From IMG/VR virus record IMGVR_UViG_3300028580_000062, positions 1 through 64,000 of that record: DNA of 64,000 nucleotides; one strand, 5' to 3'. Source of the DNA: a virus. Taxonomy: Duplodnaviria > Caudoviricetes. The position numbers and the translations under genes were made by a program. The notes beneath the pieces are model-generated. The model did no database searches. It was given only the letters and a program-made list of their open reading frames with translations, and was not told where the DNA came from. This document shows, one piece after another, positions 1 through 64,000 of the stretch. Position 1 is the stretch's first letter. Each line of letters opens with the position of its first letter.

Positions 1-39
1 AACCTTCATGGGATTGCTGATTTTCGTATTCTTACTCAT
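1..39 (-). CDS. 5' end of DUF2815-family ssDNA-binding protein (partial, runs off window)
   Basis: Minus strand reads MSKNTKISNPMKV, matching the N-terminus of the DUF2815 paralog at 35570 (MSKLANPTKV); it follows DUF2800 in the same gene order. Confidence 0.55.
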   Translation of the reverse strand, partial: MSKNTKISNPMKV

Positions 40-1171
40 AATGTTTTTCCTCCATAAAATCATTTTTTGCTGTGTTCATGGCCGGGCGTTTATCGTTTTC
101 CGGCGCAAGAGTGGGTTTGCCCTGCGGTTTTTCAATGTAAGCCGTCAGGAGTTCATCGAAGCGGGACTTACCGAGAAGCTTCTGCATGGCAGTGACGCCG
201 AGCAGCTTCTTTTCATATGGATCAAATCCTGCTTCCTCGACCGTCTGGATAACAGCGGCCTCGTTACTGTACTTACGGTTGGAGCGGCCTTCGACCAGCT
301 TCCAGCCGTTCCATTCCTTCCCGGAGAGCGCCTGCTGCAGGGCATAGTCCTTAATGTCGGATGCCCAGCTGATCAGCTCGTCCACCTTAGAAAGAATGAC
401 TTCGACTTCGGTATCCGTCAGGAGCGGGGGGAGTTTGAAATCGTACTGTGCCAGCCTCAGATTGGCTTCGGCCCTGGCCCGGCATTCATTTCTTGCTTTG
501 CAAAAGCCGCACCATTCTCCGCAGAGAAAGTTTCCATCTCCGGCAAAGGCAAGCACTGCTGTCGGTTTCAGGACTTCGTCTGCCCAGCGGTATAAATCGT
601 CCTTACTGATATCGAAGGTGCTGACATTCTGCCGTCTTGGCTGGTAGATGGTCATGCTGACCTGATCGATGTCGTAGATGTCATCAAAGAGTTCCAAAGC
701 ACCGAGGGCGTAGCACTGCATCTGCGGGTTCTCTTCAGCGGAAACAAGAACGCCGAGGCCGTATTTGAAATCAATGACCCGGAGCGTGCCGTCCGCGATG
801 ATGACGCAGTCGGCGGTACCGAAGCCCTGTTCTACCCAGCGGGAGAAATCTACTCGCTGCTCAATCAGGACAACCGGATCAGCGCAGGCCTTCTTTGCGG
901 CTTCGACCTGTTCCAGCACGAATTCGGCATAGCCGCTGGTGCAGTCGTCCATCTCTTCGGAATACCAGGAAAGCCCATCTGTCGGATCGTCTGCCGGAAG
1001 CCCCAGTGCTTTCTTTAGCTTGAACTCCGCAAGCGCATGGGCATCCGTGCCTTCGGCTGCGTAGTCGCTTCCTTTATCCTCGTAGGTCTCGCAGAGCCGT
1101 GCCGATGGCGGACAATGAATCCACCTGTCAGCGCCGGAGGCAGAGAGAATCGCGTGTTGCTTATTTCCCAT
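32..1171 (-). CDS. DUF2800 family phage protein (PD-(D/E)XK, Cas4-like nuclease fold)
   Basis: HAILSASGADRWIHCPPS, GFGTADCVII, IDFKYG, CGFCKARNEC motifs; clear paralog of 34431..35552. Confidence 0.9.
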   Translation of the reverse strand: MGNKQHAILSASGADRWIHCPPSARLCETYEDKGSDYAAEGTDAHALAEFKLKKALGLPADDPTDGLSWYSEEMDDCTSGYAEFVLEQVEAAKKACADPVVLIEQRVDFSRWVEQGFGTADCVIIADGTLRVIDFKYGLGVLVSAEENPQMQCYALGALELFDDIYDIDQVSMTIYQPRRQNVSTFDISKDDLYRWADEVLKPTAVLAFAGDGNFLCGEWCGFCKARNECRARAEANLRLAQYDFKLPPLLTDTEVEVILSKVDELISWASDIKDYALQQALSGKEWNGWKLVEGRSNRKYSNEAAVIQTVEEAGFDPYEKKLLGVTAMQKLLGKSRFDELLTAYIEKPQGKPTLAPENDKRPAMNTAKNDFMEEKHYE

Positions 1172-1499
1172 TTTCGATTGCCTCCGCGTCCTTCATCAGG
1201 GCTTCATAGTTTGCCGGGTCGATAGCGGAGAGCTTTGTCGCTCCGTATTTCTGGAGCAGGTCACGTACATCGGCAGTGTGTCCTGCGCGGGATTTCCCGG
1301 CAAGAACAGATCTTACGTCCTCCAGCTTTAATTCCGGCTTGGGTTCTTCTTTTGTAGCAGCAGTTTCAGAACTTTGCTGCTTATTGGAATCGTCTGCGCC
1401 GGAGAACTGCTGGTAAAGCCAGTCGGCTGCGTCGTTAATAGCGGTAGCAGCACTGTGGAGATCTTCGATTGTCTGTTTCATGTCTGCCATTTTGCTCAT
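1161..1499 (-). CDS. Small conserved phage protein upstream of DUF2800
   Basis: Likely start MSKMAD at 1499; C-terminus (LEDVRSVLAGKSRAG...LLQKYGATKLS) is similar to 34145..34438. Confidence 0.7.
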   Translation of the reverse strand: MSKMADMKQTIEDLHSAATAINDAADWLYQQFSGADDSNKQQSSETAATKEEPKPELKLEDVRSVLAGKSRAGHTADVRDLLQKYGATKLSAIDPANYEALMKDAEAIENGK

Positions 1500-1638
1500 A
1501 GGTTCTTTCTCCTTTCTCGGATTGTCTTTGCGCGGCAAGAATTGAGAGGTTTCTTGCCATTCTTGCTGATACCTGACTGATTGTTGTAAGGACTTCAATC
1601 ATTTCAATGTTGGTATCGCTTTTGTGATAAGCTTGCAT
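1435..1638 (-). CDS. Small phage hypothetical protein
   Basis: Strong GGAGGTGA RBS before MQAYHK; positional counterpart of 34012..34158. Confidence 0.55.
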   Translation of the reverse strand: MQAYHKSDTNIEMIEVLTTISQVSARMARNLSILAAQRQSEKGERTYEQNGRHETDNRRSPQCCYRY

Positions 1639-1692
1639 CTTGATGCTCACCTCCGTTTCTGAGAGGCTGTTTTGTTGTGCCTCATACTTTCC

Positions 1693-1719
1693 CACTGGAG
1701 ATGAACACCAGATTTGAGC
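1693..1719 (-). promoter_or_regulatory. Putative element-sigma promoter GCTCAA-N14-TCCAGTG
   Basis: Same bipartite motif and 14-nt spacing as at 33939 and 39619; lies just downstream of the sigma-like gene. Confidence 0.5.
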
Positions 1720-1791
1720 GGATTTTCTTTAAAAAAAATTTTCTCTCCGACTGAGGTTGACCCAGCCAGAGAGAAACATGTGCGTTACCTA

Positions 1792-2298
1792 TTAATAACC
1801 ACGTACTTTACGCAATTCAGTACGGATGCGCTTCATCTGGTCAGCAAAGGTACGAGGTTTGCGGCCCAAAGCCTCAGCGATACTACGGTCAGAAATCTTG
1901 TCGTTTTCTTTCCATAATTCAATAATGCGGTCGGCATCAGGGTCGAGTTCCCGAAGACGCTGGAACAGCTGTTCTAAAAGTGCACGGTCTGCATAGATGT
2001 CCTCCATGTTAACGGACGGAGTGAGCTCGGTATCCAGCAGAGAATTCTCATCCTCGGTATTTGATGCATCGAGCGAAAGTGTACCGTAGCCTAAATGGTG
2101 TTCACAGTTTTCACAGTCACCATCGCAGGCCCAGAAGAACTTTTTCGGGCATTTGCAGCGATGGTGGTATTGCTCTTTCTTGCGTACTGCTCCGGCCATA
2201 CGGTAAAAGTCCTGAAACTGTTGCTCCGAACAAGAAATTTTCTGCTTGGTGGAACGGATGTAGATAAAGCGTGTGTTTTGATTGTCGTTGATTGCCAT
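1792..2298 (-). CDS. Sigma-70 region-4-like phage transcription factor
   Basis: N-terminal Cys cluster (RCKC...ACDGDCENC) and C-terminal HTH (SDRSIAEALGRKPRTF); paralog of 24860 and 33439. Confidence 0.75.
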   Translation of the reverse strand: MAINDNQNTRFIYIRSTKQKISCSEQQFQDFYRMAGAVRKKEQYHHRCKCPKKFFWACDGDCENCEHHLGYGTLSLDASNTEDENSLLDTELTPSVNMEDIYADRALLEQLFQRLRELDPDADRIIELWKENDKISDRSIAEALGRKPRTFADQMKRIRTELRKVRGY

Positions 2299-2299
2299 A

Positions 2300-2440
2300 A
2301 GATTTTCTCCTTTCGGCTGTTAAACCGAAGCGGAGATAACCTGTATGGCTGCCAGTTCTGCTTTTCATAAGATGGTCACCTCATGCGGATTTCTCCGCTT
2401 CAAATCGGTGACCAGCCGTTCGTAAGCTGGCACTCATATT
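2300..2440 (-). ncRNA. Structured 5' leader of sigma-like gene
   Basis: Complementary pairs 2327-2336/2392-2401, 2373-2380/2407-2414 and 2350-2355/2427-2432. Confidence 0.4.
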
Positions 2441-2783
2441 GAAAGTTCTTCCATCCATCAGCTACGAACACACCTCGTGGCCACGAAGAAGGTGAGCAAA
2501 TTTCAGGAAAAGTAGTTTTATGTCATGCTTAGGACAAGAATGCAAAAGCAATAATTCAAATTAGCGATAAAATATTTGCGAACGCGATGTAAATATTCAC
2601 GCAAACAGTAGAAAAATGCATTACAATGTGCTATAATTAAAAAGTGCATTTGTCTTAAAAAATACGTTTTGTCAGAAAGCAGTGGTTTGCTGCTTCTGAA
2701 ATTAAGTATAGAAAATCAGGCTGGTACGTTTGGGTACCGGTGGATATGTTCGGATATGAACGGATACGGAGGTGCTTTTGGCA

Positions 2784-3926
2784 ATGGTGTTTTGTGACTT
2801 CGCTCAGCGCGTATATTCAGTGATTGGCTCCGGTAGTAACACAAGTGCCTTCGCTCGCACACTGCTTGATACCATCGTTGTTTATGAGGATGAAGCTTTG
2901 AATCCGATTCAGGAATTAAAGCCTTCGACTTTCAAGGCCTACTACAATGGAACAAACAACATCACGAAAACAGCAAAAAAAATAAACGCCAACGTGGAGA
3001 CGTCAGCGTTTGAAGAATATATTGATTCTTTCCCGGATAATGCTGTTCAAGGACTCTGTAGTTTATTTGAAGAAGCCATTCCGAATATCACACCATATAA
3101 TGCGAGTCAGAAACTGGCAGAGTTGTTTGCTTCTATTATTTATGAAGCTGCTATGGCAAAGCCAAAGGCTGCGAGCAAAAAGAAAACAAGCGAGGAAACG
3201 ACTACATCCGCGCATGATAAATTGACTGCAAAAATTCTCGCCTCTGGGGAAGCGATGGCAAAGGCCTGGGCCGGGGCTGTGAATGGATTGACGGAGGAAC
3301 AAGAACAGACTGCTAAAGCAAAAAGCATCCCGGTATTAAAGCCGGGTCTACTTTCGGATGCAGATAAGGGATTACTTTGTCAATTCAAAAAAGATGTAAA
3401 AGGACTTTTGAAATACTGTATAGATAACGATCCTGCAGCACAACAGACAAAAATTAGTCTGGCAGATGAATTGCACAGCGTGCATCGGAAGTGGCAGTAC
3501 GACCTGCGCGAGATTGAGGATATCGCTTTCCGTCAGCTTGTAATCGATACGACACAAACTATGGAAGAGTACTCCTATTATGTGTCTGATGAGTTTTTGC
3601 GTCTGATACCTGGCACGGATAGATTGTGGTTTAGAAATGAATCGGCCGAAGATGGTGACCGTCTAAGAAATGTTCTCCAACCGAAATCACATGAATTAAG
3701 GCTTGCAATGGCAGAATTATATAGAAGGTTGTATCCAATTCCAGAGGAGGCAAAGCAGGATGAGGCAGAGCCAGTGGAAGCAGAGACTGTGGACGAAGAA
3801 TCATCAGGTGCCGCAGATGCAGCAGGAGATGGTGTAAGAACTCAAATAATCAACAATCCGACTATTGTAAATCAGTACGGTGAAAAGAATGTTCATATTG
3901 AACATGTTGATAATTTGAAGCTCTGA
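2784..3926 (+). CDS. Hypothetical protein with C-terminal RHIM-like motif (TIVNQYGEKNVHIEHV)
   Basis: Long ORF with GGAGGTG RBS before ATG 2784; first gene of a 3-gene operon. Confidence 0.8.
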   Translation: MVFCDFAQRVYSVIGSGSNTSAFARTLLDTIVVYEDEALNPIQELKPSTFKAYYNGTNNITKTAKKINANVETSAFEEYIDSFPDNAVQGLCSLFEEAIPNITPYNASQKLAELFASIIYEAAMAKPKAASKKKTSEETTTSAHDKLTAKILASGEAMAKAWAGAVNGLTEEQEQTAKAKSIPVLKPGLLSDADKGLLCQFKKDVKGLLKYCIDNDPAAQQTKISLADELHSVHRKWQYDLREIEDIAFRQLVIDTTQTMEEYSYYVSDEFLRLIPGTDRLWFRNESAEDGDRLRNVLQPKSHELRLAMAELYRRLYPIPEEAKQDEAEPVEAETVDEESSGAADAAGDGVRTQIINNPTIVNQYGEKNVHIEHVDNLKL

Positions 3927-3940
3927 GCGGAGGTGAGCCT

Positions 3941-4576
3941 ATGAAAGATGAAATACAAACGATAGCTGGTGTTGGCTTACCGGCAAAAACAGTAAATCAG
4001 TATGGCGAGAAAAATGTACATATTGATACAGCTGAAAATGTAACACAGAATATAAACATAAATTTTCCATATGTGCAGAGAATGGCAAATGGAACCATGC
4101 AGCCGACCAGCCGAGTCATCAATCCAGAATATTACAATTTATTTGTGATTGGTGATGAGACTTTTGAATATGATCATTTCATAGTTCCAGCAGATCGTGC
4201 GTTATCGAGATATTGGACATCAGAGGAGCTTCGGGAACGGTATGGCACTTTGTCTGAGACTGCAGTTGAGGCAATGAAAACCTTTCCAGCGCTGTTCATG
4301 CCAGAGGCAGAATTTCAACATGCAAGGGCTGGAGAAAATCAGCAAGTATTCTTTGGCTTTGTTGATGGAATAAGAAAGCAGGATAACGGAGTCAAAATAC
4401 GATGTCAGTTACTGTGGCCCATTCCCATGCAGCAAATAAGCAATATTGGTTTTGAACTTGGCATGTTAGATATGACGAGAGGCATATCAGAAATGAATCA
4501 TACGCATTGGGCAATTAAGCACATCAATCTAAAGGAAGAATTGGCTGATGCGAAGATTTCCCTGTTTGGCTTCTGA
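3941..4576 (+). CDS. Hypothetical protein with N-terminal RHIM-like motif (TVNQYGEKNVHI)
   Basis: GGAGGTGA RBS; 211 aa; C-terminal FPALFMPE...EMNHTHWAIKHINL domain of unknown function. Confidence 0.8.
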   Translation: MKDEIQTIAGVGLPAKTVNQYGEKNVHIDTAENVTQNININFPYVQRMANGTMQPTSRVINPEYYNLFVIGDETFEYDHFIVPADRALSRYWTSEELRERYGTLSETAVEAMKTFPALFMPEAEFQHARAGENQQVFFGFVDGIRKQDNGVKIRCQLLWPIPMQQISNIGFELGMLDMTRGISEMNHTHWAIKHINLKEELADAKISLFGF

Positions 4577-4590
4577 TGGGAGGTGAAAGC

Positions 4591-6876
4591 ATGAGAGACA
4601 AACTGACATCTGAAATTGTAAAATTGGACATGAACGATGCCTCCTACAAAGGTTGCGGGGTATCGATTGTGCCGACTTATGTGAATTTCTTTTTTGGAAA
4701 CAATGGTACGGGCAAATCGACCATTGGCAAAGCGATAAAAGTTGATCGTGGCGTGGAGTGGCAGCCCGGTCGTTCGGTATCCGATTATAAAGTGCATGTT
4801 TATAATCAGGATTACATTAGTGCTAATCTTCCCAACTATCATAACCTTCCAGGCGTGTTTACCGTGAATGAGGTAAATGTCACTATTCAGGCAAAGGTCG
4901 ATGAGAAGCAGATTCAAAAGGAAAAGGCATCAACTGCCTTCTCAGAAGCAGGCGAAGCGAAAACGAAAAAGGCCGCTGCGCTGCAAGAGGCATTGGAGCG
5001 GTTCCAGCAGGAGTGTTGGGAGAAAACCGCAAACTTGCGAGCAGAGTTCAAGAAAACACAAACGAACCGGATGCAAAAGAAATCCTTTGCAGAAGGGGTA
5101 CTCGAAGTAAGGACGCCCAAAGAACATGATGTGGAAGCTTTGCACCGCCTCTATGCTGTAGCCTATTCTGACGACGCAAAAAAATATGAGCTTTTTCCTT
5201 CCATTATAAATACAGCAGCGCTGGATGAACTTGAAGGCAGAGATATTCTCGGAAAAAGAATCGTAAGTAGTGCAGACACGCCTTTTGCGCAGTTCTTGAA
5301 AAAAATAAATGCGGCCAGTTGGGTACAGCAGGGCCACAAACAATTTCATGAGGCAGCAAAAGATACATGCCCGTATTGTCAGCAGCCTATGCCGCTTAGC
5401 TTTGAAGATGATCTAAAGGCTTGCTTCGACTCCAGTTATCAGGAAGCAAAGCAGGCCTTGGCAGATTATTATGAAGCCTATAGAAATGAAGCGAATGAGA
5501 TAGTAGCACCATTGCTCAAGCCGCCTGCGGTGTTGAAACCGGGCATGGACATTACGCCTTTCACTGATAAAGTAGCAGCCATAAAAGGTGTTATCTCGAC
5601 AAACCTGCAAAAGATAAAAGAAAAAATTGATGAGCCAGCTGAGCTTGTGGAAATCGAAGATGTCGCATCAATGCTAAGCGAATTGGAGAATATCATTGAT
5701 GGTTTTAACACGCTCATCAAAGAAAATAATAGCGTCCTCGATGCAAAACCAAAAAAGCAAGCAGAATGTAGAACTGCTGTCTGGGAACATTTTGCTTTTC
5801 TTTTGGCTGATCAGGTTAGCCGGTATAAAACCAGTAAGGCCTTATTGGAGGACGAAATCTCTAAGCTGATTACGGAAATTTCAACACAGCGGACAGCAAT
5901 CGGTGCACTCACACGTGAAATCGCTGAGCTCAATAAAGACTGTGTAAATACAACCGCAACAATTGAGAGCGTAAATGTACTGCTTCGAGATTCTGGTTTC
6001 CAAGGCTTTAGTATCCGGGAAAAAGAAGGAACGCCAAATGTATATGAGGTTGTTAGGCCGGACGGAAATATTGCAGAAAATCTAAGTGAGGGTGAAAGAA
6101 ACTTTATAGCATTTCTGTATTTTTATCATCAGGTTAAGGGCAGTGATAATCCAGATGGGAGCCAGCTCGATAAGATTGTTGTAATCGATGATCCCGTGTC
6201 CAGTATGGACAGCAGTGCCTTATTTATTGTGAGTGCCTTAGTCAGAGAGATGATTCAGATTTGCGAGAATAACGCAATCGGTGTTGATCCGGTCGCAAAG
6301 GCAGATTACATTAAACAAATCTTTATATTGACACATAATGCTTACTTTCATAGGGAAATCACATACAATCAGGTTAAAAATTATTTGTTTGTGAATTTCT
6401 ATTTGATCAGCAAGATTGACAATAAGTCCTCTATCAAGCTTTGCACGAAAGTCAATCCGGAAATAATGACCGAAGAAATAAACTACAATCCGGTACAGAA
6501 TTCGTATGCCGCTCTATGGGAGGAATATAAAGAAATTAATGCACCGATTCCTCTGATGAATGTTATTAGGCGAATACTGGAATATTATTTTCTACAGCTT
6601 TGCGGATACGACGGTGTGACGCTTCGAAAGCGTATTCTGATCGATAACAAGGATAAGTTCATTACAACAGATGCCAACGGCAAAGAGGATTATACACAAT
6701 ACCAAATGGCACATGCAATGCTATCTTACATCTGTGCGAATTCTGTAGGAATCAATGACGGCATCAATTTTGTAGATGACTGTGTAGATGTAGACCAAAC
6801 AAAAGAAACCTTTAGGCTTGTATTTGTGTTAATGGAACAGAAACAGCACTATGACATGATGATGGGAAATCAGTAA
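4591..6876 (+). CDS. RloC-like (AAA_13) ABC ATPase with coiled coil and zinc hook
   Basis: Walker A GNNGTGKST, hook CPYC, signature LSEGE, Walker B VVIDDPVSS, LTHN switch, RRILE motif; the RBS fits the start at 4591. Confidence 0.85.
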   Translation: MRDKLTSEIVKLDMNDASYKGCGVSIVPTYVNFFFGNNGTGKSTIGKAIKVDRGVEWQPGRSVSDYKVHVYNQDYISANLPNYHNLPGVFTVNEVNVTIQAKVDEKQIQKEKASTAFSEAGEAKTKKAAALQEALERFQQECWEKTANLRAEFKKTQTNRMQKKSFAEGVLEVRTPKEHDVEALHRLYAVAYSDDAKKYELFPSIINTAALDELEGRDILGKRIVSSADTPFAQFLKKINAASWVQQGHKQFHEAAKDTCPYCQQPMPLSFEDDLKACFDSSYQEAKQALADYYEAYRNEANEIVAPLLKPPAVLKPGMDITPFTDKVAAIKGVISTNLQKIKEKIDEPAELVEIEDVASMLSELENIIDGFNTLIKENNSVLDAKPKKQAECRTAVWEHFAFLLADQVSRYKTSKALLEDEISKLITEISTQRTAIGALTREIAELNKDCVNTTATIESVNVLLRDSGFQGFSIREKEGTPNVYEVVRPDGNIAENLSEGERNFIAFLYFYHQVKGSDNPDGSQLDKIVVIDDPVSSMDSSALFIVSALVREMIQICENNAIGVDPVAKADYIKQIFILTHNAYFHREITYNQVKNYLFVNFYLISKIDNKSSIKLCTKVNPEIMTEEINYNPVQNSYAALWEEYKEINAPIPLMNVIRRILEYYFLQLCGYDGVTLRKRILIDNKDKFITTDANGKEDYTQYQMAHAMLSYICANSVGINDGINFVDDCVDVDQTKETFRLVFVLMEQKQHYDMMMGNQ

Positions 6877-6887
6877 AGGAGAAAAAA

Positions 6888-7100
6888 ATGCGAATCAGTT
6901 ATAACAAGCTGTGGAAAATGCTAATAGATAAAGGCATGAAAAAAAGTGATTTGAAAGAACAAGCTGGAATCAGTTCAGCTTCAATCGCTAAGCTTGGTAA
7001 AGGTGAAAATATTACTACTGATGTTCTGATAAAAATCTGCGAATCTATGAATTGCCATTTAGAGGACATAATGGAGACAATTCAAGATGACGAGTCCTGA
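6888..7100 (+). CDS. Small XRE/Cro-C1 HTH regulator
   Basis: MRISYNKLWKMLIDKGMKKSDL...ISSASIAKLGKGE, a typical HTH_26-type protein. Confidence 0.85.
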   Translation: MRISYNKLWKMLIDKGMKKSDLKEQAGISSASIAKLGKGENITTDVLIKICESMNCHLEDIMETIQDDES

Positions 7101-7130
7101 TTATGGTACAGCGAAAGGAATAAGATTAGT

Positions 7131-7553
7131 ATGGGCGTAATTATTACGGCCCGGAATTTTTCTCCACAGAATCAAGCCGGGCTCTTAAAACCAATTGTTT
7201 ATTGCTGTCCGTATGCAGGCGTAACAGAGCATGCTGTGGCGATAGATCTTGAATTGGCACAGGCGCTAAAGGCAATTAAACCAAAGCGACGGACAATGCA
7301 AATCGAACGCTGTTTTGCAGATATACTATCGAAGCTCCCGGATGGAGTAGTGTTGAAAGATTTTGATGTACTTTTCAATCCGGACTACAAAGTTGATGTG
7401 ATGACGATGATGGTGAATACCTGCAAAGCAAAACCTTTTGGAATTCTCTGGCCAGGTACCTTTGACGGCACCAGACTTGTATATGCAGAAGAAGGATTTC
7501 AAGATTACAAAACGTATGACGTGAGCTCCTATGACATCACGTGCATCGTATAA
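7131..7553 (+). CDS. brxF: BREX type 3 BrxF protein
   Basis: LKDFDVLFNP...LWPG...LVYAEEG motifs; first gene in brxF-brxC-pglXI-brxHII-pglZ-brxA order. Confidence 0.75.
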   Translation: MGVIITARNFSPQNQAGLLKPIVYCCPYAGVTEHAVAIDLELAQALKAIKPKRRTMQIERCFADILSKLPDGVVLKDFDVLFNPDYKVDVMTMMVNTCKAKPFGILWPGTFDGTRLVYAEEGFQDYKTYDVSSYDITCIV

Positions 7554-7567
7554 GGAGGAAATGCGAG

Positions 7568-10500
7568 ATGAAATATTCAGAGCTTATTAGCTTTAGTCCG
7601 ATTGAATCTACCTTGCAGTTGATTCAGTCCAACAGCAATAAGGCAGAGGAAATCAATAACATTAAGACCTACGTGATGTCTGAGGGCATGGCGCAGAGTA
7701 TGAAAGCACCGGTTATCGACCAACTGCAAATGGATGAGGTCGTTGATAATAAAGGCGTGCTTATTGTTGGTAACTATGGTACTGGTAAATCTCACTTGAT
7801 GAGTGTTATCTCCTCCATTGCTAAAGATGCAGACAATTTGCAGTATCTGCAGAATAAGACCTTTGCAAAAGATGTGGAATGCATCGCAGGCAAATTTGAA
7901 GTGCTGCGCATTGAAATTGGTGGCGTTACTATGTCACTTTATGATATTCTGTCGGGCTACATTCAGGATGACTTTGATAAAAGGAATATCGACTTCGAAT
8001 TCCCGGAGCAGGCCACTGTTCGGAATCCCAAAAAAGTAATTCAGGATATGATGATTGCTTTCGCTGAAAAATATCCGGACAAGGGCTATCTGATTGTAGT
8101 TGATGAGTTCCTTTCTTATTTGACATCCCGTGACGAGCGCCAGATTGTTCTTGATCTGGAGTTCTTCCGTGCACTGGGAGAAATGTGCTCCAAGAGCAAG
8201 CTCCGCGTCATCTTTGGCGTGCAGGAGAAGATTTTCGACAATCCAAGATTCAGCTTCGTTTCAGATACGTTGAAGCATGTATCTGACCGTTTCACACAAC
8301 TTATCATCACCAAGGAAGCCACATCCTACGTTGTTTCCGAGCGTATTCTGAAAAAGTCACCGGAGCAGAAGGCCTTGATTCGTAAGCATCTGGAGAAGTT
8401 CTCCAATCTCTATACAGGTATGTCCTCTCGCTTGGAGGAGTTTGTAGATCTGTATCCTATTCATCCTTCGTACATTGATGTGTTTAATAAGATTTACCTG
8501 ATTGAGAACAGACACATTCTGAAGAATATTTCCACGACTATTCGGGATATTTTTGATACAGAAGTGCCGGAAAATGCACCGGGCATTATTTCTTTCGATG
8601 ATTACTGGCCTGCAATCAAGTCCAATGGACTGCTGAAGAGTGATGTAACCATCAATCGTGTCGTTACTGCCAGCGGGCAGTTGGAGGACATTATTAATCG
8701 TGCTTTCCCGAAGCCAGCTTATAAACCGTTGGCAATCAAGATTATTTATGCGCTGAGTGTGCACCGTTTGACCACAAATGGTCTGGATGTACAATTCGGC
8801 CTGACTGCTGAAAATATGAAGGACGATCTGTGCCTTTTCCTGCCGATGCCGGAGCAGGATGCAGACTTTCTGCTTTCTCTGATTAAGACAACTTTGAAGG
8901 ATATCATGACCACCGTTTCCGGTCAGTTCATCATCTTCAATGACGGCAACAATCAGTACTACATTGACGTGGACAAGGTTGTTGACTATGACGAGAAGAT
9001 TAAGCAGAAAGCTTCTGTTATGGCAGATAGCGAGTTGAATCGATTCTTCTATCAGTTGGTTTATGGATGTCTGGATTGGGACGCAAAGCAGTACGTTCCG
9101 GGCTTTGAAATCTACCAGCGAGACCTGAATTGGGATTCCCATAACATTTTCCGTGAAGGCTATCTGTTCCTTGGCCTGCCGGGAGAACGTAGCACGGCCC
9201 AGCCGGAGAGAGATTTCTATATCCACATCATGCCGCCGTACAGCGCAACTACAATCGCTGTGAAAAATCTGGAAGATGAAGTGTATTTCTTCTTTAAGTC
9301 CTCAGACGAATTTAAGGAGCTGCTCGGTCTGTTTGCCGCAGCCAACTCTCTGGCGCAGATCAGTGAGGGCAAGGATAAGGATGCCTATCTGAACAAGGCT
9401 GGTATGGTGCGCAAGAGACTTATCAAGTACTTGGGCGAGAATAAGAACACATGCTTTGAAGTGCAGTATAAGGGCCAAAAACGCCAGATGATTGAAGTGC
9501 TGAAAGGCCGCTACAACAGAGACATGGATTTCAAGGATACCGTTGACCTTGCAGCATCGGTTTGCCTCGATGAATACTTCGACAGCATTTATCCGGAGTT
9601 CCCTGTCATGAAGACCAAGGTAACCAGAAAGAACATGGCAGAAAATGCCCGTCAGGCCTTTGATTACTTTGCAGGACGCAAGACGCAACCTGCAACACTG
9701 ATGCTGCAGAGTTTTGGCATTCTGGATGGCGATAAAATCCGTCCGGAAGGTTCCAAGTATGCTGCTTACTTTATTGATTTACTCAAAAAGCTGCCGCCGC
9801 AGGGCGTTATCAACTATTCCGACATTTTTGAGTTGAAGTTTGGCGATGTGTTTGAAGATAAGAAGTTCAAGATCAGCTTTCTGTTTACACCGATTGTATT
9901 TCTGTCTATGGTTTATGCCGGTTATGCAACGATGACCCTGAAGAGTGGAACCGTCATCACGGCCTCAAATCTCGACCAGGTATCGAAGCTGGGCGTTATG
10001 GATTTGTACGAGTTCAAGTATCTGTCCAGACCGGCTCAGATTTCTATGGTGGAGCTGAAGAAGCTGTTTGAGGTGCTGGATATCAATGGCGCGCTGCTGG
10101 ATAATCCGAATGACCGTGAGGAAGGTGTGAAACAGCTACTTGCAAAGGCTCAGGAACTGAGCAATTCCTCTGTTCTGGCTGCACGCAAGCTGCAGGAGGG
10201 CTTCGAACTCTGGGGTGAGCCGCTTGCAAACGCGCAACAGGTTGATAGGATGCAGAAAGCCTGCACTGCCGTTCGTGACGAGTTCAGCAACTACTCGGCA
10301 AAATATAACACACCAGCGAAGTTGAACAACTTTAGTCTGACCGGAGAACAGGTTGATGAACTGGCAGAACAAATTGCACTCATCAAAACCGTCGCCGAGT
10401 ATGTGACCTTCAAAGACTACTGTTCGTTTTGTCTACAAATGATTATATACCAAAGAAATTCAAAGCCATTGATAGAATGTCAGTTGGATTTTATGCGTAA

Positions 10501-12716
10501 AAACTTAAAAAATCGCATTGTTAAATTTCGATTTTGTTGATATGATTTCAATGGAATAATTGATTTGCAAGTGTTATGCTATATAATATTGGAGAATTGA
10601 ATGATGAAAAAAATAATCAGTATAGTTGCTTTTGGTATTTTATCATTTATACTTGGAGCTGCTTCGGGGGCGATAGTATGGTTGATATTGAAAATAATGG
10701 ATCTTGGCATTGAGTTTTTCTGGACTTGGCTGCCGGAAAAGTTCAACGCTGACGGCAGCCTGATATACTTCATGACGGTATGCCTCATCGGAGGATGCCT
10801 TATAGGTTTGTGGCAGAAAAAATACGGACTGCTTCCAGATGAGCTGCCTGTAGTTTTGGGAAAGATTCACAAAGACGGTAGATACCCATATGATAATCTT
10901 CATATTCTGGCGGTGTCTGCATTGCTCCCGTTGATCTTCGGCGGGGCATTAGGACCTGAAGCAGGTCTTACCGGCATAATAGCCGGGCTTTGCTGCCTGG
11001 TAGGTGACAGACTCAGGTACAAAGGAGAAAAAGTGGCTGCGCTGGCGGAAACAGGCATGTCCGCTACGCTGGGAGTGATTTTTGGATCGCCGTTATTTGG
11101 AATAATCGACAGCCTTGAACCCGATAATGAAAACGAACATTACAAGGCAAAGCTTGTCGATAAAAAAACCAGAATATTTGTTTATGTGTGCGGAGTAGCA
11201 GGGGGGATGTTGATCGTAAAAGGACTGACTGCAGTCCTTGGCGGCGGAATGGGCCTTTCAAGATTTGACAGAGCACATGGCTACGGCATTGAACAGTGGA
11301 AATGGATAATCCCATTGATACTCGCAGGTATTGCCGGAGCATTTATATATTTGATATTCAATAAGCTGACATCAATGATTGGCAATAAGTTGAAAGATCA
11401 CATAATTGTAAGATGCATGCTTGGCGGAGCGGTGCTTGCTTTGGTAGGCTGGTACGTACCCCTTACAATGTTGTCGGGAGAAACCGATATGGGTACAATT
11501 ATGGCAGATTGGCAGACAATGAGCGTATCGGTGCTTTTCGTTATCGCAGTGTGCAAGCTATTCCTGGTCAATTTCTGCCTGAATATGGGTTGGAGAGGTG
11601 GAAGCATATTCCCTATAATTTTCTCGGGAGTAGCCATTGGATTTGCTTTTGCACTGATGACAGGAATGGATGGGGCATATGCAGTAGCAGTTGTGTGCGG
11701 TGCCATATATGGATATATAATGAGAAAGCCTGTGACAGTTATCGCTGTGCTTCTGCTGTGCTTCCCGGTGACTTATATAGTGCCTCTCGGGATTTCAGCA
11801 TTCATAGCGTCCAAAATACCGATGCCACGCTGCCTGGTTGAATAGTTGAATGAAATAATTACGAAAGACAGATTGCTCTGCAGTTGTGAGCTATATTGCT
11901 AATATTGAGTTCCTTGATCTTGGAGCAGTTTTCAAGCAGGAGCTTGAGGCCGGAAAGGCAGCCTTTCGCGAAATCAGAGACGACATCGCAGATGGCGCTT
12001 CCGGTGAAACGGCAGCGCAGAAGGTTACGACCGAACTGGATAAACTGAAAGATAAATACATTACGATGTACTTTGAGGAGCATAAGAAAAAGCGCCTTGA
12101 CATCGAGGATGCAAAGCGCCGTGGAAAATTGCAGGAAAGTGTTGCACTGGCAAATCTGCGCAAGCTGCGTAGCATAGAGATCCTTTCAGGTGCAAAGCTG
12201 ACTGCCATTGAACAGGATATGGCTGATCTGAAGGTCTGTTATGAACTAACACCTGTTGAGTTGAAGACAAGTCACATTTGCCCTCACTGCCACTATACCT
12301 ATGGCGACAAGGCAAAAAATGTAGCCGGGCAACTGGACAACATTGATATTCGCATGGATGATTTGGTGACGGAATGGACAAATACGCTGCTCAACACAAT
12401 CTCTGACCCGATTGTGGTTAGCCAGAAGGAGTACTTGAGTGCGGAACAGCAGAAGGTCATCGATGAGTTTATTTCCACCAAAACACTGCCAAAGCATGTA
12501 GACGATCACTTCGTGAATAGCATCAAGGCGCTGCTTCAGGGCTTTGAGCCAGTGGTTATCGATACGGAGGATATAGTTGCAAAGCTGGATGAGCTTGGCC
12601 CTTGTGATGTGGCTACATTCAAGAACAAGCTGAATAGCATTGTGGAGTCTTATATCAAGGGAAAAGATGCAGCTAAACTGCGTATCGTAGTGAAGCGGAA
12701 AGATAGTGAGGTGTAA
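7568..12716 (+). pseudogene. brxC: BREX type 3 ATPase BrxC/PglY (DUF6079 family), split by a ~1.45 kb insertion
   Basis: Walker A GNYGTGKSH, Walker B LIVVDEF; joining 10420 to 11874 restores the frame (FKDY-CSAVVSYIANIE) and gives ~1231 aa. Confidence 0.85.
10601..11845 (+). CDS. ClC/YfeO-like voltage-gated chloride channel family protein
   Basis: Many TM helices; GGALGPEAG and GGSIFP motifs correspond to ClC signature motifs; own RBS and TTGATT-16-TATAAT promoter candidate at 10560-10587. Confidence 0.8.
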   Translation: MMKKIISIVAFGILSFILGAASGAIVWLILKIMDLGIEFFWTWLPEKFNADGSLIYFMTVCLIGGCLIGLWQKKYGLLPDELPVVLGKIHKDGRYPYDNLHILAVSALLPLIFGGALGPEAGLTGIIAGLCCLVGDRLRYKGEKVAALAETGMSATLGVIFGSPLFGIIDSLEPDNENEHYKAKLVDKKTRIFVYVCGVAGGMLIVKGLTAVLGGGMGLSRFDRAHGYGIEQWKWIIPLILAGIAGAFIYLIFNKLTSMIGNKLKDHIIVRCMLGGAVLALVGWYVPLTMLSGETDMGTIMADWQTMSVSVLFVIAVCKLFLVNFCLNMGWRGGSIFPIIFSGVAIGFAFALMTGMDGAYAVAVVCGAIYGYIMRKPVTVIAVLLLCFPVTYIVPLGISAFIASKIPMPRCLVE

Positions 12717-12718
12717 CG

Positions 12719-15219
12719 ATGGAACCAAGAAAATTAACGAAAGAGGATATCGACAAAGTTCGCGACATTGAGGGCTTTCCGATTGCCAAGGATGAAGATA
12801 TCATTGCTCTTTCAAATGCACCGTTTTATACGGCATGTCCTAATCCATTTATAGATGAATTCATCAGGGAAAATGGGACTCCTTACGATGAAGCAACGGA
12901 TGACTATCATTGCGAGCCTTTTGCTGCGGATGTAAGTGAAGGTAAATATAATCCAGTGTATAGAATGCATCCTTATCATACAAAAGTTCCTCATGCGGCA
13001 ATTGTTAAATATTTGGAGCATTACACGAAACCTGGTGACCTTGTTTTTGACGGTTTTTGCGGAACGGGGATGACTGGTGTTGCAGCTCAATTATGCGGAG
13101 AGGGTAGCCTTTTTCATCCAACTGAACCACGGAAAGCGATTATTTGTGATATTTCTCCCGAAGCTACATTTATTTCTAACGCATACAACCAATCATATAG
13201 CTTCGATAAGGTTTTTAAAGAGGCTCAAAGACTTGCAGACGAATGTGAAAAAAAGTACGGTTGGATGTATAAGACAAAAGTCGACGGTACTGTATTGGCC
13301 AATGTAGACTCTTGCGTATGGTCTGATGTTTTCATTTGTCCGCATTGTGGGCATGAGTTCGTCTTCTGGGATGAAGCCGTGGATGTTGAAAATGGGAAAA
13401 TACCTACACAGTTTAGTTGCCAATCTTGTGGTGCTAAATTGAAAAAGAATGACTGTCAGCATGCGATTGAAATTTCATATGACAAAATAATAGGAGAGAC
13501 AATCAAAACCTACAAGCAAATCCCAGTGTTTATCGGATATAGTGGTGCTGCACGCGGTACCAAAAAAACCGATGAATATGACCTCGATATTATCAAAAAG
13601 ATAGAGGATACTCCGGTGGAAGGCTTTATTCCAATCGCGATTATACCAAATGGAGAAAAGACTCAAGAAGCCATTACGCGTGGAATTACACGATCATATC
13701 AATTTTACTATAAACGTTCTCTTTTGGCATTAAGTTATCTCTGGACAAATGGTAGTTTGAGAATAAAAAGTATTGTCTCAAAGCTGTTATTTAGAATGAC
13801 TAAGCGATATGCATTGACATATCAAAGTGGCACATGGGGCGCAGGAGGCGGCCCTACTCCAGGAACGCTTTATATACCATCGTTGGTGAAGGAACTGAAC
13901 ATTATCAATCAATTCAGAGATGCAGTTCGAGATTATTCAAAGGCTTACTCAAATTATTCCGAAGGAAATGTATTGATTACAACCCAAAGTTCAACTGCGG
14001 TTCCTCAGATTCCGGATAATACTATTGATTATATTTTTACTGACCCTCCTTTTGGAAGCAATATCATGTATTCGGAACTGAATTTTATATGGGAATCTTG
14101 GCTTAATGTATTTACGAATGAAAAAAGGGAGGCGATTGTAAGCCAACTTCATGGAAAGAATCTTTTGGATTATCAACAGTTAATGTCAAATTGTTTTTTG
14201 GAGGACTGTAGGATTCTCAAGCCTGGTCGTTGGATTACTATTGAATTTCATAATTCAAAAAATGCTGTGTGGAATTCAATTCAGGAAGCAATACAATCTG
14301 CAGGATTTGTTGTGGCAGATGTCAGAGTTTTGGATAAAAAGCGAGATAGCTTTAACCAAGTAAAAGAAGCAAGTCAGGCAATAAAACAGGATTTGGTAAT
14401 TTCAGCATATAAACCTATGGGCGAGTTTCGCAAAAAATTCTCTCAAGATATTGGTAGTGAGGAAACAGTGTGGGACTTTGTCCGGCAACATCTTGAAAAG
14501 GTACCAAAAGTCGTTATTCAGGATGATAAAATAAAAATCGTAACAGAACGTCAAGCATATTTGCTTTACGACAGAATGGTGGCATATCATATCGTGCAAG
14601 GAATTGCTGTACCTATCGACTCTACAAGTTTTTTCAGGGGACTGGATAGCAGGTATTTGAAACGCGATGACATGTATTTCCTGCCAAACCAAGTAAACGA
14701 GTATGATAAAGCTCGAATCAAGGCGGATGTTGAGCCTATCCAATTCAGTTCAGTTTATTTGTTACAAATGAAAAAACTGCAATTTCTTGGCTTTATCAAC
14801 AACTTAGCGAAGATTTTGACGGGCCACAGACATACGCACAGCTTCAGCCAAAGTTCATGCAGGAAGTAAAGTCAGTAGATCAATATGAATCTATGCCAGA
14901 GTTAGCTGTTCTTCTTGAAGAAAACTTCCTTCAGGATGAGAAGGGCCGCTGGTATATCCCTGATGTGACCAAAGAAGGTGACGTTACCAAACTGCGTGAG
15001 AAGAATCTCTGGAAAGAGTTCGAAGGTTATATGAGCAGCAAGGGCAAGCTCAAACTGTTCCGTTCCGAAGCAGTCCGTGTGGGCTTCTCTCGGCTGTGGA
15101 AGGACAAAAACTACAAGGCCATCGTGGACATTGCAGAGCGTCTGCCGGAGCAGACAATTCAGGAGGATGCAAATCTCTTGATGTACTACGATATTAGCTT
15201 AGGTCGTATCAAAGATTGA
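12719..15219 (+). pseudogene. pglXI: BREX type 3 DNA methyltransferase PglXI, frameshifted
   Basis: FDGFCGTG (motif I) and TDPPF (motif IV); TTCAG duplication at 14744-14753; removing one copy fuses the ORF to 14857..15219 (~831 aa). Confidence 0.85.
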
Positions 15220-15230
15220 GGTGAAGAGGA

Positions 15231-16979
15231 ATGCTGGAAATCGGCGATTTCGCTTTTGACACGCTGGAACAAGCGAATGTGCAGGTACTGGAGAAAATTG
15301 AAGTATGGGGCTATGTTTCCTACAAGGTTTTCAATCCGGCTACCGGCCATGTCTACAAAGCGACAGAAGAACAATTGAATTCAGAAGTCGGTAGCATTCG
15401 CTACGATGAGAATTATCTGCGATATGTTGTACAGCTTTCAAAAATCAAAAACGAGACCGCCGGAGGCTTCCTTTCGTCACTGGCAAGCGGTATTATCCCG
15501 TTGCCGCATCAGCTTCATGTGCTCAATCGCGCAATGGAGACAAACAATATCCGCTATATTCTGGCGGACGAAGTTGGTCTCGGCAAAACGATCGAAGCCG
15601 GGATGATTGTCAAAGAACTGAAGAGCCGTGGACTTGTCAGCCGAGTACTTGTGGTTTGTCCGACCGGTCTTGTAACACAGCCGTTACTGGAAACCATTGA
15701 TGCCATAATGAGCGATGACAAGACCCAGAAAATCATTATCTTCACGGAGTTTGTTGCCACACAGAAATATCTGCAGGAGCTTCTGACAAATCGCGGCTTC
15801 TCTGTTACGGTCTTAAACGGTAGCATGGATATCGAAGAACGAAACGAAGCTATGCAGGAATTCAAGAACAGTACCAGTATCTTTATTTCGACTGATGCTG
15901 GTGGGGAAGGTCTCAACCTTCAGTTTGCAAATATCATCGTCAACTATGATCTGCCTTGGAACCCGATGAAAATCGAGCAGCGCTGTGGTCGTGCAGACCG
16001 TATTGGCCAGCAGAGAGACGTACATATTTATAACTTTATCGTTTCGGATACAGTGGAAAATCGTGTGCGTGAAGTGCTGGAAGAAAAGTTGTCTGTAATT
16101 TTGAAGGAAATGGGCGTAGATAAATACTCCGATGTTTTAGACAGCGAAGTCGCTGAGTGTGATTTTACTGAGGTCTATATGCGTTCCGTTGGTCATCCGG
16201 GACAGGTTGAAAAGAATACCTATCCGGTTGAAGCCGAGATGAAGCAGCAGCTCGCCAATGCAAAGAAATATAAGGATGTTATCCGTGAAGAAAAGGATTT
16301 GACACGTCTGGTTGGAACAGAATCTGATTTTGATGTGGATGTGGCCCTTCGTACCATGATGACCTATTATGAGTGCTGGAAAGGCAATGACCCTCGGCTG
16401 ATTGACCGTATCAGTATTGGTGATGAAGAAATTACAAAACATTTGCGGACAGAAATTCTTCAGGATAGAACAAATCCGCTGCTTTCAGTGAGCATTGCTA
16501 ATTTCCCCAATGAGGCCGGTTATTTTATGTTGTGGGAGCTTTCTATATCTGATGATGAAAGCGGAAAGCGTATTATCCCCATCTTTGTAAATGATGATAT
16601 GATTTTACGTCCGATGGCAGGAAAGCGTTTGATGGATGTTTTCCTTGATGGCACCAGTCGTTTGACGATTGGAACTGCTCCAAATATAAAGGCAGAGAAA
16701 TATGAAAATCTTGAGAAGCTCAGCATGGAATTCGCTTATGATACCTTCATGGAATTGAAGGGGAAGCAACTGCAGCTGAATCAGGAAAGCTATAACAAAT
16801 ATATGTATGCTTTAAAGCTCCGGATGGAAGCTGCTGAGCATATCGGAATAGAAAATATCCGCCGAGGCCGATTGGCGAAGCTGGAAAAAGAGAAGGCCAC
16901 CATTGAATCTGAGCATAAGAAAGGTACACAAGTGTATCCGGACTTCCGCTTGATGCTGGCAGTCAGATTGGAGGCATAA
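15231..16979 (+). pseudogene. brxHII: BREX type 3 SNF2-like helicase BrxHII with large in-frame internal deletion
   Basis: LADEVGLGKT (motif I) and VVCPTGLVTQ (Ia) run directly into the HelicaseC region (KIIIFTEF, EQRCGRADRIGQ); no DEAH box. Confidence 0.75.
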
Positions 16980-16982
16980 CGC

Positions 16983-18437
16983 ATGTTTGGAGACTATGTG
17001 CTGAAACAGGCAGCAGCAGAATACAACAATCGAATACTCCTTATAGATGACGAAGGACTGGATGAAGCAACTCATTACAGTGCTGACTTTCAGGCGCATG
17101 GCTTTGAAGTGGTGCATTATACAGATGATTTGACTTTTCGAATTGAGTATGAGGGTAAGCTGAAAAGTACAAAGGACAAGTTGCTGGTACTTGCACATTC
17201 TAATAGCTATATTCCCTATGACCTTCAACGAAGACTTCGGGCTTATATTGTTTCAATGGACAGACTGTTTCCAAAGTTGAATATTGAGGTTTTGAAATCA
17301 CACAGGAACCTTGATCTGGAGCTTTTATGCTTAGCATATTTGAAGAATTTCGACGATCTTCGTCAGCGCAAACAGACGGAGGACTTTATTCAGGAAAAGG
17401 TTGACAGCCCGGAAAATGTTGCCGCGTATCTTGAACAGCTTGATATTGAATTGCAGCAGAAGCAGGAGCAAGTTAATTCATATCGTGATTGGTTTGCCAT
17501 TGCAGAGATAAAGGCGAAGATTGATACGCTTGCTACTGAGCACAAATTGAATGTTGACACTTCAGTCGTAAACAGAGTTTTTAAAGATTATGTTTTGGCG
17601 CAGTTTGGTAAGCTGTCCTCTGAAATGAGCCGGGAGACACCCGTGCTTGTTAGCCGTGCGATGGATTACATGCACGACCATAGCAGCAAATTTGTGATTA
17701 TAGTAATGGATGGTATGTCAGAATTTGACTGGAGGATTATCTCTAAGTCCTTTCAGAATGTTCAATATGAGCAGACAGCTGCGTTTGCTATGATTCCAAG
17801 CACCACGTCGATTTCACGGCAGTGCCTGTTATCAAATAAAACACCAGGTCAGCTGCTGGAGCCGTGGAAACAAAGCAAGGAAAAGCAGGAATTTGTGGCC
17901 TGTGCAAAATCAATGGGCTATACAGATAATCAGATAGGTTATGAACGTGGTTACGAGGCGCAGTTTGGCTCCTTTGTAAAGTGTGGCGCGGTCATAATTA
18001 ACGATGTCGATGATATGGTGCATGCGCAGCACCAAGGCCGTCTGGGAATGCTAAATGACATTGGTGTTCTCTCCGATCAGCATAAGCTGGTAGACATGAC
18101 AAAGCGGTTTCTTTCAGAAGGTTTTGATGTTTATATCTCTGCAGACCATGGAAACACGCCATGCACTGGACTTGGAAAATTAATGGGTACTGGAGTGGAA
18201 ACAGAGACAAAGAGCCACAGAATGCTGGTGCTACAAAACTTTGCTGACAAAGCAGGACTCATACAAAAGTATGGAATGATAGAATATCCGAAATATTATC
18301 TGAATAAGGACTTCGATTATCTGATTTGTGATGTAGGAGACTCCTTTGATGCCAAGGGCGAGGAAGTCATGACGCACGGCGGCATATCAATTGACGAGGT
18401 CATAGTACCTTTTATCAAAATAAAGGCGGTAAAGTGA
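16983..18437 (+). CDS. pglZ: BREX PglZ alkaline-phosphatase-fold protein
   Basis: IVMDGMS, ISADHGN and THGGISIDE motifs. Confidence 0.9.
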   Translation: MFGDYVLKQAAAEYNNRILLIDDEGLDEATHYSADFQAHGFEVVHYTDDLTFRIEYEGKLKSTKDKLLVLAHSNSYIPYDLQRRLRAYIVSMDRLFPKLNIEVLKSHRNLDLELLCLAYLKNFDDLRQRKQTEDFIQEKVDSPENVAAYLEQLDIELQQKQEQVNSYRDWFAIAEIKAKIDTLATEHKLNVDTSVVNRVFKDYVLAQFGKLSSEMSRETPVLVSRAMDYMHDHSSKFVIIVMDGMSEFDWRIISKSFQNVQYEQTAAFAMIPSTTSISRQCLLSNKTPGQLLEPWKQSKEKQEFVACAKSMGYTDNQIGYERGYEAQFGSFVKCGAVIINDVDDMVHAQHQGRLGMLNDIGVLSDQHKLVDMTKRFLSEGFDVYISADHGNTPCTGLGKLMGTGVETETKSHRMLVLQNFADKAGLIQKYGMIEYPKYYLNKDFDYLICDVGDSFDAKGEEVMTHGGISIDEVIVPFIKIKAVK

Positions 18438-19145
18438 ATGGCAAAGATGGTAGGCTTATCGAGAAACTTGAAACTATCATGGTTGAATCAAGCCGTGGAG
18501 TTGGTTTCGAGCGAGTTGACAGAGAATGAAATAAAAGAAAAATTGAATGAATACTTGGGCTTTGAAATCGGGAGTCCCACAAATGTTCGTAAGACCAGAG
18601 AAATTCTAATGTGCATCTGGAGCTATGAAAATGAATATACAGAAAAATTAAGACCTACAGCACTCGAACTGATTAAGAAATATCCGGATTATGCGCTTGA
18701 AATTCACTGGAGCATGATGTTGGCGGCTTATCCGGTTTTTATGGATATGTGCAAACTTATCGGTAAAATGTCAGAGTTCCAGGATGAGATTACGCTGGCC
18801 CAACTGAAGCAGAAGCTGTTTGATGAGTGGGGAGAGCGTACGACACTATATCACTCCATTGACAAACTGGTATCCACACTAAAAGAGTTTGGAGTTCTCA
18901 TTTGCGACAAACCCGGAAAATACCGAATCAGTAAGCACAAGGTTGCAAGAGATGAGATCAGTAGTTTTTTGGTTTATACCATGATGAATGTGGATGACAG
19001 TGGATATTATTCTTTTCAAGAGCTGAACGCCTCAACATATCTGTTCCCATTCGAATATCGAGTGACCAAGGAAACTTTGTTGCAGGATGATCGTTTCGTA
19101 ATGAACAATTTCGGTGGAGAACTATCGATAGCACTGAACAACTAA
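18438..19145 (+). CDS. brxA: BrxA-like (DUF1819) protein
   Basis: Abuts pglZ in the canonical terminal position; IHWSMMLAAYPVF and GERTTL motifs. Confidence 0.7.
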   Translation: MAKMVGLSRNLKLSWLNQAVELVSSELTENEIKEKLNEYLGFEIGSPTNVRKTREILMCIWSYENEYTEKLRPTALELIKKYPDYALEIHWSMMLAAYPVFMDMCKLIGKMSEFQDEITLAQLKQKLFDEWGERTTLYHSIDKLVSTLKEFGVLICDKPGKYRISKHKVARDEISSFLVYTMMNVDDSGYYSFQELNASTYLFPFEYRVTKETLLQDDRFVMNNFGGELSIALNN

Positions 19146-19567
19146 TATCATTACTGTTGTGGATGTAGATTTAACAGATTACATCCGAGCGTAGTTTACT
19201 ATTAATGATCTGACGGTGTTTTGCCGTGGCAGGGATAAAGAGCAGCACCGTTTAATTTTGCCCCACTTTTTAATTATCCATATTCTGACCGAAAGGAGAC
19301 CTTGTAAAGATGGCATTAACAGCAAGAATGGCTCGTCTCAAAATGCCCAATTTCAGGTGCAGAACGAGCCGTAGGAACTATCAAAACACGGGAAATGCCT
19401 TGTTTACAGGGCCTTTTCACTACACAAATCCTTGTATCAAAAACGTGGTCTTGATAGACTCAGCTTAATATAGAGGCTATATTTTGATGGATATGTACGA
19501 TTATTTAGTTATAACTTGCAGCACAAAGGAAATGCTGTGAAATGAATTAGAACAGGAGGCCATCAGC

Positions 19568-20551
19568 ATGGACGACCGTGGAGAAGTAATTATATATCAG
19601 ACTGAAGACGGTTTGACAAAAATAGATGTCACTATGCAGGATGAAACAGTGTGGTTGAGTCAGGCAGATATGTCAAAGCTTTTTCAAACGACTAAGCAAA
19701 ATGTTAGTCTGCATATAAATAATATTTTTAAGGACGGAGAACTTGACAGTGCTTCAGTTGTCAAGGAATGCTTGACAACTGGTGCTGACGGAAAAAACTA
19801 TAAAACAAAATTTTATAATCTGGATGTTATCATCTCCGTTGGCTATCGTGTCAAATCCCAGCGTGGTGTTCAGTTCCGTATATGGGCAACAAACATTTTA
19901 AAGGAATACATCAAAAAAGGTTTCGCGATGGATGATGACCGCCTGAAAGAGTTGGGCGGTGGCGGATACTTTAAGGAGCTGTTGGAAAGAATCCGAGACA
20001 TCCGGGCTTCTGAAAAGGTATTTTATCGTCAGGTATTGGAAATCTATGCGACCAGTGTTGATTACAACCCTAATGCGGAAGTCTCCATACAATTTTTCAA
20101 GCGAGTACAAAACAAGATCCATTATGCCGTTTCCGGCGAGACTGCGGCGGAGGTGATCTATCATCGTGCTGACGCAGAAAAGGATTTCATGGGTCTGATG
20201 ACTTTTTCAGGAGATCAGCCTACGCTCCGTGAAGCGAAGACTGCAAAGAACTATCTGAATGAAAAAGAGCTTCGCGCAATGGGCCAGCTCGTTTCCGGAT
20301 ATCTTGATTTTGCTGAGAGACAGGCAGAGCGTGAGATTCCGATGACGATGGAGGACTGGGCCAGACATCTTGATGGCATTTTGACCTCCACAGGAGAAAA
20401 GCTGCTGATTGGAAATGGGACTGTCAGCCATGATCAGGCAATGGACAAGGCGCAGACGGAGTATAAAAAATACAAAGCGAAAACATTGAGCAGTGTGGAG
20501 CAGGACTACCTGAATAGCATAAAGCAGCTGGAAAAGAAGAGCAAAAAATAA
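19568..20551 (+). CDS. rhuM: Virulence RhuM family protein
   Basis: YNLDVIISVGYRVKSQRGVQFRIWAT and RIRDIRASEKVFY motifs. Confidence 0.85.
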   Translation: MDDRGEVIIYQTEDGLTKIDVTMQDETVWLSQADMSKLFQTTKQNVSLHINNIFKDGELDSASVVKECLTTGADGKNYKTKFYNLDVIISVGYRVKSQRGVQFRIWATNILKEYIKKGFAMDDDRLKELGGGGYFKELLERIRDIRASEKVFYRQVLEIYATSVDYNPNAEVSIQFFKRVQNKIHYAVSGETAAEVIYHRADAEKDFMGLMTFSGDQPTLREAKTAKNYLNEKELRAMGQLVSGYLDFAERQAEREIPMTMEDWARHLDGILTSTGEKLLIGNGTVSHDQAMDKAQTEYKKYKAKTLSSVEQDYLNSIKQLEKKSKK

Positions 20552-20582
20552 TCTATCATGGCTACAGGAAAATCTATGAATA

Positions 20583-21025
20583 AGGGTTGAGACAATGGCA
20601 ATCGTGGAGCAATTCCCTTGTACCAATCCGGCGTCAAGGTGGAGACAGTGGACGCCAGACCCGGATGCCATATATAAGGTACGTTCAAACAGTGGAGCAA
20701 TTCCCGCGAACGTACAAAAGCGTGTCGATAAGTTTTCGCAAACCGAAAAAAGCGGTTGAACAATTTCCGCGAACGGATGGGCAGAAAATCGAAGGTTCAC
20801 GAGAACTGGTCAATAAGGAGACATCAAGATGGAGCAATCGGGCCACGTTGAGACCGTGGTTCTGATGGAGTTACATAAATAAAAAAGCTTCAAAATAGTG
20901 CTTAACAAAGGGATTTCTGCAATTTGCCAGTTGATGAGAATCAGCTCGCTTGAGACAGAAATCCCTTCTTTTTTTAGTCTTCGGAGACAGTGAGACAATA
21001 AGAATGTTGATTTCAGGGTTGAGAC
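20583..21025 (+). repeat. Cluster of degenerate rlmD/rumA-3'-like att half-site scars bounded by AGGGTTGAGAC direct repeats
   Basis: GTGGAGCAATTCCC at 20604 and 20692, GTTGAACAATTTCC at 20755, GGCCACGTTGAGACCGTGGTTCTG at 20841-20864; AGGGTTGAGAC at 20583 and 21015. Confidence 0.5.
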
Positions 21026-21114
21026 TATAGAACTACTGTATCCTGACATTTGCGAGGATGCGAATGGTTGTTTTTAATCAGAACAGAAAAATGTTCTGAT
21101 TGAAAGGAGACTCT

Positions 21115-22146
21115 ATGACAGACATTAATACGATTCTTCCAAATGCAGTTGAAGGGCAGGAAGCTTTCATCCTCGACCATGGCAAAGTTGTTGATGGTGC
21201 ATTAAAGTACCAAGACGAGCTAACAAGCTATGGCTGGAACATCAAGCAGTTTAACAAAATGCATGTAGGTGCCTTTGTGCTTAATAGGCATCCAGGTAAG
21301 ATAACAAAGGACAGGAAATTCGAAATATATGCAGGTGGCTATGTTGACAGCATTTCTGATCCTGACGAAGATGGAAACGTTACGGCAACCATCACTCATG
21401 CATTTAATATTGTGCCGCCAATCAAACAAGGTGACTCTTTCATTGAGAATTTTGAGTGGAAGAGTAAAAATAAGCGGCCAAGAAGCTGGGAGCACTTCTG
21501 GAATCAATATGGCATGAACACTATAAGCTATGCGGAATATGAGAAAATCATAAATGCAGCACATTGTATTCCTGCTGGGGATGTAACCGCAGAAGTGGTG
21601 CCAGATGAGCCAGATATCACTGCAGAAGAAGTTGATGAGCTTGAGAGCACAAATGCAAACGGCTTTGATGTTGTCCTTGAGGAAGATGGTCCTATTCATG
21701 CACAAAGAGAAAAGAAGTATAGTGGTATAGCAAGAACCATCGACTTCGAGAAGATCCAAAAGGCTAAGAATAAAACTGGTGCTTTAGGAGAAGAAATCGT
21801 ACTCGATATCCTCATTCAAAAGGCAGCAGCAGAAGGTCTCAAGGCTCCCGTTCATGCATCAAAGGAAGAGGGAGATGGCCTAGGGTATGATATTCGGAGC
21901 TGGGATGCAGCTGGCAATGAAATTCATGTTGAAGTCAAAGCATCCAGGAATAAATATGCTGACGGATTTGAAATGTCATACAACGAGGTCATGGCCTCAA
22001 AAGATGGCCGATATAAATATCGAATATACAGACTTTACAATCTGAATTCCAAAACGAAAGAGTGCCGGCTAAAAATTTATGACGGCCCAATTACCGAAGA
22101 GGGCTATAAATTGGTCAGTACAAAAATTGCTGTATATCAGAAATAG
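21115..22146 (+). CDS. DUF3883 (PD-(D/E)XK) domain nuclease-like protein
   Basis: C-terminal GALGEEIV...GDGLGYDIRSWD...IHVEVKAS motif; AAAGGAG RBS. Confidence 0.75.
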   Translation: MTDINTILPNAVEGQEAFILDHGKVVDGALKYQDELTSYGWNIKQFNKMHVGAFVLNRHPGKITKDRKFEIYAGGYVDSISDPDEDGNVTATITHAFNIVPPIKQGDSFIENFEWKSKNKRPRSWEHFWNQYGMNTISYAEYEKIINAAHCIPAGDVTAEVVPDEPDITAEEVDELESTNANGFDVVLEEDGPIHAQREKKYSGIARTIDFEKIQKAKNKTGALGEEIVLDILIQKAAAEGLKAPVHASKEEGDGLGYDIRSWDAAGNEIHVEVKASRNKYADGFEMSYNEVMASKDGRYKYRIYRLYNLNSKTKECRLKIYDGPITEEGYKLVSTKIAVYQK

Positions 22147-22149
22147 ACC

Positions 22150-22760
22150 TGTGCGTTCTTGCAGTCCAAGCGGTGATTACATATAAAAAGTGGCAGATCG
22201 GAGATTACACAGTCTGTCATTTCAGATCCTTCAGAAGCGGATCGCATTACCTTATAATTACAGCATATGCTGTGTGTAATGCGCTGGCGCATCGACAACA
22301 TATGTCTGTTGTGGAACTTGCTCATCATATGCAGCTCTGTCCACAACATATTTCGTCTTTTCCTTCTCTATGGGTGCCACATCTTTCTTATGGACTGGAA
22401 TATTCCTTGTATGCCTCACTGATCTCCAGTCCTCGAATGTTCCACCCTTATGATACTTCGCAATCCAGTAGGAGAGCACACATCTATACCGTATTTCATA
22501 TTTCTGGCATACTTCGCTATAAAGTGTGTCTACATATACCTCCAGTAAGGCAGTCAGTTTTTCATCAGATGTGAGCCTCTTTGCAGGCTTCTTGAGACCT
22601 TCTTCTACTTCGTTCCTGTAGATCTCACAGACGACTCTGACAACTGATGTGCTGATGCATGCTTTCTTTCCGAGCACTGCATATGGGTCTTCTTTGTTTC
22701 ACGTTCTTTGATCAGATGAAGCTTCCTTTGCAATGTCATCTTTGACTTTCGTCCCATTTT
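22150..22760 (-). pseudogene. Degenerate IS3/IS150-like transposase relic
   Basis: Frameshifted MGRKSKMTLQRKL... start and HTH-like EVCQKYEI..VLSYWIAKY segment; no intact DDE domain. Confidence 0.45.
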
Positions 22761-23137
22761 GCGTCTCTTTTAGATATTCGAAGACTCTACTTAGTTCAAG
22801 CATAACGCACAGCCATTTAAAAAATGCAGTAAAATGTTGATTCCGAGGTAAAAAATCTATGAAAGAGTATCTGATTGCGCTTGTAAAATAAGTAATTTGA
22901 CCTCTGATTATTTAACATGTTACTGGTTGAAGGTTACTTTGTCCCCTACATTGTAGGTTGTCAAATCTATGCATAGTGTTAAAATCATTTGTATAGGTTT
23001 CATGTTTTATATTTTGTTAATGAGAGTATGGAATTAAAAATGGACTTTCAAAGCAGTACGGGATACGTATTTCGCGTTTTGGAGTGTGCATGGGAATATG
23101 TTACATGATTTTAGGTGCTTGCAAAGAAAAGGGGTAA

Positions 23138-24172
23138 ATGTATATGGCAAAAACAATATCACTATTCAACAATAAAGGAGGTGTAAGTAAGACAACAACT
23201 ACCTTCCACTTAGGATGGAAGCTAGCTGAAAAGGGGTACAAGACATTAATCGTAGATACTGATCCACAATGTAATTTGACCGGATTATGTATAAATGCTG
23301 ATAAGGAAAACAAGTTGTTTGATTTTTATAAGAGCAACAATGATAATATTAAAAACTCTCTTTCTCCTGTGTTTTCTGGGAAGCCTGAACCACTCAAAGC
23401 AACAACATGTTTTCAATTTGATGCAAATAAAAACTTGTTTTTATTGCCTGGGCACATAGATTTTTCTGAATATGATGCTACTTATAGTGTAGCAGAAAAC
23501 TTGACAGGTTCTTTGGCTCTATTTCAGAATGTGCCAGGTGCGCTACGCAAGCTTCTTGAATTAACTGGGAATCGATACAATATCGACTATATATTAATTG
23601 ATATGAGTCCTAGTATTTCAGCAACAAATGCAAATATTTTGATGGAAAGTGATTTTTTTATTTTACCATGTGCACCTGATTATTTTTGTTATATGGCTAT
23701 TGATTCACTAGAAAAAGTTTTTCCACGTTGGAATAATACCTATAAAAAATTAAGAGAAAATACAATATTCAAAAATGCTTCATACAAAATTAGTGATTCT
23801 GCACCTAGGTTTATAGGCACAATACAACAAAGGTATCGTCCAAGAAACGGTTCTCCTGCAAAGGCTTTTTCGGAATGGATTGATGACATAAATCGCCTTG
23901 TTTCAAACAAATTAGTTCCTGTTTTAAAGGATAATGATATGGTTATTTGTTACGAAGCTGCAAACTATGAAAATCATTACAATTTAATTAATATTGCTGA
24001 CTTCAATAGTTTAATTGCACAATCCCAAGCTAATAACACTCCCGTGTACTTATTAACGCAAGAGCAGGTTCAAAAATCAGGAAGCGTATGGGATAATATG
24101 AAGAAAAATATAGATGATTTTAATAGTACTTTTGATACTTTAGCTAATCGTGTTATTCAAGCCACGCGATAA
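23138..24172 (+). CDS. Orphan ParA/Soj-family ATPase
   Basis: Deviant Walker A NKGGVSKTT, IVDTDPQCNLT, LIDMSPS; AT-rich; no parB nearby. Confidence 0.85.
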   Translation: MYMAKTISLFNNKGGVSKTTTTFHLGWKLAEKGYKTLIVDTDPQCNLTGLCINADKENKLFDFYKSNNDNIKNSLSPVFSGKPEPLKATTCFQFDANKNLFLLPGHIDFSEYDATYSVAENLTGSLALFQNVPGALRKLLELTGNRYNIDYILIDMSPSISATNANILMESDFFILPCAPDYFCYMAIDSLEKVFPRWNNTYKKLRENTIFKNASYKISDSAPRFIGTIQQRYRPRNGSPAKAFSEWIDDINRLVSNKLVPVLKDNDMVICYEAANYENHYNLINIADFNSLIAQSQANNTPVYLLTQEQVQKSGSVWDNMKKNIDDFNSTFDTLANRVIQATR

Positions 24173-24243
24173 GTATTACATGAAGTTGAATGAACAGATC
24201 TGCCGCAATGTAATTTTGTAAAGTGTATTTCTTATTTTTTTCT

Positions 24244-24735
24244 TTATTCTTCTATTCCAATCGTCACCCCTGATTTGAATTCCATGGTGAAGTGATACCG
24301 AAACACAGTGATCTTTGGATGAGGTTTTTGTCCAATTCTGTGACTTCAGTTTTCTGCTGGCTGATGAAGTCCTGCAGTTCTTTGATCCGGTTCATGGCTT
24401 CTTCCCGGCAGTGATCGTCTATTTCGGATTTTCTTTCTGCTCCCGGAGCCGGAAGATTTCGTCAGCGATGGCATCGTAGTCTTGCTTGCTGCTGACCTTC
24501 TTGATGAGTTCCTTTTGCAGTTCCTCCAGCCTGCTCTGGATGCCGTCAGGCGAAAGGGTATCCGCATTGACTACGGCCTTGGCGATGCTTTTCTACAGGA
24601 TTTTCAGGAAGGTGCCTTTATCAGTAAGAATCTGATTAATAGCCTTAACGGTAATGTCTTGCAGAATGGTTTCGTTTACTGTCCGGTTGGTGTCGCTTTC
24701 TGTACTGGTCTGTTCGCTTAGGTAGCAAAGCGGCA
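24244..24735 (-). pseudogene. 3' fragment of large serine recombinase
   Basis: RTVNETILQDITVKAIN...LEELQKELIKK...YDAIADEIFRLREQK...KITVFRYHFTMEFKSGVTI, with an internal stop (24593) and a frameshift. Confidence 0.75.
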
Positions 24736-24814
24736 AAGAATCGTTTGACTTTTTTCCATACTCGATCGCACATTGGAACCAATACAAAATTATACGGCAC
24801 AAGTACTGATTACA

Positions 24815-24845
24815 TAAAAAAGGAGCAGCCGGTCGACTCGGCTGC
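24815..24845 (-). terminator. Intrinsic terminator after sigma-like gene
   Basis: GCAGCCG/CGGCTGC stem followed by a T-tract on the minus strand. Confidence 0.55.
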
Positions 24846-24859
24846 CCTTGGAAGTAAGA

Positions 24860-25345
24860 TCACTTCCAGTCTTTCAGTTTATTTCGTAACTGCTTAATGA
24901 TGATCTTCTCCCGATAGGACACAGTGGATTGTGGCATATGAACTTTTTTTGCAATTTCACGCGTACCCACTTTGTTGGCGTAGAGAATAATAATCTCTCT
25001 GTCAACCTGAGGAAGTTCATCGACAGCGTTGTGGAGTGCTTCGTTCAGCATACGGCGGATGACTTCATCTTCAAGAGAATAATCGTCTTGAATCTCCAAA
25101 CCATCATCATCCATCTTTTCGATGGAGTATGGATCGCCATATGTGTCCTTCCAAGCATGGTACTTAGGACATTCTTCACAGTTTGCCATGCAGCGATGGG
25201 TACCAAGGAAACAGCGTCTTTCTCTTTCCTGACGCTTGCGTTCCTTCCACAGGGGACCTTTATAAGCCTTATACACTTCCTCTGTGACTGTTACCGTGTG
25301 CTTCCCTACTTCAACCGTGAATCCATTCTTTTCATTTGTTGACAT
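24860..25345 (-). CDS. Sigma-70 region-4-like factor (relic element C)
   Basis: VTVTEEVYKAY...RC...RCMANCEEC plus C-terminal HTH GTREIAKKVHMPQSTVSYR; paralog of 33439. Confidence 0.75.
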   Translation of the reverse strand: MSTNEKNGFTVEVGKHTVTVTEEVYKAYKGPLWKERKRQERERRCFLGTHRCMANCEECPKYHAWKDTYGDPYSIEKMDDDGLEIQDDYSLEDEVIRRMLNEALHNAVDELPQVDREIIILYANKVGTREIAKKVHMPQSTVSYREKIIIKQLRNKLKDWK

Positions 25346-25716
25346 TTTTTGTCTGGACCGGAGCCAAGCGTTACTGGATCGGGGAACAGACAAAAGGAAC
25401 CACTGCACGCTTGTTCGGTATTGAGCCGATCCAGATGCGCAATGGTTCCCATTGAAGAAACATTGTGTGATGCAATTACCAGCCAGCAATGATGGTCATG
25501 AGCCCTGGACTGGTACTTTGAAAATGGTCTCGCTAGATGCGAGCACCGGAGTTGATCAAACTCTGATGTGTAAATAAAGGCAGTTTATAGCGTCATGCTC
25601 GGGACGCTTTTTGCTTAATTAGAGCTTAGAATATTGCTTAGTAGTCCGTCTATGAGCCACTTTTAATGTGCTTTTGTCTATAACGTTGTCGATGATTTAT
25701 ACGTTTTGTCACCTAG

Positions 25717-26334
25717 TTGTCAAAACACGTTGTATCTGTTGACAAAACGTGTATACTAAATGAAATGAGGGGAGTATTTATGGAAGACAAAAGAGAAATA
25801 ATGAGAAAACAATTTGGTAAAAGGTTGAACGATTTGCTGGAAGAAAAGAGAATGACAAAATACCAACTTGCACAGAATTGTGGTATTGACCGTGCAAATA
25901 TCTCAAAATACATTACCGGAGAGAGGGTTCCTCAGATGGATGCATTTTTAGCAATATGTGACGAGTTGCAGGTTTCGCCAAATTATTTTCTTGACGTTCC
26001 AAGGTGTGATTATGTTTCAGACGAAGACAAATCAATAGCAAGGAAAATTATCGAATCCTTGGTGCTATTAAGCACTGAAGGGATGATTCGTACAGGTGAA
26101 GAAGTGAATGGGGATAACTATAATCCAGAATATGATCCAGATTTTATCTTGGCACTTGGAAACAGCAAGGTTCTTAACCAGGTTATGGAAGAAATTAAAA
26201 TATGGAGAAAATCTACTCTTGTAGCAGGTGAAAATATTTGTTCAAAGATTTGTGATGGCTATGAAGCCAAGCTAATGATGGAAATGAATGAGAATGCTGC
26301 GGGGGAGCTTTCAAGCGATGATCTTCCTTTTTAG
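25717..26334 (+). CDS. XRE family HTH repressor
   Basis: MTKYQLAQNCGIDRANISKYITGERVP HTH; divergent from the sigma-like gene. The true start may be ~50-60 nt further in. Confidence 0.8.
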   Translation: MSKHVVSVDKTCILNEMRGVFMEDKREIMRKQFGKRLNDLLEEKRMTKYQLAQNCGIDRANISKYITGERVPQMDAFLAICDELQVSPNYFLDVPRCDYVSDEDKSIARKIIESLVLLSTEGMIRTGEEVNGDNYNPEYDPDFILALGNSKVLNQVMEEIKIWRKSTLVAGENICSKICDGYEAKLMMEMNENAAGELSSDDLPF

Positions 26335-26337
26335 ATA

Positions 26338-26517
26338 CTAAGGAATTTCCAGATCATTATTTATTTGCTCAAGTTGTAGATATACTTCATCAATAACTGA
26401 ATCTGATAGGTCTTCTATAGAATTGGTGCCGTTGGATTCTAATACAGATTGAATAATTGCTAAATTGCAGAATTCTTTCATTTTGTTGACTAGCGATTCT
26501 ATATCATTTTTTGTCAT
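26338..26517 (-). CDS. Small hypothetical protein
   Basis: GGAGG RBS before MTKNDIES. Confidence 0.45.
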   Translation of the reverse strand: MTKNDIESLVNKMKEFCNLAIIQSVLESNGTNSIEDLSDSVIDEVYLQLEQINNDLEIP

Positions 26518-26676
26518 ATTCGACCTCCGACTTACTGATTTCATGGTTAGAATAGCTAGAAAGAATCGTTGCCTCAACGTTCTGCTTGTGCACAAAAAAA
26601 GCCCAGATTTACTGGACTTTTTAAATGGTCATTATAATAATGTGCATTATTTCGACTGTTTTTGTGTATCGTGCAT

Positions 26677-28614
26677 TCACATTTCAGTTTGAAAATCGTC
26701 TTGAATATCCGAAGGATTTTCAAATCTAACGGTTGCGTCACCCAGCTGCGGCAAGTCTCTTGAAGCTAAGTATTTGTTCCATAGTTCTAGATCAGGGGAG
26801 AAATAATAGAGCAAATAATAATATGCTCTGTCAATTGGATCGGTACTTTTTATTAGATCGACATGTATTTCGCCAAGTAGTAGCAGTGTGATTGCAGCAG
26901 ATACCCCTAAACCAATTGAAAGCTGAATGATTGTAGATTTTGCTGGTTGCTTTGTCTTCCCAGAGAGAATATTATCTAAGCATTTTCGACTTAGACCGGC
27001 ATCCACAGCAATTTCATCTTGTTTTTTCCCAGACTGCTCATACAAATAACGTACTTTACCGGCAAGTGTAGTGATTGAATTGAGCATTTCGATAGTTGAT
27101 GTTTCTTCTTCGAGCTTTGATGAGAGTTTCTGAATTGTATCAAAGTTGTCTCTTTCATTGAACATGTACTGTTTGTCGGGACCTACGAGGCAGTATAAGA
27201 TACCATATTCATTTCTATGAGTGTACTTACAGCGTTTAACTTCGAACTGAAGACAACATTCTGTAGTGTGTCCAAGGGCATATTCTGTTAAGTAGCGCCC
27301 ACTAATCTTATCAGTTATAACAAACTTACTGTCATTTATGCATAAATGAGAATCAACGTATACGAGGGCGCCAAGCATAAACCCTTCGAGGAGATTTGGA
27401 TAATCGATAAAGATCTTATTTAGTGTTTCCTCGTTGATTGTTATTGTATTCCCTTTTTGTAAAGTTCCATCCTCAAAACTATACGGTGTCACATAATGGC
27501 CATCGACATAATCGAGACATCCGGTGGCAGTAGTCCATCCCGCATAAATCATTCTCATTTTAACAGATTGTTTAGAAGTTCTATATGCAGTGGCCAGGTC
27601 TTCAGTCACTAGCGTATAGATCAATCCTTCGTTTTGATCAGGATATTTTTTACGGTATGACTCAAACGATTCGTTTACAGCCGTATTAAAAGTCTCTGAA
27701 GGCATGAATAAGCGGGAGGTAAGTTTAACAACTTGTGCTTCAGCTAGATTCCTAAATTCTAAATCATCATTGTCTGCTTCGCACGTATCATCTGTAGATT
27801 CTGTCTTCTCTTCGATAGTGTTAATTGATTCATCAAAACAAGAACGTAGCATCATTGCAAAACGGTCCAAGATAAAGTGGCAAAATTCATGGACTATTAA
27901 TGTGTAGAGAGTTTTTAATTTCCTTCTATTCAGAGTTGTAATGTCAATGATAATTGTGCCTGGCATTACATGCATGGTTTTTAACTCACCGTATTCATCA
28001 AATGTAGAAATATCGGACTCAGTAAATATTATCTCGGCTTGTACGTCTCCATACTGAGAAATTTGAGCATAAATTATTGATAACCTGCACGCATCAATTA
28101 GTTGCATAGGATTTAATGGACGACCGACAGTAGGAATTTCACCGCAGTAGTTCATTAAAAGCTGCAGAGCAACGTCATCGTAGTCTTTATCATATAGTAC
28201 CGGCAAAAGGATATCAGAATATGTATGAAGCCAATGCTCGGAGTCATATGGCTTAATTTCTTGAATTTTGAGATCTGGCAATTTCGCTGATAAATCTCCA
28301 AACACAACAACTTCAAAATATTTCGTGGTTGAGTATGATTCTGATAAAACGTTTTTACCTTTTGGATAAACAATAATTTGGCAGATTACTTTTATGTGAC
28401 TTTCGATTGTGCCATTATCAAAACACTCACTAGTAGTATCGTGAATGTCTATATTTTCAAGTTCAAAATCAGAATGATCTGTTGCTGCATATGTATACAA
28501 CTCTGGATGCTGCTCAAGCTGATCTTCAATGGCAGATTCGAGTTGTTCATGATAATTCATTTCTAATAATGCACTTAACTTGTACTGCGTATTAACCAAT
28601 ATAAATACCTCCAT
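26677..28614 (-). CDS. ImmA/IrrE-family metallopeptidase fused to C-terminal XRE HTH
   Basis: IVHEFCHF (HExxH), AEAQ, SKQSVKMRM; C-terminal QDEIAVDAGLSRKCLDNILSG HTH. Confidence 0.8.
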   Translation of the reverse strand: MEVFILVNTQYKLSALLEMNYHEQLESAIEDQLEQHPELYTYAATDHSDFELENIDIHDTTSECFDNGTIESHIKVICQIIVYPKGKNVLSESYSTTKYFEVVVFGDLSAKLPDLKIQEIKPYDSEHWLHTYSDILLPVLYDKDYDDVALQLLMNYCGEIPTVGRPLNPMQLIDACRLSIIYAQISQYGDVQAEIIFTESDISTFDEYGELKTMHVMPGTIIIDITTLNRRKLKTLYTLIVHEFCHFILDRFAMMLRSCFDESINTIEEKTESTDDTCEADNDDLEFRNLAEAQVVKLTSRLFMPSETFNTAVNESFESYRKKYPDQNEGLIYTLVTEDLATAYRTSKQSVKMRMIYAGWTTATGCLDYVDGHYVTPYSFEDGTLQKGNTITINEETLNKIFIDYPNLLEGFMLGALVYVDSHLCINDSKFVITDKISGRYLTEYALGHTTECCLQFEVKRCKYTHRNEYGILYCLVGPDKQYMFNERDNFDTIQKLSSKLEEETSTIEMLNSITTLAGKVRYLYEQSGKKQDEIAVDAGLSRKCLDNILSGKTKQPAKSTIIQLSIGLGVSAAITLLLLGEIHVDLIKSTDPIDRAYYYLLYYFSPDLELWNKYLASRDLPQLGDATVRFENPSDIQDDFQTEM

Positions 28615-29062
28615 GGCGTGTTATGAAACCGCTTTCTTCTGGGAAAATAATACAACATAATTTATTGAATCCTAGTCTTGACAGATGGGAAAAGTAGGAA
28701 ATCCAACTTTTTAGTGAAAACTTTTATGAAAAGCTTTTGTTAAGCCGTTATTATACTTTTTGTATTTAGTTAAATATGACTCATATGTCTAGAGAATTAC
28801 AAATATCTGAAAATGGTGGAATATGGCGTTTTAAACTTGTTAATTTTTACAATGATGATTATTAAAAATATGAAAGACTAATATTGAAAAGTAACATTCT
28901 TGAAATTATGCGGGTGTGCTACGGTGGATTTTCTATAGCAGACACCAATGAAAAAATCATTTTCTCTCAATTAATCTACATTATTTGCTACATAATTCTA
29001 ATCATATATGACTTGCTATTTTATCTTGGCTGATCAATTAGTATATCAAGGAGGATTTTATA

Positions 29063-29299
29063 ATGACAACCGATATAAAACGCTATATATGCTTAATGTC
29101 AAATCTCAAGGATAAACTTTTGGATAGATCTGATAAAGTTAACTGGGAAATTGTGGAAAATTTAGTTTGGACATTGATTAAAAGCGATTCTTCGGATGAC
29201 GATGATCATATTAGCGAGACACTTACTGAAATGATTAACGGAGAGTTTCAATTAATAGAAGAAAACAATAGAAAAAAAGGTGTATGGCTAGTAAAATAA
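29063..29299 (+). CDS. Hypothetical protein
   Basis: AGGAGG RBS; overlaps the start of the MTase ORF. Confidence 0.45.
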   Translation: MTTDIKRYICLMSNLKDKLLDRSDKVNWEIVENLVWTLIKSDSSDDDDHISETLTEMINGEFQLIEENNRKKGVWLVK

Positions 29300-30279
29300 G
29301 TAGGAATGGAGCCGAATATAAAGGTATGATAAAATTAGAAGTGATTTCGCTGTTTGATAATAAGAATCAAGATGCTGGAGCGCAAAATACTAATCATGAT
29401 GATAAGATTGAACAGATGAAAAAATGTCCTCACCTTGTACAATATCAAGGAAGTAAAAGAAATTTAGCACCTATTATCGTAAAGTACTTTCCAAAAGAGA
29501 TTAAGCGCTTAATTGAACCATTTAGTGGGACTGCAGCACTTTCAATATATTCTGCATACAATGGATTGGCCGATTCCTTCTTGCTAAACGATATAAATTC
29601 GGCTGTTATAAAACTTTTGGAAAAATGCGTTACTGATCCAGATGCTCTAGTCGAAGAATATAAGAAAATATGGACTGGTCAATTTGCTGATAATACAGAT
29701 AGTAATGATTATTATTACAAAATGCGTGAATTATTTAATAAAGGGAATCCCGATGAAGCTTTAACGCTTTTTATATTAGCACGTGTTGCAAAGGGAGCAA
29801 TTAGATATAACTTACACGGTGAAATGAACCAGATATGTGACAAACGCAGATTTGGTACGAAGCCTGAAAATGTATTGGAAAATGCTTGCGCAATTTCTTA
29901 TTTACTAAAAAATCGAACAGAGTTTTACAATACTGATTATAAAGATGTTTTGAAAATGGCAAAGAAAGGCGATTTGGTATACATGGACCCTCCCTACCAA
30001 GGGGTGATTTCTGGGCTTAGCCAACGCTATATAAGCGGATTAGACTTTGATGAGTTTGTTGATTCATTATCACAGCTCAACAAGAGAAATGTTGATTATA
30101 TAGTAAGTTATGATGGTCAAACTGGGGACAAAAAATTTGGCCAGGATCTTCCCGAGTCTCTTGAGTTGCAACATGTTCTTATTAATGCGGGGAGAAGCAG
30201 CCAGGCAACTTTGAATGGAAAAGTTGAAACTACTTATGAATCCTTATATATTAGTAAGGGGATACGAAAAGACTTATGA
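29284..30279 (+). CDS. Dam-like (D12 class) N6-adenine DNA methyltransferase
   Basis: YQGSKR, IEPFSGTA, LLNDIN and YMDPPY motifs; the true start may be downstream. Confidence 0.85.
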   Translation: MASKISRNGAEYKGMIKLEVISLFDNKNQDAGAQNTNHDDKIEQMKKCPHLVQYQGSKRNLAPIIVKYFPKEIKRLIEPFSGTAALSIYSAYNGLADSFLLNDINSAVIKLLEKCVTDPDALVEEYKKIWTGQFADNTDSNDYYYKMRELFNKGNPDEALTLFILARVAKGAIRYNLHGEMNQICDKRRFGTKPENVLENACAISYLLKNRTEFYNTDYKDVLKMAKKGDLVYMDPPYQGVISGLSQRYISGLDFDEFVDSLSQLNKRNVDYIVSYDGQTGDKKFGQDLPESLELQHVLINAGRSSQATLNGKVETTYESLYISKGIRKDL

Positions 30280-31034
30280 AAAATAATGATGATGTAAAAT
30301 TAGACTCAGGGAAGATAATATCAAGGGAGTTTTATAATAGATTGCTGTCTGTTAAAGGTAAGCGTGCTAAATTTGTTGTAGATACGATTATGAAAAAGGG
30401 CTCATGTTCTACAGAAGATTTGCAGGAAGCTGGCTATCAACATGCCCCAAGGGCAGCTCGTGATGTAAGGGAAGAGGGAATTCCACTAATCACCGAGCAC
30501 GGGCAAGATAAAAGCGGTAAGAAAATGGGCGTTTACGTCTTGGGAGATTGGAATGAAGCGTATTCCAGCGATTCATTAACCAGGACTAAAGGTAGAAGTG
30601 TTTTGTCAAATAAATTAAAAGAAGCATTGATTCAGGGCAACGGAAATTATTGCGCTTTATACGGAGAAAAGTATGAAGAACGATTACTTCAAGTTGACCA
30701 TAGAATCCCATATGAAATAAACGGTGATCCTGAAAATATGAATGATACACAGTATTTTATGTTACTTTGCCCGAGTGCAAATCGGTTGAAAAGTTGGTCA
30801 TGTGAGCACTGTTCTAACTGGACAAAAAAAGATCCCTCCATGTGCAGAAAATGTTATTTTGCATATCCAGAAAATTATGATCACATCGCAGGCGTTAAGG
30901 AGAAAACGGTCAATCTTTCTTTCAGAGACAATGATTATGACATTTATAAATCAATTGAAGAATTGTCGAAGAAAGAAAACATTTCAATTCAGGAAGCTAC
31001 AAAAGAAATTCTGAGTAGCAGTCTGAAAAAGTGA
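30276..31034 (+). CDS. HNH endonuclease, putative restriction partner of the adjacent MTase
   Basis: LQVDHRIPY...LLCPSANRLKS; 4-nt overlap with the MTase. Confidence 0.7.
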   Translation: MKNNDDVKLDSGKIISREFYNRLLSVKGKRAKFVVDTIMKKGSCSTEDLQEAGYQHAPRAARDVREEGIPLITEHGQDKSGKKMGVYVLGDWNEAYSSDSLTRTKGRSVLSNKLKEALIQGNGNYCALYGEKYEERLLQVDHRIPYEINGDPENMNDTQYFMLLCPSANRLKSWSCEHCSNWTKKDPSMCRKCYFAYPENYDHIAGVKEKTVNLSFRDNDYDIYKSIEELSKKENISIQEATKEILSSSLKK

Positions 31035-31126
31035 AACTTTAAAACGAGTTATTTAGAATGATGAAAAGCTTAAAAAAAAGAAGGAATTTTGATCCTTCTT
31101 TTTTTTTATAAGTATTATTGTAGATT

Positions 31127-31315
31127 TTATTTCTTGTTAAGCATGTCTTTTTTTATTAAGTCAGTAATATAGCCTTTCTTACATGGCTGCTGCTCAATCC
31201 AAGCAATTAAATCACTATCTTTATCAAATGATAAACGGAATGAAACCATTTTATAATTTGTTGTGAGATAATGAGATTTATATGCTTTACGATTTTTTGT
31301 AGCCTTTGTACTCAT
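31127..31315 (-). CDS. Small basic ribbon-helix-helix-like protein
   Basis: YKMVSFRLS strand plus helices; paralog of the neighbouring gene. Confidence 0.55.
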   Translation of the reverse strand: MSTKATKNRKAYKSHYLTTNYKMVSFRLSFDKDSDLIAWIEQQPCKKGYITDLIKKDMLNKK

Positions 31316-31355
31316 GGTAAATCTGCTCCTTCATAATTTGAAATACTTAGCAAGG

Positions 31356-31580
31356 TTACTTCTTTGTATTCATTTTAGCTTTTTTTTGCTGCTTTTTCAT
31401 GTCTTTTCTAATCAGCGATGTAATGTATTCTTTGTGAGCAGGATGCTGATCGAGCCAATTAACAATTTCTGTTTCATTTATTATTGAGAATCTTAATGAA
31501 AACATACGATAATGAGTGTTCGCATATTTAGTGTTATATGCCTGTCTTTGCTTTGTTGTTTTTGCCTTTGTTTTTGTCAT
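31356..31580 (-). CDS. Small basic ribbon-helix-helix-like protein
   Basis: GGGGAG RBS; YRMFSLRFS...YITSLIRKDM. Confidence 0.55.
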   Translation of the reverse strand: MTKTKAKTTKQRQAYNTKYANTHYRMFSLRFSIINETEIVNWLDQHPAHKEYITSLIRKDMKKQQKKAKMNTKK

Positions 31581-31917
31581 TGTAAGCTCTCCCCAATAAG
31601 TTTGTATATACAGTCTATTTACATTATATGACACTTTGATTATAAACCAAATGTTTGCATGCAAGTTTGTTTTTTTTAATAATCAATCACGAATTCATCT
31701 GCTGTCTTGTTCTATTTTTGAATTAATATCAGTTACATATTTGCAAATGGTAAGGAGCGAAATACAAAAGGTTAATCTAGCATGGGCACATGATCAAAGT
31801 TCAAAAAATTACACATAACTTGAATAATATACTTTTAACTATAAAAATAAAAATTGAACCATTGACATTCTATGGTTCGAAAGCTAGTATATTGGTACAA
31901 ACACAGGAGAGAAAACG

Positions 31918-32865
31918 ATGTCGAGACAGTATGATGAGGCAATGGAAGGTCATTTTGACCTTAATGGAACTGAATATGTCTTAGTGGAACCAAGTAATAT
32001 GAATGAACTTGTTCAAGCCTTTGAAGTTAAATCGGCACTGGAGACATATATTAGCGGTTTTATGCATGATGAAGATTCAAGTGGATATGTGAGTCTTCTG
32101 CAAGAGCAAGAAGATTACATCAGGGAATACGCGGATTCTCTTGGTGAATTTGATAGCACGATTCTCTCGAACAATATTACGTTTCTTACAAAGAAAAACG
32201 GGTTGAAAGTTGGAGAACTGGAATCAATGTTGGATATTAGTGCTGGATACATTTCGCGTACAATAAAGGAAAATTCCAAAAAGAAAATGAGTATCGATAC
32301 AGTTTGGAAGATTGCTCAACTTTTCGGTATTGATATTGAAGCATTGATTGCAACAGAACTGTGGGTTCCACGCACTAATACAGCTTTATTAGAAAAGTTC
32401 ATTGATTGCCTTTATCAAGAAACATCAACCAATATTGTGACGTGGGAATGCGATGGTGGAATTATTCATACTTTGAATAAGCGGTATGAACAAATGGGTC
32501 TTTTAACAGAAGGAAGAGACGGCTCTGTGATCTATCATCCTAACCATTTAAACCAAAGCGATCAGTGGAATTTATCTAAAGATGTAATGTGTGTTGAACA
32601 TTTTGAGGGCGGAAAGGATCTTGTAATAATTCCACATCATATGAATACCAGTGAGAAATTGGGTGGATATGATTATATCTTTGTGTGGAATGAAGAAGGA
32701 AGCTGGCATTGGGAAAAAGTGTTTTATACCAGTGATGATCCATTTGGGTCTTTGCGTAAAAAGTCTGATGCACTCTATGACTTATTGGAAAGTTTGGAAG
32801 GTGATACAAAACTATCTCCAAAAATTCATCAGTTGATTACTAACTACATAAAAGGCGGACGATGA
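31918..32865 (+). CDS. XRE HTH-containing regulator
   Basis: Central LKVGELESMLDISAGYISR HTH. Confidence 0.7.
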   Translation: MSRQYDEAMEGHFDLNGTEYVLVEPSNMNELVQAFEVKSALETYISGFMHDEDSSGYVSLLQEQEDYIREYADSLGEFDSTILSNNITFLTKKNGLKVGELESMLDISAGYISRTIKENSKKKMSIDTVWKIAQLFGIDIEALIATELWVPRTNTALLEKFIDCLYQETSTNIVTWECDGGIIHTLNKRYEQMGLLTEGRDGSVIYHPNHLNQSDQWNLSKDVMCVEHFEGGKDLVIIPHHMNTSEKLGGYDYIFVWNEEGSWHWEKVFYTSDDPFGSLRKKSDALYDLLESLEGDTKLSPKIHQLITNYIKGGR

Positions 32866-33065
32866 TTATGACGAAGATAAAACGCCCAATCCGTGATCTA
32901 CATAGTGACAAGCAAACACAAACACGTTTCTGTGATGTGGTTATAGATGGAGACAATGTTTACTTGGAACAAAAGAAGGAAAAGAATACTTATGTAACAA
33001 TCTCCTGGGATGATGTTGTTTACCAGGTAAAAGCAGCAAAAGATAAAGCTGCAATCAGTAAATAA
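32862..33065 (+). CDS. Small hypothetical protein
   Basis: Overlaps the stop of the upstream regulator; followed by a terminator. Confidence 0.55.
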   Translation: MIMTKIKRPIRDLHSDKQTQTRFCDVVIDGDNVYLEQKKEKNTYVTISWDDVVYQVKAAKDKAAISK

Positions 33066-33107
33066 GAAACTACCGCAACCGGTCCCGTAACCATTCGAGG
33101 AACCAAC

Positions 33108-33162
33108 AGCCGGAGTTATCTGAAAACCCACAAGGGTTAATCAGGTAACTCCGGCTTTTTGT
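33108..33162 (+). terminator. Long-stem intrinsic terminator
   Basis: AGCCGGAGTTATCTGA pairs with TCAGGTAACTCCGGCT, followed by a T-tract. Confidence 0.7.
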
Positions 33163-33438
33163 ATTGGAAAAAAGGAAAGGATGGAGGATTTGTGTACAAC
33201 GATACTTCTTAGCATCAGGAGCATTTCTTACAAGTAGTGAATAATCGCAATTACATACAAGTATCAGCCTGAGTTGCGCATGAAGGCAGGTACTGCATAC
33301 AGTAATAAACAACCCATAAGGGAAGTTTATATGTCTGGAGCAGACACCTTTCTTTCATGCGCCTTTTTTATGGCCGGGCTGCCCAGATAGGAATGCAGTG
33401 ATCCTGCCTTCATCGCCTCAGCAAATGAGGAGAAAAAG

Positions 33439-33915
33439 ATGAAGGAAGAAGTAAAAGAGAGATTCATTGAGATCAATGGGCAGATGGTCCAGGTTTCAGA
33501 AGAAGTATATAGGGCATTTAAGCGTCCTGCATGGGCAGAAAGACAAAGGAACAGACGTAAGTGGAGATGCAAAGCTGAAGGTAAACGCTGCATGAAAAAC
33601 TGTGACGAATGCACAAGGAAAGCAGATGGAGCGCCGCTTTCACTGGATGAATGGTATGAAGACCCAAAGGAATTCAAACAACAGGAGATTAGTTCAGAAG
33701 AGATATTTATGAGAGATCTTGCAGTTGAAGCTTTGCATCAGGCAATTTCCATGCTGGCTGATAACGATCAGGCAATTCTCATTCTCTACAGTGAAGGATT
33801 CTCTGACCACAAGATTTCTGACCGAATTGGTATGCCGCAGACAACGGTCAGTTACAGAAGAAAGATCCTTATTAAAGCTCTACGTGAGCAGTTGAAGGAT
33901 TATCACGAAGGATAA
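33439..33915 (+). CDS. Sigma-70 region-4-like phage transcription factor
   Basis: VQVSEEVYRAF...RCMKNCDEC plus HTH SDHKISDRIGMPQTTVSYR. Confidence 0.8.
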   Translation: MKEEVKERFIEINGQMVQVSEEVYRAFKRPAWAERQRNRRKWRCKAEGKRCMKNCDECTRKADGAPLSLDEWYEDPKEFKQQEISSEEIFMRDLAVEALHQAISMLADNDQAILILYSEGFSDHKISDRIGMPQTTVSYRRKILIKALREQLKDYHEG

Positions 33916-33938
33916 AGAAAAATATTTATTCAAATTTT

Positions 33939-33965
33939 GCTCAATTTATTTCGAACTGTCCTGTG
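33939..33965 (+). promoter_or_regulatory. Putative element-sigma promoter GCTCAA-N14-TCCTGTG
   Basis: Repeated with identical spacing at 39619; both copies continue TCCTGTGTGTATTGGAAGGA. Confidence 0.55.
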
Positions 33966-34011
33966 TGTATTGGAAGGAAACAAGACAACTTCCGGAAAGA
34001 TGAGGAAATCT

Positions 34012-34158
34012 ATGAAAAGCATTGAATCAGATTCAAGGCACAAGATTACATCTGATGACGTAATCGACATCCTCCAGTTAGTAACCATGGTATCAAAGAC
34101 CGTTGGTGATTGGCTGCAGATGAAAAAGGAAAGGGGAAGTTACGATGGCAAAGAATAA
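34012..34158 (+). CDS. Small phage hypothetical protein
   Basis: GAGGA RBS; counterpart of 1435..1638. Confidence 0.5.
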   Translation: MKSIESDSRHKITSDDVIDILQLVTMVSKTVGDWLQMKKERGSYDGKE

Positions 34159-34438
34159 TGATATCTCGCTTGCCCTGGATGAGCTGAAGAAGTGTGGTGA
34201 AACATTAATTGCACTGTCTGAAGCCATGAGGGGAACAGAACCACAGCCAGTAGAAGTGAAGCCAGTCAACTTCGAAGAATTGAGAGCACTCCTAGCCAAG
34301 AAGACACGCGTTAGTAAGCAGAACACAGATGCAATCCGCGAACTTCTCTTGAAGCATGGAGTAAACAAACTCTCAGAACTGAAAAAGGAAGACTACCCAA
34401 CACTGATGGATGAGGCAAAGGAGCTTCCGGATGCCTGA
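34145..34438 (+). CDS. Small conserved phage protein
   Basis: Paralog of 1161..1499 (FEELRALLAKK...LLLKHGVNKLS). Confidence 0.75.
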   Translation: MAKNNDISLALDELKKCGETLIALSEAMRGTEPQPVEVKPVNFEELRALLAKKTRVSKQNTDAIRELLLKHGVNKLSELKKEDYPTLMDEAKELPDA

Positions 34439-35552
34439 GCAGCACGCATTTCTGTCCGCATCATCCAGTGCGAGGTGGATTGCCTGCCCGCCATCCGCCA
34501 AATTGAACGCTGGCACTGGTGGCAAAACCAGTGACTACGCAATCCAGGGCACAGCAGCACACGCACTGTGCGAGTTCAAATTGAAGTCAGCACTTGGGAT
34601 TCCAGTACGTGATCCAACAGGAGACCTCGATTGCTATGACCAGGAAATGGAAGAGTGCGCTGAAGGTTATGCGTCATTCGTCATGGAACAGGTCATGAAG
34701 GCAAAAGAGACATGCAAAGATCCAACTGTTCTGGTTGAGGAAATGCTGGATCTGTCTCGCTGGATTCCTGAATCATTCGGAACCGCGGATGCACTGATTA
34801 TTGCTGACGGAACACTCACGATTGTCGATATGAAATACGGCACGGGTATTAAGGTCGAAGGCTCATCATCACAGCTTCGGTGTTATGCACTGGGAAGTGT
34901 GGATAAGTTTGATGGCATCTATGACATCAAGAATGTCCGTATGGTTATCTACCAGCCGCGTTTAGAGAACATCAGTGAATGTGACATGACAAAGGATGAA
35001 CTGCTTGAATGGGCAGATAACATCCTGGTACCGGCAGCGAAACTTGCCTTTGTTGGTGAAGGCGAATTTGCCGCAGGTGCACATTGCCAGTTCTGCAGTG
35101 TCAAAGCCACCTGCAGGAAGCGGACAGAAGAGAACTTAGCACTGGCAAAGTATGACTTTGAAATGCCACCAACATTGAAGGATGAGGAAATTGAAGCCAT
35201 CCTTCCACAATTAGATCAGCTCGTATCCTGGGCTTCCGACATTAAGGACTATGCATTGAAAGAGGCACTGTCTGGAAAGAAATGGTCTGGATACAAACTG
35301 GTTGCAGGAAGATCCAATCGTAAGTTCACCAATGAGGATGCAGTAGCACAGGCAGTTACTGCCGCTGGCTACGACCCATACGAGAAGAGTCTTCTTGGTA
35401 TCACCGCAATGACTTCTTTACTCGGTAAGAAGAAGTTTGAAGAATTACTAAGCAGTTTAGTGGATCGGCCACAGGGAAAACCGACACTGGTTCCACAAAG
35501 CGATAAGCGGCCGGAGTTGAACACGGCAGCAGATGATTTCAAAGACAAATAA
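34431..35552 (+). CDS. DUF2800 family phage protein
   Basis: HAFLSASSSARWIACPPS, FGTADALII, CQFCSVKATC. Confidence 0.9.
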   Translation: MPEQHAFLSASSSARWIACPPSAKLNAGTGGKTSDYAIQGTAAHALCEFKLKSALGIPVRDPTGDLDCYDQEMEECAEGYASFVMEQVMKAKETCKDPTVLVEEMLDLSRWIPESFGTADALIIADGTLTIVDMKYGTGIKVEGSSSQLRCYALGSVDKFDGIYDIKNVRMVIYQPRLENISECDMTKDELLEWADNILVPAAKLAFVGEGEFAAGAHCQFCSVKATCRKRTEENLALAKYDFEMPPTLKDEEIEAILPQLDQLVSWASDIKDYALKEALSGKKWSGYKLVAGRSNRKFTNEDAVAQAVTAAGYDPYEKSLLGITAMTSLLGKKKFEELLSSLVDRPQGKPTLVPQSDKRPELNTAADDFKDK

Positions 35553-35569
35553 TGGAGGAAGAAAATATT

Positions 35570-36136
35570 ATGTCTAAATTAGCAAATCCTACAAAGGTTA
35601 TCACAGGAAAAGATACAAGATGGTCCTACTGTAATGCATGGGAACCAAAGAGCATCAATGGCGGCACACCGAAGTACTCAGTCAGTCTGATTATCCCAAA
35701 GAAGGATACAGTCACCGTCAGCAAGATCCAGGCAGCAATCCAGGCGGCGTATGAAGAAGGTTCCGGAAAGTTGAAAGGTAACGGCAAGTCCGTGCCTGCA
35801 CTCTCTACAATCAAGACACCGCTCAGAGATGGCGATGTTGAAAGACCGGATGATGAGGCATACAAGGATTCATACTTCATCAATGCAAACTCGGCAACGG
35901 CACCTGGCATCGTTGATGCTGACCGTCAGGAGATCATTGATCATTTCGAAGTCTACTCGGGCGTCTATGGTAGAGCCAGCATTTCATTCTATGCCTTTAA
36001 CAGTTCTGGCAATCGTGGTATTGCTTGCGGTTTGAACAACCTGCAGAAGATTCGTGATGGGGAGCCATTAGGCAGCAGAGCCCGTGCTGAAGACGACTTC
36101 AGTGAAGATGACGGGGACGATGACTTCCTGTCCTAA
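35570..36136 (+). CDS. DUF2815 family ssDNA-binding protein
   Basis: PKYSVSLII, PLRDGD, GIACGLNNLQK; acidic C-terminal tail DDDFLS. Confidence 0.9.
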   Translation: MSKLANPTKVITGKDTRWSYCNAWEPKSINGGTPKYSVSLIIPKKDTVTVSKIQAAIQAAYEEGSGKLKGNGKSVPALSTIKTPLRDGDVERPDDEAYKDSYFINANSATAPGIVDADRQEIIDHFEVYSGVYGRASISFYAFNSSGNRGIACGLNNLQKIRDGEPLGSRARAEDDFSEDDGDDDFLS

Positions 36137-36145
36137 TGAGTATGA

Positions 36146-36180
36146 AGCCAGGCGGGAGTAGTCCTGTCTGGCTTTTTCAG
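36146..36180 (+). terminator. Intrinsic terminator after DUF2815
   Basis: AAGCCAGGCGGGA/TCCTGTCTGGCTT stem plus T-run. Confidence 0.55.
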
Positions 36181-36181
36181 A

Positions 36182-36718
36182 TTGGAGGAGTATGGTATGG
36201 AAATTTGGAAAGATATACCTGGATATGAAGGAAGATATCAGGCAAGCACAGAGGGAAGAATCCGCAGTGTCTCTAGAATAATACAGGAGAAAAATATCAG
36301 TACAGGAAAGATTTATTATCACAACATCAGTGGCCGAATATTAAAACCTGGTCGGTATTGTAAATCAGGACATTTATCAGTTGTACTTGGACATGGAGCG
36401 GATGGCAGCCCTGTACACCAACTTGTAATGCGTACTTTTATTGGTGAACCACCGGTCGGTATGGAAGTATTACATAAGAATGGCAATCCAACTGATAATC
36501 AACTGTGCAATTTACATTATGGAACACGAACTGAAAACATTCTTGATGTCTATCGACAAGGAGGAAAGTGGAGAAAACTTTCTGTTGATGATGTTGAAGC
36601 GATTAGATTTGGACTTTGGTGTGGAATAAAAGGAGCAGAACTTTCTCGTATGTTTGATGTTGCTCCTATCTCTATTAGCCGCATTAAAAATGAAAGGACA
36701 TTTGCATGGCTAGAATGA
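36182..36718 (+). CDS. Free-standing NUMOD4-HNH homing endonuclease
   Basis: EIWKDIPGYEGRYQASTEGRIRS (NUMOD4); VHQLVMRTF...VLHKNGNPTDNQLCNL...TENI (HNH). Confidence 0.9.
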   Translation: MEEYGMEIWKDIPGYEGRYQASTEGRIRSVSRIIQEKNISTGKIYYHNISGRILKPGRYCKSGHLSVVLGHGADGSPVHQLVMRTFIGEPPVGMEVLHKNGNPTDNQLCNLHYGTRTENILDVYRQGGKWRKLSVDDVEAIRFGLWCGIKGAELSRMFDVAPISISRIKNERTFAWLE

Positions 36719-39609
36719 AAAATCTCAATTTAGATCTGGAGACATTTTCGGATGTCGATCTTGCAAAATGTGGCGTATATAAATACGCCAGTTCACCAGC
36801 GTTCCAAATCCTGCTGTTTGGATACTCGGTCGATCATGGACCAGTGGTAACTGTAGACTTGGCATGCGGAGAGGAACTGCCAGAAGAGATCCTTGCAGCA
36901 TTGACTGATCAATCCGTCGTCAAATGGGCATTCAACTGTATGTTCGAGAGGATCTGTATCTCGACCTACTTACGCAAACACTATCCTGAACACTTCACAA
37001 CTTATAGCATTCCTGAAGATACGGTTCGCAACTATCTAGACCCAGCATCCTGGCATTGCTCAATGGTATGGTCTGCCTATCGTGGCTTGCCGCTGTCGCT
37101 TGCTTCAGTTGGTGCGGTGCTCGGATTAGAGGATCAGAAGATGACAGAAGGGAAGGATTTGATCCGTTTCTTCTGTATGCCACGTAAGTCGGATGGAGGT
37201 AGGAATCTTCCATTGGATGCACCGGATAAATGGGCGGTCTTTAAGTCCTATAACATCAGGGATGTAGAAGTGGAAATCAGCATCCAGGAACGATTGCAGA
37301 AGTTTCCTGTTCCTGAGAGTGTCTGGAAGGAATATGCAATCGACCAGGAAATCAATGATCGAGGCGTCAGGGTTGATATGAAGCTGGTAAAGAATGCCAT
37401 TGCGATTGATGAGCTAACTCACAATAAGTTGATGGATCAACTCACGACCATTACTGGCCTACAGAATCCTAACTCGGTCCAACAGATGAAAGAGTACCTG
37501 GCAACGAATGGCCTCGTCATGGATACCCTAGGAAAGAAGGCAGTGCGTGAAATGGTCAAGACAGCACCAGAAGACATGAAGACGGTTCTGGAGTTGCGCC
37601 AAGAGACTGCAAAGTCATCCATCAAGAAGTTCCAAACGATGGAGCGTGCAGCTTGCAGTGATGATCGAGTTCGCGGGATGTTCCAGTTCTTTGGGGCTCC
37701 ACGTACCGGTCGCTTTGCCGGCAGACTGGTCCAGCTTCAGAATCTGAAGCGGAATGATATGCCAGATTTAGCGGAGGCCCGAGCACTGGTCAAGGAAGGT
37801 AACTATGAAGCGTTGGAACTGCTCTATGACTCAGTGCCTGAGGTCCTATCGGAATTGATCCGGACGGCATTGATTCCAAAGCCAGGATATAAGTTCTATG
37901 TTGCTGACTACTCCGCAGTTGAAGCCAGATGTCTTTCTTTCCTTGCCAAAGAACAATGGCGGATAGATTCCTTTGCGGCCAATAAGGATATCTATTGCGA
38001 AACTGCCAGCCGTATGTTTGGAGTTCCAGTAGTGAAGCATGGCATCAATGGTGAGCTGCGACAGAAAGGAAAGCAGGCAGAACTTGCATGCATTGCTGAA
38101 GGCCAGCTTGTCCTCACAGATCATGGACTGGTACCTATTGAAAAGGTCACAACAGAAATGGGGGTCTTTGATGGTGAGGAGTTCGTGCACCATGAAGGCG
38201 TTGTTTACAAAGGAGAACGAGAGGTAATGACATATGAAGGACTTACAGCAACCCCAGACCATTACGTGTGGGTCGAAGGGAAACAGGAGCCAATACAGCT
38301 TGGAGTCGCCGCCACCTGCGGCGCACATCTCGTACAGTCCGGAGATGGTAGGAACCCATTACGGCTGGATAGAGATCATCAGCCCGGAGAAGCGCTGGAA
38401 CAAGAAATGGAATCATTGTTATGTGCTAACAAAGTGTCATGGGTGCGGCAGTATCCAATGGCAGATATTAGACAGTTTGAGAAGCGGAAAATCAAAAGGA
38501 TGTCAGCATTGTTCTCAACCGAGACTGGCACCGGCATGGTTGTACAAAAGATTGACAGCAGCAAAGCAACGCTGCACAAATCCAAGAAATCCGCTGTATC
38601 AAGATTATGGAAATCGAGGCATCAAATTCGAGTTTTCCAGCATCAACGAAGCCTGCCAGTATTTGATGACAGAGCTTGGAATTCCAGAACGAGAAATGGA
38701 ATTAGATCGAATCGACACAAACGGAAACTATGCTCGTGGGAATCTTCGCTTTGTTACAAGAGAGGAGAACCAGTCGAATCGAAGATTGACGGTTCTGTCA
38801 GAGTTTGCCCAGGAGTATTGGCCATACAGCAGATCAGTTGTAACAAGGAAACTGTCAGAAGGTATGTCTCGAGATCAAATAATTCTCGAAGCACAAAAAG
38901 CAGTAATCGAAAAACGGAAGCACTGGCACATCATCTCGGCAAGGCTAGACTTTATGACATTCGAAATGCCGGACCACATCACCGTTTTACCGTATCGGGA
39001 CATCTAGTTCATAACTGCGGCTACGGAGGGTCAAAAGGCGCACTTATTGCAATGGGTGCGTTGGACCAGGGACTCGATGAATCGGAATTACAACCGCTGG
39101 TTGATGCTTGGAGAGCCACCAATCCGAAGATTGTTGCTTTCTGGTGGGAAGTGGATGAAGCAATCAAGAAAGCAGTGCGTTATAAGACAACAACGGAGAC
39201 ACATGGCCTGAAGTTTATTTGCCAGTCTGGGATGTTGTTTATTCAGCTGCCATCTGGCCGGTCACTCTCCTACGTGAAGCCAAGAATCGGTGTAAATCAG
39301 TTTGGCTCGGATTGTGTTACGTATATGGGCTTGGATTCCACAAAGCACTGGAGCAGGGTGGAAAGCTATGGTCCCAAGTTTGTCGAAAATATCACCCAGG
39401 CAATCTGCCGGGATATCTTGTGCTATGCAATGCAGACATTACAGTTCTGCTTTATCTGTGCCCATGTCCATGATGAATTGATCATTGAGTGCAAGGAAGA
39501 GGTATCCCTGGATGAGATCTGCAAACTGATGGGCAGGACGCCGCCTTGGATACCAGGTCTTTTGTTACGTGCCGATGGTTATACCTGTGACTTTTATCAA
39601 AAAGATTGA
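36706..39609 (+). CDS. Phage family A DNA polymerase, intein-containing
   Basis: DLETFS exonuclease motif, ADYSAVEAR motif A, motif B KQAELA/CGYGG split by the intein, HVHDE motif C. Confidence 0.92.
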   Translation: MARMKNLNLDLETFSDVDLAKCGVYKYASSPAFQILLFGYSVDHGPVVTVDLACGEELPEEILAALTDQSVVKWAFNCMFERICISTYLRKHYPEHFTTYSIPEDTVRNYLDPASWHCSMVWSAYRGLPLSLASVGAVLGLEDQKMTEGKDLIRFFCMPRKSDGGRNLPLDAPDKWAVFKSYNIRDVEVEISIQERLQKFPVPESVWKEYAIDQEINDRGVRVDMKLVKNAIAIDELTHNKLMDQLTTITGLQNPNSVQQMKEYLATNGLVMDTLGKKAVREMVKTAPEDMKTVLELRQETAKSSIKKFQTMERAACSDDRVRGMFQFFGAPRTGRFAGRLVQLQNLKRNDMPDLAEARALVKEGNYEALELLYDSVPEVLSELIRTALIPKPGYKFYVADYSAVEARCLSFLAKEQWRIDSFAANKDIYCETASRMFGVPVVKHGINGELRQKGKQAELACIAEGQLVLTDHGLVPIEKVTTEMGVFDGEEFVHHEGVVYKGEREVMTYEGLTATPDHYVWVEGKQEPIQLGVAATCGAHLVQSGDGRNPLRLDRDHQPGEALEQEMESLLCANKVSWVRQYPMADIRQFEKRKIKRMSALFSTETGTGMVVQKIDSSKATLHKSKKSAVSRLWKSRHQIRVFQHQRSLPVFDDRAWNSRTRNGIRSNRHKRKLCSWESSLCYKRGEPVESKIDGSVRVCPGVLAIQQISCNKETVRRYVSRSNNSRSTKSSNRKTEALAHHLGKARLYDIRNAGPHHRFTVSGHLVHNCGYGGSKGALIAMGALDQGLDESELQPLVDAWRATNPKIVAFWWEVDEAIKKAVRYKTTTETHGLKFICQSGMLFIQLPSGRSLSYVKPRIGVNQFGSDCVTYMGLDSTKHWSRVESYGPKFVENITQAICRDILCYAMQTLQFCFICAHVHDELIIECKEEVSLDEICKLMGRTPPWIPGLLLRADGYTCDFYQKD
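38089..39015 (+). mobile_element. 309-aa intein in polymerase motif B
   Basis: Starts CIAEGQLVLT (block A), TATPDH (block B), LYDI..GPHHRF (block F), ends HLVHN followed by Cys+1. Confidence 0.92.
38234..39007 (+). CDS. Nested HNH homing endonuclease in the +1 frame inside the intein
   Basis: KCHGCG...GCQHC zinc pair, KQRCTNP....YQDYGNRGI, LDRIDTNGNYARGNLRFVTREENQSNRR; GAGGT RBS 8 nt before ATG. Confidence 0.85.
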   Translation: MKDLQQPQTITCGSKGNRSQYSLESPPPAAHISYSPEMVGTHYGWIEIISPEKRWNKKWNHCYVLTKCHGCGSIQWQILDSLRSGKSKGCQHCSQPRLAPAWLYKRLTAAKQRCTNPRNPLYQDYGNRGIKFEFSSINEACQYLMTELGIPEREMELDRIDTNGNYARGNLRFVTREENQSNRRLTVLSEFAQEYWPYSRSVVTRKLSEGMSRDQIILEAQKAVIEKRKHWHIISARLDFMTFEMPDHITVLPYRDI

Positions 39610-39618
39610 TTATGTTTT

Positions 39619-39645
39619 GCTCAAAAAAGCTCCTTTTGTCCTGTG
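39619..39645 (+). promoter_or_regulatory. Second putative element-sigma promoter GCTCAA-N14-TCCTGTG
   Basis: Near-identical to the motif at 33939; intergenic after the polymerase. Confidence 0.55.
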
Positions 39646-39703
39646 TGTATTGGAAGGACATCAAGAGCTCTTTTGTTCTTCCTAGAAAAGGAAGGAAAAA
39701 CAT

Positions 39704-40114
39704 GTGTTCGAAGAGATCAAGAAAGCTGGCTTTGCGGATGTGGATGCCTATGACGCGTTGGAGGCATTAGAAACAAAGCACTTTGCACCAAGACCGATTA
39801 TCTATGTCTGTTCCCCATACTCAGGCGATATTGCTGGGAATGTGGAGAAGGCAAAGAAGTATAGTCGGTTCGTTGTAGATGAGGGAGGCATACCAATTAC
39901 ACCGCATCTTTATATGCCTTCATTCCTGAAAGAAGAATCAGAACGAGATCTAGCAATCTTCATGGATCTTGAGTTGTTAACCAGATGCTCTGAGGTGTGG
40001 GTATTTGGCGAGGTGTTGTCTGCAGGGATGCAGATCGAAATTGATCGTGCCCAACAAAAAGGGAAAACGATCCGGTACGTTGGCGAGGAGGAAATCAAAT
40101 GTACGAAGTATTAA
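39704..40114 (+). CDS. DUF4406-like (nucleoside deoxyribosyltransferase fold) phage protein
   Basis: IYVCSPYSGD...PITPHL...RCSEVWVFG..SAGMQIEI. Confidence 0.75.
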   Translation: MFEEIKKAGFADVDAYDALEALETKHFAPRPIIYVCSPYSGDIAGNVEKAKKYSRFVVDEGGIPITPHLYMPSFLKEESERDLAIFMDLELLTRCSEVWVFGEVLSAGMQIEIDRAQQKGKTIRYVGEEEIKCTKY

Positions 40115-40410
40115 GTGGTGAAAGAGAAGTCGGTGGCAAGACCATCAATACCTTCAAGAGGGAAATCTATAGTGCAAACATCATGGAAGTAGAAGCTGGC
40201 ACGAATGGATATCAGGGAGATGGCAGTAGGACATATATCCGTATCCAGGATTTAGCAGGAACGGATATCCAGGTACGAAAGACCCATGATGCTTATGGCC
40301 ATGAAGATGGTGTTGTGATTGCCCTGGGTGGTGATGCAGAGTTGGATACCATCTATGAAGCACTGCAGTTTATTACCAAAGTCTTGGATGATCAAAGACG
40401 CAGGAGGTAA
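40099..40410 (+). CDS. Phage hypothetical protein
   Basis: GAGGAG RBS; VEAGTNGYQG motif. Confidence 0.7.
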   Translation: MYEVLSGEREVGGKTINTFKREIYSANIMEVEAGTNGYQGDGSRTYIRIQDLAGTDIQVRKTHDAYGHEDGVVIALGGDAELDTIYEALQFITKVLDDQRRRR

Positions 40411-40418
40411 CGACAAAT

Positions 40419-42797
40419 ATGCGTGATTTAAAAATAGCATATGGAAATTCCAGGCAGGCAAAGTTCTGGTCCAATAAGACGATTACCTTTGAAGAACTGA
40501 AGGATAGGTTAAGGATACCAATCAGGACTTCAGAAACGACGGCTGAATACATGTCCCTTCAGAAAACACAAAGAGATGGTATCAAGGATAAAGGTGGCTT
40601 TGTGGCCGGGCACCTTCGGGATAACAGAAGGAAGGTGGATCACGTAGATTGTCGGTCCATGGTAGTGTATGACATTGACTTTGCTACGCCTGAGTTCATT
40701 CAGGATATCAAGGCGAAGGTTCCGTATGTTGGCTGTGCTTATTCAACGCACAGCCATATGCCGGAGAAACCACGTGTCAGGGCAATCCTCCCGGCAGCAA
40801 GGGACATGACACCCGATGAACATAATGCAATAGCAAGGTTTGTTGCAGCGGACATGGGAATCATTGATATGATCGACCCATGTTCTTTTGAACCGCATCA
40901 GCTGATGTACTGGCCATCCTGCCCGTCTGATGGGGAGTATCTCTTTATCGAGTTAGATGGTGATGTCATTGATCCCGACAAGATTCTCTCAGCACATCCT
41001 AATTGGCGGGACTGTTCATTGCTTCCTACGACACCAAAGGAAAGCACTGCGAAAAAAGATCCTGGGAAGAAGCAGCAGGACCCATTGGCAAAGAATGGTG
41101 CAGTCGGATATTTCTGCAGACTGTTCACCATAGAAGATGCAATTGCGAGGTTCTTATCTGATATCTATGAGCCTGTAGCAAATATGTCTGGAAGATACAC
41201 TTATATCCCCGGCGAGAGTGCTGCAGGTCTTGTCGTATACGAGAATGGAACGTTTGCATATTCCCACCATGCAACTGACCCAGCTTTTGGGAAGCTGTTA
41301 AATGCATTTGATCTGGTCCGTGTTCATAAGTTTCCAGATGCAGAGGACAAGCAGAGCTATAAGGATATGGCGGACTTTGTTATGTCGCTGCCGGAGATCA
41401 AGATGCTGGCGACAAAGGAAAAGCTCGAAGAAGCCCAGAAGACTTTCGGGGAGACCAATAGTGCAGAAACCGATGATACCTGGAAAGGCAGCCTGCAGTA
41501 TATGTCACGCAGCACGGTCTTGCAGAATAGTGTCTGGAACGAAATGCTGATCCTAAATAATGATCCTGATTGTCAGGGCTTTGCATATAACGAAATGGCA
41601 AACCGTGTCCAGGTGACTGGAAAGGTGCCGTGGGATAGGCCAACCGACAACAAGTTCTGGCGTGATGCTGATACAGCTCAGCTTAAGGCTATGATCGATA
41701 TTCGCTATGTTTGCTTCTCAGACAGAAACCATAATGTTGCTTTTACGAAGGTGGCTGACGACCGCCGGTTTCACCCGGTCAGGAATTATCTGAATGCACT
41801 GCCCGCGTGGGATGGCATTAAGCGTGTCGACGATCTTTTCATTAAGAGGTTGTCGGCAGACGACACCAACTATGTCAAAGCAGTCACCCGGAAAACCTTA
41901 GTAGCGGCCGTGGCCCGCATCTACCACCCTGGGACAAAGTTCGATACGGTCCTGGTCTTAGATGGTGATCAGGGTATCGGTAAAAGTACCATGTGGAAGT
42001 CCTTAGCTGGCGATGAGTATTTCTCGGATGCACTGTCCCTTACTGATATGGATGACAAATCAGGAGCTGAAAAGCTGCAGGGATTCTGGATCATCGAGAT
42101 CGGCGAGCTGGCTGGAATGAAAAGGGCTGACATTGAAAAGGTGAAGTCGTTTATGTCCACCTCTGATGACAAATACCGTCCGAGCTATGGCAAGGTGGTC
42201 GAAAGCCATCCGCGCCAGTGCATCGTGGTAGCTACGGTAAATGGCGAGCGCGGGTACCTTCGTGACATTACAGGCAATCGCCGGTTCTGGATTGTGAAGT
42301 GCCGGCAGATTGAGAAAATGGTCAAGTGGAAGCTCAGCAGTGAAGAGCGTGACCAGATCTGGGCTGAGGTCAAGTATTACTACGAACAGGGCGAGAAGCT
42401 CTATCTTGAAGGCAATCTCCTGGAAGATGCTGAAGAGGCACAACGTGGTGCGATGGAAGCAGATGAGCGTCAGGGCATGGTTGGGGAGTATCTGTCAAAG
42501 CTCCTGCCAGAAAACTGGAACGATATGGATCTTTATCAACGTCGGAATTTTCTGGATGGTGATGACCTTATTAAAAAGGAAGGCACTGTTCCAAGGCAGA
42601 CCGTTAGCAATGCGGAGATCTGGTGCGAATGTTTCAAGCGGAATCTCGCTGACATGAAGCCGACCGATTCCTATGCGATAGCGGCTTTGATGACACAGGT
42701 CGATGGCTGGGAGAGGACATCCCATCGGATGCGGCTTCCTATCTATGGTCAGCAACGGATGTATGTAAATGCAGCCCATAACACCAAGAACTGGTGA
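40419..42797 (+). CDS. Primase/VapE (virulence-associated E) helicase
   Basis: N-terminal KDKGGFVAG, YSTHSH primase region; Walker A GDQGIGKST; RDITGNRRFW. Confidence 0.88.
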   Translation: MRDLKIAYGNSRQAKFWSNKTITFEELKDRLRIPIRTSETTAEYMSLQKTQRDGIKDKGGFVAGHLRDNRRKVDHVDCRSMVVYDIDFATPEFIQDIKAKVPYVGCAYSTHSHMPEKPRVRAILPAARDMTPDEHNAIARFVAADMGIIDMIDPCSFEPHQLMYWPSCPSDGEYLFIELDGDVIDPDKILSAHPNWRDCSLLPTTPKESTAKKDPGKKQQDPLAKNGAVGYFCRLFTIEDAIARFLSDIYEPVANMSGRYTYIPGESAAGLVVYENGTFAYSHHATDPAFGKLLNAFDLVRVHKFPDAEDKQSYKDMADFVMSLPEIKMLATKEKLEEAQKTFGETNSAETDDTWKGSLQYMSRSTVLQNSVWNEMLILNNDPDCQGFAYNEMANRVQVTGKVPWDRPTDNKFWRDADTAQLKAMIDIRYVCFSDRNHNVAFTKVADDRRFHPVRNYLNALPAWDGIKRVDDLFIKRLSADDTNYVKAVTRKTLVAAVARIYHPGTKFDTVLVLDGDQGIGKSTMWKSLAGDEYFSDALSLTDMDDKSGAEKLQGFWIIEIGELAGMKRADIEKVKSFMSTSDDKYRPSYGKVVESHPRQCIVVATVNGERGYLRDITGNRRFWIVKCRQIEKMVKWKLSSEERDQIWAEVKYYYEQGEKLYLEGNLLEDAEEAQRGAMEADERQGMVGEYLSKLLPENWNDMDLYQRRNFLDGDDLIKKEGTVPRQTVSNAEIWCECFKRNLADMKPTDSYAIAALMTQVDGWERTSHRMRLPIYGQQRMYVNAAHNTKNW

Positions 42798-42802
42798 CAG
42801 CA

Positions 42803-43229
42803 TGTGAGACAGTGACAGCATTTCCCCTTATATTTACTTTTGGTAAAAATCAAGGAGAGTAGAAAACTCACCTGCACACACGCGCGTAGGTATATATAGG
42901 AAAAAGCTGTCATTTTGTCCTCACCGTCACACGGGCTGATGACAAGATGTGAGACAGTGACAGCATTTCCCCTTATATTTACTTTTGGTAAAAATCAAGG
43001 AGAGTAGAAAACTCACCTGCACACACGCGCGTAGGTATATATAGGAAAAAGCTGTCATTCTGTCCTCACCGTCACAATGGGAGGAACAAAATGACAAGGT
43101 GTGAGACAGTGACAGCATTTCCCCTTATATTTACTTTTGGTAAAAATCAAGAAGAGTAGAGATAGATGCACGTACACACACGCGTAGGTATATATAGGGA
43201 ATAGCTGTCATTCTGTCATCACCCGTCAC
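42803..43229. repeat. Three tandem ~128-130 bp self-palindromic units (putative origin)
   Basis: Copies at 42803-42930, 42948-43075 and 43100-43229, each with imperfect ~30-bp terminal inverted repeats (TGACAGC/GCTGTCA). Confidence 0.85.
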
Positions 43230-43244
43230 AATGGGAGGAAAACA

Positions 43245-43766
43245 ATGAGTATAAAAAATGGAGTGGACAGCGCTTATATAGCCCGCTGTCATAAGGTTTT
43301 AAGAGAATGGGGAGCACCACTCTCTGACTGGCACTGCGTATATGTGTACGATATGGCAGACGATGACGGTGGGGTTTATGACCTTGCCACTTGTGAACTT
43401 TGCGGCTGCAGCAAGGTCAGGTATGTACACGTGATGAGACACGACCAGTATTTTGAGGACATTGAGGTCGGATGCATCTGTGCTGGAATCATGGAAGGGG
43501 ATATCTTAGCTGCCAAAGAGCGAGAGAGGCTCATGAAGAACAGAGCTAAGCGGAAGCAGAACTTTGTACGCAGGAAATGGAAACAGACAAGGGATGGTGG
43601 ATACTTTACCAATTACCGTGGGAAGCAGGTCTTTATAAAGCTTAGCAATCGGTACATTGTCACCTGCGATGGGAAGCAGACCTGTTCCTATAAGAATCGG
43701 CCAATCGACAACTTTCTATCTGCAGCTTATGCCGCCTTTGATCTAGCGGACCCTATCGAGATATGA
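43245..43766 (+). CDS. Phage hypothetical protein (Cys-rich)
   Basis: GGGAGG RBS; CELCG...VGCICA. Confidence 0.7.
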   Translation: MSIKNGVDSAYIARCHKVLREWGAPLSDWHCVYVYDMADDDGGVYDLATCELCGCSKVRYVHVMRHDQYFEDIEVGCICAGIMEGDILAAKERERLMKNRAKRKQNFVRRKWKQTRDGGYFTNYRGKQVFIKLSNRYIVTCDGKQTCSYKNRPIDNFLSAAYAAFDLADPIEI

Positions 43767-44044
43767 GAGAAAAGATAATTGAGCAGCAGCTTGTTAAGGC
43801 AGTCAAGCACACAGGCGGGATGTGTCCAAAGTTTGTGTCACCTGGTTTGAATGGCATGCCAGATCGACTTGTTCTGTTGAATGAAGGTCACATGGCTTTC
43901 GTGGAAGTGAAGCAGAAAGGCAAAGTGCCAAGACCCCTGCAGAAGAAGAGACACAAACAATTACAGGAACTTGGATACCAGGTATTTGTTCTGGATGATC
44001 CAGAAGAGATTCAAGAAATATTGAAAATCATAGGAGGCAAATAA
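43763..44044 (+). CDS. VRR-NUC domain nuclease
   Basis: MREKIIEQQL...GMPDRLVL...FVEVK. Confidence 0.9.
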   Translation: MREKIIEQQLVKAVKHTGGMCPKFVSPGLNGMPDRLVLLNEGHMAFVEVKQKGKVPRPLQKKRHKQLQELGYQVFVLDDPEEIQEILKIIGGK

Positions 44045-45429
44045 TGTTAGATAGAGATGCATTGCATGACTATCAGAAATACAGTGTGAAGTTTGTTGAA
44101 GAACATCCAGCCGCAATCCTGATCCAACAAATGGGTCTCGGCAAAACGATCAGCAGTTTAACATCGACATTAGATCTGATGTTCGATTCCTTCGAGGTCC
44201 ACAAAACTTTAGTGATTGCACCACTACGAGTAGCTCGTGATGTCTGGCCGCAGGAGTGCAGAGAGAATTGGTCACATACACGGTTCATGACGATGTCCGT
44301 TGTAGTGGGAGATGCCAAAGCAAGAGTGGCAGCACTAGAATTACCAGCAGACATCTATGTGGTAAATCGAGAGAACATCAAGTGGCTGGTCGAGTATTAC
44401 GAGAAGAAGCATCAACCATGGCCATTCGATTGCTGCATCATTGATGAGCTGAGTTCCTTCAAGAATTATCGGTCACAGCGATTCCGGTATCTGAAAAAGG
44501 TGCGGCCATTCATGAAGAGGGTTGTGGGTTTAACAGGAACACCAGCATCCAATGGACTTCTTGATCTCTGGGGTGAGGTTGCAATTATCGATCAAGGAAA
44601 ACGTCTTGGTAAGTTTATCGGAAGGTACAGAGAAGCCTATTTCAAACCAGGTGATATGAATCCATACACTGGCATTGTTTATAACTATGTTCCACTGCCT
44701 GGTGCAGAGGAAGCGATCTATGACAAGATCAGCGATATCAGTGTCAGTATGAAGTCTAAAGATTATCTGCCAGATATGCCTGAGTGTGTGACAGTCAATC
44801 ATTCAGTTGAAATGAGCCCAGCAGAAAGAAAGCTGTATGACGAATTTGAAGCACAGATGGTTCTTAGCCTTGATGGTCAGAGTATCGATGCGGCAAATGC
44901 AGCAGTTCTGTCTGGTCGGTTGTTGGAAATGGCCAATGGAGCAGTTTATAACGAAAGCCATGAAGTTGTTCAGATCCATGAACGGAAGTTAGAGATGCTT
45001 GCGGATCTCGTGGAAGAGGCTGTTGGTCAGAATGTCCTGATTGCCTATTGGTATAAACATGATCGATCACGAATCATCGAGTACTTATCCAAACTGGGCT
45101 ATGCAGTCAGAGATTTGAAGACGTCAGACGATATTGCGGATTGGGATGCAGGAAAGATCCCGATTGCACTGATCTCACCAGCCAGTGCAGGTCATGGTTT
45201 GAATCTTCAGCATGGTGGTCATATCTTGATCTGGTTCTCCCTGTGCTGGTCACTAGAAATGCGGCAGCAGACTGATGCCAGACTAAATCGGCAAGGACAG
45301 ACAGAAACAGTCACTATCCACAATATCATTTGCAAAGATACCATTGATGAGGATGTGTTGAAGGCATTGGAGCATAAAGAGGCTACACAAGAGAATCTGA
45401 TCCAGGCTGTAAGGGCACATCTGAAATAA
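44044..45429 (+). CDS. SNF2-family helicase
   Basis: QMGLGKT, IIDELS, GLTGTP and SAGHGLNLQ motifs. Confidence 0.9.
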   Translation: MLDRDALHDYQKYSVKFVEEHPAAILIQQMGLGKTISSLTSTLDLMFDSFEVHKTLVIAPLRVARDVWPQECRENWSHTRFMTMSVVVGDAKARVAALELPADIYVVNRENIKWLVEYYEKKHQPWPFDCCIIDELSSFKNYRSQRFRYLKKVRPFMKRVVGLTGTPASNGLLDLWGEVAIIDQGKRLGKFIGRYREAYFKPGDMNPYTGIVYNYVPLPGAEEAIYDKISDISVSMKSKDYLPDMPECVTVNHSVEMSPAERKLYDEFEAQMVLSLDGQSIDAANAAVLSGRLLEMANGAVYNESHEVVQIHERKLEMLADLVEEAVGQNVLIAYWYKHDRSRIIEYLSKLGYAVRDLKTSDDIADWDAGKIPIALISPASAGHGLNLQHGGHILIWFSLCWSLEMRQQTDARLNRQGQTETVTIHNIICKDTIDEDVLKALEHKEATQENLIQAVRAHLK

Positions 45430-45476
45430 AGACAACATATGCCAATCCGAGGGATCAATCATGCGGAGGGAAGCAT

Positions 45477-45710
45477 ATGCAACAGGAAAATTTTGAACCA
45501 TATATCAATTTGGCGAATGCAATCGTCAAAGAGGCAGCGAAAGAATATGTTTCAGCACTTCGAAAGCTAAAGCGGAATCGTGGGAATCAAGCCGCGATGA
45601 AAGAAGCGATGGAACTGGAGCAGTTCTTTTACTCACCGGACTTTGCAACACTAACCTCCCTTAATCCGGATTATCTAATCCAGAAACTAAGAGAGAAGGT
45701 GTGCAAATGA
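45477..45710 (+). CDS. Phage hypothetical protein
   Basis: PYINLANAIVKEAAKEY...LEQFFYS, a typical gene upstream of late regulators. Confidence 0.7.
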   Translation: MQQENFEPYINLANAIVKEAAKEYVSALRKLKRNRGNQAAMKEAMELEQFFYSPDFATLTSLNPDYLIQKLREKVCK

Positions 45711-46177
45711 CACCGAAGTCATATTTGAATCAAGCATATCGATTAGAGCAGCGTATCCGCCTGGATAAAGAAGAGATAGAGCAGCTCCAGGCACTGTCAG
45801 TGAATGTATCGAGTCCTAGCTTTGAAGAGCACTATAATCCAAATCGAAATACCGAAGCATCGTTCATGAAGACCTTGGAGAAGGTTTGGAAGTACCAGGA
45901 ACAGTTGAATCAAGAGTTAGATCTTCTTATGAGTTTGAAGATGGAGATTCAGTCGGTGATTGCTAGCGTGGATAATGTGGATGAACGACTGGTTCTGACC
46001 TATCGTTACATCAAGAACTACACGTGGACCAGGATTGGTGATGAGATGATGGCAGATGAAAGAACAGTCCGCAGATGGCATAACAGGGCTTTGGCACATG
46101 TGGTACTGCCTGAAAATCCAACAATTATTGAAATCCGCCGGAAATGTCCGCAAATGTCCAACAATACCCGCATTTGA
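45701..46177 (+). CDS. DUF1492 / RinA-ArpU-like late transcriptional regulator
   Basis: KSYLNQAY...ERLVLTYRYIKNYTWTRIG...RTVRRWHNRAL. Confidence 0.8.
   Translation: MQMTPKSYLNQAYRLEQRIRLDKEEIEQLQALSVNVSSPSFEEHYNPNRNTEASFMKTLEKVWKYQEQLNQELDLLMSLKMEIQSVIASVDNVDERLVLTYRYIKNYTWTRIGDEMMADERTVRRWHNRALAHVVLPENPTIIEIRRKCPQMSNNTRI
46129..46159 (+). promoter_or_regulatory. 31-bp putative late-activator site, copy 1
   Basis: TGAAATCCGCCGGAAATGTCCGCAAATGTCC is identical at 46533-46563; each copy is followed by TGTGCTATG. Confidence 0.55.
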
Positions 46178-46210
46178 TGTGTGCTATGGTATAGTCGACA
46201 AGAATCAGAG

Positions 46211-46517
46211 AGAGATGATTGCCTCAACACATGAAGTGTAGTGGCTTAGTTGTCGAAAAGACGACCGCCACAACACATGAAGTGTAGCGGCTGAGTTGTC
46301 GGAAAGACGACCGCCACAACACATGAAGTGTAGTGCCTGAGTTGTCGAAAAGATGACTGCCTCAACACATGAAGTGTAGCGGCTGAGTTGTCGAAAAGAC
46401 GACCGCCACAACATATGAAGTGTAGCGGCTGAGTTGTCGAAAAGACGATGGCCTCAACACATGAAGTGTAGTGGCTTAGTTGTTGAAAAGATGATCGCCA
46501 CAACACTTGAAGTGTAG
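46211..46517. repeat. Tandem array of ~6.7 copies of a 46-bp unit
   Basis: CAACAC starts at 46225, 46271, 46317, 46363, 46409, 46455 and 46501; no unique spacers. Confidence 0.92.
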
Positions 46518-46532
46518 AGCATATGTAGAAAA

Positions 46533-46563
46533 TGAAATCCGCCGGAAATGTCCGCAAATGTCC
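46533..46563 (+). promoter_or_regulatory. 31-bp putative late-activator site, copy 2
   Basis: Identical to 46129-46159; directly upstream of the packaging HNH gene. Confidence 0.55.
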
Positions 46564-46610
46564 GGATTGCATATGTGCTATGTTAAAGTCAGCAAGAACC
46601 GGAGGGAAGC

Positions 46611-46976
46611 ATGCCATACAAACCGTATGTTCCCTGCAGGCACCCAGGCTGCAGTGCACTGGTACCTCCAGGGCAGAAGTATTGTGAAGCACACAAGCCA
46701 CTGCACCCAGAGGAAGTACGTGCTGCATCCAAGCGTGGATACAACGCACGGTGGGAGAAGGAAAGCAAACGGTTCTTGGTTGAGCATCCACTCTGTGTCA
46801 GATGCATGAGAAAGAATCCACCAAGGTATGTCAAAGCAACAGTTGTGGATCATATCATTCCTCATCGCGGTGATCCAACCCTGTTCTGGGATGAATCGAA
46901 CTGGCAACCTCTGTGCAAGAAGTGTCATGATCAAAAAACAAGAAATGAAGAAGGAACACCAACGTATCACTATTGA
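46611..46976 (+). CDS. Packaging-associated HNH endonuclease
   Basis: PCRHPGC...LCVRC...ATVVDHIIPHRGD...NWQPLCKKCHDQKT. Confidence 0.9.
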   Translation: MPYKPYVPCRHPGCSALVPPGQKYCEAHKPLHPEEVRAASKRGYNARWEKESKRFLVEHPLCVRCMRKNPPRYVKATVVDHIIPHRGDPTLFWDESNWQPLCKKCHDQKTRNEEGTPTYHY

Positions 46977-47253
46977 TGAGGCCGGGGTTAAATCTCTGGA
47001 TGAAATTAGCCTTTTGACCGTCGCCCCCTCTCGCGTTAAAAATCGCGAAATTGTGAGGGGTGGGGTCTGGCTGGCCGGCAACAATACCGCAAAATGTACA
47101 GCCAGGGCTGAAAAAATGCGGTAACAGCGTGAGATTTGAAAATTGAATACATTTCATGACGGCAGTGATGGGACAAAATCCATCGCTGTCTTTTTATGTG
47201 GGTTCTGTTTTGAGTTTCGTGGACAACCGGAAGTTTCGTGGACAGGAGGATAC

Positions 47254-47559
47254 ATGGATCAGGAATATGAATCTCCAGATCTTTCAGAGTTTATCGCCGC
47301 CTGTGCGAAAGCGTTCTGTCCGGAGTGTGGAAAACCAATCGTACAAAACAGCAACGGCCGGCCGAAGAGCTTCTGCTCAAACCGATGCCGCTGGGCATTT
47401 CACAAAAGAATGGAACGCCGGAAGGCGAAGGAGGAACTAAATGAAAACAGCAGAGTTGAAAGTGCTGCCGGTGGCGAGCTTGAAGCCAGCGGAATACAAT
47501 CCGAGAAAGAAACTGAAACCAGGAGACAAGGAATATCAGAAGATCAAAGACTCGATTGA
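47254..47559 (+). CDS. Small zinc-ribbon protein
   Basis: GGAGG RBS; CPECG...FCSNRCR; overlaps the MTase start. Confidence 0.55.
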   Translation: MDQEYESPDLSEFIAACAKAFCPECGKPIVQNSNGRPKSFCSNRCRWAFHKRMERRKAKEELNENSRVESAAGGELEASGIQSEKETETRRQGISEDQRLD

Positions 47560-48706
47560 CGAGTTTGGATTTGCTGATCCACTGGTTGTGAATAAAGATA
47601 TGACGATCATCGGTGGTCACCAAAGACTGACAGTTGCTATGGATCTTGGATATACCGAAGTACCATGCGCCATTGTTGATGTGGATAAGGTCAGAGAAAA
47701 AGCTCTGAACATTGCACTCAATAAAATCACCGGTGCATGGGATGAGACAATGCTGGCAGATTTGTTGAAAGACATTCAGAACAGTAACTTTGATCTAGGT
47801 AAGACAGGATTTGAACCACCAGAGATTGAGCAGCTTTTTAACAAAGTCCACGATAAGGAAGTCAAAGAAGATAACTTTGATGTGGACCAGGAACTGGCAA
47901 AGCCGGTCATGAGTAAACTTGGCGACATGTGGTTCCTTGGAAAGCATAAAGTTCTCTGTGGTGATGCAACAGGTGCAGAGAACTATACCGCATTGATGGA
48001 TGGTGTGAAGGCAAACCTGGTATTAACAGATCCACCATATAACGTTGATGTCGAAGAGACTGCCGGCAAGATCATGAATGATAACATGGCAGATCAGGAC
48101 TTCTATAACTTCTTGTTATCCAGTTATCAGTGCATGATTGCTAACCTGGCAGATGATGGATCGATTTATGTATGGCACGCAGATACCGAAGGGTTGAACT
48201 TTCGTAAGGCATTCCAGGATGCAGGCTTCTATCTTTCTGGATGCTGCATCTGGAAGAAGAACTCCCTGGTATTAGGAAGAAGTCCATACCAGTGGATTCA
48301 TGAACCGTGCTTGTTTGGATGGAAGCAGAAGGGGACTCACAAGTGGTACAGCGATCGCAAGCAGACAACGGTGTGGGAATATGATAAGCCGCGCTCTAGT
48401 AAAGATCATCCAACCATGAAGCCTGTAGTACTGATGAGCTATCCGATTAAGAATAGCTCCGCAACAAACGGTGTTGTGTTAGATCCATTCCTTGGGTCTG
48501 GCAGCACTTTGATTGCATGTCAGGAAACAGATCGTGTCTGTCGTGGTATCGAACTTGATCCAAAGTATGTGGATGTGATCGTGAAGAGATTCATTGAACA
48601 TGAAGGTGGCAGTACAAAAGATGTGTATGTAATTCGTGGCGGTCAGAAACTTTCATACGAGGAAGTGGCAATTGAAGATAATTCTTCAGATAATTTGCAG
48701 AATTAA
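47441..48706 (+). CDS. ParB-like N-terminus + site-specific DNA methyltransferase
   Basis: AEYNPRK, IIGGHQR; TDPPYN, HPTMKP, DPFLGSGST. Confidence 0.9.
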   Translation: MKTAELKVLPVASLKPAEYNPRKKLKPGDKEYQKIKDSIDEFGFADPLVVNKDMTIIGGHQRLTVAMDLGYTEVPCAIVDVDKVREKALNIALNKITGAWDETMLADLLKDIQNSNFDLGKTGFEPPEIEQLFNKVHDKEVKEDNFDVDQELAKPVMSKLGDMWFLGKHKVLCGDATGAENYTALMDGVKANLVLTDPPYNVDVEETAGKIMNDNMADQDFYNFLLSSYQCMIANLADDGSIYVWHADTEGLNFRKAFQDAGFYLSGCCIWKKNSLVLGRSPYQWIHEPCLFGWKQKGTHKWYSDRKQTTVWEYDKPRSSKDHPTMKPVVLMSYPIKNSSATNGVVLDPFLGSGSTLIACQETDRVCRGIELDPKYVDVIVKRFIEHEGGSTKDVYVIRGGQKLSYEEVAIEDNSSDNLQN

Positions 48707-48789
48707 CTTTACTTCATTCGCCTTCAGAGTGATGTATGTACATGCCAAAAGAAACATGGTACATCGCAAAATGCGAAAGGAGAAAACAC

Positions 48790-49389
48790 ATGCCAAAGGC
48801 AAAAAAGAAATCCGAAGAATTAAGATTAAGCATTGAGCTTCCAATGAAAGGTCACACCGGGACTTCCTTGCGGAATCTTGTGAACCTGATGTATGCACGG
48901 GCAGACTTGCTTACCAAATCAACTGGTGGCAAGTTTGCGATCAACCGTTACTTAGTATCGGAACTTCAGAAGGACGCGAACACAAGCTCGACGATTAAAT
49001 TTAGGAATCGTATCCAGGAGTTCTTATCCAAAGAGAGTGATGGCATTGTTGGGCTTGAATTTACTGAAACAAAGGTCTGCTTCACTGGCTTCCCACAGAC
49101 ATCAAATCCAGATGAGATCAAAGCATTTACTCAACTGGCCTCGATGATGAATCAATCCGCACTGAACCAGAAAAGAATTCTTGCAAAGGAAGTCAATGAG
49201 GAAAACGAGAAGTATGCATTCCGCATCTGGCTGATCCGGCTTGGAATGAATGGTGACCAGTACAAGACATCCAGAAAAGTTCTTCTAAAGAATCTGAGTG
49301 GACATGCTGCATTCCGCACACCAGATCAGCTTGAAGCAGCTAAGGCAAAGCATAAGGAAGAAGGGAAACAAGATGAGACTTCCAAGTGA
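48790..49389 (+). CDS. Phage accessory protein
   Basis: ENEKYAFRIWLIRLGMNGDQYKTSRKVLLKNLSG, a motif typical of this phage family. Confidence 0.7.
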   Translation: MPKAKKKSEELRLSIELPMKGHTGTSLRNLVNLMYARADLLTKSTGGKFAINRYLVSELQKDANTSSTIKFRNRIQEFLSKESDGIVGLEFTETKVCFTGFPQTSNPDEIKAFTQLASMMNQSALNQKRILAKEVNEENEKYAFRIWLIRLGMNGDQYKTSRKVLLKNLSGHAAFRTPDQLEAAKAKHKEEGKQDETSK

Positions 49390-49591
49390 GGCACAGATTG
49401 AAAGTCTGCGAAAACAGTATCCTGCCGGCAGCCGAGTGAAGTTAGTTGCCATGGATGATCCACAAGCACCAGCAGTTGGAACCGAAGGAACAGTGATCGG
49501 CGTTGATGATGTTGGCTCGATCATGGTTGCATGGGACACCGGCAGCACGCTGAGTGTTGCACTAGGTGTTGATATATGTGCACGAGTCTAG
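49373..49591 (+). CDS. DUF4314 family protein
   Basis: YPAGSRVKL..MDDP..P..GTEGTV..VDD.GSI.V.WD.GS. Confidence 0.85.
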   Translation: MRLPSEAQIESLRKQYPAGSRVKLVAMDDPQAPAVGTEGTVIGVDDVGSIMVAWDTGSTLSVALGVDICARV

Positions 49592-49675
49592 ACACACTGC
49601 GGTATGTGTATCATCCAATTCTCCTTGATAAGAGCGAATATGAAGATGCCAAAGGAATGGCAAGGAGAAAATACT

Positions 49676-49882
49676 ATGGACTGCATTAAGGTAAACAACG
49701 AATTCATTATCAGATGTGAAGAGCAACTTGGCTTCCGTTACACTGCTTCACTGGATGAAACCAACAAGGCAAACAAGATCGCATTCGAAGGTTTCACAGA
49801 AGCATTGCGGAGCTTGGGCTTTGAGTGGATGATTGACCGCAAGACTGGTGAAGCAAGGATCTGGCATACGAACGAATATTAA
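49676..49882 (+). CDS. Small accessory protein
   Basis: AAGGAG RBS in the repeated leader. Confidence 0.6.
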   Translation: MDCIKVNNEFIIRCEEQLGFRYTASLDETNKANKIAFEGFTEALRSLGFEWMIDRKTGEARIWHTNEY

Positions 49883-49979
49883 TTCGATAGTGTAGACACA
49901 CTTCAAACTGTGTATCATCCAATACCGCTTGACCTATGGCAATATGAACATGCCAAGGGAAGGCAAGGAGGAAACAACA

Positions 49980-50210
49980 ATGTGGAACAAGGGAACAGTA
50001 AAGGTTAACGGAAACAGCTACACTTACACAGCTAAGGTATTCGATGAAGATTCAGACTTCGGAATCGACTGCGGTAGGGTTTCAATCCTATCCATTAGAA
50101 ACACAGAGGAGAAGGAAGTCGTTAGTTACTACCGCGGCTGGGACATCATGCCAAGGGGTGAAGAAATTACAAAGGCTTATGACGAAGTTATGAGCATCAT
50201 CACAAAGTAA
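49980..50210 (+). CDS. Small accessory protein
   Basis: AAGGAGG RBS; FGIDCGRVSIL...YYRGWDI. Confidence 0.7.
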   Translation: MWNKGTVKVNGNSYTYTAKVFDEDSDFGIDCGRVSILSIRNTEEKEVVSYYRGWDIMPRGEEITKAYDEVMSIITK

Positions 50211-50222
50211 GAGGACGCCAAA

Positions 50223-50576
50223 ATGAAATACACAATCAAGGAAATAGAGAATGCAAAGCAGGGAATGAACTGGAAAGACATCGGTGTGCAATACACACTT
50301 GGCCAGGCTTACCTTTGGAGCAGAGATGCAGGAAACGAACTGCCAAACTTCGCTGAGGTCATTTGGGATTATGACATTGAAGAAATTATCGACAATTGCC
50401 GCAGACTTGGTGTAAAGGAATTTACCATCAGCTCAACATTCTCCAGCCTAATTCAAACGATCGCAAAGTTCGAGGAACTTGGATGCACGCTTGACGGGAT
50501 CGTCAAGATCAAAGACCGCTACCATTTTGGAAGCAATCAGGAATTGATTCCTGCCTTCAAGATGACAGTAAGATAA
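50223..50576 (+). CDS. Phage accessory protein
   Basis: GAGG RBS; GVKEFTISSTFS motif. Confidence 0.7.
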   Translation: MKYTIKEIENAKQGMNWKDIGVQYTLGQAYLWSRDAGNELPNFAEVIWDYDIEEIIDNCRRLGVKEFTISSTFSSLIQTIAKFEELGCTLDGIVKIKDRYHFGSNQELIPAFKMTVR

Positions 50577-50696
50577 GCTCCACATTAAATTTGAAAATTC
50601 CGAGATAAGAGCTGAGGCTCTTTCTCTCGTATAGATAGATTACAAGGTCAGCCGATAAAGCTGACTTTTTGTTTTGGAAGAAGGGAGGGAGGCCAT

Positions 50697-51170
50697 GTGG
50701 CAACCAGAGGAAGAAAGCCAACACCAACTGCAATCAAAATGCTGGAAGGCAATCCTGGGAAGCGGCCCATGAATGAATCCGAGCCAAAGCCACTGAAGAA
50801 AGCACCTAGTTGTCCGAAATGGCTAGAGCCTGAAGCGAAAAGAGAGTGGCGCCGGCTGGCAAAACAAATGGAATCAATCGGTATTCTAACCGATGTGGAT
50901 ATGGCCGCCTTTGCCGGATACTGCCAAGCCTATGCACGGTGGAAAGAGGCAGAAGAGTTTATTACTCAGCACGGAACGATTGTCCGGACTCCCTCTGGAT
51001 ACTGGCAACAGGTGCCGCAGGTATCGATTGCCCAGACCTATCTAAAAGTGATGAGTAAGTTTGCGGAACAGTTCGGTCTTACGCCAGCGGCCCGCAGCAG
51101 AATTGTTGCGGATAACAGCGTGAATAATCCTTCCGATGAGATGGAACAGCTCCTCGGAGGCGATGACTGA
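50697..51170 (+). CDS. terS: Terminase small subunit (P27 family)
   Basis: GRKPTPT..K.LEGNPGKR...FGLTPAARSRI. Confidence 0.92.
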   Translation: MATRGRKPTPTAIKMLEGNPGKRPMNESEPKPLKKAPSCPKWLEPEAKREWRRLAKQMESIGILTDVDMAAFAGYCQAYARWKEAEEFITQHGTIVRTPSGYWQQVPQVSIAQTYLKVMSKFAEQFGLTPAARSRIVADNSVNNPSDEMEQLLGGDD

Positions 51171-52786
51171 TGGAGCAAAGACCAAAGAACTATCCAAAAT
51201 TAAAGAACTACCACCCAACTCGATTCATGCTGCCGACAAGTCACTATGATCCATCGAAAGCAGATCGTGCGGTGAAATTTATAGAGAACCTGAAACACAC
51301 CAAAGGGAAGTGGGCTGGGAAACGATTCTGGTTACTTCCATGGCAGGAACAGTGTATCCGTGATGTCTTTGGCATCGTGGATGCAAACAAGCATCGTCAG
51401 TTTCGAACTGCATACATCGAGATTGGAAAGAAGAATGGCAAGTCAGAACTGGCTGCTGCTGTCGCCCTGTACCTTCTGTATGCAGATAACGAACCATCCG
51501 CTGAAGTGTATGGTGCTGCCGCTGATCGCCAACAGGCATCCATTGTATTTGATGTGGCACACCAGATGGTTAAGATGACGCCGGCATTGCTGAAGCGGTC
51601 AAAGATCATGGCGGCAACCAAGCGGATCGTGAACTATACCAATACCGGGTTCTATCAGGTCCTGTCTGCGGAAGTTGGTACCAAGCACGGCTTGAATGTC
51701 TCAGGTCTAGTTCTCGATGAAGTACACGCACAGCCGAATCGGAAACTCTATGATGTATTAACGCAGGGTTCTGGTGATGCAAGAGAGCAGCCACTGTACT
51801 TTTTAATCACGACAGCCGGCACGGATAAAGAATCCATCTGTTATGAGTTACATTCCAAGGCACTGGATATCTTGGCTGATCGCAAGGTGGATCATACGTT
51901 TTATCCAGTTGTCTATGGATTGACCGATGAGGATGATTGGCATGATGAAAAGAACTGGTATAAAGCGAACCCTTCCCTGGGACAGACGATACAGATCGAT
52001 CGAGTTAGGGATATGTATCACGAGGCATTGGATAATCCAGCCGAAGAAAATGTGTTCAAACAGTTACGTCTTAATATGTGGGTTTCAAGTATAACGAGAT
52101 TCATACCTGAGCAGATCTACGACAAAGGAAATCTGCCAATTGATATGGCATCCCTGGAAGGCCGAGATTGTTATGGCGGCTTAGATCTATCGAGTACAGG
52201 AGACATCACAGCACTTGTTTTGATGTTCCCACCGCGTAATGAGAGTGAGAAGTATGTCATGCTTCCATTCTTCTGGGTCCCAAAGGACACGATTCCTTTG
52301 CGGGTTCGTCGTGGTTCGGTTCCATATGATGTCTGGCATCAACAAGGTTTTCTGCAGGCAACGGAAGGAAATGTGATTGATTACAACTTCATCGAAACAT
52401 TTATCCAAAAGCTGTATGAAAAATATCACATTCTAGAGATCGCCGTTGACCGTTGGAATGCTACACAGCTGATTCAGAACCTTACGGATGATGGTTTTAC
52501 GATGGTGCCTTTTGGCCAGGGTTTTAAGGATATGAGTCCTCCAACCAAGGAGTTCTATAAACTTTTGATGCAAGGACAGATCATTCACGGTGGCAATCCT
52601 GTCATGCGATGGATGAGTGGAAATGTCGTAGTAGATCGGGATGCCGCAGAAAACATCAAACCAACGAAGGCGAAGTCGCCGGAAAAGATTGATGGAATCG
52701 TGGCTGCAATCATGGCACTCGATCGTTGTATTCGTCATGAGAATCAAAGCAGCGTCTATGATGACCGCGGCTTATTGATATTTTAA
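51170..52786 (+). CDS. terL: Terminase large subunit
   Basis: IGKKNGKS, VLDEVH, GGLDLS, KIDGIVA. Confidence 0.95.
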   Translation: MEQRPKNYPKLKNYHPTRFMLPTSHYDPSKADRAVKFIENLKHTKGKWAGKRFWLLPWQEQCIRDVFGIVDANKHRQFRTAYIEIGKKNGKSELAAAVALYLLYADNEPSAEVYGAAADRQQASIVFDVAHQMVKMTPALLKRSKIMAATKRIVNYTNTGFYQVLSAEVGTKHGLNVSGLVLDEVHAQPNRKLYDVLTQGSGDAREQPLYFLITTAGTDKESICYELHSKALDILADRKVDHTFYPVVYGLTDEDDWHDEKNWYKANPSLGQTIQIDRVRDMYHEALDNPAEENVFKQLRLNMWVSSITRFIPEQIYDKGNLPIDMASLEGRDCYGGLDLSSTGDITALVLMFPPRNESEKYVMLPFFWVPKDTIPLRVRRGSVPYDVWHQQGFLQATEGNVIDYNFIETFIQKLYEKYHILEIAVDRWNATQLIQNLTDDGFTMVPFGQGFKDMSPPTKEFYKLLMQGQIIHGGNPVMRWMSGNVVVDRDAAENIKPTKAKSPEKIDGIVAAIMALDRCIRHENQSSVYDDRGLLIF

Positions 52787-52800
52787 GAAAGGAGTCATGC

Positions 52801-54159
52801 ATGGGAATAAAAAGATTACTTGGTTTATCCAGTGCAAGAGATACACTGCAGGAAATTGTACCTGAGGTCACAGACAATGTACGTGATTCAGGACAGACAT
52901 TCCTGTTTGGTAGAGCGGACAGTGGCGAACGAGTGGATGAGAAATCAGCGATGCAGATTGCAGCAGTTTATGCATGTGTCCGACTGCTTTCTGAAACAGT
53001 CGCAAGTTTGCCTTTGCGAATGTATAAGTTCACGGATGAATCGGAGAATGGAAAAGAGCGTGCAAGGGATCATCCTTTGTATAAAATTCTATACCGCCAA
53101 CCAAATCCTGAGATGACAAGTTTTTCCTTCTGGGAATTGTGTCTCACCCATTTATTACTGTGGGGCAACTTTTATGCACAGATCATTCGTGACGGGAAGA
53201 ATAACATTCTCGCACTCTATCCGTTGTATCCAGAAAACGTGGAAGTGGATCGAGATGAACATGGAGATATTTATTATATCTATCATGCCTATACCGATGA
53301 GGTGCCAGGTGATAAGAACAAGGATCTGTATTTCAGAAGAGACGAGATCTTCCATGTACCAGGACTTGGATTTAATGGCTTAGTTGGTTTCTCACCAATT
53401 GCCATGATGAAGAATGCTCTAGGTACAACACTTGCAGTTGAAAAGTATGGATCATCCTTCTTCCGTAATGGAGCACAGCCAAGTGGTGTCTTGGAACATC
53501 CAGGTGTGTTGAAGAATCCAGAAAAGATTAGAGAGAACTGGTCTGATGTATATGGCGGTGCAAGTAATGCACATAAGGTAGCCGTGCTTGAAGAAGGCAT
53601 GACCTATAAACCAATATCCCTGCCTCCGGAGGACTCGCAGTTCCTTTCCGTGAGGCAGTTTTCAGTTGAGGAGATTTGCAGAGTGTTCCGGGTTCCACCA
53701 CATATGGTGCAGGATTTGGATCATGCGACCTTCTCCAACATTGAGCATCAGTCCATCGACTTTGTGGTTCATACGCTGACACCTTGGCTTGTCCGCATTG
53801 AGCAGGCGATTGTGAAGGATCTTTTACTGGAATCGGAGCAGGACACCTACTTTCCGAAATTCAACGTGGACGGCCTTTTACGGGGCGATTATCAAAGCCG
53901 GATGAGTGGGTATGCAACAGGAATCAGTAATGGCTTCCTTTCACCGAATGATGTCCATCGTTTAGAAAACATGGATCTGATTCCAGCAGAAAAGGGTGGC
54001 GATGATTACTACCTCAATGGTGGTTATGTCCGTTTGGAGGATGCCGGCAAGTCTGGTGCTGCCAGCACTGGTCAGGCAAGTGCCAATGACACCGATAGCA
54101 CGGGTGACAATGTCACACAGAACAAGAAGAAAGGGACGAAGTCCCCGAGGAGGAAATGA
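52801..54159 (+). CDS. HK97-family portal protein
   Basis: AVYACVRLLSETVASLP, LLWGNFYA, ICRVFRVPP. Confidence 0.95.
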   Translation: MGIKRLLGLSSARDTLQEIVPEVTDNVRDSGQTFLFGRADSGERVDEKSAMQIAAVYACVRLLSETVASLPLRMYKFTDESENGKERARDHPLYKILYRQPNPEMTSFSFWELCLTHLLLWGNFYAQIIRDGKNNILALYPLYPENVEVDRDEHGDIYYIYHAYTDEVPGDKNKDLYFRRDEIFHVPGLGFNGLVGFSPIAMMKNALGTTLAVEKYGSSFFRNGAQPSGVLEHPGVLKNPEKIRENWSDVYGGASNAHKVAVLEEGMTYKPISLPPEDSQFLSVRQFSVEEICRVFRVPPHMVQDLDHATFSNIEHQSIDFVVHTLTPWLVRIEQAIVKDLLLESEQDTYFPKFNVDGLLRGDYQSRMSGYATGISNGFLSPNDVHRLENMDLIPAEKGGDDYYLNGGYVRLEDAGKSGAASTGQASANDTDSTGDNVTQNKKKGTKSPRRK

Positions 54160-54989
54160 TGAAGAAGTTTTGGAATTGGATTCACGATGATAGCGGAGGT
54201 CGTGTATTACGACTAGAAGGACCAATCGATGAAGATTCAATCTGGGGTGATGAAGTAACCCCACAGGCATTCCGCGAAGAGCTGAATTCGGAAGAAGGAG
54301 ATGTGACAGTCTGGATCAATAGTCCGGGTGGTAATGTCTTTGCGGCAGCTGAGATCTATACGATGCTGCAGGATTATCCAGGTGCGGTGACTGTCAAAAT
54401 TGCTTCGATTGCAGCATCAGCTGCTTCGGTTGTTGCCATGGCAGGTTCCAAGGTGTTGATGTCTCCAACGGCACTGCTAATGATCCATGATCCAGCGACC
54501 ATTGCAATGGGCAATGCCAAGGATATGGAGAAGGCAATCGACACACTGAATGAAATAAAGGAAAGTATTATCAATGCCTATACCGCTAAGTGTGGCCTTT
54601 CGAGAAAAAAGGTCGCTGATCTGATGAGCAACGAAACTTGGATGAATGCAAAGAAAGCAGTGGAGTTGGGATTTGCTGATGAAATCTTGTACGAGGATAA
54701 AAAAGCCCCGGAAGAAGATTCAGAGGAAGATCCTGAAGATCCAGAAGAACCCGAGGAAGATCCAGAAGAAGATCCACAGAAGAAAAAGATCATTATTCCT
54801 GGTGCGGAAGCACATATGTATTCCAGCCGGAAGATGGATCTGGCAATTCTGAATCGGCTTGTCACTGAGGCATCTGGTGATGACGTAAAGCCAAAACCAG
54901 AAGAACCAAAGATCGGTATGAATGGTACTACCGCAGATGGCAGTATGCCATATGAGATTTTGAAACGACAGCTAGATTTCCTGAAATAA
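54156..54989 (+). CDS. ClpP-type head maturation protease
   Basis: INSPGGNVF, AASAAS, LMIHDP, ETWM. Confidence 0.92.
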   Translation: MMKKFWNWIHDDSGGRVLRLEGPIDEDSIWGDEVTPQAFREELNSEEGDVTVWINSPGGNVFAAAEIYTMLQDYPGAVTVKIASIAASAASVVAMAGSKVLMSPTALLMIHDPATIAMGNAKDMEKAIDTLNEIKESIINAYTAKCGLSRKKVADLMSNETWMNAKKAVELGFADEILYEDKKAPEEDSEEDPEDPEEPEEDPEEDPQKKKIIIPGAEAHMYSSRKMDLAILNRLVTEASGDDVKPKPEEPKIGMNGTTADGSMPYEILKRQLDFLK

Positions 54990-55036
54990 GGAACTAGCTG
55001 TTTTTTGTTACTCAACTTTTGAAGGAGGAAAAAACA

Positions 55037-56242
55037 ATGAGTAAGATTATTGATTTGCGCAATAAGCGTAATACCCTCTGGGAGCAGACAAAAGCTTTCC
55101 TGGAGGAACACAGAGACGAGAATGGTCTCGTCGAAAGCTCTGCTGTAGAGCAGTACAACAAAATGGCTTCTGACGTTAAGGCACTTGGTGATGAGATCGA
55201 ACGTCTGGAGAATCAGGCAGAAATTGATGCAAAGCTGGCCGCACCAACTTCTATGCCAGTACATGCAGATGTGAAGACAGGCAGCAAGAAAAACACTTCT
55301 CCAACAGCGACTGCAGAATACAGTGATGCATTCTGGAATATGCTGAGAAACCGTGGCAACTACGCTGAAGTCATGGATGCACTGTCTGTCGGTGAAGATC
55401 CAAAGGGTGGTTATACTGTCCCGGATGAATTTGAAAAGCAGCTGGTTGAATCCTTGGAAGAGAATGATATCTTCCGTTCTTTAGCCACTGTCATCAAAAC
55501 ATCTTCTGGCACAAGAAAGATTCCGATTGCAGAAGATTCTGGTGAAGCAAGCTGGATCGATGAAGGTCAGGAAATTCCAGAAGCAGATACAACCTTTGGC
55601 CAGACAACTCTTGGTGCTTACAAGATGGGCACAATGATCAAGATTTCTAACGAACTGCTGAACGATTCTGCCTTTGACTTGGCATCTTATATTGCACGTC
55701 GGTTTGGTGTGCGTATGGGTAATGCAGAAGAAAAAGCATTCTTCACAGGGGATGGTCAGAACAAGCCACTCGGTCTGCTTGCAGATACAGGTGGAGCACC
55801 CGTTGGTGTTACGGCTTCTACTCAGACCTCCGTAAAGTTTGATGAAGTCTTCCAGCTTTACTATGCACTGAAGGCACCATACAGAAAGAACGCACAGTTC
55901 CTCTGCAATGAAGCACTTTTGCTGCAGCTGATGACCCTGAAAGATAAGAACGACAACTATATCTGGAAACCATCACTGGAAATTGGGAAACCAAATACAC
56001 TGCTTGGCCGTCCACTGGTAACAAGTTCTTATATGCCTGCAATTGCCGCAAGCGCAAAAGCACTGGTCTTTGGTGACTACAGTTATTACTGGGTTGCTGA
56101 TCGTCAGAGCAGAACCTTTAAGAGACTGAATGAGCTGTATGCTCGTACAGATCAGGTTGGCTTTATTTCTACTCAGAGAGTAGATGGCAAGCTGATCCTT
56201 CCTGAAGCAGTCCAGGTTCTGCAGATGAAGGCAACAGTCTAA
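55037..56242 (+). CDS. HK97-type major capsid protein
   Basis: GGYTVPDEF, ISNELLNDS, YIWKP, LVFGDYS. Confidence 0.95.
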   Translation: MSKIIDLRNKRNTLWEQTKAFLEEHRDENGLVESSAVEQYNKMASDVKALGDEIERLENQAEIDAKLAAPTSMPVHADVKTGSKKNTSPTATAEYSDAFWNMLRNRGNYAEVMDALSVGEDPKGGYTVPDEFEKQLVESLEENDIFRSLATVIKTSSGTRKIPIAEDSGEASWIDEGQEIPEADTTFGQTTLGAYKMGTMIKISNELLNDSAFDLASYIARRFGVRMGNAEEKAFFTGDGQNKPLGLLADTGGAPVGVTASTQTSVKFDEVFQLYYALKAPYRKNAQFLCNEALLLQLMTLKDKNDNYIWKPSLEIGKPNTLLGRPLVTSSYMPAIAASAKALVFGDYSYYWVADRQSRTFKRLNELYARTDQVGFISTQRVDGKLILPEAVQVLQMKATV

Positions 56243-56254
56243 GGAATGAGGTGA

Positions 56255-56596
56255 GTGATCGTGGCATTAATATCGCTTGATGAAGCAAAGGAGTATCTGC
56301 GAGTTGACTCGGCTGATGAGGATGCCACGATCAGCATCCTCTTATCTTCAGCCTCACGACTTTGCCAAGACGTGGGTAGATTAACGGAAGCACAATGGGC
56401 TGTCATTAATTCTGATGCTGAAAGCACAGATGCATATACCAAGGATGAACTTTTAGCAATTCGGGAAACGCTCAAAGTCGCAATTCTTTATGCACTTGCT
56501 TATTTGTTTGAACACCGAGAAGAGGCAGATCATCATGCATTGCAACTAACACTTCGGTCGATCTTGTTTGCGATCCGGGAGGGAGTCAATGAATGA
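56255..56596 (+). CDS. Head-tail connector (gp6-like)
   Basis: LDEAKEYLRVD...YLFEHRE. Confidence 0.85.
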   Translation: MIVALISLDEAKEYLRVDSADEDATISILLSSASRLCQDVGRLTEAQWAVINSDAESTDAYTKDELLAIRETLKVAILYALAYLFEHREEADHHALQLTLRSILFAIREGVNE

Positions 56597-56928
56597 ATAT
56601 TGGTGATCTTCGCGTTCGGATTCAGATTCAGAAACATGCAGTTGTTGTAGACCAGTACGGAAACCATACCAATGAATGGACAGATTACTTTTCTTGCTGG
56701 GCCACAATTGGCACAAGCACCGGCTCTGAAAGTGGCGGTACTGTTGTTAACCCAGAAGAGTCTCTTGATTTTACCGTTCGCTATTCCAAGGAAACAAAAG
56801 CTGTGGAATCCACAAAGTATCGGATTCTTACCGATGGAAAGATCTATAACATCACCTACGTGAATCCAATGGGTCAAAAGCATAATAGCTTGAAGTTTAA
56901 CTGCAAGTTGGAGAAGGGCAAAGTATGA
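56593..56928 (+). CDS. Head closure protein
   Basis: IGDLRVRIQIQ...FTVRY. Confidence 0.85.
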   Translation: MNIGDLRVRIQIQKHAVVVDQYGNHTNEWTDYFSCWATIGTSTGSESGGTVVNPEESLDFTVRYSKETKAVESTKYRILTDGKIYNITYVNPMGQKHNSLKFNCKLEKGKV

Positions 56929-57302
56929 GTCAGAATGTTTCGATTGATGATATGGACGATGTCATTATGAATGAGCTGGAGAAGTACGCAAATCTCGCTA
57001 CGGATGATATGAAGGATGCGGTCAAAGATACTGCAAAGTCGGTAAAGAAAGATATCGAGAGTTCTGCACCGGTCCTCAATGGCCGTTATAAAAAGAGCTG
57101 GCGAATCAAGAAAATACGTGAGAATGCAAACAGCCTAGATGTTCTCGTCCATTCAAGCAATCGTTATCAGCTGACCCATTTATTGGAATTTGGTCATGCG
57201 AAACGTGGTGGAGGTAGAGTGGCAGGGAAGCCGCATATAGAACCTGCTGCAGAAAAAGGAGAGCAGGACCTTATCAAAGCAATCGAGGAGAAGTTGAAAT
57301 GA
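56925..57302 (+). CDS. HK97 gp10-like tail component
   Basis: LTHLLEFGH..RGGGRV...PHIEPA. Confidence 0.85.
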   Translation: MSQNVSIDDMDDVIMNELEKYANLATDDMKDAVKDTAKSVKKDIESSAPVLNGRYKKSWRIKKIRENANSLDVLVHSSNRYQLTHLLEFGHAKRGGGRVAGKPHIEPAAEKGEQDLIKAIEEKLK

Positions 57303-57616
57303 AATACGAGGATGTGATGGCGATGTTAACGGAGTGTAATCTGCCGTTTGCCTATGACCATTTTGCGGAAGGAGAATCGCCTGATCCTCCTTTTTTAGTT
57401 TTTCTTTTTCCAGGTACTGACAACATGTTTGCGGATAACCAGGTCTACTACAAAGTGAATGAGCTAAACATTGAACTCTACACCGATAAAAAGGACCCGG
57501 AAATTGAGATCCAGATCGAGGATGTCCTTGCAATCCACGAGGTTGCCTATGAAAAGACAGAGACCTGGATTGAATCCGAAAAGATGTATGAAGTGCTTTA
57601 TCAAACAGAAATATAG
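57299..57616 (+). CDS. Tail terminator-like protein
   Basis: Position in the tail module; AYDHF..G....PPF. Confidence 0.75.
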   Translation: MKYEDVMAMLTECNLPFAYDHFAEGESPDPPFLVFLFPGTDNMFADNQVYYKVNELNIELYTDKKDPEIEIQIEDVLAIHEVAYEKTETWIESEKMYEVLYQTEI

Positions 57617-57625
57617 AAGGAGGTC

Positions 57626-58237
57626 ATGGAAATGACTAATACAAAGAATAAGGTGAAGTTTGGTCTAAAAAATTGTCACTATGCAACTACGACAATTGCC
57701 GAAGACGGGACCATCACCTATGGCACATTGAAAAGCCTGCCAGGTTCCGTCAGCTTAGCATTGGATGCAGAAGGTGAGAATGATCCATTCTATGCGGATG
57801 ATTCCGTATACTACATGATCAGTAATAACAATGGTTACTCTGGCGATTTGGAGCTGGCACTGGTACCTGAAGAATTCTTGAAGGATATCCTGAAAGAAAC
57901 CGAAGATGCCAATGGTGTCCTGGTTGAAAACAAAGATGTGGAGCCGGCGCATTTTGCACTGCTCTTTGAGTTCACCGGTGATCAGAGAAAGATCAGGCAT
58001 TGCCTGTATTACTGCAGTGCAACTAGACCATCTATGGAAGGTGATACCACGGAAGATAAGACATCCGTAAAGACGGAAAAACTGTCTCTTACAGTGTCCC
58101 CACTTCCAAGCGGCGTCGTTAAGGTCAAGACAGGTACAAATACATCCGAAGCAATCTATAACGATTGGTATAAGGCTGTATATGAACCAAAGGCTCCAAC
58201 AGCAACTACTACCGGTGATACAACAGCCGGAGCATAA
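57626..58237 (+). CDS. Major tail protein (phi13 family)
   Basis: NKVKFGLKNCHYA, FYADD, FALLFEF. Confidence 0.9.
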   Translation: MEMTNTKNKVKFGLKNCHYATTTIAEDGTITYGTLKSLPGSVSLALDAEGENDPFYADDSVYYMISNNNGYSGDLELALVPEEFLKDILKETEDANGVLVENKDVEPAHFALLFEFTGDQRKIRHCLYYCSATRPSMEGDTTEDKTSVKTEKLSLTVSPLPSGVVKVKTGTNTSEAIYNDWYKAVYEPKAPTATTTGDTTAGA

Positions 58238-58244
58238 ATGATAT

Positions 58245-58280
58245 GCAGGCAGGGAAGTAATTCTCTGCTTGCATCTTTTT
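58245..58280 (+). terminator. Intrinsic terminator after major tail gene
   Basis: ATGCAGGCAGGGA/TCTCTGCTTGCAT stem plus T-run. Confidence 0.55.
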
Positions 58281-58295
58281 TAGGAGGATGAAGAA

Positions 58296-58676
58296 ATGGC
58301 AGTAACTAAAACAATTGAGATTGATGGAATTCCAGTAACATTCCGGGCTTCAGCAGCAATCCCAAGATTATACAGAAATCAATTTCATAGGGATATTTAC
58401 AAAGATCTCTCCGTACTAGAGAAAAGTATCGATAAGAGTGAAAAGGAAGATGGTGATCTGGATTCCTTCAGCTTGGAACTTTTCGAGAATATTGCTTGGC
58501 TGATGGCAAAACATGCAGATCCAGTGAATGTGGCAAAGACACCTGATGAATGGCTGGATCAGTTCAACACCTTCTCAATCTATGAAGTGTTGCCACAAAT
58601 CATCTCTCTTTGGGGCTTGAATGTTGAACAGCAGGTCGAGTCTAAAAAAAACTTCATAAAACGGATCGAGAAATGA
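58296..58676 (+). CDS. Tail assembly chaperone (G)
   Basis: Lies between the major tail and tape measure genes; slippery A AAA AAC near its end. Confidence 0.85.
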   Translation: MAVTKTIEIDGIPVTFRASAAIPRLYRNQFHRDIYKDLSVLEKSIDKSEKEDGDLDSFSLELFENIAWLMAKHADPVNVAKTPDEWLDQFNTFSIYEVLPQIISLWGLNVEQQVESKKNFIKRIEK

Positions 58677-58837
58677 CAACACCGCTTTTTTTATTGAGGT
58701 GTGTTCAACTCGGTCTGTCAATTCGTGATCTTGACCTTCTGACCATTGGAACCGTTAATGATATGTACACAGAAATGGGGAATGACAGCTATGATTATTC
58801 GGAGGTGGCTACGCAGGATATGATGGATCGGTTTTGA
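58646..58837 (+). CDS. Tail chaperone extension (T) reached by -1 frameshift
   Basis: The -1 frame is open from slippery site 58646-58652 (KKLHKTDREMTTPLFLLRC...) to TGA at 58837. Confidence 0.8.
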   Translation, partial: KKLHKTDREMTTPLFLLRCVQLGLSIRDLDLLTIGTVNDMYTEMGNDSYDYSEVATQDMMDRF

Positions 58838-58924
58838 CCGGGGTTGTGGTATCATGGTATAATTAGCTCGACAAATCCGAATTTGTCGAGCAAGATTATT
58901 TATATAATACGAGGTGGGAGTGTC

Positions 58925-59425
58925 ATGTTATATTTAAAAAAACTCGCTTTATCAGACGGTCAAGACATTTATAATATGTTGCAGGAGATTTCGTCAAACG
59001 ATAACGGTTTTCATAATAAGGTATATGGAATGACCTTTGATCAATACAAAATATGGCTTGAAAAAGAATTTGCAATTGATAATGGAAAATTGGAAAACTG
59101 GATGGTCCCACAGTCATCCTATTGGTTGTATGATAATACGGTTCCAATAGGGTATGGACGGATACGTCATTGCTTAAATGATGCATTGAGGGAAACGAGC
59201 GGGAACATAGGCTATGCTATCGCTTATTCAAAACGTGGTCAAGGGTACGGAAATTCCATATTAGCATTACTAAAAGAAAAGTGTGTGGAACTTGGTATGA
59301 TGCAACTACAAATCGGCGCTAATGCAAACAACGAACGATCTAATAAGGTTATCATTCATAATGGCGGTGTTTTAATTAGAGAAAATAATGGAAAGAATTT
59401 TTATTGCATCAACCTCACAAAATGA
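58925..59425 (+). CDS. GNAT-family acetyltransferase (moron)
   Basis: GNIGYAIAYSKRGQGYG acetyl-CoA motif, NERSNKVI; own promoter (TTGACC-18-TATAAT, 58834-58863) and terminator (~59490-59525); AT-rich. Confidence 0.88.
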   Translation: MLYLKKLALSDGQDIYNMLQEISSNDNGFHNKVYGMTFDQYKIWLEKEFAIDNGKLENWMVPQSSYWLYDNTVPIGYGRIRHCLNDALRETSGNIGYAIAYSKRGQGYGNSILALLKEKCVELGMMQLQIGANANNERSNKVIIHNGGVLIRENNGKNFYCINLTK

Positions 59426-59548
59426 GCATAACCCCACCCATACAACTTCCGATTTATAGAGGTGTTATAAAAATTAAATGTTTATCATTAAGCACTTTCA
59501 CAGAGATGTGGAGGTGCTTTTTTCGTACTCAGAAAGGAGGCGGTCATC

Positions 59549-62197
59549 GTGGCAGACCGAATTAAAGGAATAACCGTAGAGATCGGTGGCGATACCACTG
59601 GCCTTTCAAAAGCTCTAGCCGGAGTTAATCAAGAAATAAAGAATACTCAGTCACAGCTTAAGGATGTTAATAAACTACTAAAGCTTGATCCAACAAACTC
59701 AACTCTGATCGAGCAGAAATTCAAACTGCTTGGTCAGTCCGTAGATGAGACAAAGAAAAAACTGAATGATCTGAAATCGGTACAGGATCAGATGGATGCA
59801 GGTCTAAAGAACGGATCAGTCACCCAGCAACAGTATGATGCATGGCAGCGTGAGATCGTTGCTACGGAACAGGAACTGAAGAATCTGGAAAAGGAATGCA
59901 AGACCACAGATTCTAGTATTGCTGCAACACTGAAACAAGCTGGATCAAAGATGCAAGAAGTTGGCGGAAAGATCAGCGATGCTGGTGAAGGTCTCACAAA
60001 AGGTGTAACAGTTCCTATCGTTGCCATTGGGACAGCTTCACTGGCTGCATTCAAAGAAGTCGATGATGGCTTGGATACTGTTGAGCAGAAGACGGGTGCT
60101 AGTGGAGCTGCACTGGATGAAATGAACCAGATGGTAAAGGATCTGGCCACAGAGATTCCAACCGACTTTGCTACAGCGGGTGCCGCTGTTGGTGAGGTGA
60201 ACACAAGATTCAAACTTTCTGGTGATGCACTGGATCAACTGTCTGGTAAGTTTATCAAGTTCTCACAAATCAATAACACTGATGTATCCACTTCTGTTGA
60301 TAATGTCTCAGGTGTATTGAATGCCTTTGGACAGGACAGTTCCAATGCTGGAGATCTGTTGGATGCTCTCAATGCGACTGGACAGGCAACTGGTATAGAC
60401 ATGGGTACCCTTGCAAGTTCTCTGCAATTGAACGCAGTCCAACTCAAAGAAATGGGTCTGAACTCACAGCAGGCAGCAGGATTCATGGGCATGGTTGAGA
60501 TGTCTGGTCTTGATACATCGGCTGCAATGATGGGCTTGAAAACAGCCATGAAGAATGCCACAAAGGATGGTCAGACATTAGACCAGGCAATTGCGAAATT
60601 CTCAGAAACTATGAAAGGAAATGGCACAGAAACTGAGAAACTACAGGCTGCCTACGATCTTTTTGGTAGTAAAGCTGGTGCTGCTGTTTATAATGCCGCA
60701 TCAACAGGAAAACTGAACCTTGAGAATCTATCTGACTCACTGGGTAACTTCTCTGGAAGTGTTGAAAATACATTCAATCAGACCTTAGATCCAATTGACC
60801 AATTCCAAATGAGCATGAATAGCCTGAAAGAAACAGGAGCGGATATCGGTAATTCATTAGCGACTGTCTTGGCACCAGTATTGAAGGATATTTCAGGAGC
60901 TTTGAAGACCTTTTCACAGATTTGGAACAGTATCCCAGAACCAGTGCAAAATACGATCATCAAGATTGCTTTACTTGCGGCGACCATTGGACCATTACTG
61001 GTTGCCGGTGGCAAGGTCATCAGTGCTGTCGGCACGATCACCAGTGCAATTGGAAGTTTGACGACCTTCCTGGGCATTGGTACTGCGGCCACGACAGCGG
61101 CCGGAACAGCGGCCACAGCGACCGGTGCAGCAGTAGGTGCAGCATCTATACCACTTCTACCAATCATCGGCATCATCGCGGCTATTATCGCGGCAGTTGT
61201 GGCCATTATTGCCATCGTGAAGAACTGGGGTGCCATTACCGATTGGTTTAAGGGAGTGTGGTCTGGCTTCTGTGATGGAATTCAGACTGCCTGGACTGCC
61301 GTTGGCGATTTCTTCACGCAAACATTGCCGAACTTCTTCTCAGATATTGGCCAGAAATGGTCGGATGGTTGGAACACGATGAAGGCAAATGCGGGAACCA
61401 TCTGGGACAACATTAAAACAGGTGTCGGTAATTCAATCGACAATATCAAAACCAACGTGGGGAATGGACTGGATAACGTGAAGCAATCCTTTTCCGACAA
61501 GTTGTCTGCCGCCCACGATACGGCGGCTTCCATCATGGAAAATATCAGGGGTGCTTTCAGCGACAAAATTAGCGCAGCTAGAGATGGCGTTTCCAATGCA
61601 ATCGATGCGATCAAGGGTTTCTTTAACTTTGATTGGCATTTACCAGAGATCAAACTGCCTCATTTTTCTATTGAAGGGAGCTTCTCGCTTGATCCACCAT
61701 CCATTCCTCATATTGGTGTTTCTTGGTACAAAAAGGCAATGGGAGATGGCATGGTTTTGAACAGCCCGACCATTTTCGGGGCACAAGGCGGTCAGCTGCT
61801 TGCTGGCGGAGAAGCTGGACCAGAAGCTGTCGTTGGAGTCAGTTCGTTATCCTCGATGATTCAGAATGCAGTTTCGTCACAGACTGGAAGCATTACTGCC
61901 GCAATTGCATCTGCACTTGCAGATGCGGGCAACACCGGAGATATCACAATCCCGGTATATCTTGGCGGAACATTGATTGATGAAACCATTATTACTGCGC
62001 AGCAGCGGATGGCACTACGGTCAGGAGGTAGATCATGGCATTTACACAATATCTGCGGATCAACAATACAGATATCCCACTTCCTACTTCCTATGATCTG
62101 TCACTGTCAGATGTTGAAGCTGATAGTTCGGGAGATACGGAAGCCGGGACGAAACAAAGAGACCTTGTGCGGTCTGGTATGGCGGAGATTTCTGTGA
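59549..62197 (+). CDS. Tape measure protein (apparent stop-loss extension)
   Basis: MADRIKGITVEIGGDTTGL...; Ala/Gly-rich helical; GEAGPEAV; expected stop at 62033 reads TCA. Confidence 0.9.
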   Translation: MADRIKGITVEIGGDTTGLSKALAGVNQEIKNTQSQLKDVNKLLKLDPTNSTLIEQKFKLLGQSVDETKKKLNDLKSVQDQMDAGLKNGSVTQQQYDAWQREIVATEQELKNLEKECKTTDSSIAATLKQAGSKMQEVGGKISDAGEGLTKGVTVPIVAIGTASLAAFKEVDDGLDTVEQKTGASGAALDEMNQMVKDLATEIPTDFATAGAAVGEVNTRFKLSGDALDQLSGKFIKFSQINNTDVSTSVDNVSGVLNAFGQDSSNAGDLLDALNATGQATGIDMGTLASSLQLNAVQLKEMGLNSQQAAGFMGMVEMSGLDTSAAMMGLKTAMKNATKDGQTLDQAIAKFSETMKGNGTETEKLQAAYDLFGSKAGAAVYNAASTGKLNLENLSDSLGNFSGSVENTFNQTLDPIDQFQMSMNSLKETGADIGNSLATVLAPVLKDISGALKTFSQIWNSIPEPVQNTIIKIALLAATIGPLLVAGGKVISAVGTITSAIGSLTTFLGIGTAATTAAGTAATATGAAVGAASIPLLPIIGIIAAIIAAVVAIIAIVKNWGAITDWFKGVWSGFCDGIQTAWTAVGDFFTQTLPNFFSDIGQKWSDGWNTMKANAGTIWDNIKTGVGNSIDNIKTNVGNGLDNVKQSFSDKLSAAHDTAASIMENIRGAFSDKISAARDGVSNAIDAIKGFFNFDWHLPEIKLPHFSIEGSFSLDPPSIPHIGVSWYKKAMGDGMVLNSPTIFGAQGGQLLAGGEAGPEAVVGVSSLSSMIQNAVSSQTGSITAAIASALADAGNTGDITIPVYLGGTLIDETIITAQQRMALRSGGRSWHLHNICGSTIQISHFLLPMICHCQMLKLIVREIRKPGRNKETLCGLVWRRFL

Positions 62198-62397
62198 CTT
62201 TTCAAGTGTCACCAGATTGGCTGAAGAGATTCTCTTTAATGAGAAAGCAACCGAAACTGTCTGTCGAGTTCTTTAATACAGAAACGATGGTTCCTGAGAC
62301 ACGCGATATGTACATGGATGGTTTCAAATCATCCTTGGTTCATGACACAGTCAAGAAGGGACTTTGGAAAGTCAGCTTTGATCTTAAAGAATACTAG
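62035..62397 (+). CDS. Distal tail-like protein
   Basis: GGAGG RBS; follows the TMP. Confidence 0.75.
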   Translation: MAFTQYLRINNTDIPLPTSYDLSLSDVEADSSGDTEAGTKQRDLVRSGMAEISVTFQVSPDWLKRFSLMRKQPKLSVEFFNTETMVPETRDMYMDGFKSSLVHDTVKKGLWKVSFDLKEY

Positions 62398-62411
62398 GAG
62401 GGAGTGGGTTT

Positions 62412-64000
62412 ATGTATTCAGTTTCAGATGCCTATAAAATTGCAATACAAGAAAATACCCGCTCCTTTTACTGGTCTGGGTTAATTGTCACAACAGAAGG
62501 AAAAGAATATCCGTTTACCAATAAGGACATTGTCAAAGGATCTGGATATGTTACCAGGCAATGTTCTGGAAGTTCTGAAATAGAACTAGGCTCGGTCTAT
62601 GCAGCAGAGATGGGAATCTCCCTGTTCTCTGATATTGACCGTTACAGTCTTGAAAATGCAAAGATCACATTGACCTTTCATATGACACTGCATGATGGCA
62701 CCGTTGAGGATGTACCTTTGGGCATCTTTTATGTTGCAGAAGCGAACCGTAAGATTCGAACCCTTGAGATAAAGGCATACGATGCAATGCTGAATTTTGA
62801 GCGTGCATACAACAAAGCACAATCTAGTGGATATCCTTATGATCTGCTGACTTTAATATGCAAAGACTGCAAAGTTGAGCTGGCTCAGACCAAAGCTGAG
62901 ATCGAGGCCCTGCCAAACGGAACAGCACTTTTGGGCGTATATCCAGATAACGACATCGAGACCTGCCGAGATCTATTGCATTATCTCTCGCAAGCATTAG
63001 GTTGCTTTGCAACGATTGGTAGAGACGGAAAATTGAAACTGGTAAAGTACAATGCTAACTCTGTAGCTACCGTGAATAACACGCATCGATATTCGAGTAG
63101 CTTTTCTGATTTTGTGACGCGTTATACAGCGCTCAATTCAACGAATAAAAGAACGAATACAGCAGAGTACATTGCATTAGATCCTGATGATGGTTTGACG
63201 ATGAATTTTGGTGTCAATCCTTTATTGCAGTTTGGCCTTGATGAGACAAGAAAGCAGATTCTAACAAACCTTCTGAATGCAATTTCAGTCATCAACTATG
63301 TTCCTTTCGATTCAGAAACGATTGGAGATCCTGCACTAGATTTGGCTGATGTTTTAGTCTTCACTGGTGGCCAGGCAGATGCAACAAAGATGGCTGCCAT
63401 TACGTCCTTGACTGTAAGAATCAATGGCAAGTGCTCCCTGAAATGTGTAGGCAAAAATCCGCGTCTATCTGAAGCAAAGAGTAAGAATGACAAGAACATT
63501 AATGGCCTTCTCAATTCAGTCGAGACGACTAAGATGTCCACTTACTCTTATGTAAATGCTCTGGGATATGTACTTGGTGCAGAGAAGGGACAGATCATTA
63601 AACTCGAGTATGCAACACAAGAAGAAACGGACTGTGAATTTAAGGCAACCATAATTTTGGATGTTGCTGCAACTCAAGAAACCAAATTGATTACATCCCA
63701 GGGGACAGGAATGACAATCCTACCAGTAGAAACCAAAGATGCATCAGGGAATGTTACAACGACAAATAAAGAACTCGCAACATCAGTTTCAGTTCCGTCT
63801 CCCTGGCAAGAGGATGGCCAATCTGTCGTGATTGTTACATACGTCATTGATGGCCATGAGATTGAGGAATTCCATCCAACAGAAACATGGCATAGTGGCT
63901 TGCACCTTCTGAATCTGTTTTATCCACTTTTAGATATGCAAGAGAAGACACTCCACACCTTTGAGGTATGGATATCGATTGCACCAGGAGCAGCGACGAT
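62412..64000 (+). CDS. Tail/baseplate protein (partial, runs off window)
   Basis: Open frame MYSVSDAYK...IELGSVYAAEMGISL... with no stop to 64000 (manual translation). Confidence 0.8.
   Translation, partial: MYSVSDAYKIAIQENTRSFYWSGLIVTTEGKEYPFTNKDIVKGSGYVTRQCSGSSEIELGSVYAAEMGISLFSDIDRYSLENAKITLTFHMTLHDGTVEDVPLGIFYVAEANRKIRTLEIKAYDAMLNFERAYNKAQSSGYPYDLLTLICKDCKVELAQTKAEIEALPNGTALLGVYPDNDIETCRDLLHYLSQALGCFATIGRDGKLKLVKYNANSVATVNNTHRYSSSFSDFVTRYTALNSTNKRTNTAEYIALDPDDGLTMNFGVNPLLQFGLDETRKQILTNLLNAISVINYVPFDSETIGDPALDLADVLVFTGGQADATKMAAITSLTVRINGKCSLKCVGKNPRLSEAKSKNDKNINGLLNSVETTKMSTYSYVNALGYVLGAEKGQIIKLEYATQEETDCEFKATIILDVAATQETKLITSQGTGMTILPVETKDASGNVTTTNKELATSVSVPSPWQEDGQSVVIVTYVIDGHEIEEFHPTETWHSGLHLLNLFYPLLDMQEKTLHTFEVWISIAPGAAT

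Follow-up and report, generated by a model that had tools for sequence, protein, structure and literature searches.

Two adjacent genes, A and B, carry matching short peptide tags at their facing termini, both in the window (the whole stretch of 64,000 nucleotides analyzed here) and across homologous operons. The tags co-evolve, are portable, are kept alike by selection at the protein level and sit at the point where a single-chain protein has been split in two. That the tag co-evolves and takes the place of a covalent link suggests that it most likely joins an effector to a sensor in the style of amyloid-type tags. We give even odds to this reading as a whole, with A and B as the two parts of a split effector-sensor module that sits at a prophage end, most often together with an ATPase, gene C.

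Results

Two copies of one tag at facing termini

The peptide VNQYGEKNVHI is encoded twice, near the C-terminus of A and near the N-terminus of B (Table 1). Reading of the codons confirmed this observation of the preliminary description, together with its count of five differences between the copies, all of them synonymous. Copy 1 reads gta aat cag tac ggt gaa aag aat gtt cat att and copy 2 reads gta aat cag tat ggc gag aaa aat gta cat att, the differences being TAC/TAT, GGT/GGC, GAA/GAG, AAG/AAA and GTT/GTA. Gene A stops 9 residues past the end of copy 1, and copy 2 starts at residue 18 of B. Beyond the 11-residue core, the likeness spans 19 residues. The whole 73-kb contig contains no tag copies besides these two.

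An identical 11-mer shared by a 380-aa and a 211-aa protein is expected by chance about 3e-9 times (8e4 placements x 0.06^11). In an ungapped BLOSUM62 comparison, the window's tag pair scores 69, against 22.2 +/- 4.6 (maximum 42) for residue-shuffled partners. Both copies lie at termini of adjacent products, as had been proposed, and these termini are flexible, with AF2 pLDDT values below 50 at residues 328-366 and 373-380 of A and at residues 1-37 of B.

Table 1. Features of the A-B-C cassette, in coordinates of the window
Feature	Position	Strand	Basis or remark
Promoter-like site TAGAAA-17-TATAAT with TG extension	2609..2637	+	10/12 matches, consensus match only; candidate operon promoter upstream of A
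Gene A, 380 aa, putative effector	2784..3926	+	ORF; RBS GGAGGTG at 2768-2774, 9 nt upstream
Head I of A, residues 1-124, all-alpha	2784..3155	+	PADLOC LmuA match, AF2, Atlas fold match
Domain M of A, residues 186-325, four-helix bundle	3339..3758	+	AF2 pLDDT >90
Disordered C-terminal tail of A, residues 328-380	3765..3923	+	acidic linker, then tag
Tag copy 1, TIVNQYGEKNVHIEHVDNL	3861..3917	+	identical core 3867-3899
Gene B, 211 aa, putative sensor or adaptor	3941..4576	+	ORF; RBS GGAGGTG; tag on disordered N-terminal arm, then globular domain
Tag copy 2, KTVNQYGEKNVHIDTAENV	3986..4042	+	identical core 3992-4024
Globular domain of B, residues 61-211, beta-barrel, predicted PUA-like (ASCH/EVE/YTH-like) fold	4121..4573	+	AF2 pLDDT about 90
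Gene C, 761 aa, AAA_13 ABC ATPase with coiled-coil insert	4591..6876	+	ATG at 4591; ORF open from 4576
CPYC zinc hook of gene C	5368-5379	+	within coiled-coil insert
Small HTH_26 (Cro/C1-type) gene, last of the cassette	6888..7100	+	Pfam HTH_26 4.2e-19

Tags differ between operons and match within them

Among 93 non-redundant homologous A/B pairs, the tag pair score was at least 36 in 85 (median 55), whereas shuffled partners scored 22 +/- 4.6; matched tags on both partners are thus the usual state, and the motif is not limited to one of the two genes. Cognate pairs averaged 58 and non-cognate pairs 32 (partner permutation p<=1e-4). The tags vary from operon to operon yet match inside each operon, and they fall into more than 12 classes, for example VNQYGEKNVHI, ISGGNNxF, QxGxxNxxIPNYGT, FxQxGxxNTQIGY, FEQSGKGxQIGF and NFxxPVxNVNPxATTV. 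In the VNQ class, the fourth position is imperfectly matched between partners at two loci (Y/T in L002, Y/N in L024). In a single MAG carrying two systems, the tag classes appear orthogonal.

Because single-linkage clustering chained most N-rich tags into one class, we used distance correlations. Co-variation of the two copies across homologous operons, a check set beforehand, was clearly present: A-tail distances correlated with distances between B N-termini in a mirror-tree comparison (r 0.87), and the partial correlation was 0.69 after control for divergence of the B globular domain (p<=5e-4). The correlation was 0.67-0.84 as long as the globular domains lay no more than 0.7 apart, and 0.30 among the most divergent ones (0.7-0.9).

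The two partners use the same codon at 46.0% of 337 identical residues, which is close to the 46.3% expected from the codon usage of each locus, and gene conversion between the copies was therefore rejected. Synonymous sites are randomized while the tags co-vary, which bears out the proposal that selection at the protein level keeps the copies alike.

The shared part of the tags averages 21.7 aa. Asparagine is enriched 3.5-fold and glutamine 2-fold, R, E, K and L are depleted, and N, Q and G together make up 34% of tag residues versus 15% elsewhere; glycine is identical in both partners in 82% of cases. Some classes are less N/Q-rich or more charged (such as LHDKSKYFENVG in L171), and proline is present in some (VIPNYGT, GDHPVHI).

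The tags lie outside the RHIM family

The core tetrad of a RHIM is (I/V)-Q-(I/V)-G. The motif had been described as RHIM-like, which the comparison does not support: the window has N-Q-Y-G, and none of the 93 pairs has [IV]Q[IV]G on both partners. Eight isolated tails from four tag classes matched no Pfam model at E<=10, amyloid-motif models included, in a search in which very weak matches can be lost to the HMMER filters. The window's tag does have a looser Q-x-G-x-x-N core, as do both partners of 35/93 pairs; the G-phi-Q-phi-G signature (BASS3/RHIM/PP) occurs in both partners of 3/93.

Gene A combines an LmuA-type head with a helical domain

Gene A consists of head I, the helical domain M, an acidic disordered linker and the C-terminal tag, and the representative of its 90% cluster (P0044) is 380 aa long. 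No Pfam family was found in A. The PADLOC LmuA model PDLC03857 matches head I with an E value of 2.3e-22 over profile positions 1-148 of 327, the AF2 model has a pLDDT of about 90 across head I, and an Atlas fold match superimposes residues 1-140 at an rmsd of 2.2 A on 301-aa ABC-3C proteins with CTD11. Head I is a homologue of the N-terminal half of single-chain LmuA (ABC-3C) effectors. Domain M is optional, being missing in A homologues of 217-237 aa, and is found behind either of the two head families.

A Foldseek search of the A model against the PDB returned nothing at E<=0.001, and VIA-align returned generic helical bundles alone (ClyA Z 9.6, YaxB 8.2, MakA 7.2). Since even the best of these for domain M, ClyA, lies below the level that is meaningful for helical bundles, we make no claim of pore-forming activity. 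A is all-alpha, and neither Foldseek nor VIA-align detected similarity to HeLo/Bell membrane-targeting domains. In sequence-profile searches of the PDB, the alignments of A, head II and B gave no credible match. No terminator-like site with a strong stem lies on the + strand between A, B and C.

Gene B pairs the tag with a predicted PUA-like domain

Gene B, the putative sensor or adaptor, has close homologues in 43 clusters, and an exhaustive HMMER search expanded its family to 1110 clusters at 50% identity (E<=0.001). Prophages of gut Clostridia and streptococci carry members of this family. No family was found for B in Pfam (E<=1), PADLOC or NCBIfam. Its globular domain is predicted to have a PUA-like fold, at middling scores: the twelve best VIA-align matches of residues 61-211 are all of ASCH, EVE, YTH or McrB-N type with Z 5.0-6.7, led by PH1033 (6.7), the VcaM4I N-domain (6.1), Mmi1 YTH (6.0), TgMcrB-N (5.6) and THYN1 (5.0). 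The best Foldseek matches are YTH domains (E 9e-4, TM 0.36-0.46). At the sequence level, Pfam and a PDB profile search gave no match between B and PUA-like families.

Elsewhere, the B-type domain is joined to TIR, CHAT or FRG domains (in other phyla) and to a second head, head II. An Atlas feature search with the B domain retrieved unnamed clusters alone. A word-indexed search for longer relatives found one histidine-kinase fusion alone and missed the head II-B fusions, which the exhaustive HMMER search recovered.

The preliminary description had proposed a three-gene ABC-3C/Lamassu-like architecture. B is not the middle component of such a system: it contains no MC family of Pfam and no LmuC model of PADLOC, consists of a tag followed by a predicted PUA-like-fold domain and stands where relatives have the C-terminal domain of LmuA. 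In two relatives (L081 and L087), MC2/LmuC is an extra gene, separate from the tagged partner. We do not call B a CTD either, because hhalign, run with the B family and a CTD6 protein, gave a probability of 6% and aligned the tag region alone.

The tags sit where LmuA is split

In the LmuA model PDLC03857, positions 1-148 correspond to the head of A, and positions 146-327 to separate proteins of 232-233 aa that consist of an N-terminal tag and Pfam CTD6 (5.6e-66 and 1.8e-62). These tag-CTD6 operons continue with LmuC/MC2 and then LmuB (4e-225). CTD6, LmuC/MC2 and LmuB stand in canonical order in L081, L087, L089 and L091, and in the operon of L087 both partners bear tags of the window's own class (VNQYGDHPVHIDHVENL and VNQYGERSIHAEHVENM). 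The nomenclature of CTD and MC is that of Pfam names and secondary papers. The proposed link to Lamassu/ABC-3C systems therefore stands in part: the head of A matches the LmuA model and relatives have tag-CTD6, LmuC and LmuB, whereas neither the role of B as middle component nor an obligatory ATPase was upheld.

Single-chain relatives carry head II, the commoner head family, fused directly to a B-type domain. Such chains form at least 5 clusters at 50% identity (P0188, P0177, P0195, P0240 and P0247). In the two that were read in detail, P0188 and P0177, the tag is absent or present in a single copy, and P0188 occupies the same prophage position as the window's cassette. Ten head II proteins gave no match in PADLOC. 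Heads, domain M and partners are shuffled freely among relatives. Judging from these sequences, the position of the tags at the split point of a protein argues that they most likely bind each other.

Gene C is a frequent neighbor of the pair

Gene C matches Pfam AAA_13 (1.3e-122) and, in PADLOC, PDC-S06 end to end (2.5e-208), LmuB (4e-15) and PrrC (4e-7); NCBIfam gave no match for it. A homologue in Streptococcus phage Javan105 is annotated RloC. C has Walker A and Walker B motifs and the signature motif; Walker A, CPYC, LSEGE and DDPVSSMD are kept in 29 homologues. The conserved C-terminal motif NxIRRxLExYF has the form R-x3-E, and these 29 homologues have no conserved histidine at the expected distance.

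Gene C adjoins most A-B pairs, not all. The ATPase had been taken as the third part of the system, but A-B pairs and fused A-B proteins also occur without AAA_13, next to type I R-M, SNF2/DUF4391 or BREX genes. The 67-aa HTH_26 gene that closes the cassette also stands behind related cassettes in L081, L083, L085, L087 and L089.

Discussion

Proposed mechanism and alternatives

The best explanation of these results is homotypic tag-tag coupling of A to B, most likely by cooperative cross-beta (amyloid-like) assembly, and we hold it about as probable as its negation. In the scheme that we infer, from direct tag-tag binding and its amyloid-like mode to the trigger and the effect of A on the cell, A would be the executing part, with its LmuA-type head I and helical domain M, and the PUA-like-fold domain of B would sense a phage cue or dock on the ATPase. 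Both proteins would present the same N/Q/G-rich tag of about 20 residues, as a strand-turn-strand on a disordered arm, and homotypic binding of the tags would take over from the peptide bond of single-chain head-sensor/adaptor relatives. The most likely mode would be cooperative, in-register cross-beta assembly. Upon infection, B would be clustered or released, and its N-terminal tags would nucleate a beta-sheet that recruits and templates the tags of A, so that the A heads are gathered and switched on, leading to abortive infection. The logic would be that of NWD2/HET-S and Agp/Bab. Selection for sameness rather than complementarity would reflect the requirement of parallel in-register stacking.

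Alternatively, the tags may pair 1:1 as a small heterodimer of defined structure, a beta-zipper or beta-hairpin, and thereby keep A on B at all times. A and B would then stand in for single-chain head-CTD or head-PUA proteins without the covalent bond, and would be activated by Lamassu-type release or oligomerization of the whole A-B unit with neither templating nor amplification, and splitting would serve modularity by making heads and sensors swappable. Since a plain covalent tether suffices in the fused relatives, a simple 1:1 tether explains the comparative results equally well: the co-variation, the LmuA split point and the flexible linkers of fused relatives all fit it to the same degree. 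The free shuffling of heads, domain M and partners also suits it, as do the tag classes that are charged or contain proline. The arguments against it are all indirect. A heterodimer interface selects complementarity, and the tags of A and B retain identical G, Q and N residues. The asparagine enrichment, the N+Q+G content, the length of about 22 aa and the disordered arms also speak against it, being traits of amyloid signaling motifs rather than of usual dimerization elements. We consider a constitutive tether unlikely, though a serious contender. A complex prediction of B (residues 1-211) with the A tail (residues 316-380), run without controls, gave ipSAE values of 0.01 and 0.00, which count neither for nor against binding.

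A third possibility is that the tags do not bind each other and that one factor (ATPase C, a protease, a chaperone or a phage protein) recognizes both, with A and B competing for it or receiving the same handling. A short linear motif common to two proteins is the usual sign of a shared binding partner, and C is adjacent in most loci. However, identical tag classes turn up beside three sets of neighbors that are unrelated to one another (AAA_13; CTD6, MC2 and LmuB; no ATPase). Such a factor would need to co-vary with more than 12 tag classes, whereas C is closely similar across them, and the fused forms read in detail drop one or both tags, which points to a role as linker rather than in recognition. 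We judge this explanation improbable. Finally, the repeat might be left over, with no function, from the duplication or gene fission behind the two genes, since a split within a duplicated junction could place one segment on either side. We hold this to be highly improbable, because synonymous sites are fully randomized while residues are kept, the tags are retained in 85/93 diverged pairs, the two copies change in step, and the tags recur on a different partner family, CTD6.

Significance

In the most far-reaching reading, prion-like amyloid templating would be a general, portable wiring device in prophage-borne immunity of unicellular gut Bacillota, a tentative generalization that we place slightly below an even chance. 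Orthogonal N/Q/G tag families of about 20 residues would then link heads to sensors, both of them interchangeable. The heads would be LmuA-type head I and a possibly papain-like head II, and the sensors would be either CTD6-LmuC-LmuB of Lamassu or PUA-like-domain proteins that may or may not come with the AAA_13 ATPase. The effector of an SMC/Rad50-type DNA sensor would be set off by an amyloid switch instead of a covalently attached domain.

Among bacteria, amyloid-type signaling has experimental demonstration in one E. coli pair, Bab/Agp, whereas for the NLR/Bell pairs of filamentous bacteria it is a prediction. The finding would carry it into Lamassu/ABC-3C systems, which have been reported in about 10% of bacterial and archaeal genomes (PMC10586767), and into the PUA-like-domain family of about 1100 clusters (50% identity). 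Moreover, these operons offer a clean natural experiment, in which the same head and sensor domains are either fused or split and provided with tags of many co-evolving classes. They also suggest that PDC-S06 and PDC-S53, single-gene candidates in PADLOC, commonly act with an effector that is a protein of its own.

Comparison with known systems

The arrangement of amyloid signaling pairs that had been proposed for A and B was borne out, with a short motif at the C-terminus of A and the N-terminus of the adjacent B in 85/93 pairs; the motif co-varies within pairs, is G/N/Q-rich and sits on a flexible arm. In E. coli, Bab and Agp share a motif of about 20 aa and mediate amyloid-templated abortive infection (10.1101/2024.11.07.622273). 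Like Bab/Agp of E. coli ECOR25 (BASS11; Ibarlosa et al.), A and B are adjacent prophage or defense-island genes of a unicellular host. In both cases the motif is C-terminal in a small helical protein, the effector or putative effector, and N-terminal in the sensor or putative sensor from the next gene. Neither sensor is an NLR, and the same logic has been proposed, in which clustering of the sensor makes the tag nucleate and the nucleated tag templates the effector. The tag sequences are different, the effector has an LmuA-type head I and domain M here versus a Bell-like domain there, and the sensor is a predicted PUA-like-fold or a Lamassu CTD6 protein with ABC ATPases here versus TPR-GreA/B-C-PIN there. 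Amyloid formation and defense have been demonstrated for Bab/Agp and are proposed here for A and B.

All-in-one and two-gene architectures have been described for amyloid-signaling NLRs (Dyrka et al., 10.1101/2020.01.06.895854). The Bell-domain/NLR pairs BASS1-10 and fungal pairs of HET-S/NWD2 type resemble A and B in having matching motifs at the effector C-terminus and receptor N-terminus in neighboring genes, in being G/N/Q-rich and in the occurrence of fused all-in-one forms alongside two-gene forms. They differ from the present system in their NB-ARC/NACHT receptors and Bell/HeLo domains; Pfam found neither NB-ARC nor NACHT in A, B or C. Moreover, the hosts of BASS1-10 pairs are filamentous Actinobacteria or Cyanobacteria, whereas here they are unicellular gut Bacillota and their prophages. 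RHIM signaling in the ZBP1/RIPK1/RIPK3 necrosome is similar in logic, a nucleic-acid-sensor domain being combined with a short homotypic beta motif that recruits the effector. Given the RHIM tetrad in 0/93 pairs and the lack of a Pfam match of the tails, this likeness is one of analogy and not of membership.

Type II Lamassu/ABC-3C systems (LmuA-LmuC-LmuB; DdmABC) share with the cassette a homologous LmuA-family head (PDLC03857) and an SMC/Rad50-like ABC ATPase with a zinc hook. In Lamassu, LmuA is activated by release and CTD-mediated oligomerization (10.1101/2025.04.02.646746). Unlike in Lamassu, LmuA is split in the CTD6 relatives, with head and C-terminal domain on separate tagged polypeptides, and in the window the place of the CTD is filled by an unrelated protein of predicted PUA-like fold, LmuC/MC is absent and the ATPase is of AAA_13 type (PDC-S06) with a weak LmuB match (4e-15). 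Gene C resembles the RloC/PrrC ABC ATPases in its RloC-typical coiled-coil CxxC hook and its Pfam family, AAA_13. It differs from them in that no PADLOC model named RloC matched it, its PrrC match is weak (4e-7) and covers the ATPase core alone, and its motif NxIRRxLExYF lacks the histidine of the Rx4-6H HEPN motif. PADLOC treats PDC-S06 as a candidate of one gene; in the loci compared here it usually follows an A-B pair.

Results

The putative effector gene A and the adjacent gene B bear a short matched N/Q/G-rich peptide (the tag) at the C-terminus of A and the N-terminus of B. The preliminary description of an 11-residue repeat was accurate: both copies encode VNQYGEKNVHI, and the five nucleotide differences between them are synonymous (5/5). 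Copy 1 ends 9 residues ahead of the A stop, copy 2 begins at residue 18 of B, and the resemblance of the two tags reaches 19 residues on each side. The whole 73-kb contig contains these two copies only. An identical 11-mer between proteins of A/B size is expected by chance at ~3e-9 (our own arithmetic), and the pair scores 69 versus 22 +/- 4.6 with shuffled partners.

Features of the A-B-C cassette and the adjoining BREX locus
Feature	Position	Length	Remarks
Promoter-like site	2609-2637		Ahead of cassette
Gene A	2784-3926	380 aa	ATG behind RBS GGAGGTG; ORF list also has GTG 2772
Tag copy 1	3867-3899		gta aat cag tac ggt gaa aag aat gtt cat att
Gene B	3941-4576	211 aa	
Tag copy 2	3992-4024		gta aat cag tat ggc gag aaa aat gta cat att
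Gene C	4591-6876	761 aa	RBS GGAGGTG at 4578-4584
HTH_26 gene	6888-7100		Small; closes cassette
BREX locus	within 7131-12716		Directly downstream of cassette
BrxF	7131-7553		
BrxC	from 7541		Frame broken near 10.5 kb
Chloride-channel-like gene	10601-11845		At the break in brxC
BrxC-like frame	from 11886		Frame found again

No Pfam family was found for A. Its first ~148 residues match positions 1-148 of 327 of the PADLOC LmuA model PDLC03857 (2.3e-22), and its AF2 model has two confident all-alpha domains, head I (residues 1-124) and M (186-325), with an acidic disordered tail (328-380) bearing the tag. Row 5 of an Atlas fold search with the A model is a 713-aa Bacillota NACHT cluster (NACHT + SNaCT14); this weak alignment (172 residues, rmsd 4.8, TM 0.37/0.21) is a hint of similar helical heads on NLR-like NTPases as well.

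Searches of Pfam, NCBIfam and PADLOC gave no family for B. Its AF2 model has pLDDT <50 over residues 1-37, tag included, and a confident domain at 40-205. In a VIA-align comparison with the PDB, the best twelve matches, which cover residues 61-211, were all PUA-like readers (Z 5.0-6.7) of the ASCH, EVE, YTH, McrB-N and VcaM4I N-domain kinds; in Foldseek, YTH domains rank top. The globular domain is therefore probably PUA-like, which suggests, by analogy with ZBP1 in RHIM signalling, that B is a putative sensor of nucleic acid or modified bases.

For gene C, ATG 4591 is a more likely start than ATG 4576: the former gives the same length as in homologues, and the latter overlaps the B stop codon. 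The product is an AAA_13 ABC ATPase (Pfam 1.3e-122) that aligns over its full length with the PADLOC single-gene candidate PDC-S06 (2.5e-208); its match to LmuB is weak (4e-15), and that to PrrC is confined to the ATPase core. Walker A, the CPYC zinc hook, the signature motif and Walker B are kept in 29 homologues, in which no histidine is conserved at HEPN distance from the C-terminal motif NxIRRxLExYF. No clear terminator was found within the cassette.

Homologous loci were collected with the B alignment (80 in species genomes and 80 in viral contigs), and at each the last 45 residues of the upstream gene were compared with the first 50 of B. A score of at least 36 (shuffle mean + 3 SD) was reached in 85/93 non-redundant A/B pairs (median 55). 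Restriction of the motif to one gene of homologous operons, the outcome named beforehand as contrary, was thus not observed. The tag diverges strongly between operons while the match within each is kept, as in the A tail / B N-terminus pairs VNQYGEKNVHI / VNQYGEKNVHI, INISGGNNSFYQHVDKL / ITVSGGNNNFVAHADTV, QNGDGNMVIPNYGTININ / QTGNDNVLIPNYGTVNIN, FIQNGDNNTQIGYIANQ / FQQTGSGNTQIGYIGQQ, FHFEQSGKGTQIGFVENY / VHMEQSGKGKQIGFVQHY and LNFYGPVQNVNPSATTVITNN / INFNAPVENVNPNATTVTTNN. The mean score is 58 for cognate and 32 for non-cognate pairs (p<=1e-4, partner permutation). Pairwise distances of A tails and B N-termini correlate with r 0.87, and with a partial correlation of 0.69 (p<=5e-4) when B globular-domain divergence is controlled for; r is 0.67-0.84 in bands of globular-domain distance up to 0.7 and drops to 0.30 in the band of largest distances (0.7-0.9). 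Of 337 identical residues in 32 pairs, 46.0% also share their codon, against 46.3% expected from the codon usage of the individual loci. DNA-level homogenisation is therefore ruled out as the source of the likeness, in line with the proposed protein-level selection rather than recent duplication.

MAG CALLZZ01, as binned, offers a single example of two A-B pairs with different tag classes (contigs L014 and L047), FFNFNISGNNNSF / ITLPGDGNTLIA and IQQNGDSNTILPNYGT / ITQTGNENVAIANYGT, which is what insulated, orthogonal wiring would predict.

In 86 distinct A/B pairs, the shared tag has a mean length of 21.7 residues and a mean identity of 49%. N, at 18.8% of its residues, is enriched 3.5-fold and Q 2-fold; V, I, T and G are over-represented too, and depletion affects R, E, K, L and C. 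N+Q+G amount to 34% versus 15% in the remainder of the proteins. Partners agree most often at glycine (82% identical), followed by Q (62%). The usual pattern, hydrophobic-x-Q-x-G-x-x-N-hydrophobic-x-hydrophobic, then a G/N/D turn and a short strand, is that of a predicted strand-turn-strand unit. The tag was rejected as a RHIM, the motif to which it was first likened: 0/93 pairs have the tetrad [IV]Q[IV]G on both sides, and the isolated tails match no Pfam model at E<=10. Both partners have the G-x-Q-x-G signature in 3/93 pairs and a looser Q-x-G-x-x-N core, shared by the window's tag, in 35/93.

A-type proteins are mosaics of heads and domain M. Head I, the window's head, occurs in 11/93 pairs, and head II, an unrelated ~250-aa domain starting PRLCGGTFF, in 81/93; both are seen with and without M, and the C-terminus is always an acidic linker plus tag. 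Head II (alignment A4; e.g. L025:4728-5618, L017:5037-5987) has a conserved LCGG near the N-terminus and a later WH[YF]...(R/K)xDN. An Atlas feature search returned Peptidase_C39-like clusters (scores 0.87-0.90, low shared-feature counts), so head II may be a papain-like cysteine protease; Cys and His are substituted in a few members (L021, L036, L039).

In a second operon type, an A homologue with the same head or M domain precedes a 232-233-aa protein, LmuC (Pfam MC2; PADLOC 1.3e-54), LmuB (4e-225) and HTH_26. In the 232-233-aa protein, Pfam CTD6 (8e-35) comes after an N-terminal tag, and such proteins match PDLC03857 positions 146-327 (5.6e-66, 1.8e-62). Because positions 1-148 of that model match head I and 146-327 the separate CTD6 protein, LmuA of this family, a single chain, is on these profile matches cut into head and docking domain, with a tag on each cut end. 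The CTD6 proteins bear the tag class of the upstream A: that of the window in L087 (TIVNQYGDHPVHIDHVENL / TQVNQYGERSIHAEHVENM), and QQTNVVQNGxNNxNxTNNG / QQTGxxNxNVTNxPGG in L081, L089 and L091. An Atlas fold search independently recovers head I (residues 1-140, rmsd 2.2 A) as the first half of 301-aa ABC-3C proteins that carry CTD11.

An exhaustive HMMER search (E<=0.001) found 1110 clusters of the B-type domain at 50% identity, mostly of ~205-225 aa. Head II and the B-type domain share a single chain in at least five clusters (P0188, P0177, P0195, P0240, P0247); of those read in detail, P0188 lacks the tag and P0177 has one degenerate copy. P0188 sits in its prophage where the cassette of the window sits in its own. 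Thus, as judged from these chains, all-in-one and two-gene architectures of head and sensor coexist. Fusions of the B-type domain to TIR, CHAT or FRG are found in other phyla. P0261 and P0281 hold the domain in tandem within one chain; P0164, a PAS histidine kinase, ends with it, and P0295, of 781 aa, starts with it.

The region L085:6001-10194, and likewise L086, encodes a head I + M protein with a different, non-N/Q C-terminal domain (...RTKIRNLYVKLHP...DAFIDDW), followed by a 933-aa SF1 helicase that matches the PADLOC single-gene candidate PDC-S53 (E 0), and by HTH_26. Here a head I effector apparently connects to a helicase sensor with no tags involved.

C homologues lie downstream of most A-B pairs, where they probably cooperate with A-B. 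Other pairs have no ABC ATPase at all, and their immediate downstream neighbours are type I R-M genes (L010, L011, L015) or SNF2 + DUF4391 genes (L017, L019, L023, L039, L056); the fused P0188 has only HTH_17, BrxA and BrxB downstream. A-B is therefore the constant unit and C a frequent, dispensable partner; of the proposed three-gene system, the association with C stands for most pairs and its necessity does not. A small gene between B and C in some loci is HTH_17/VrlI-like (64-71 aa; L173:5652-5846, L017:6674-6889, L174:6323-6523); it follows B in many loci, ahead of C if the locus has one, shows no relationship to the HTH_26 gene of the window and is missing from the window. A single hotspot, located terminally in related Clostridia prophages, houses the cassettes and their relatives; its neighbours are a divergent sigma-like gene and a PDDEXK gene. 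B homologues also occur in Streptococcus prophages.

Discussion

The tags are matched, portable and co-evolving, and lie on disordered ends at the site of a peptide bond in relatives. The A and B tags very probably bind each other. They may well do so in a cooperative, in-register cross-beta assembly, which we favour over a defined 1:1 zipper since selection keeps the partner tags the same rather than complementary, and since their composition, length and placement match known amyloid signalling motifs. In a parallel in-register sheet, identical residues would stack, and sameness of the partners would be required. Moreover, in published Lamassu structures LmuA is activated by release and oligomerisation via its CTD (10.1101/2025.04.02.646746); in the split form, this oligomerisation would cluster the N-terminal tags as a nucleation step. 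Against this preference, a passive tether suffices, as the fused relatives show, and charged or proline-containing tag classes exist. The 1:1 zipper is nevertheless judged the less likely arrangement.

The literature searched yielded no amyloid motifs linked with Lamassu; that on Lamassu diversity yielded no description of a split LmuA, and that on amyloid motifs no mention of ABC ATPases or Bacillota. Matched terminal tags on adjacent effector and sensor genes are already known from BASS1-11 and fungal motifs, and the A-B tags, which share this arrangement, are therefore a variant of a known system type. The coexistence of fused and two-gene versions likewise resembles the all-in-one versus two-gene dichotomy reported for amyloid-signalling NLRs (10.1101/2020.01.06.895854). 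Finally, nucleation by clustered N-terminal tags of the receptor-side protein would parallel the step proposed for NWD2/HET-S and for the E. coli pair Agp/Bab (10.1101/2024.11.07.622273).

Follow-up and report, generated by a model that had tools for sequence, protein, structure and literature searches.

The window analysed here is a 64,000-nt stretch of a gut phage of the Caudoviricetes (IMG/VR record IMGVR_UViG_3300028580_000062). It carries a family A DNA polymerase (PolA) gene, a single ORF that matches Pfam DNA_pol_A (E=6.1e-17) and phrog_17, DNA polymerase (E=1.4e-124). The phrog_17 match falls into two stretches, which flank an insert of 309 codons on either side. This insert splits motif B, which in family A polymerases is the O-helix region. 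A second ORF is nested within the insert, in the +1 frame relative to the polymerase since 36706 mod 3 = 1 and 38234 mod 3 = 2. The features of the locus, in window coordinates, are the following.

36182-36718: free-standing NUMOD4-HNH_3 gene, directly upstream of the polymerase gene and abutting its start.
36706-39609, plus strand: PolA gene including the intein, single ORF of 967 codons.
38077-38088, plus strand: 5' half of the presumed homing site, GCAGAACTTGCA, a candidate deduced from the insertion junctions.
38089-39015, plus strand: predicted intein of 309 codons (polymerase codons 462-770), in motif B between AELA and CGYGG.
38089-38397, plus strand: predicted Hint N-lobe, intein codons 1-103, with blocks A and B; retained in a 137-aa mini-intein (L024).
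38221-38225, plus strand: Shine-Dalgarno GAGGT, with an 8-nt spacer to the nested ATG at 38234; present in 9/9 lineages.
38234-39007, plus strand: nested +1-frame gene, 257 aa, recognized by PHROG HNH families, AF2 model and wobble periodicity.
38398-38913, plus strand: polymerase-frame spacer, intein codons 104-275; open, unconserved, rich in K, R and S, predicted disordered.
38435-38512, plus strand: putative Cys4 zinc ribbon of the nested protein (C68, C71, C90, C93), invariant or nearly so in 49 homologs.
38699-38779, plus strand: HNH-like beta-beta-alpha core of the nested protein, residues 156-182, ELDRIDTNGNYARGNLRFVTREENQSN, with Arg159 at the general-base His position.
38914-39015, plus strand: predicted Hint C-lobe, intein codons 276-309, with blocks F/G (...RLYDIRNAGPHHRFTVSGHLVHN); conserved in all lineages and kept in mini-inteins.
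39016-39029: 3' half of the presumed homing site, TGCGGCTACGGAGG, a candidate deduced from the insertion junctions.
Across the junction, in the type of an empty allele: candidate target site ...GCAGAACTTGCA/TTGGGTTATGG...

An earlier note on this DNA, made without database searches, had recognized a complete Hint intein in motif B. The landmarks of a class-1 intein are indeed present: Cys1, TPDH at intein codons 55-58, and a C-terminal HN followed by Cys (AELA/C...HN/CGYGG). C1, T55, H58, H308 and N309 are invariant in the eight sequences compared for intein residues. The terminal HN with Cys+1 and the TxxH motif are likewise invariant across lineages, with one distant relative ending in SN. 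It is worth noting that the +1 residue is Cys solely in intein-bearing alleles and Leu in empty ones. A profile of the N-lobe (A3) gave solved inteins as all of its top 12 PDB matches (best E=0.0056, the rest 0.3-1.0), and the nearest named clusters of the intein in the ESM atlas are all Hint/Intein_splicing (score 0.91), to be taken as a lead only. No Hint or intein match came up when the intein, its N-lobe, the mini-inteins and distant relatives were scanned with Pfam and NCBIfam models. A phmmer search of the PDB with the intein and the nested protein returned nothing meaningful, and the AF2 model of the 309-aa intein, built from the eight-sequence alignment, is uninformative (pLDDT 35.7). 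The middle of the intein had been noted to resemble no domain in the polymerase frame, which agrees with the lack of matches in Pfam and PHROG searches; in the same weak model its pLDDT is about 20-35. This spacer is deleted in the mini-intein L024, whose exteins are 97% identical to those of the full-length L013, and another mini-intein, of 168 aa, is found in Javan422. The catalytic residues, the 137- and 168-aa mini-inteins and the position in motif B together suggest that the insert is an intein removed by protein splicing.

One could imagine instead that the insert does not undergo protein splicing and is a group I intron that carries an HNH ORF, or a tolerated insertion like the ShiLan domain, known from a phage methylase with a hidden HNH (Arsenault et al. 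2025, PMC11855218). We regard this as highly unlikely. The record of Sodalis phage SO-1 does carry the note 'type I self-splicing intron' on a relative of the insert. However, no Rfam intron family matches positions 37800-39300 at E<=1, and an intron does not need an open polymerase frame, whereas here this frame is kept open and the 9-17 stops expected in it (see below) are avoided in every lineage. The ShiLan insertion, published as non-splicing, shares with the present one an out-of-frame HNH ORF within an open host frame, and the absence of Pfam Hint matches would fit either of the two cases. Yet that insertion has no splicing domain, while the intein landmarks are all found here, with their invariant C1, TxxH and HN+Cys, their Cys+1 restricted to occupied alleles and an N-lobe whose top PDB matches are all inteins. 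Moreover, since the insert splits motif B, about 300 additional residues retained there should be disabling to the polymerase.

The nested ORF extends from intein codon 49, ahead of block B, to codon 306 within blocks F/G. It thus overlaps both splicing blocks and has a GAGGT of its own, exactly as the earlier note described it. GAGGT-N8-ATG is conserved in 9/9 lineages. In all of them Glu is encoded by GAG and Tyr by TAT, so these synonymous sites are fixed. A second ATG (EMVG, intein nt 257) was ruled out as universal start, being ATT in one lineage. No internal promoter or terminator was found. The conserved start signals suggest that the nested protein is translated independently from this internal start.

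Both frames bear marks of selection, as deduced from 20 full-length homologous inteins of about nine lineages (about 65% DNA identity). All 20 are exactly 309 codons long. The polymerase frame contains 0 stops and the +1 ORF is open in each of them, whereas the third frame has 13-32 stops (22 in the insert of the window). In codons 1-48, divergence at the three polymerase codon positions is 0.25/0.15/0.60, the third position being the fastest. In codons 86-280 it becomes 0.58/0.32/0.25, which corresponds to the wobble of the +1 frame, and in both overlap zones divergence is low at all three positions. Amino acid identity in the spacer is 0.19-0.45 in the polymerase frame versus 0.47-0.75 in the +1 frame. 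Judging from these patterns, the middle of the intein is, for the polymerase frame, just an open spacer, and the +1 gene located there is under protein-coding, purifying selection. Permutation of synonymous codons in the nested ORF creates on average 10.2 polymerase-frame stops, and 0/3000 permutations remain open, so that openness by chance is excluded; the rough figure of 1e-4 advanced before was of the right order. Across lineages the same procedure predicts 9-17 stops, all avoided. In keeping with such stop avoidance in the polymerase frame, T at the third position of nested codons never precedes AA, AG or GA, versus frequencies of 0.22-0.31 elsewhere.

An artefact, i.e. compensating indels or a decaying pseudogene in which the HNH is truly in frame or the +1 ORF is open by chance, had to be considered, and the comparative data already speak against it. 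A sequencing or indel error is excluded because about nine independent lineages share the layout. Length and start site are the same in isolates and in metagenomes, and the phages concerned include those of Streptococcus, Gardnerella and the gut. A few database proteins do fuse the polymerase frame to the HNH frame, and one lineage (L030) has a frameshift of this kind in the nested gene, seen in nine contigs. However, when longer proteins were searched for in-frame versions of the nested protein none was found, only six frameshifted fusions, whereas the nested ORF itself forms more than 300 clusters. Selection on both frames is also seen in the wobble periodicity and the avoidance of stops. 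The probability of an artefact is, in our opinion, negligible.

What does the nested gene encode? The AF2 model is of good quality (pLDDT 86.6, residues 31-245 confident) and predicts a disordered leader, a beta-barrel with the Cys4 zinc ribbon, an AP2-like region, an HNH-like core and a helical C-terminal domain. The core of the model has the beta-hairpin plus helix topology of an HNH active site (strands 156-159 and 171-174, helix 176-181, pLDDT above 90). Three PHROG families named HNH endonuclease match the ORF (phrog_374, E=3.7e-24; phrog_3377, E=1.5e-18; a third, 2e-10), and BFVD gives 88 matches to phage HNH/AP2 proteins at E<=1e-3, down to 2e-11. The protein is thus predicted to be AP2/HNH-like, DNA-binding and endonuclease-like. 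The first description as a clear HNH endonuclease went too far: Pfam has no match to the nested protein, and the 'DR' of the motif ELDRID, with Arg at the general-base His position, recurs in 231/232 homologs. In the alignment of 49 homologs D158, R159, N170 and R172 are nearly invariant, and only 2/49 relatives touch HNH_3 (E about 0.007). We presume that Arg159 is the counterpart of the His in the D-H of I-HmuI; this correspondence comes from a manual alignment and is a lead only. Comparisons with solved structures are of little help, Foldseek of the model against the PDB giving none at E<=0.001 and VIA-align wide giving weak rows only, such as PacI HNH with Z=4.6 over residues 97-186. With hhalign, the nested family aligns to the window's own HNH_3 protein over 16 columns (E=0.33). 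Because Pfam gives no match and Arg is so constant, we only infer nuclease activity and homing for this protein, which may fail to cleave DNA or may do so in a different way.

This constant Arg could mean that the layout is real but that the nested protein is a sequence-specific DNA-binding factor, with a targeting, regulatory or site-protecting role. Cutting would then be done by another enzyme such as the upstream NUMOD4-HNH_3 protein, or the intein would persist mostly vertically. The replacement of the general-base His in 231/232 homologs, the lack of a Pfam HNH match for the nested protein together with weak matches to solved HNH structures, and a canonical HNH_3 gene abutting the polymerase start would all be in line with it. 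On the other hand, the nested protein keeps its beta-beta-alpha scaffold and, with D158 and N179/N182, its putative metal ligands. Even between distant polymerases the nested frame is under strong purifying selection, which fits a role in the propagation of the element itself. The HNH_3 gene, moreover, is missing in relatives that keep the nested gene, an ORF of about 55 aa occupying that slot. We consider such a binding factor unlikely, also in view of the traces of mobility described below.

The intein is patchily distributed, and decay forms exist: besides the mini-inteins and the frameshifted lineage, PhiSdyV1524 has a stop in the nested gene. Alleles with and without the intein were compared, as suggested before. 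Empty alleles read AELALGYGG (L008, L039, L040) where occupied ones read AELA/CGYGG. On the extein tree the window polymerase is sister to the intein-less L039 (support 100/100), and intein presence needs at least 2-3 changes. DNA identity between these two sisters is 0.57 within 120 nt of the site versus 0.715 elsewhere. This drop around the insertion site resembles a co-conversion footprint and fits homing. Patchy distribution and footprint thus indicate a mobility probably driven by DNA breaks, which argues against a mere binding factor. In favour of mostly vertical persistence, intein and extein divergences between lineages are similar, so the spread must for the most part be old or vertical. 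In motif-B inteins of other PolA genes, more distant relatives (30-46% identity) likewise lie nested in the +1 frame. In the contigs checked, apparent free-standing close relatives all turned out to be nested copies whose contigs are fragmentary or misassembled.

We therefore favour, with a probability of about 0.8, a class-1 intein in motif B whose endonuclease slot is read in two frames. Ribosomes would read straight through the 309 codons in the polymerase frame. The N-lobe (codons 1-103) and the C-lobe (276-309) would form the Hint splicing domain, and the 172 codons between them would be an open, disordered tether kept stop-free and a multiple of three by selection. Splicing would yield an active polymerase reading AELA-CGYGG. 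On the same mRNA, the internal GAGGT and the ATG at 38234 would start the separate 257-aa protein of the +1 frame, whose disordered ends are the parts overlapping the splicing blocks. The most likely targets of this protein are intein-less polymerase alleles in co-infecting phages, and repair would copy the intein together with the nested gene into the empty allele. An origin by out-of-frame invasion of a mini-intein by an HNH gene is plausible. About 770 nt offer a clean natural example of dual coding, with the disordered parts of each frame lying over the essential parts of the other. The annotation of phage polymerases is wrong at such loci, since the nested ORF escapes gene callers and the intein escapes domain models.

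The layout itself is not new, and its novelty had been overrated: out-of-frame or antisense intein endonucleases are already described in preprints of 2025-2026, and a distant relative of the nested ORF is annotated in GenBank inside the polymerase of phage SO-1. The present case brings breadth rather than a new principle. Actinobacteriophage inteins with a homing endonuclease in a separate reading frame were reported by Gosselin, Arsenault and Gogarten (bioRxiv 10.1101/2025.01.02.630785), who proposed as origin the invasion of an intein by a free-standing endonuclease. Like ours, these are full, unsplit inteins in phage genes, with an in-frame middle devoid of recognizable structure and an endonuclease ORF in another frame; purifying selection on the alternative frame is found here too. 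Their same-strand case has an endonuclease VII-like ORF in 'frame 3', the others being antisense LAGLIDADG or VSR-like, and the hosts are actinophage terminase, minor capsid, thymidylate synthase and DNA polymerase genes (the only polymerase listed is Pol III alpha). In contrast, the present ORF is AP2/HNH-like and occupies the +1 frame of an intein in motif B of PolA. Its carriers are phages of Bacillota and Gardnerella and phages from the gut; it overlaps the splicing blocks, whereas theirs lie between them. An out-of-frame LAGLIDADG endonuclease also occurs in a dnaX intein of cyanobacteria (Phillips, DeSimone and Gogarten, bioRxiv 10.64898/2026.09.14.751524), which likewise combines frame-dependent selection (relaxed in the extein frame, purifying in the nested one), mini-inteins and a sporadic distribution, but in a cellular gene, with a different enzyme and in a different frame. 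Both preprints cite Gorbalenya 1998, in the dnaX study for the first proposal of an out-of-frame endonuclease. In fractured genes, a free-standing endonuclease gene lies between the halves of a split intein (Dassa et al. 2009, PMC2677866). There too a separately translated endonuclease gene occupies the endonuclease slot of the intein, but the host gene is broken into two ORFs joined by trans splicing. Here the host ORF is continuous, with 967 codons in the window and in 20 relatives, and only the frameshifted L030 lineage is broken; this is thus no fractured gene. The present case shows that an intein can remain associated with an endonuclease-like gene of separate translation across large evolutionary distances, which is relevant to the view that homing endonucleases came into inteins through invasion by free-standing genes.

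Among the closest known systems are gp38/gp39 of Sodalis phage SO-1 and the Jerseyvirus 'intein-containing DNA polymerase precursor' (GenBank). These too are inteins in motif B of PolA, and the ORF nested in them belongs to the same protein family (about 32% identity). The SO-1 record already lists this ORF, within the polymerase CDS, as an HNH endonuclease; it calls the insert a group I intron. The PolA motif-B nested inteins (+1; +2 in Jersey-/Dhillon-type phages) might form one large, old, undescribed lineage spread over phages of many bacterial groups, in which the 'endonuclease' is a distinct AP2/HNH branch with an invariant Arg for the catalytic His. This extension is tentative and, in our view, rather doubtful. 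If it were true, the invariant Arg would imply that intein inheritance is driven or stabilized by a mechanism other than canonical HNH cleavage, such as nicking with a different general base or binding only. The Arg-for-His active site is in any case a concrete biochemical question. In SO-1 and Jerseyvirus the nested ORF is in the +2 and not the +1 frame, and the insertion site lies four residues upstream of the one described here (GKA/CELGLGYGG versus AELA/CGYGG).

The polymerase gene lies in the replication module of an IMG/VR record of 73,427 bases rated complete by CheckV. Its neighbours encode a DUF2800 nuclease, an Enc34-type ssDNA-binding protein, a NUMOD4-HNH_3 protein, a DUF7768 protein and a VapE-like primase-helicase. 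The features of the locus are:

36182-36718, + strand: free-standing NUMOD4 + HNH_3 endonuclease gene of 178 aa with the canonical His, immediately 5' of the polymerase gene
36706-39609, + strand: family A polymerase (PolA) gene, 967 codons (ORF call, domain and PHROG matches)
38089-39015, + strand: intein insert in motif B, polymerase codons 462-770 (AELA / C...TPDH...HN / CGYGG)
38234-39007, + strand: nested ORF of 257 codons in the +1 frame of the insert, with GAGGT and an 8-nt spacer 5' of its start
38699-38779: beta-beta-alpha core of the nested protein (residues 156-182), with an invariant Arg at the HNH general-base His position ('DRID' motif)

The intein landmarks and the nested ORF with its GAGGT had been accurately described in the earlier note, and its remark that the polymerase-frame middle of the insert resembles no domain was borne out by domain and PHROG searches, which gave no match there.

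Standard domain models gave no Hint or intein match to the insert, and AF2, given a shallow alignment, produced no usable fold. However, the identification as an intein is well supported by several comparisons. Residues C1, T55, H58, H308 and N309 are invariant across lineages, and the +1 residue is Cys in occupied alleles only, being Leu in empty ones. The strongest positive test was a profile of the Hint N-lobe, built from 16 diverse members and searched against the PDB. All 12 of its best matches are solved inteins, with the Nanoarchaeum polymerase split intein first (E=0.0056) and DnaE and RecA inteins after it (E=0.3-1.0), and profile position 1 aligns with Cys1 of the DnaE intein chain. 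The ESM-atlas feature neighbours, a supporting lead, are all Hint/intein clusters. Two natural mini-inteins retain exactly the N-lobe and the C-lobe:

L005 (Streptococcus phage Javan422), 2347-2850: mini-intein of 168 aa, nuclease core lost by in-frame deletion
L024 (comparison sequence), 2856-3266: mini-intein of 137 aa, nuclease core lost by in-frame deletion

The insert was also considered as an intron, a reading that we rejected as there was no Rfam intron match. The intein presumably splices, given these conserved residues.

The claim that both frames are selected was confirmed. Divergence at polymerase codon positions 1/2/3 is 0.25/0.15/0.60 in intein codons 1-48, where only Hint is encoded (normal polymerase-frame wobble), 0.58/0.32/0.25 in the middle (codons 86-280), which is +1-frame wobble, and low at all three positions in the two overlap zones (0.22-0.26/0.12-0.15/0.20-0.26). 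For the middle, amino acid identity is 0.19-0.45 when read in the polymerase frame and 0.47-0.75 when read in the +1 frame. Synonymous codon permutation of the nested ORF predicts 9-17 polymerase-frame stops, and none of 3000 permutations was open; T never occurs at the nested third position before AA, AG or GA, versus a frequency of 0.22-0.31 elsewhere. By all of these measures, protein-coding selection acts on the +1 frame, and selection in the polymerase frame only keeps it open. Compensating sequencing errors as the cause of the layout are excluded by its lineage-wide conservation and the frame-specific selection.

The same two-frame layout is found in Streptococcus phages Javan113, 101, 104, 107, 255 and PhiSdyV1524, in Gardnerella phage vB_Gva_AB1, on 15 IMG/VR contigs and in more than 300 metagenome clusters of the nested protein. 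All 20 full-length inteins examined, which form about 9 lineages at ~65% DNA identity, have exactly 309 codons and a stop-free polymerase frame. Each of the 9 lineage representatives has an open +1 frame starting at the same ATG and 13-32 stops in the third frame. Several lineages (L002, which is vB_Gva_AB1, and sequences L012, L013 and L023) lack the nested stop at intein codon 306, so that the ORF extends 10-13 codons into the C-extein, giving forms of 267-270 aa; its 3' end is thus not fixed. Four distant relatives of the nested protein (P0128, P0142, P0165 and P0203; 30-46% identity) are likewise encoded in the +1 frame of motif-B inteins, in other PolA genes, high-GC ones included. The wider family of the nested protein has 37,456 representatives at E<=1e-3.

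Separate translation of the nested gene, as previously suggested, is likely. GAGGT-N8-ATG is found in 9/9 lineages, and over this signal Glu is encoded only by GAG and Tyr only by TAT, although the polymerase frame would allow a synonymous codon for either. Another ATG, 37 codons further on, is not shared by every lineage. In most lineages, +1-frame stops stand immediately 5' of the nested ATG, which argues against a frameshift fusion. A search for an internal promoter found none, and the gene is therefore probably read from the polymerase mRNA.

The AF2 model of the nested protein, built with 49 homologs, has a pLDDT of 86.6 and is confident over residues 31-245. This part comprises a small beta-barrel with a Cys4 zinc ribbon (C68, C71, C90, C93), a YGxRGI motif with a beta-beta-alpha unit (strands 156-159 and 171-174, helix 176-181), and a helical C-terminal domain. 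Residues 1-30 and 246-257, predicted to be disordered, are exactly the segments overlapping Hint blocks B and F/G; in each frame, then, sequence that can be spared covers what the other frame cannot do without. The ORF matches PHROG families that bear the name HNH endonuclease (E down to 3.7e-24), and a structural comparison with BFVD gave 88 matches at E<=1e-3, all to phage proteins with names such as HNH endonuclease and AP2 domain protein; matches to solved structures are weak. The active-site motif is ELDRID...GNLRF.T..EN, with 'DR' at the general-base position in 231/232 homologs (a phage AP2/HNH-like clade); this position was equated with the D-H of I-HmuI by manual alignment, with weak hhalign support. 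Because of the Arg and of this weakly supported equivalence, the 'clear HNH endonuclease' of the earlier note is an overstatement; the protein is better called HNH-like, and any DNA cleavage by it is putative.

Decay of the nested gene takes several forms. L024 shares 97% extein identity with full-length L013 but lacks 172 codons, those of the nuclease core among them. Two further cases are:

L007 (Streptococcus phage PhiSdyV1524-fexAoptrA), 2356-3282: intein with broken nested gene, premature stop …SQKY*PYTRS…, polymerase frame intact
L030 (Logan SRR12996270 contig), 1501-4388: fusion by a frameshift near the SGKSKGC codons, at an A-rich site

The PhiSdyV1524 stop is an early step in endonuclease decay. 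In the L030 lineage (9 contigs), the polymerase frame runs into the nested frame at the frameshift, and the polymerase is broken: the 771-aa product consists of the N-extein, Hint-N and the nested protein without its N-terminal third, and the C-extein is left as a separate 188-aa ORF. The prophage is probably decaying and its polymerase dead. Contig L028 (GCA_029782595.1, 4137 bases) carries tandemly repeated blocks within the polymerase/intein region, probably a misassembly and the source of a spurious 321-aa database 'protein'.

A comparison with an intein-less allele, as had been proposed, was possible with L039, the sister of the window polymerase in the extein tree (support 100/100, identity 80%). 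Up to 120 nt from the insertion site the DNA identity between the two is 0.57, compared with 0.715 in the remainder; a value that low occurs in only 3.4% of 240-nt segments, though motif B is the most conserved region of the protein. This drop resembles a co-conversion tract left by homing. Intein presence on the tree requires at least 2-3 gains or losses. Intein and extein divergences between lineages are similar, and most of the intein's history is accordingly old or vertical.

The novelty of the arrangement had been overstated. Gosselin, Arsenault and Gogarten described actinophage inteins with an antisense or 'frame 3' endonuclease and proposed invasion by free-standing endonucleases as their origin (bioRxiv 10.1101/2025.01.02.630785), and Phillips et al. 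reported the same frame-dependent selection in a cyanobacterial dnaX intein (bioRxiv 10.64898/2026.09.14.751524). A split-gene version (Dassa et al. 2009, PMC2677866) and a hidden out-of-frame HNH without intein (Arsenault et al. 2025, PMC11855218) are also known. No publication on the lineage of PolA motif-B inteins itself turned up in our literature search. In Jerseyvirus/Dhillonvirus, a nested relative (~32% identity) occupies the +2 frame, in contrast to +1 in the window, and the intein is inserted four residues upstream of the window's site in motif B:

L003 (Sodalis phage SO-1), 2331-3227, and L004 (Salmonella phage LP31), 2337-3233: related intein of 299 aa, nested ORF in the +2 frame

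The SO-1 record annotates this relative as an HNH gene within the polymerase gene, with a note that says group I intron.

Finally, the NUMOD4-HNH_3 gene overlaps the polymerase start (ATG at 36706) by 13 nt. Relatives have no more than a ~55-aa ORF at this place, so that the polymerase gene has been reached independently by two homing-type genes.
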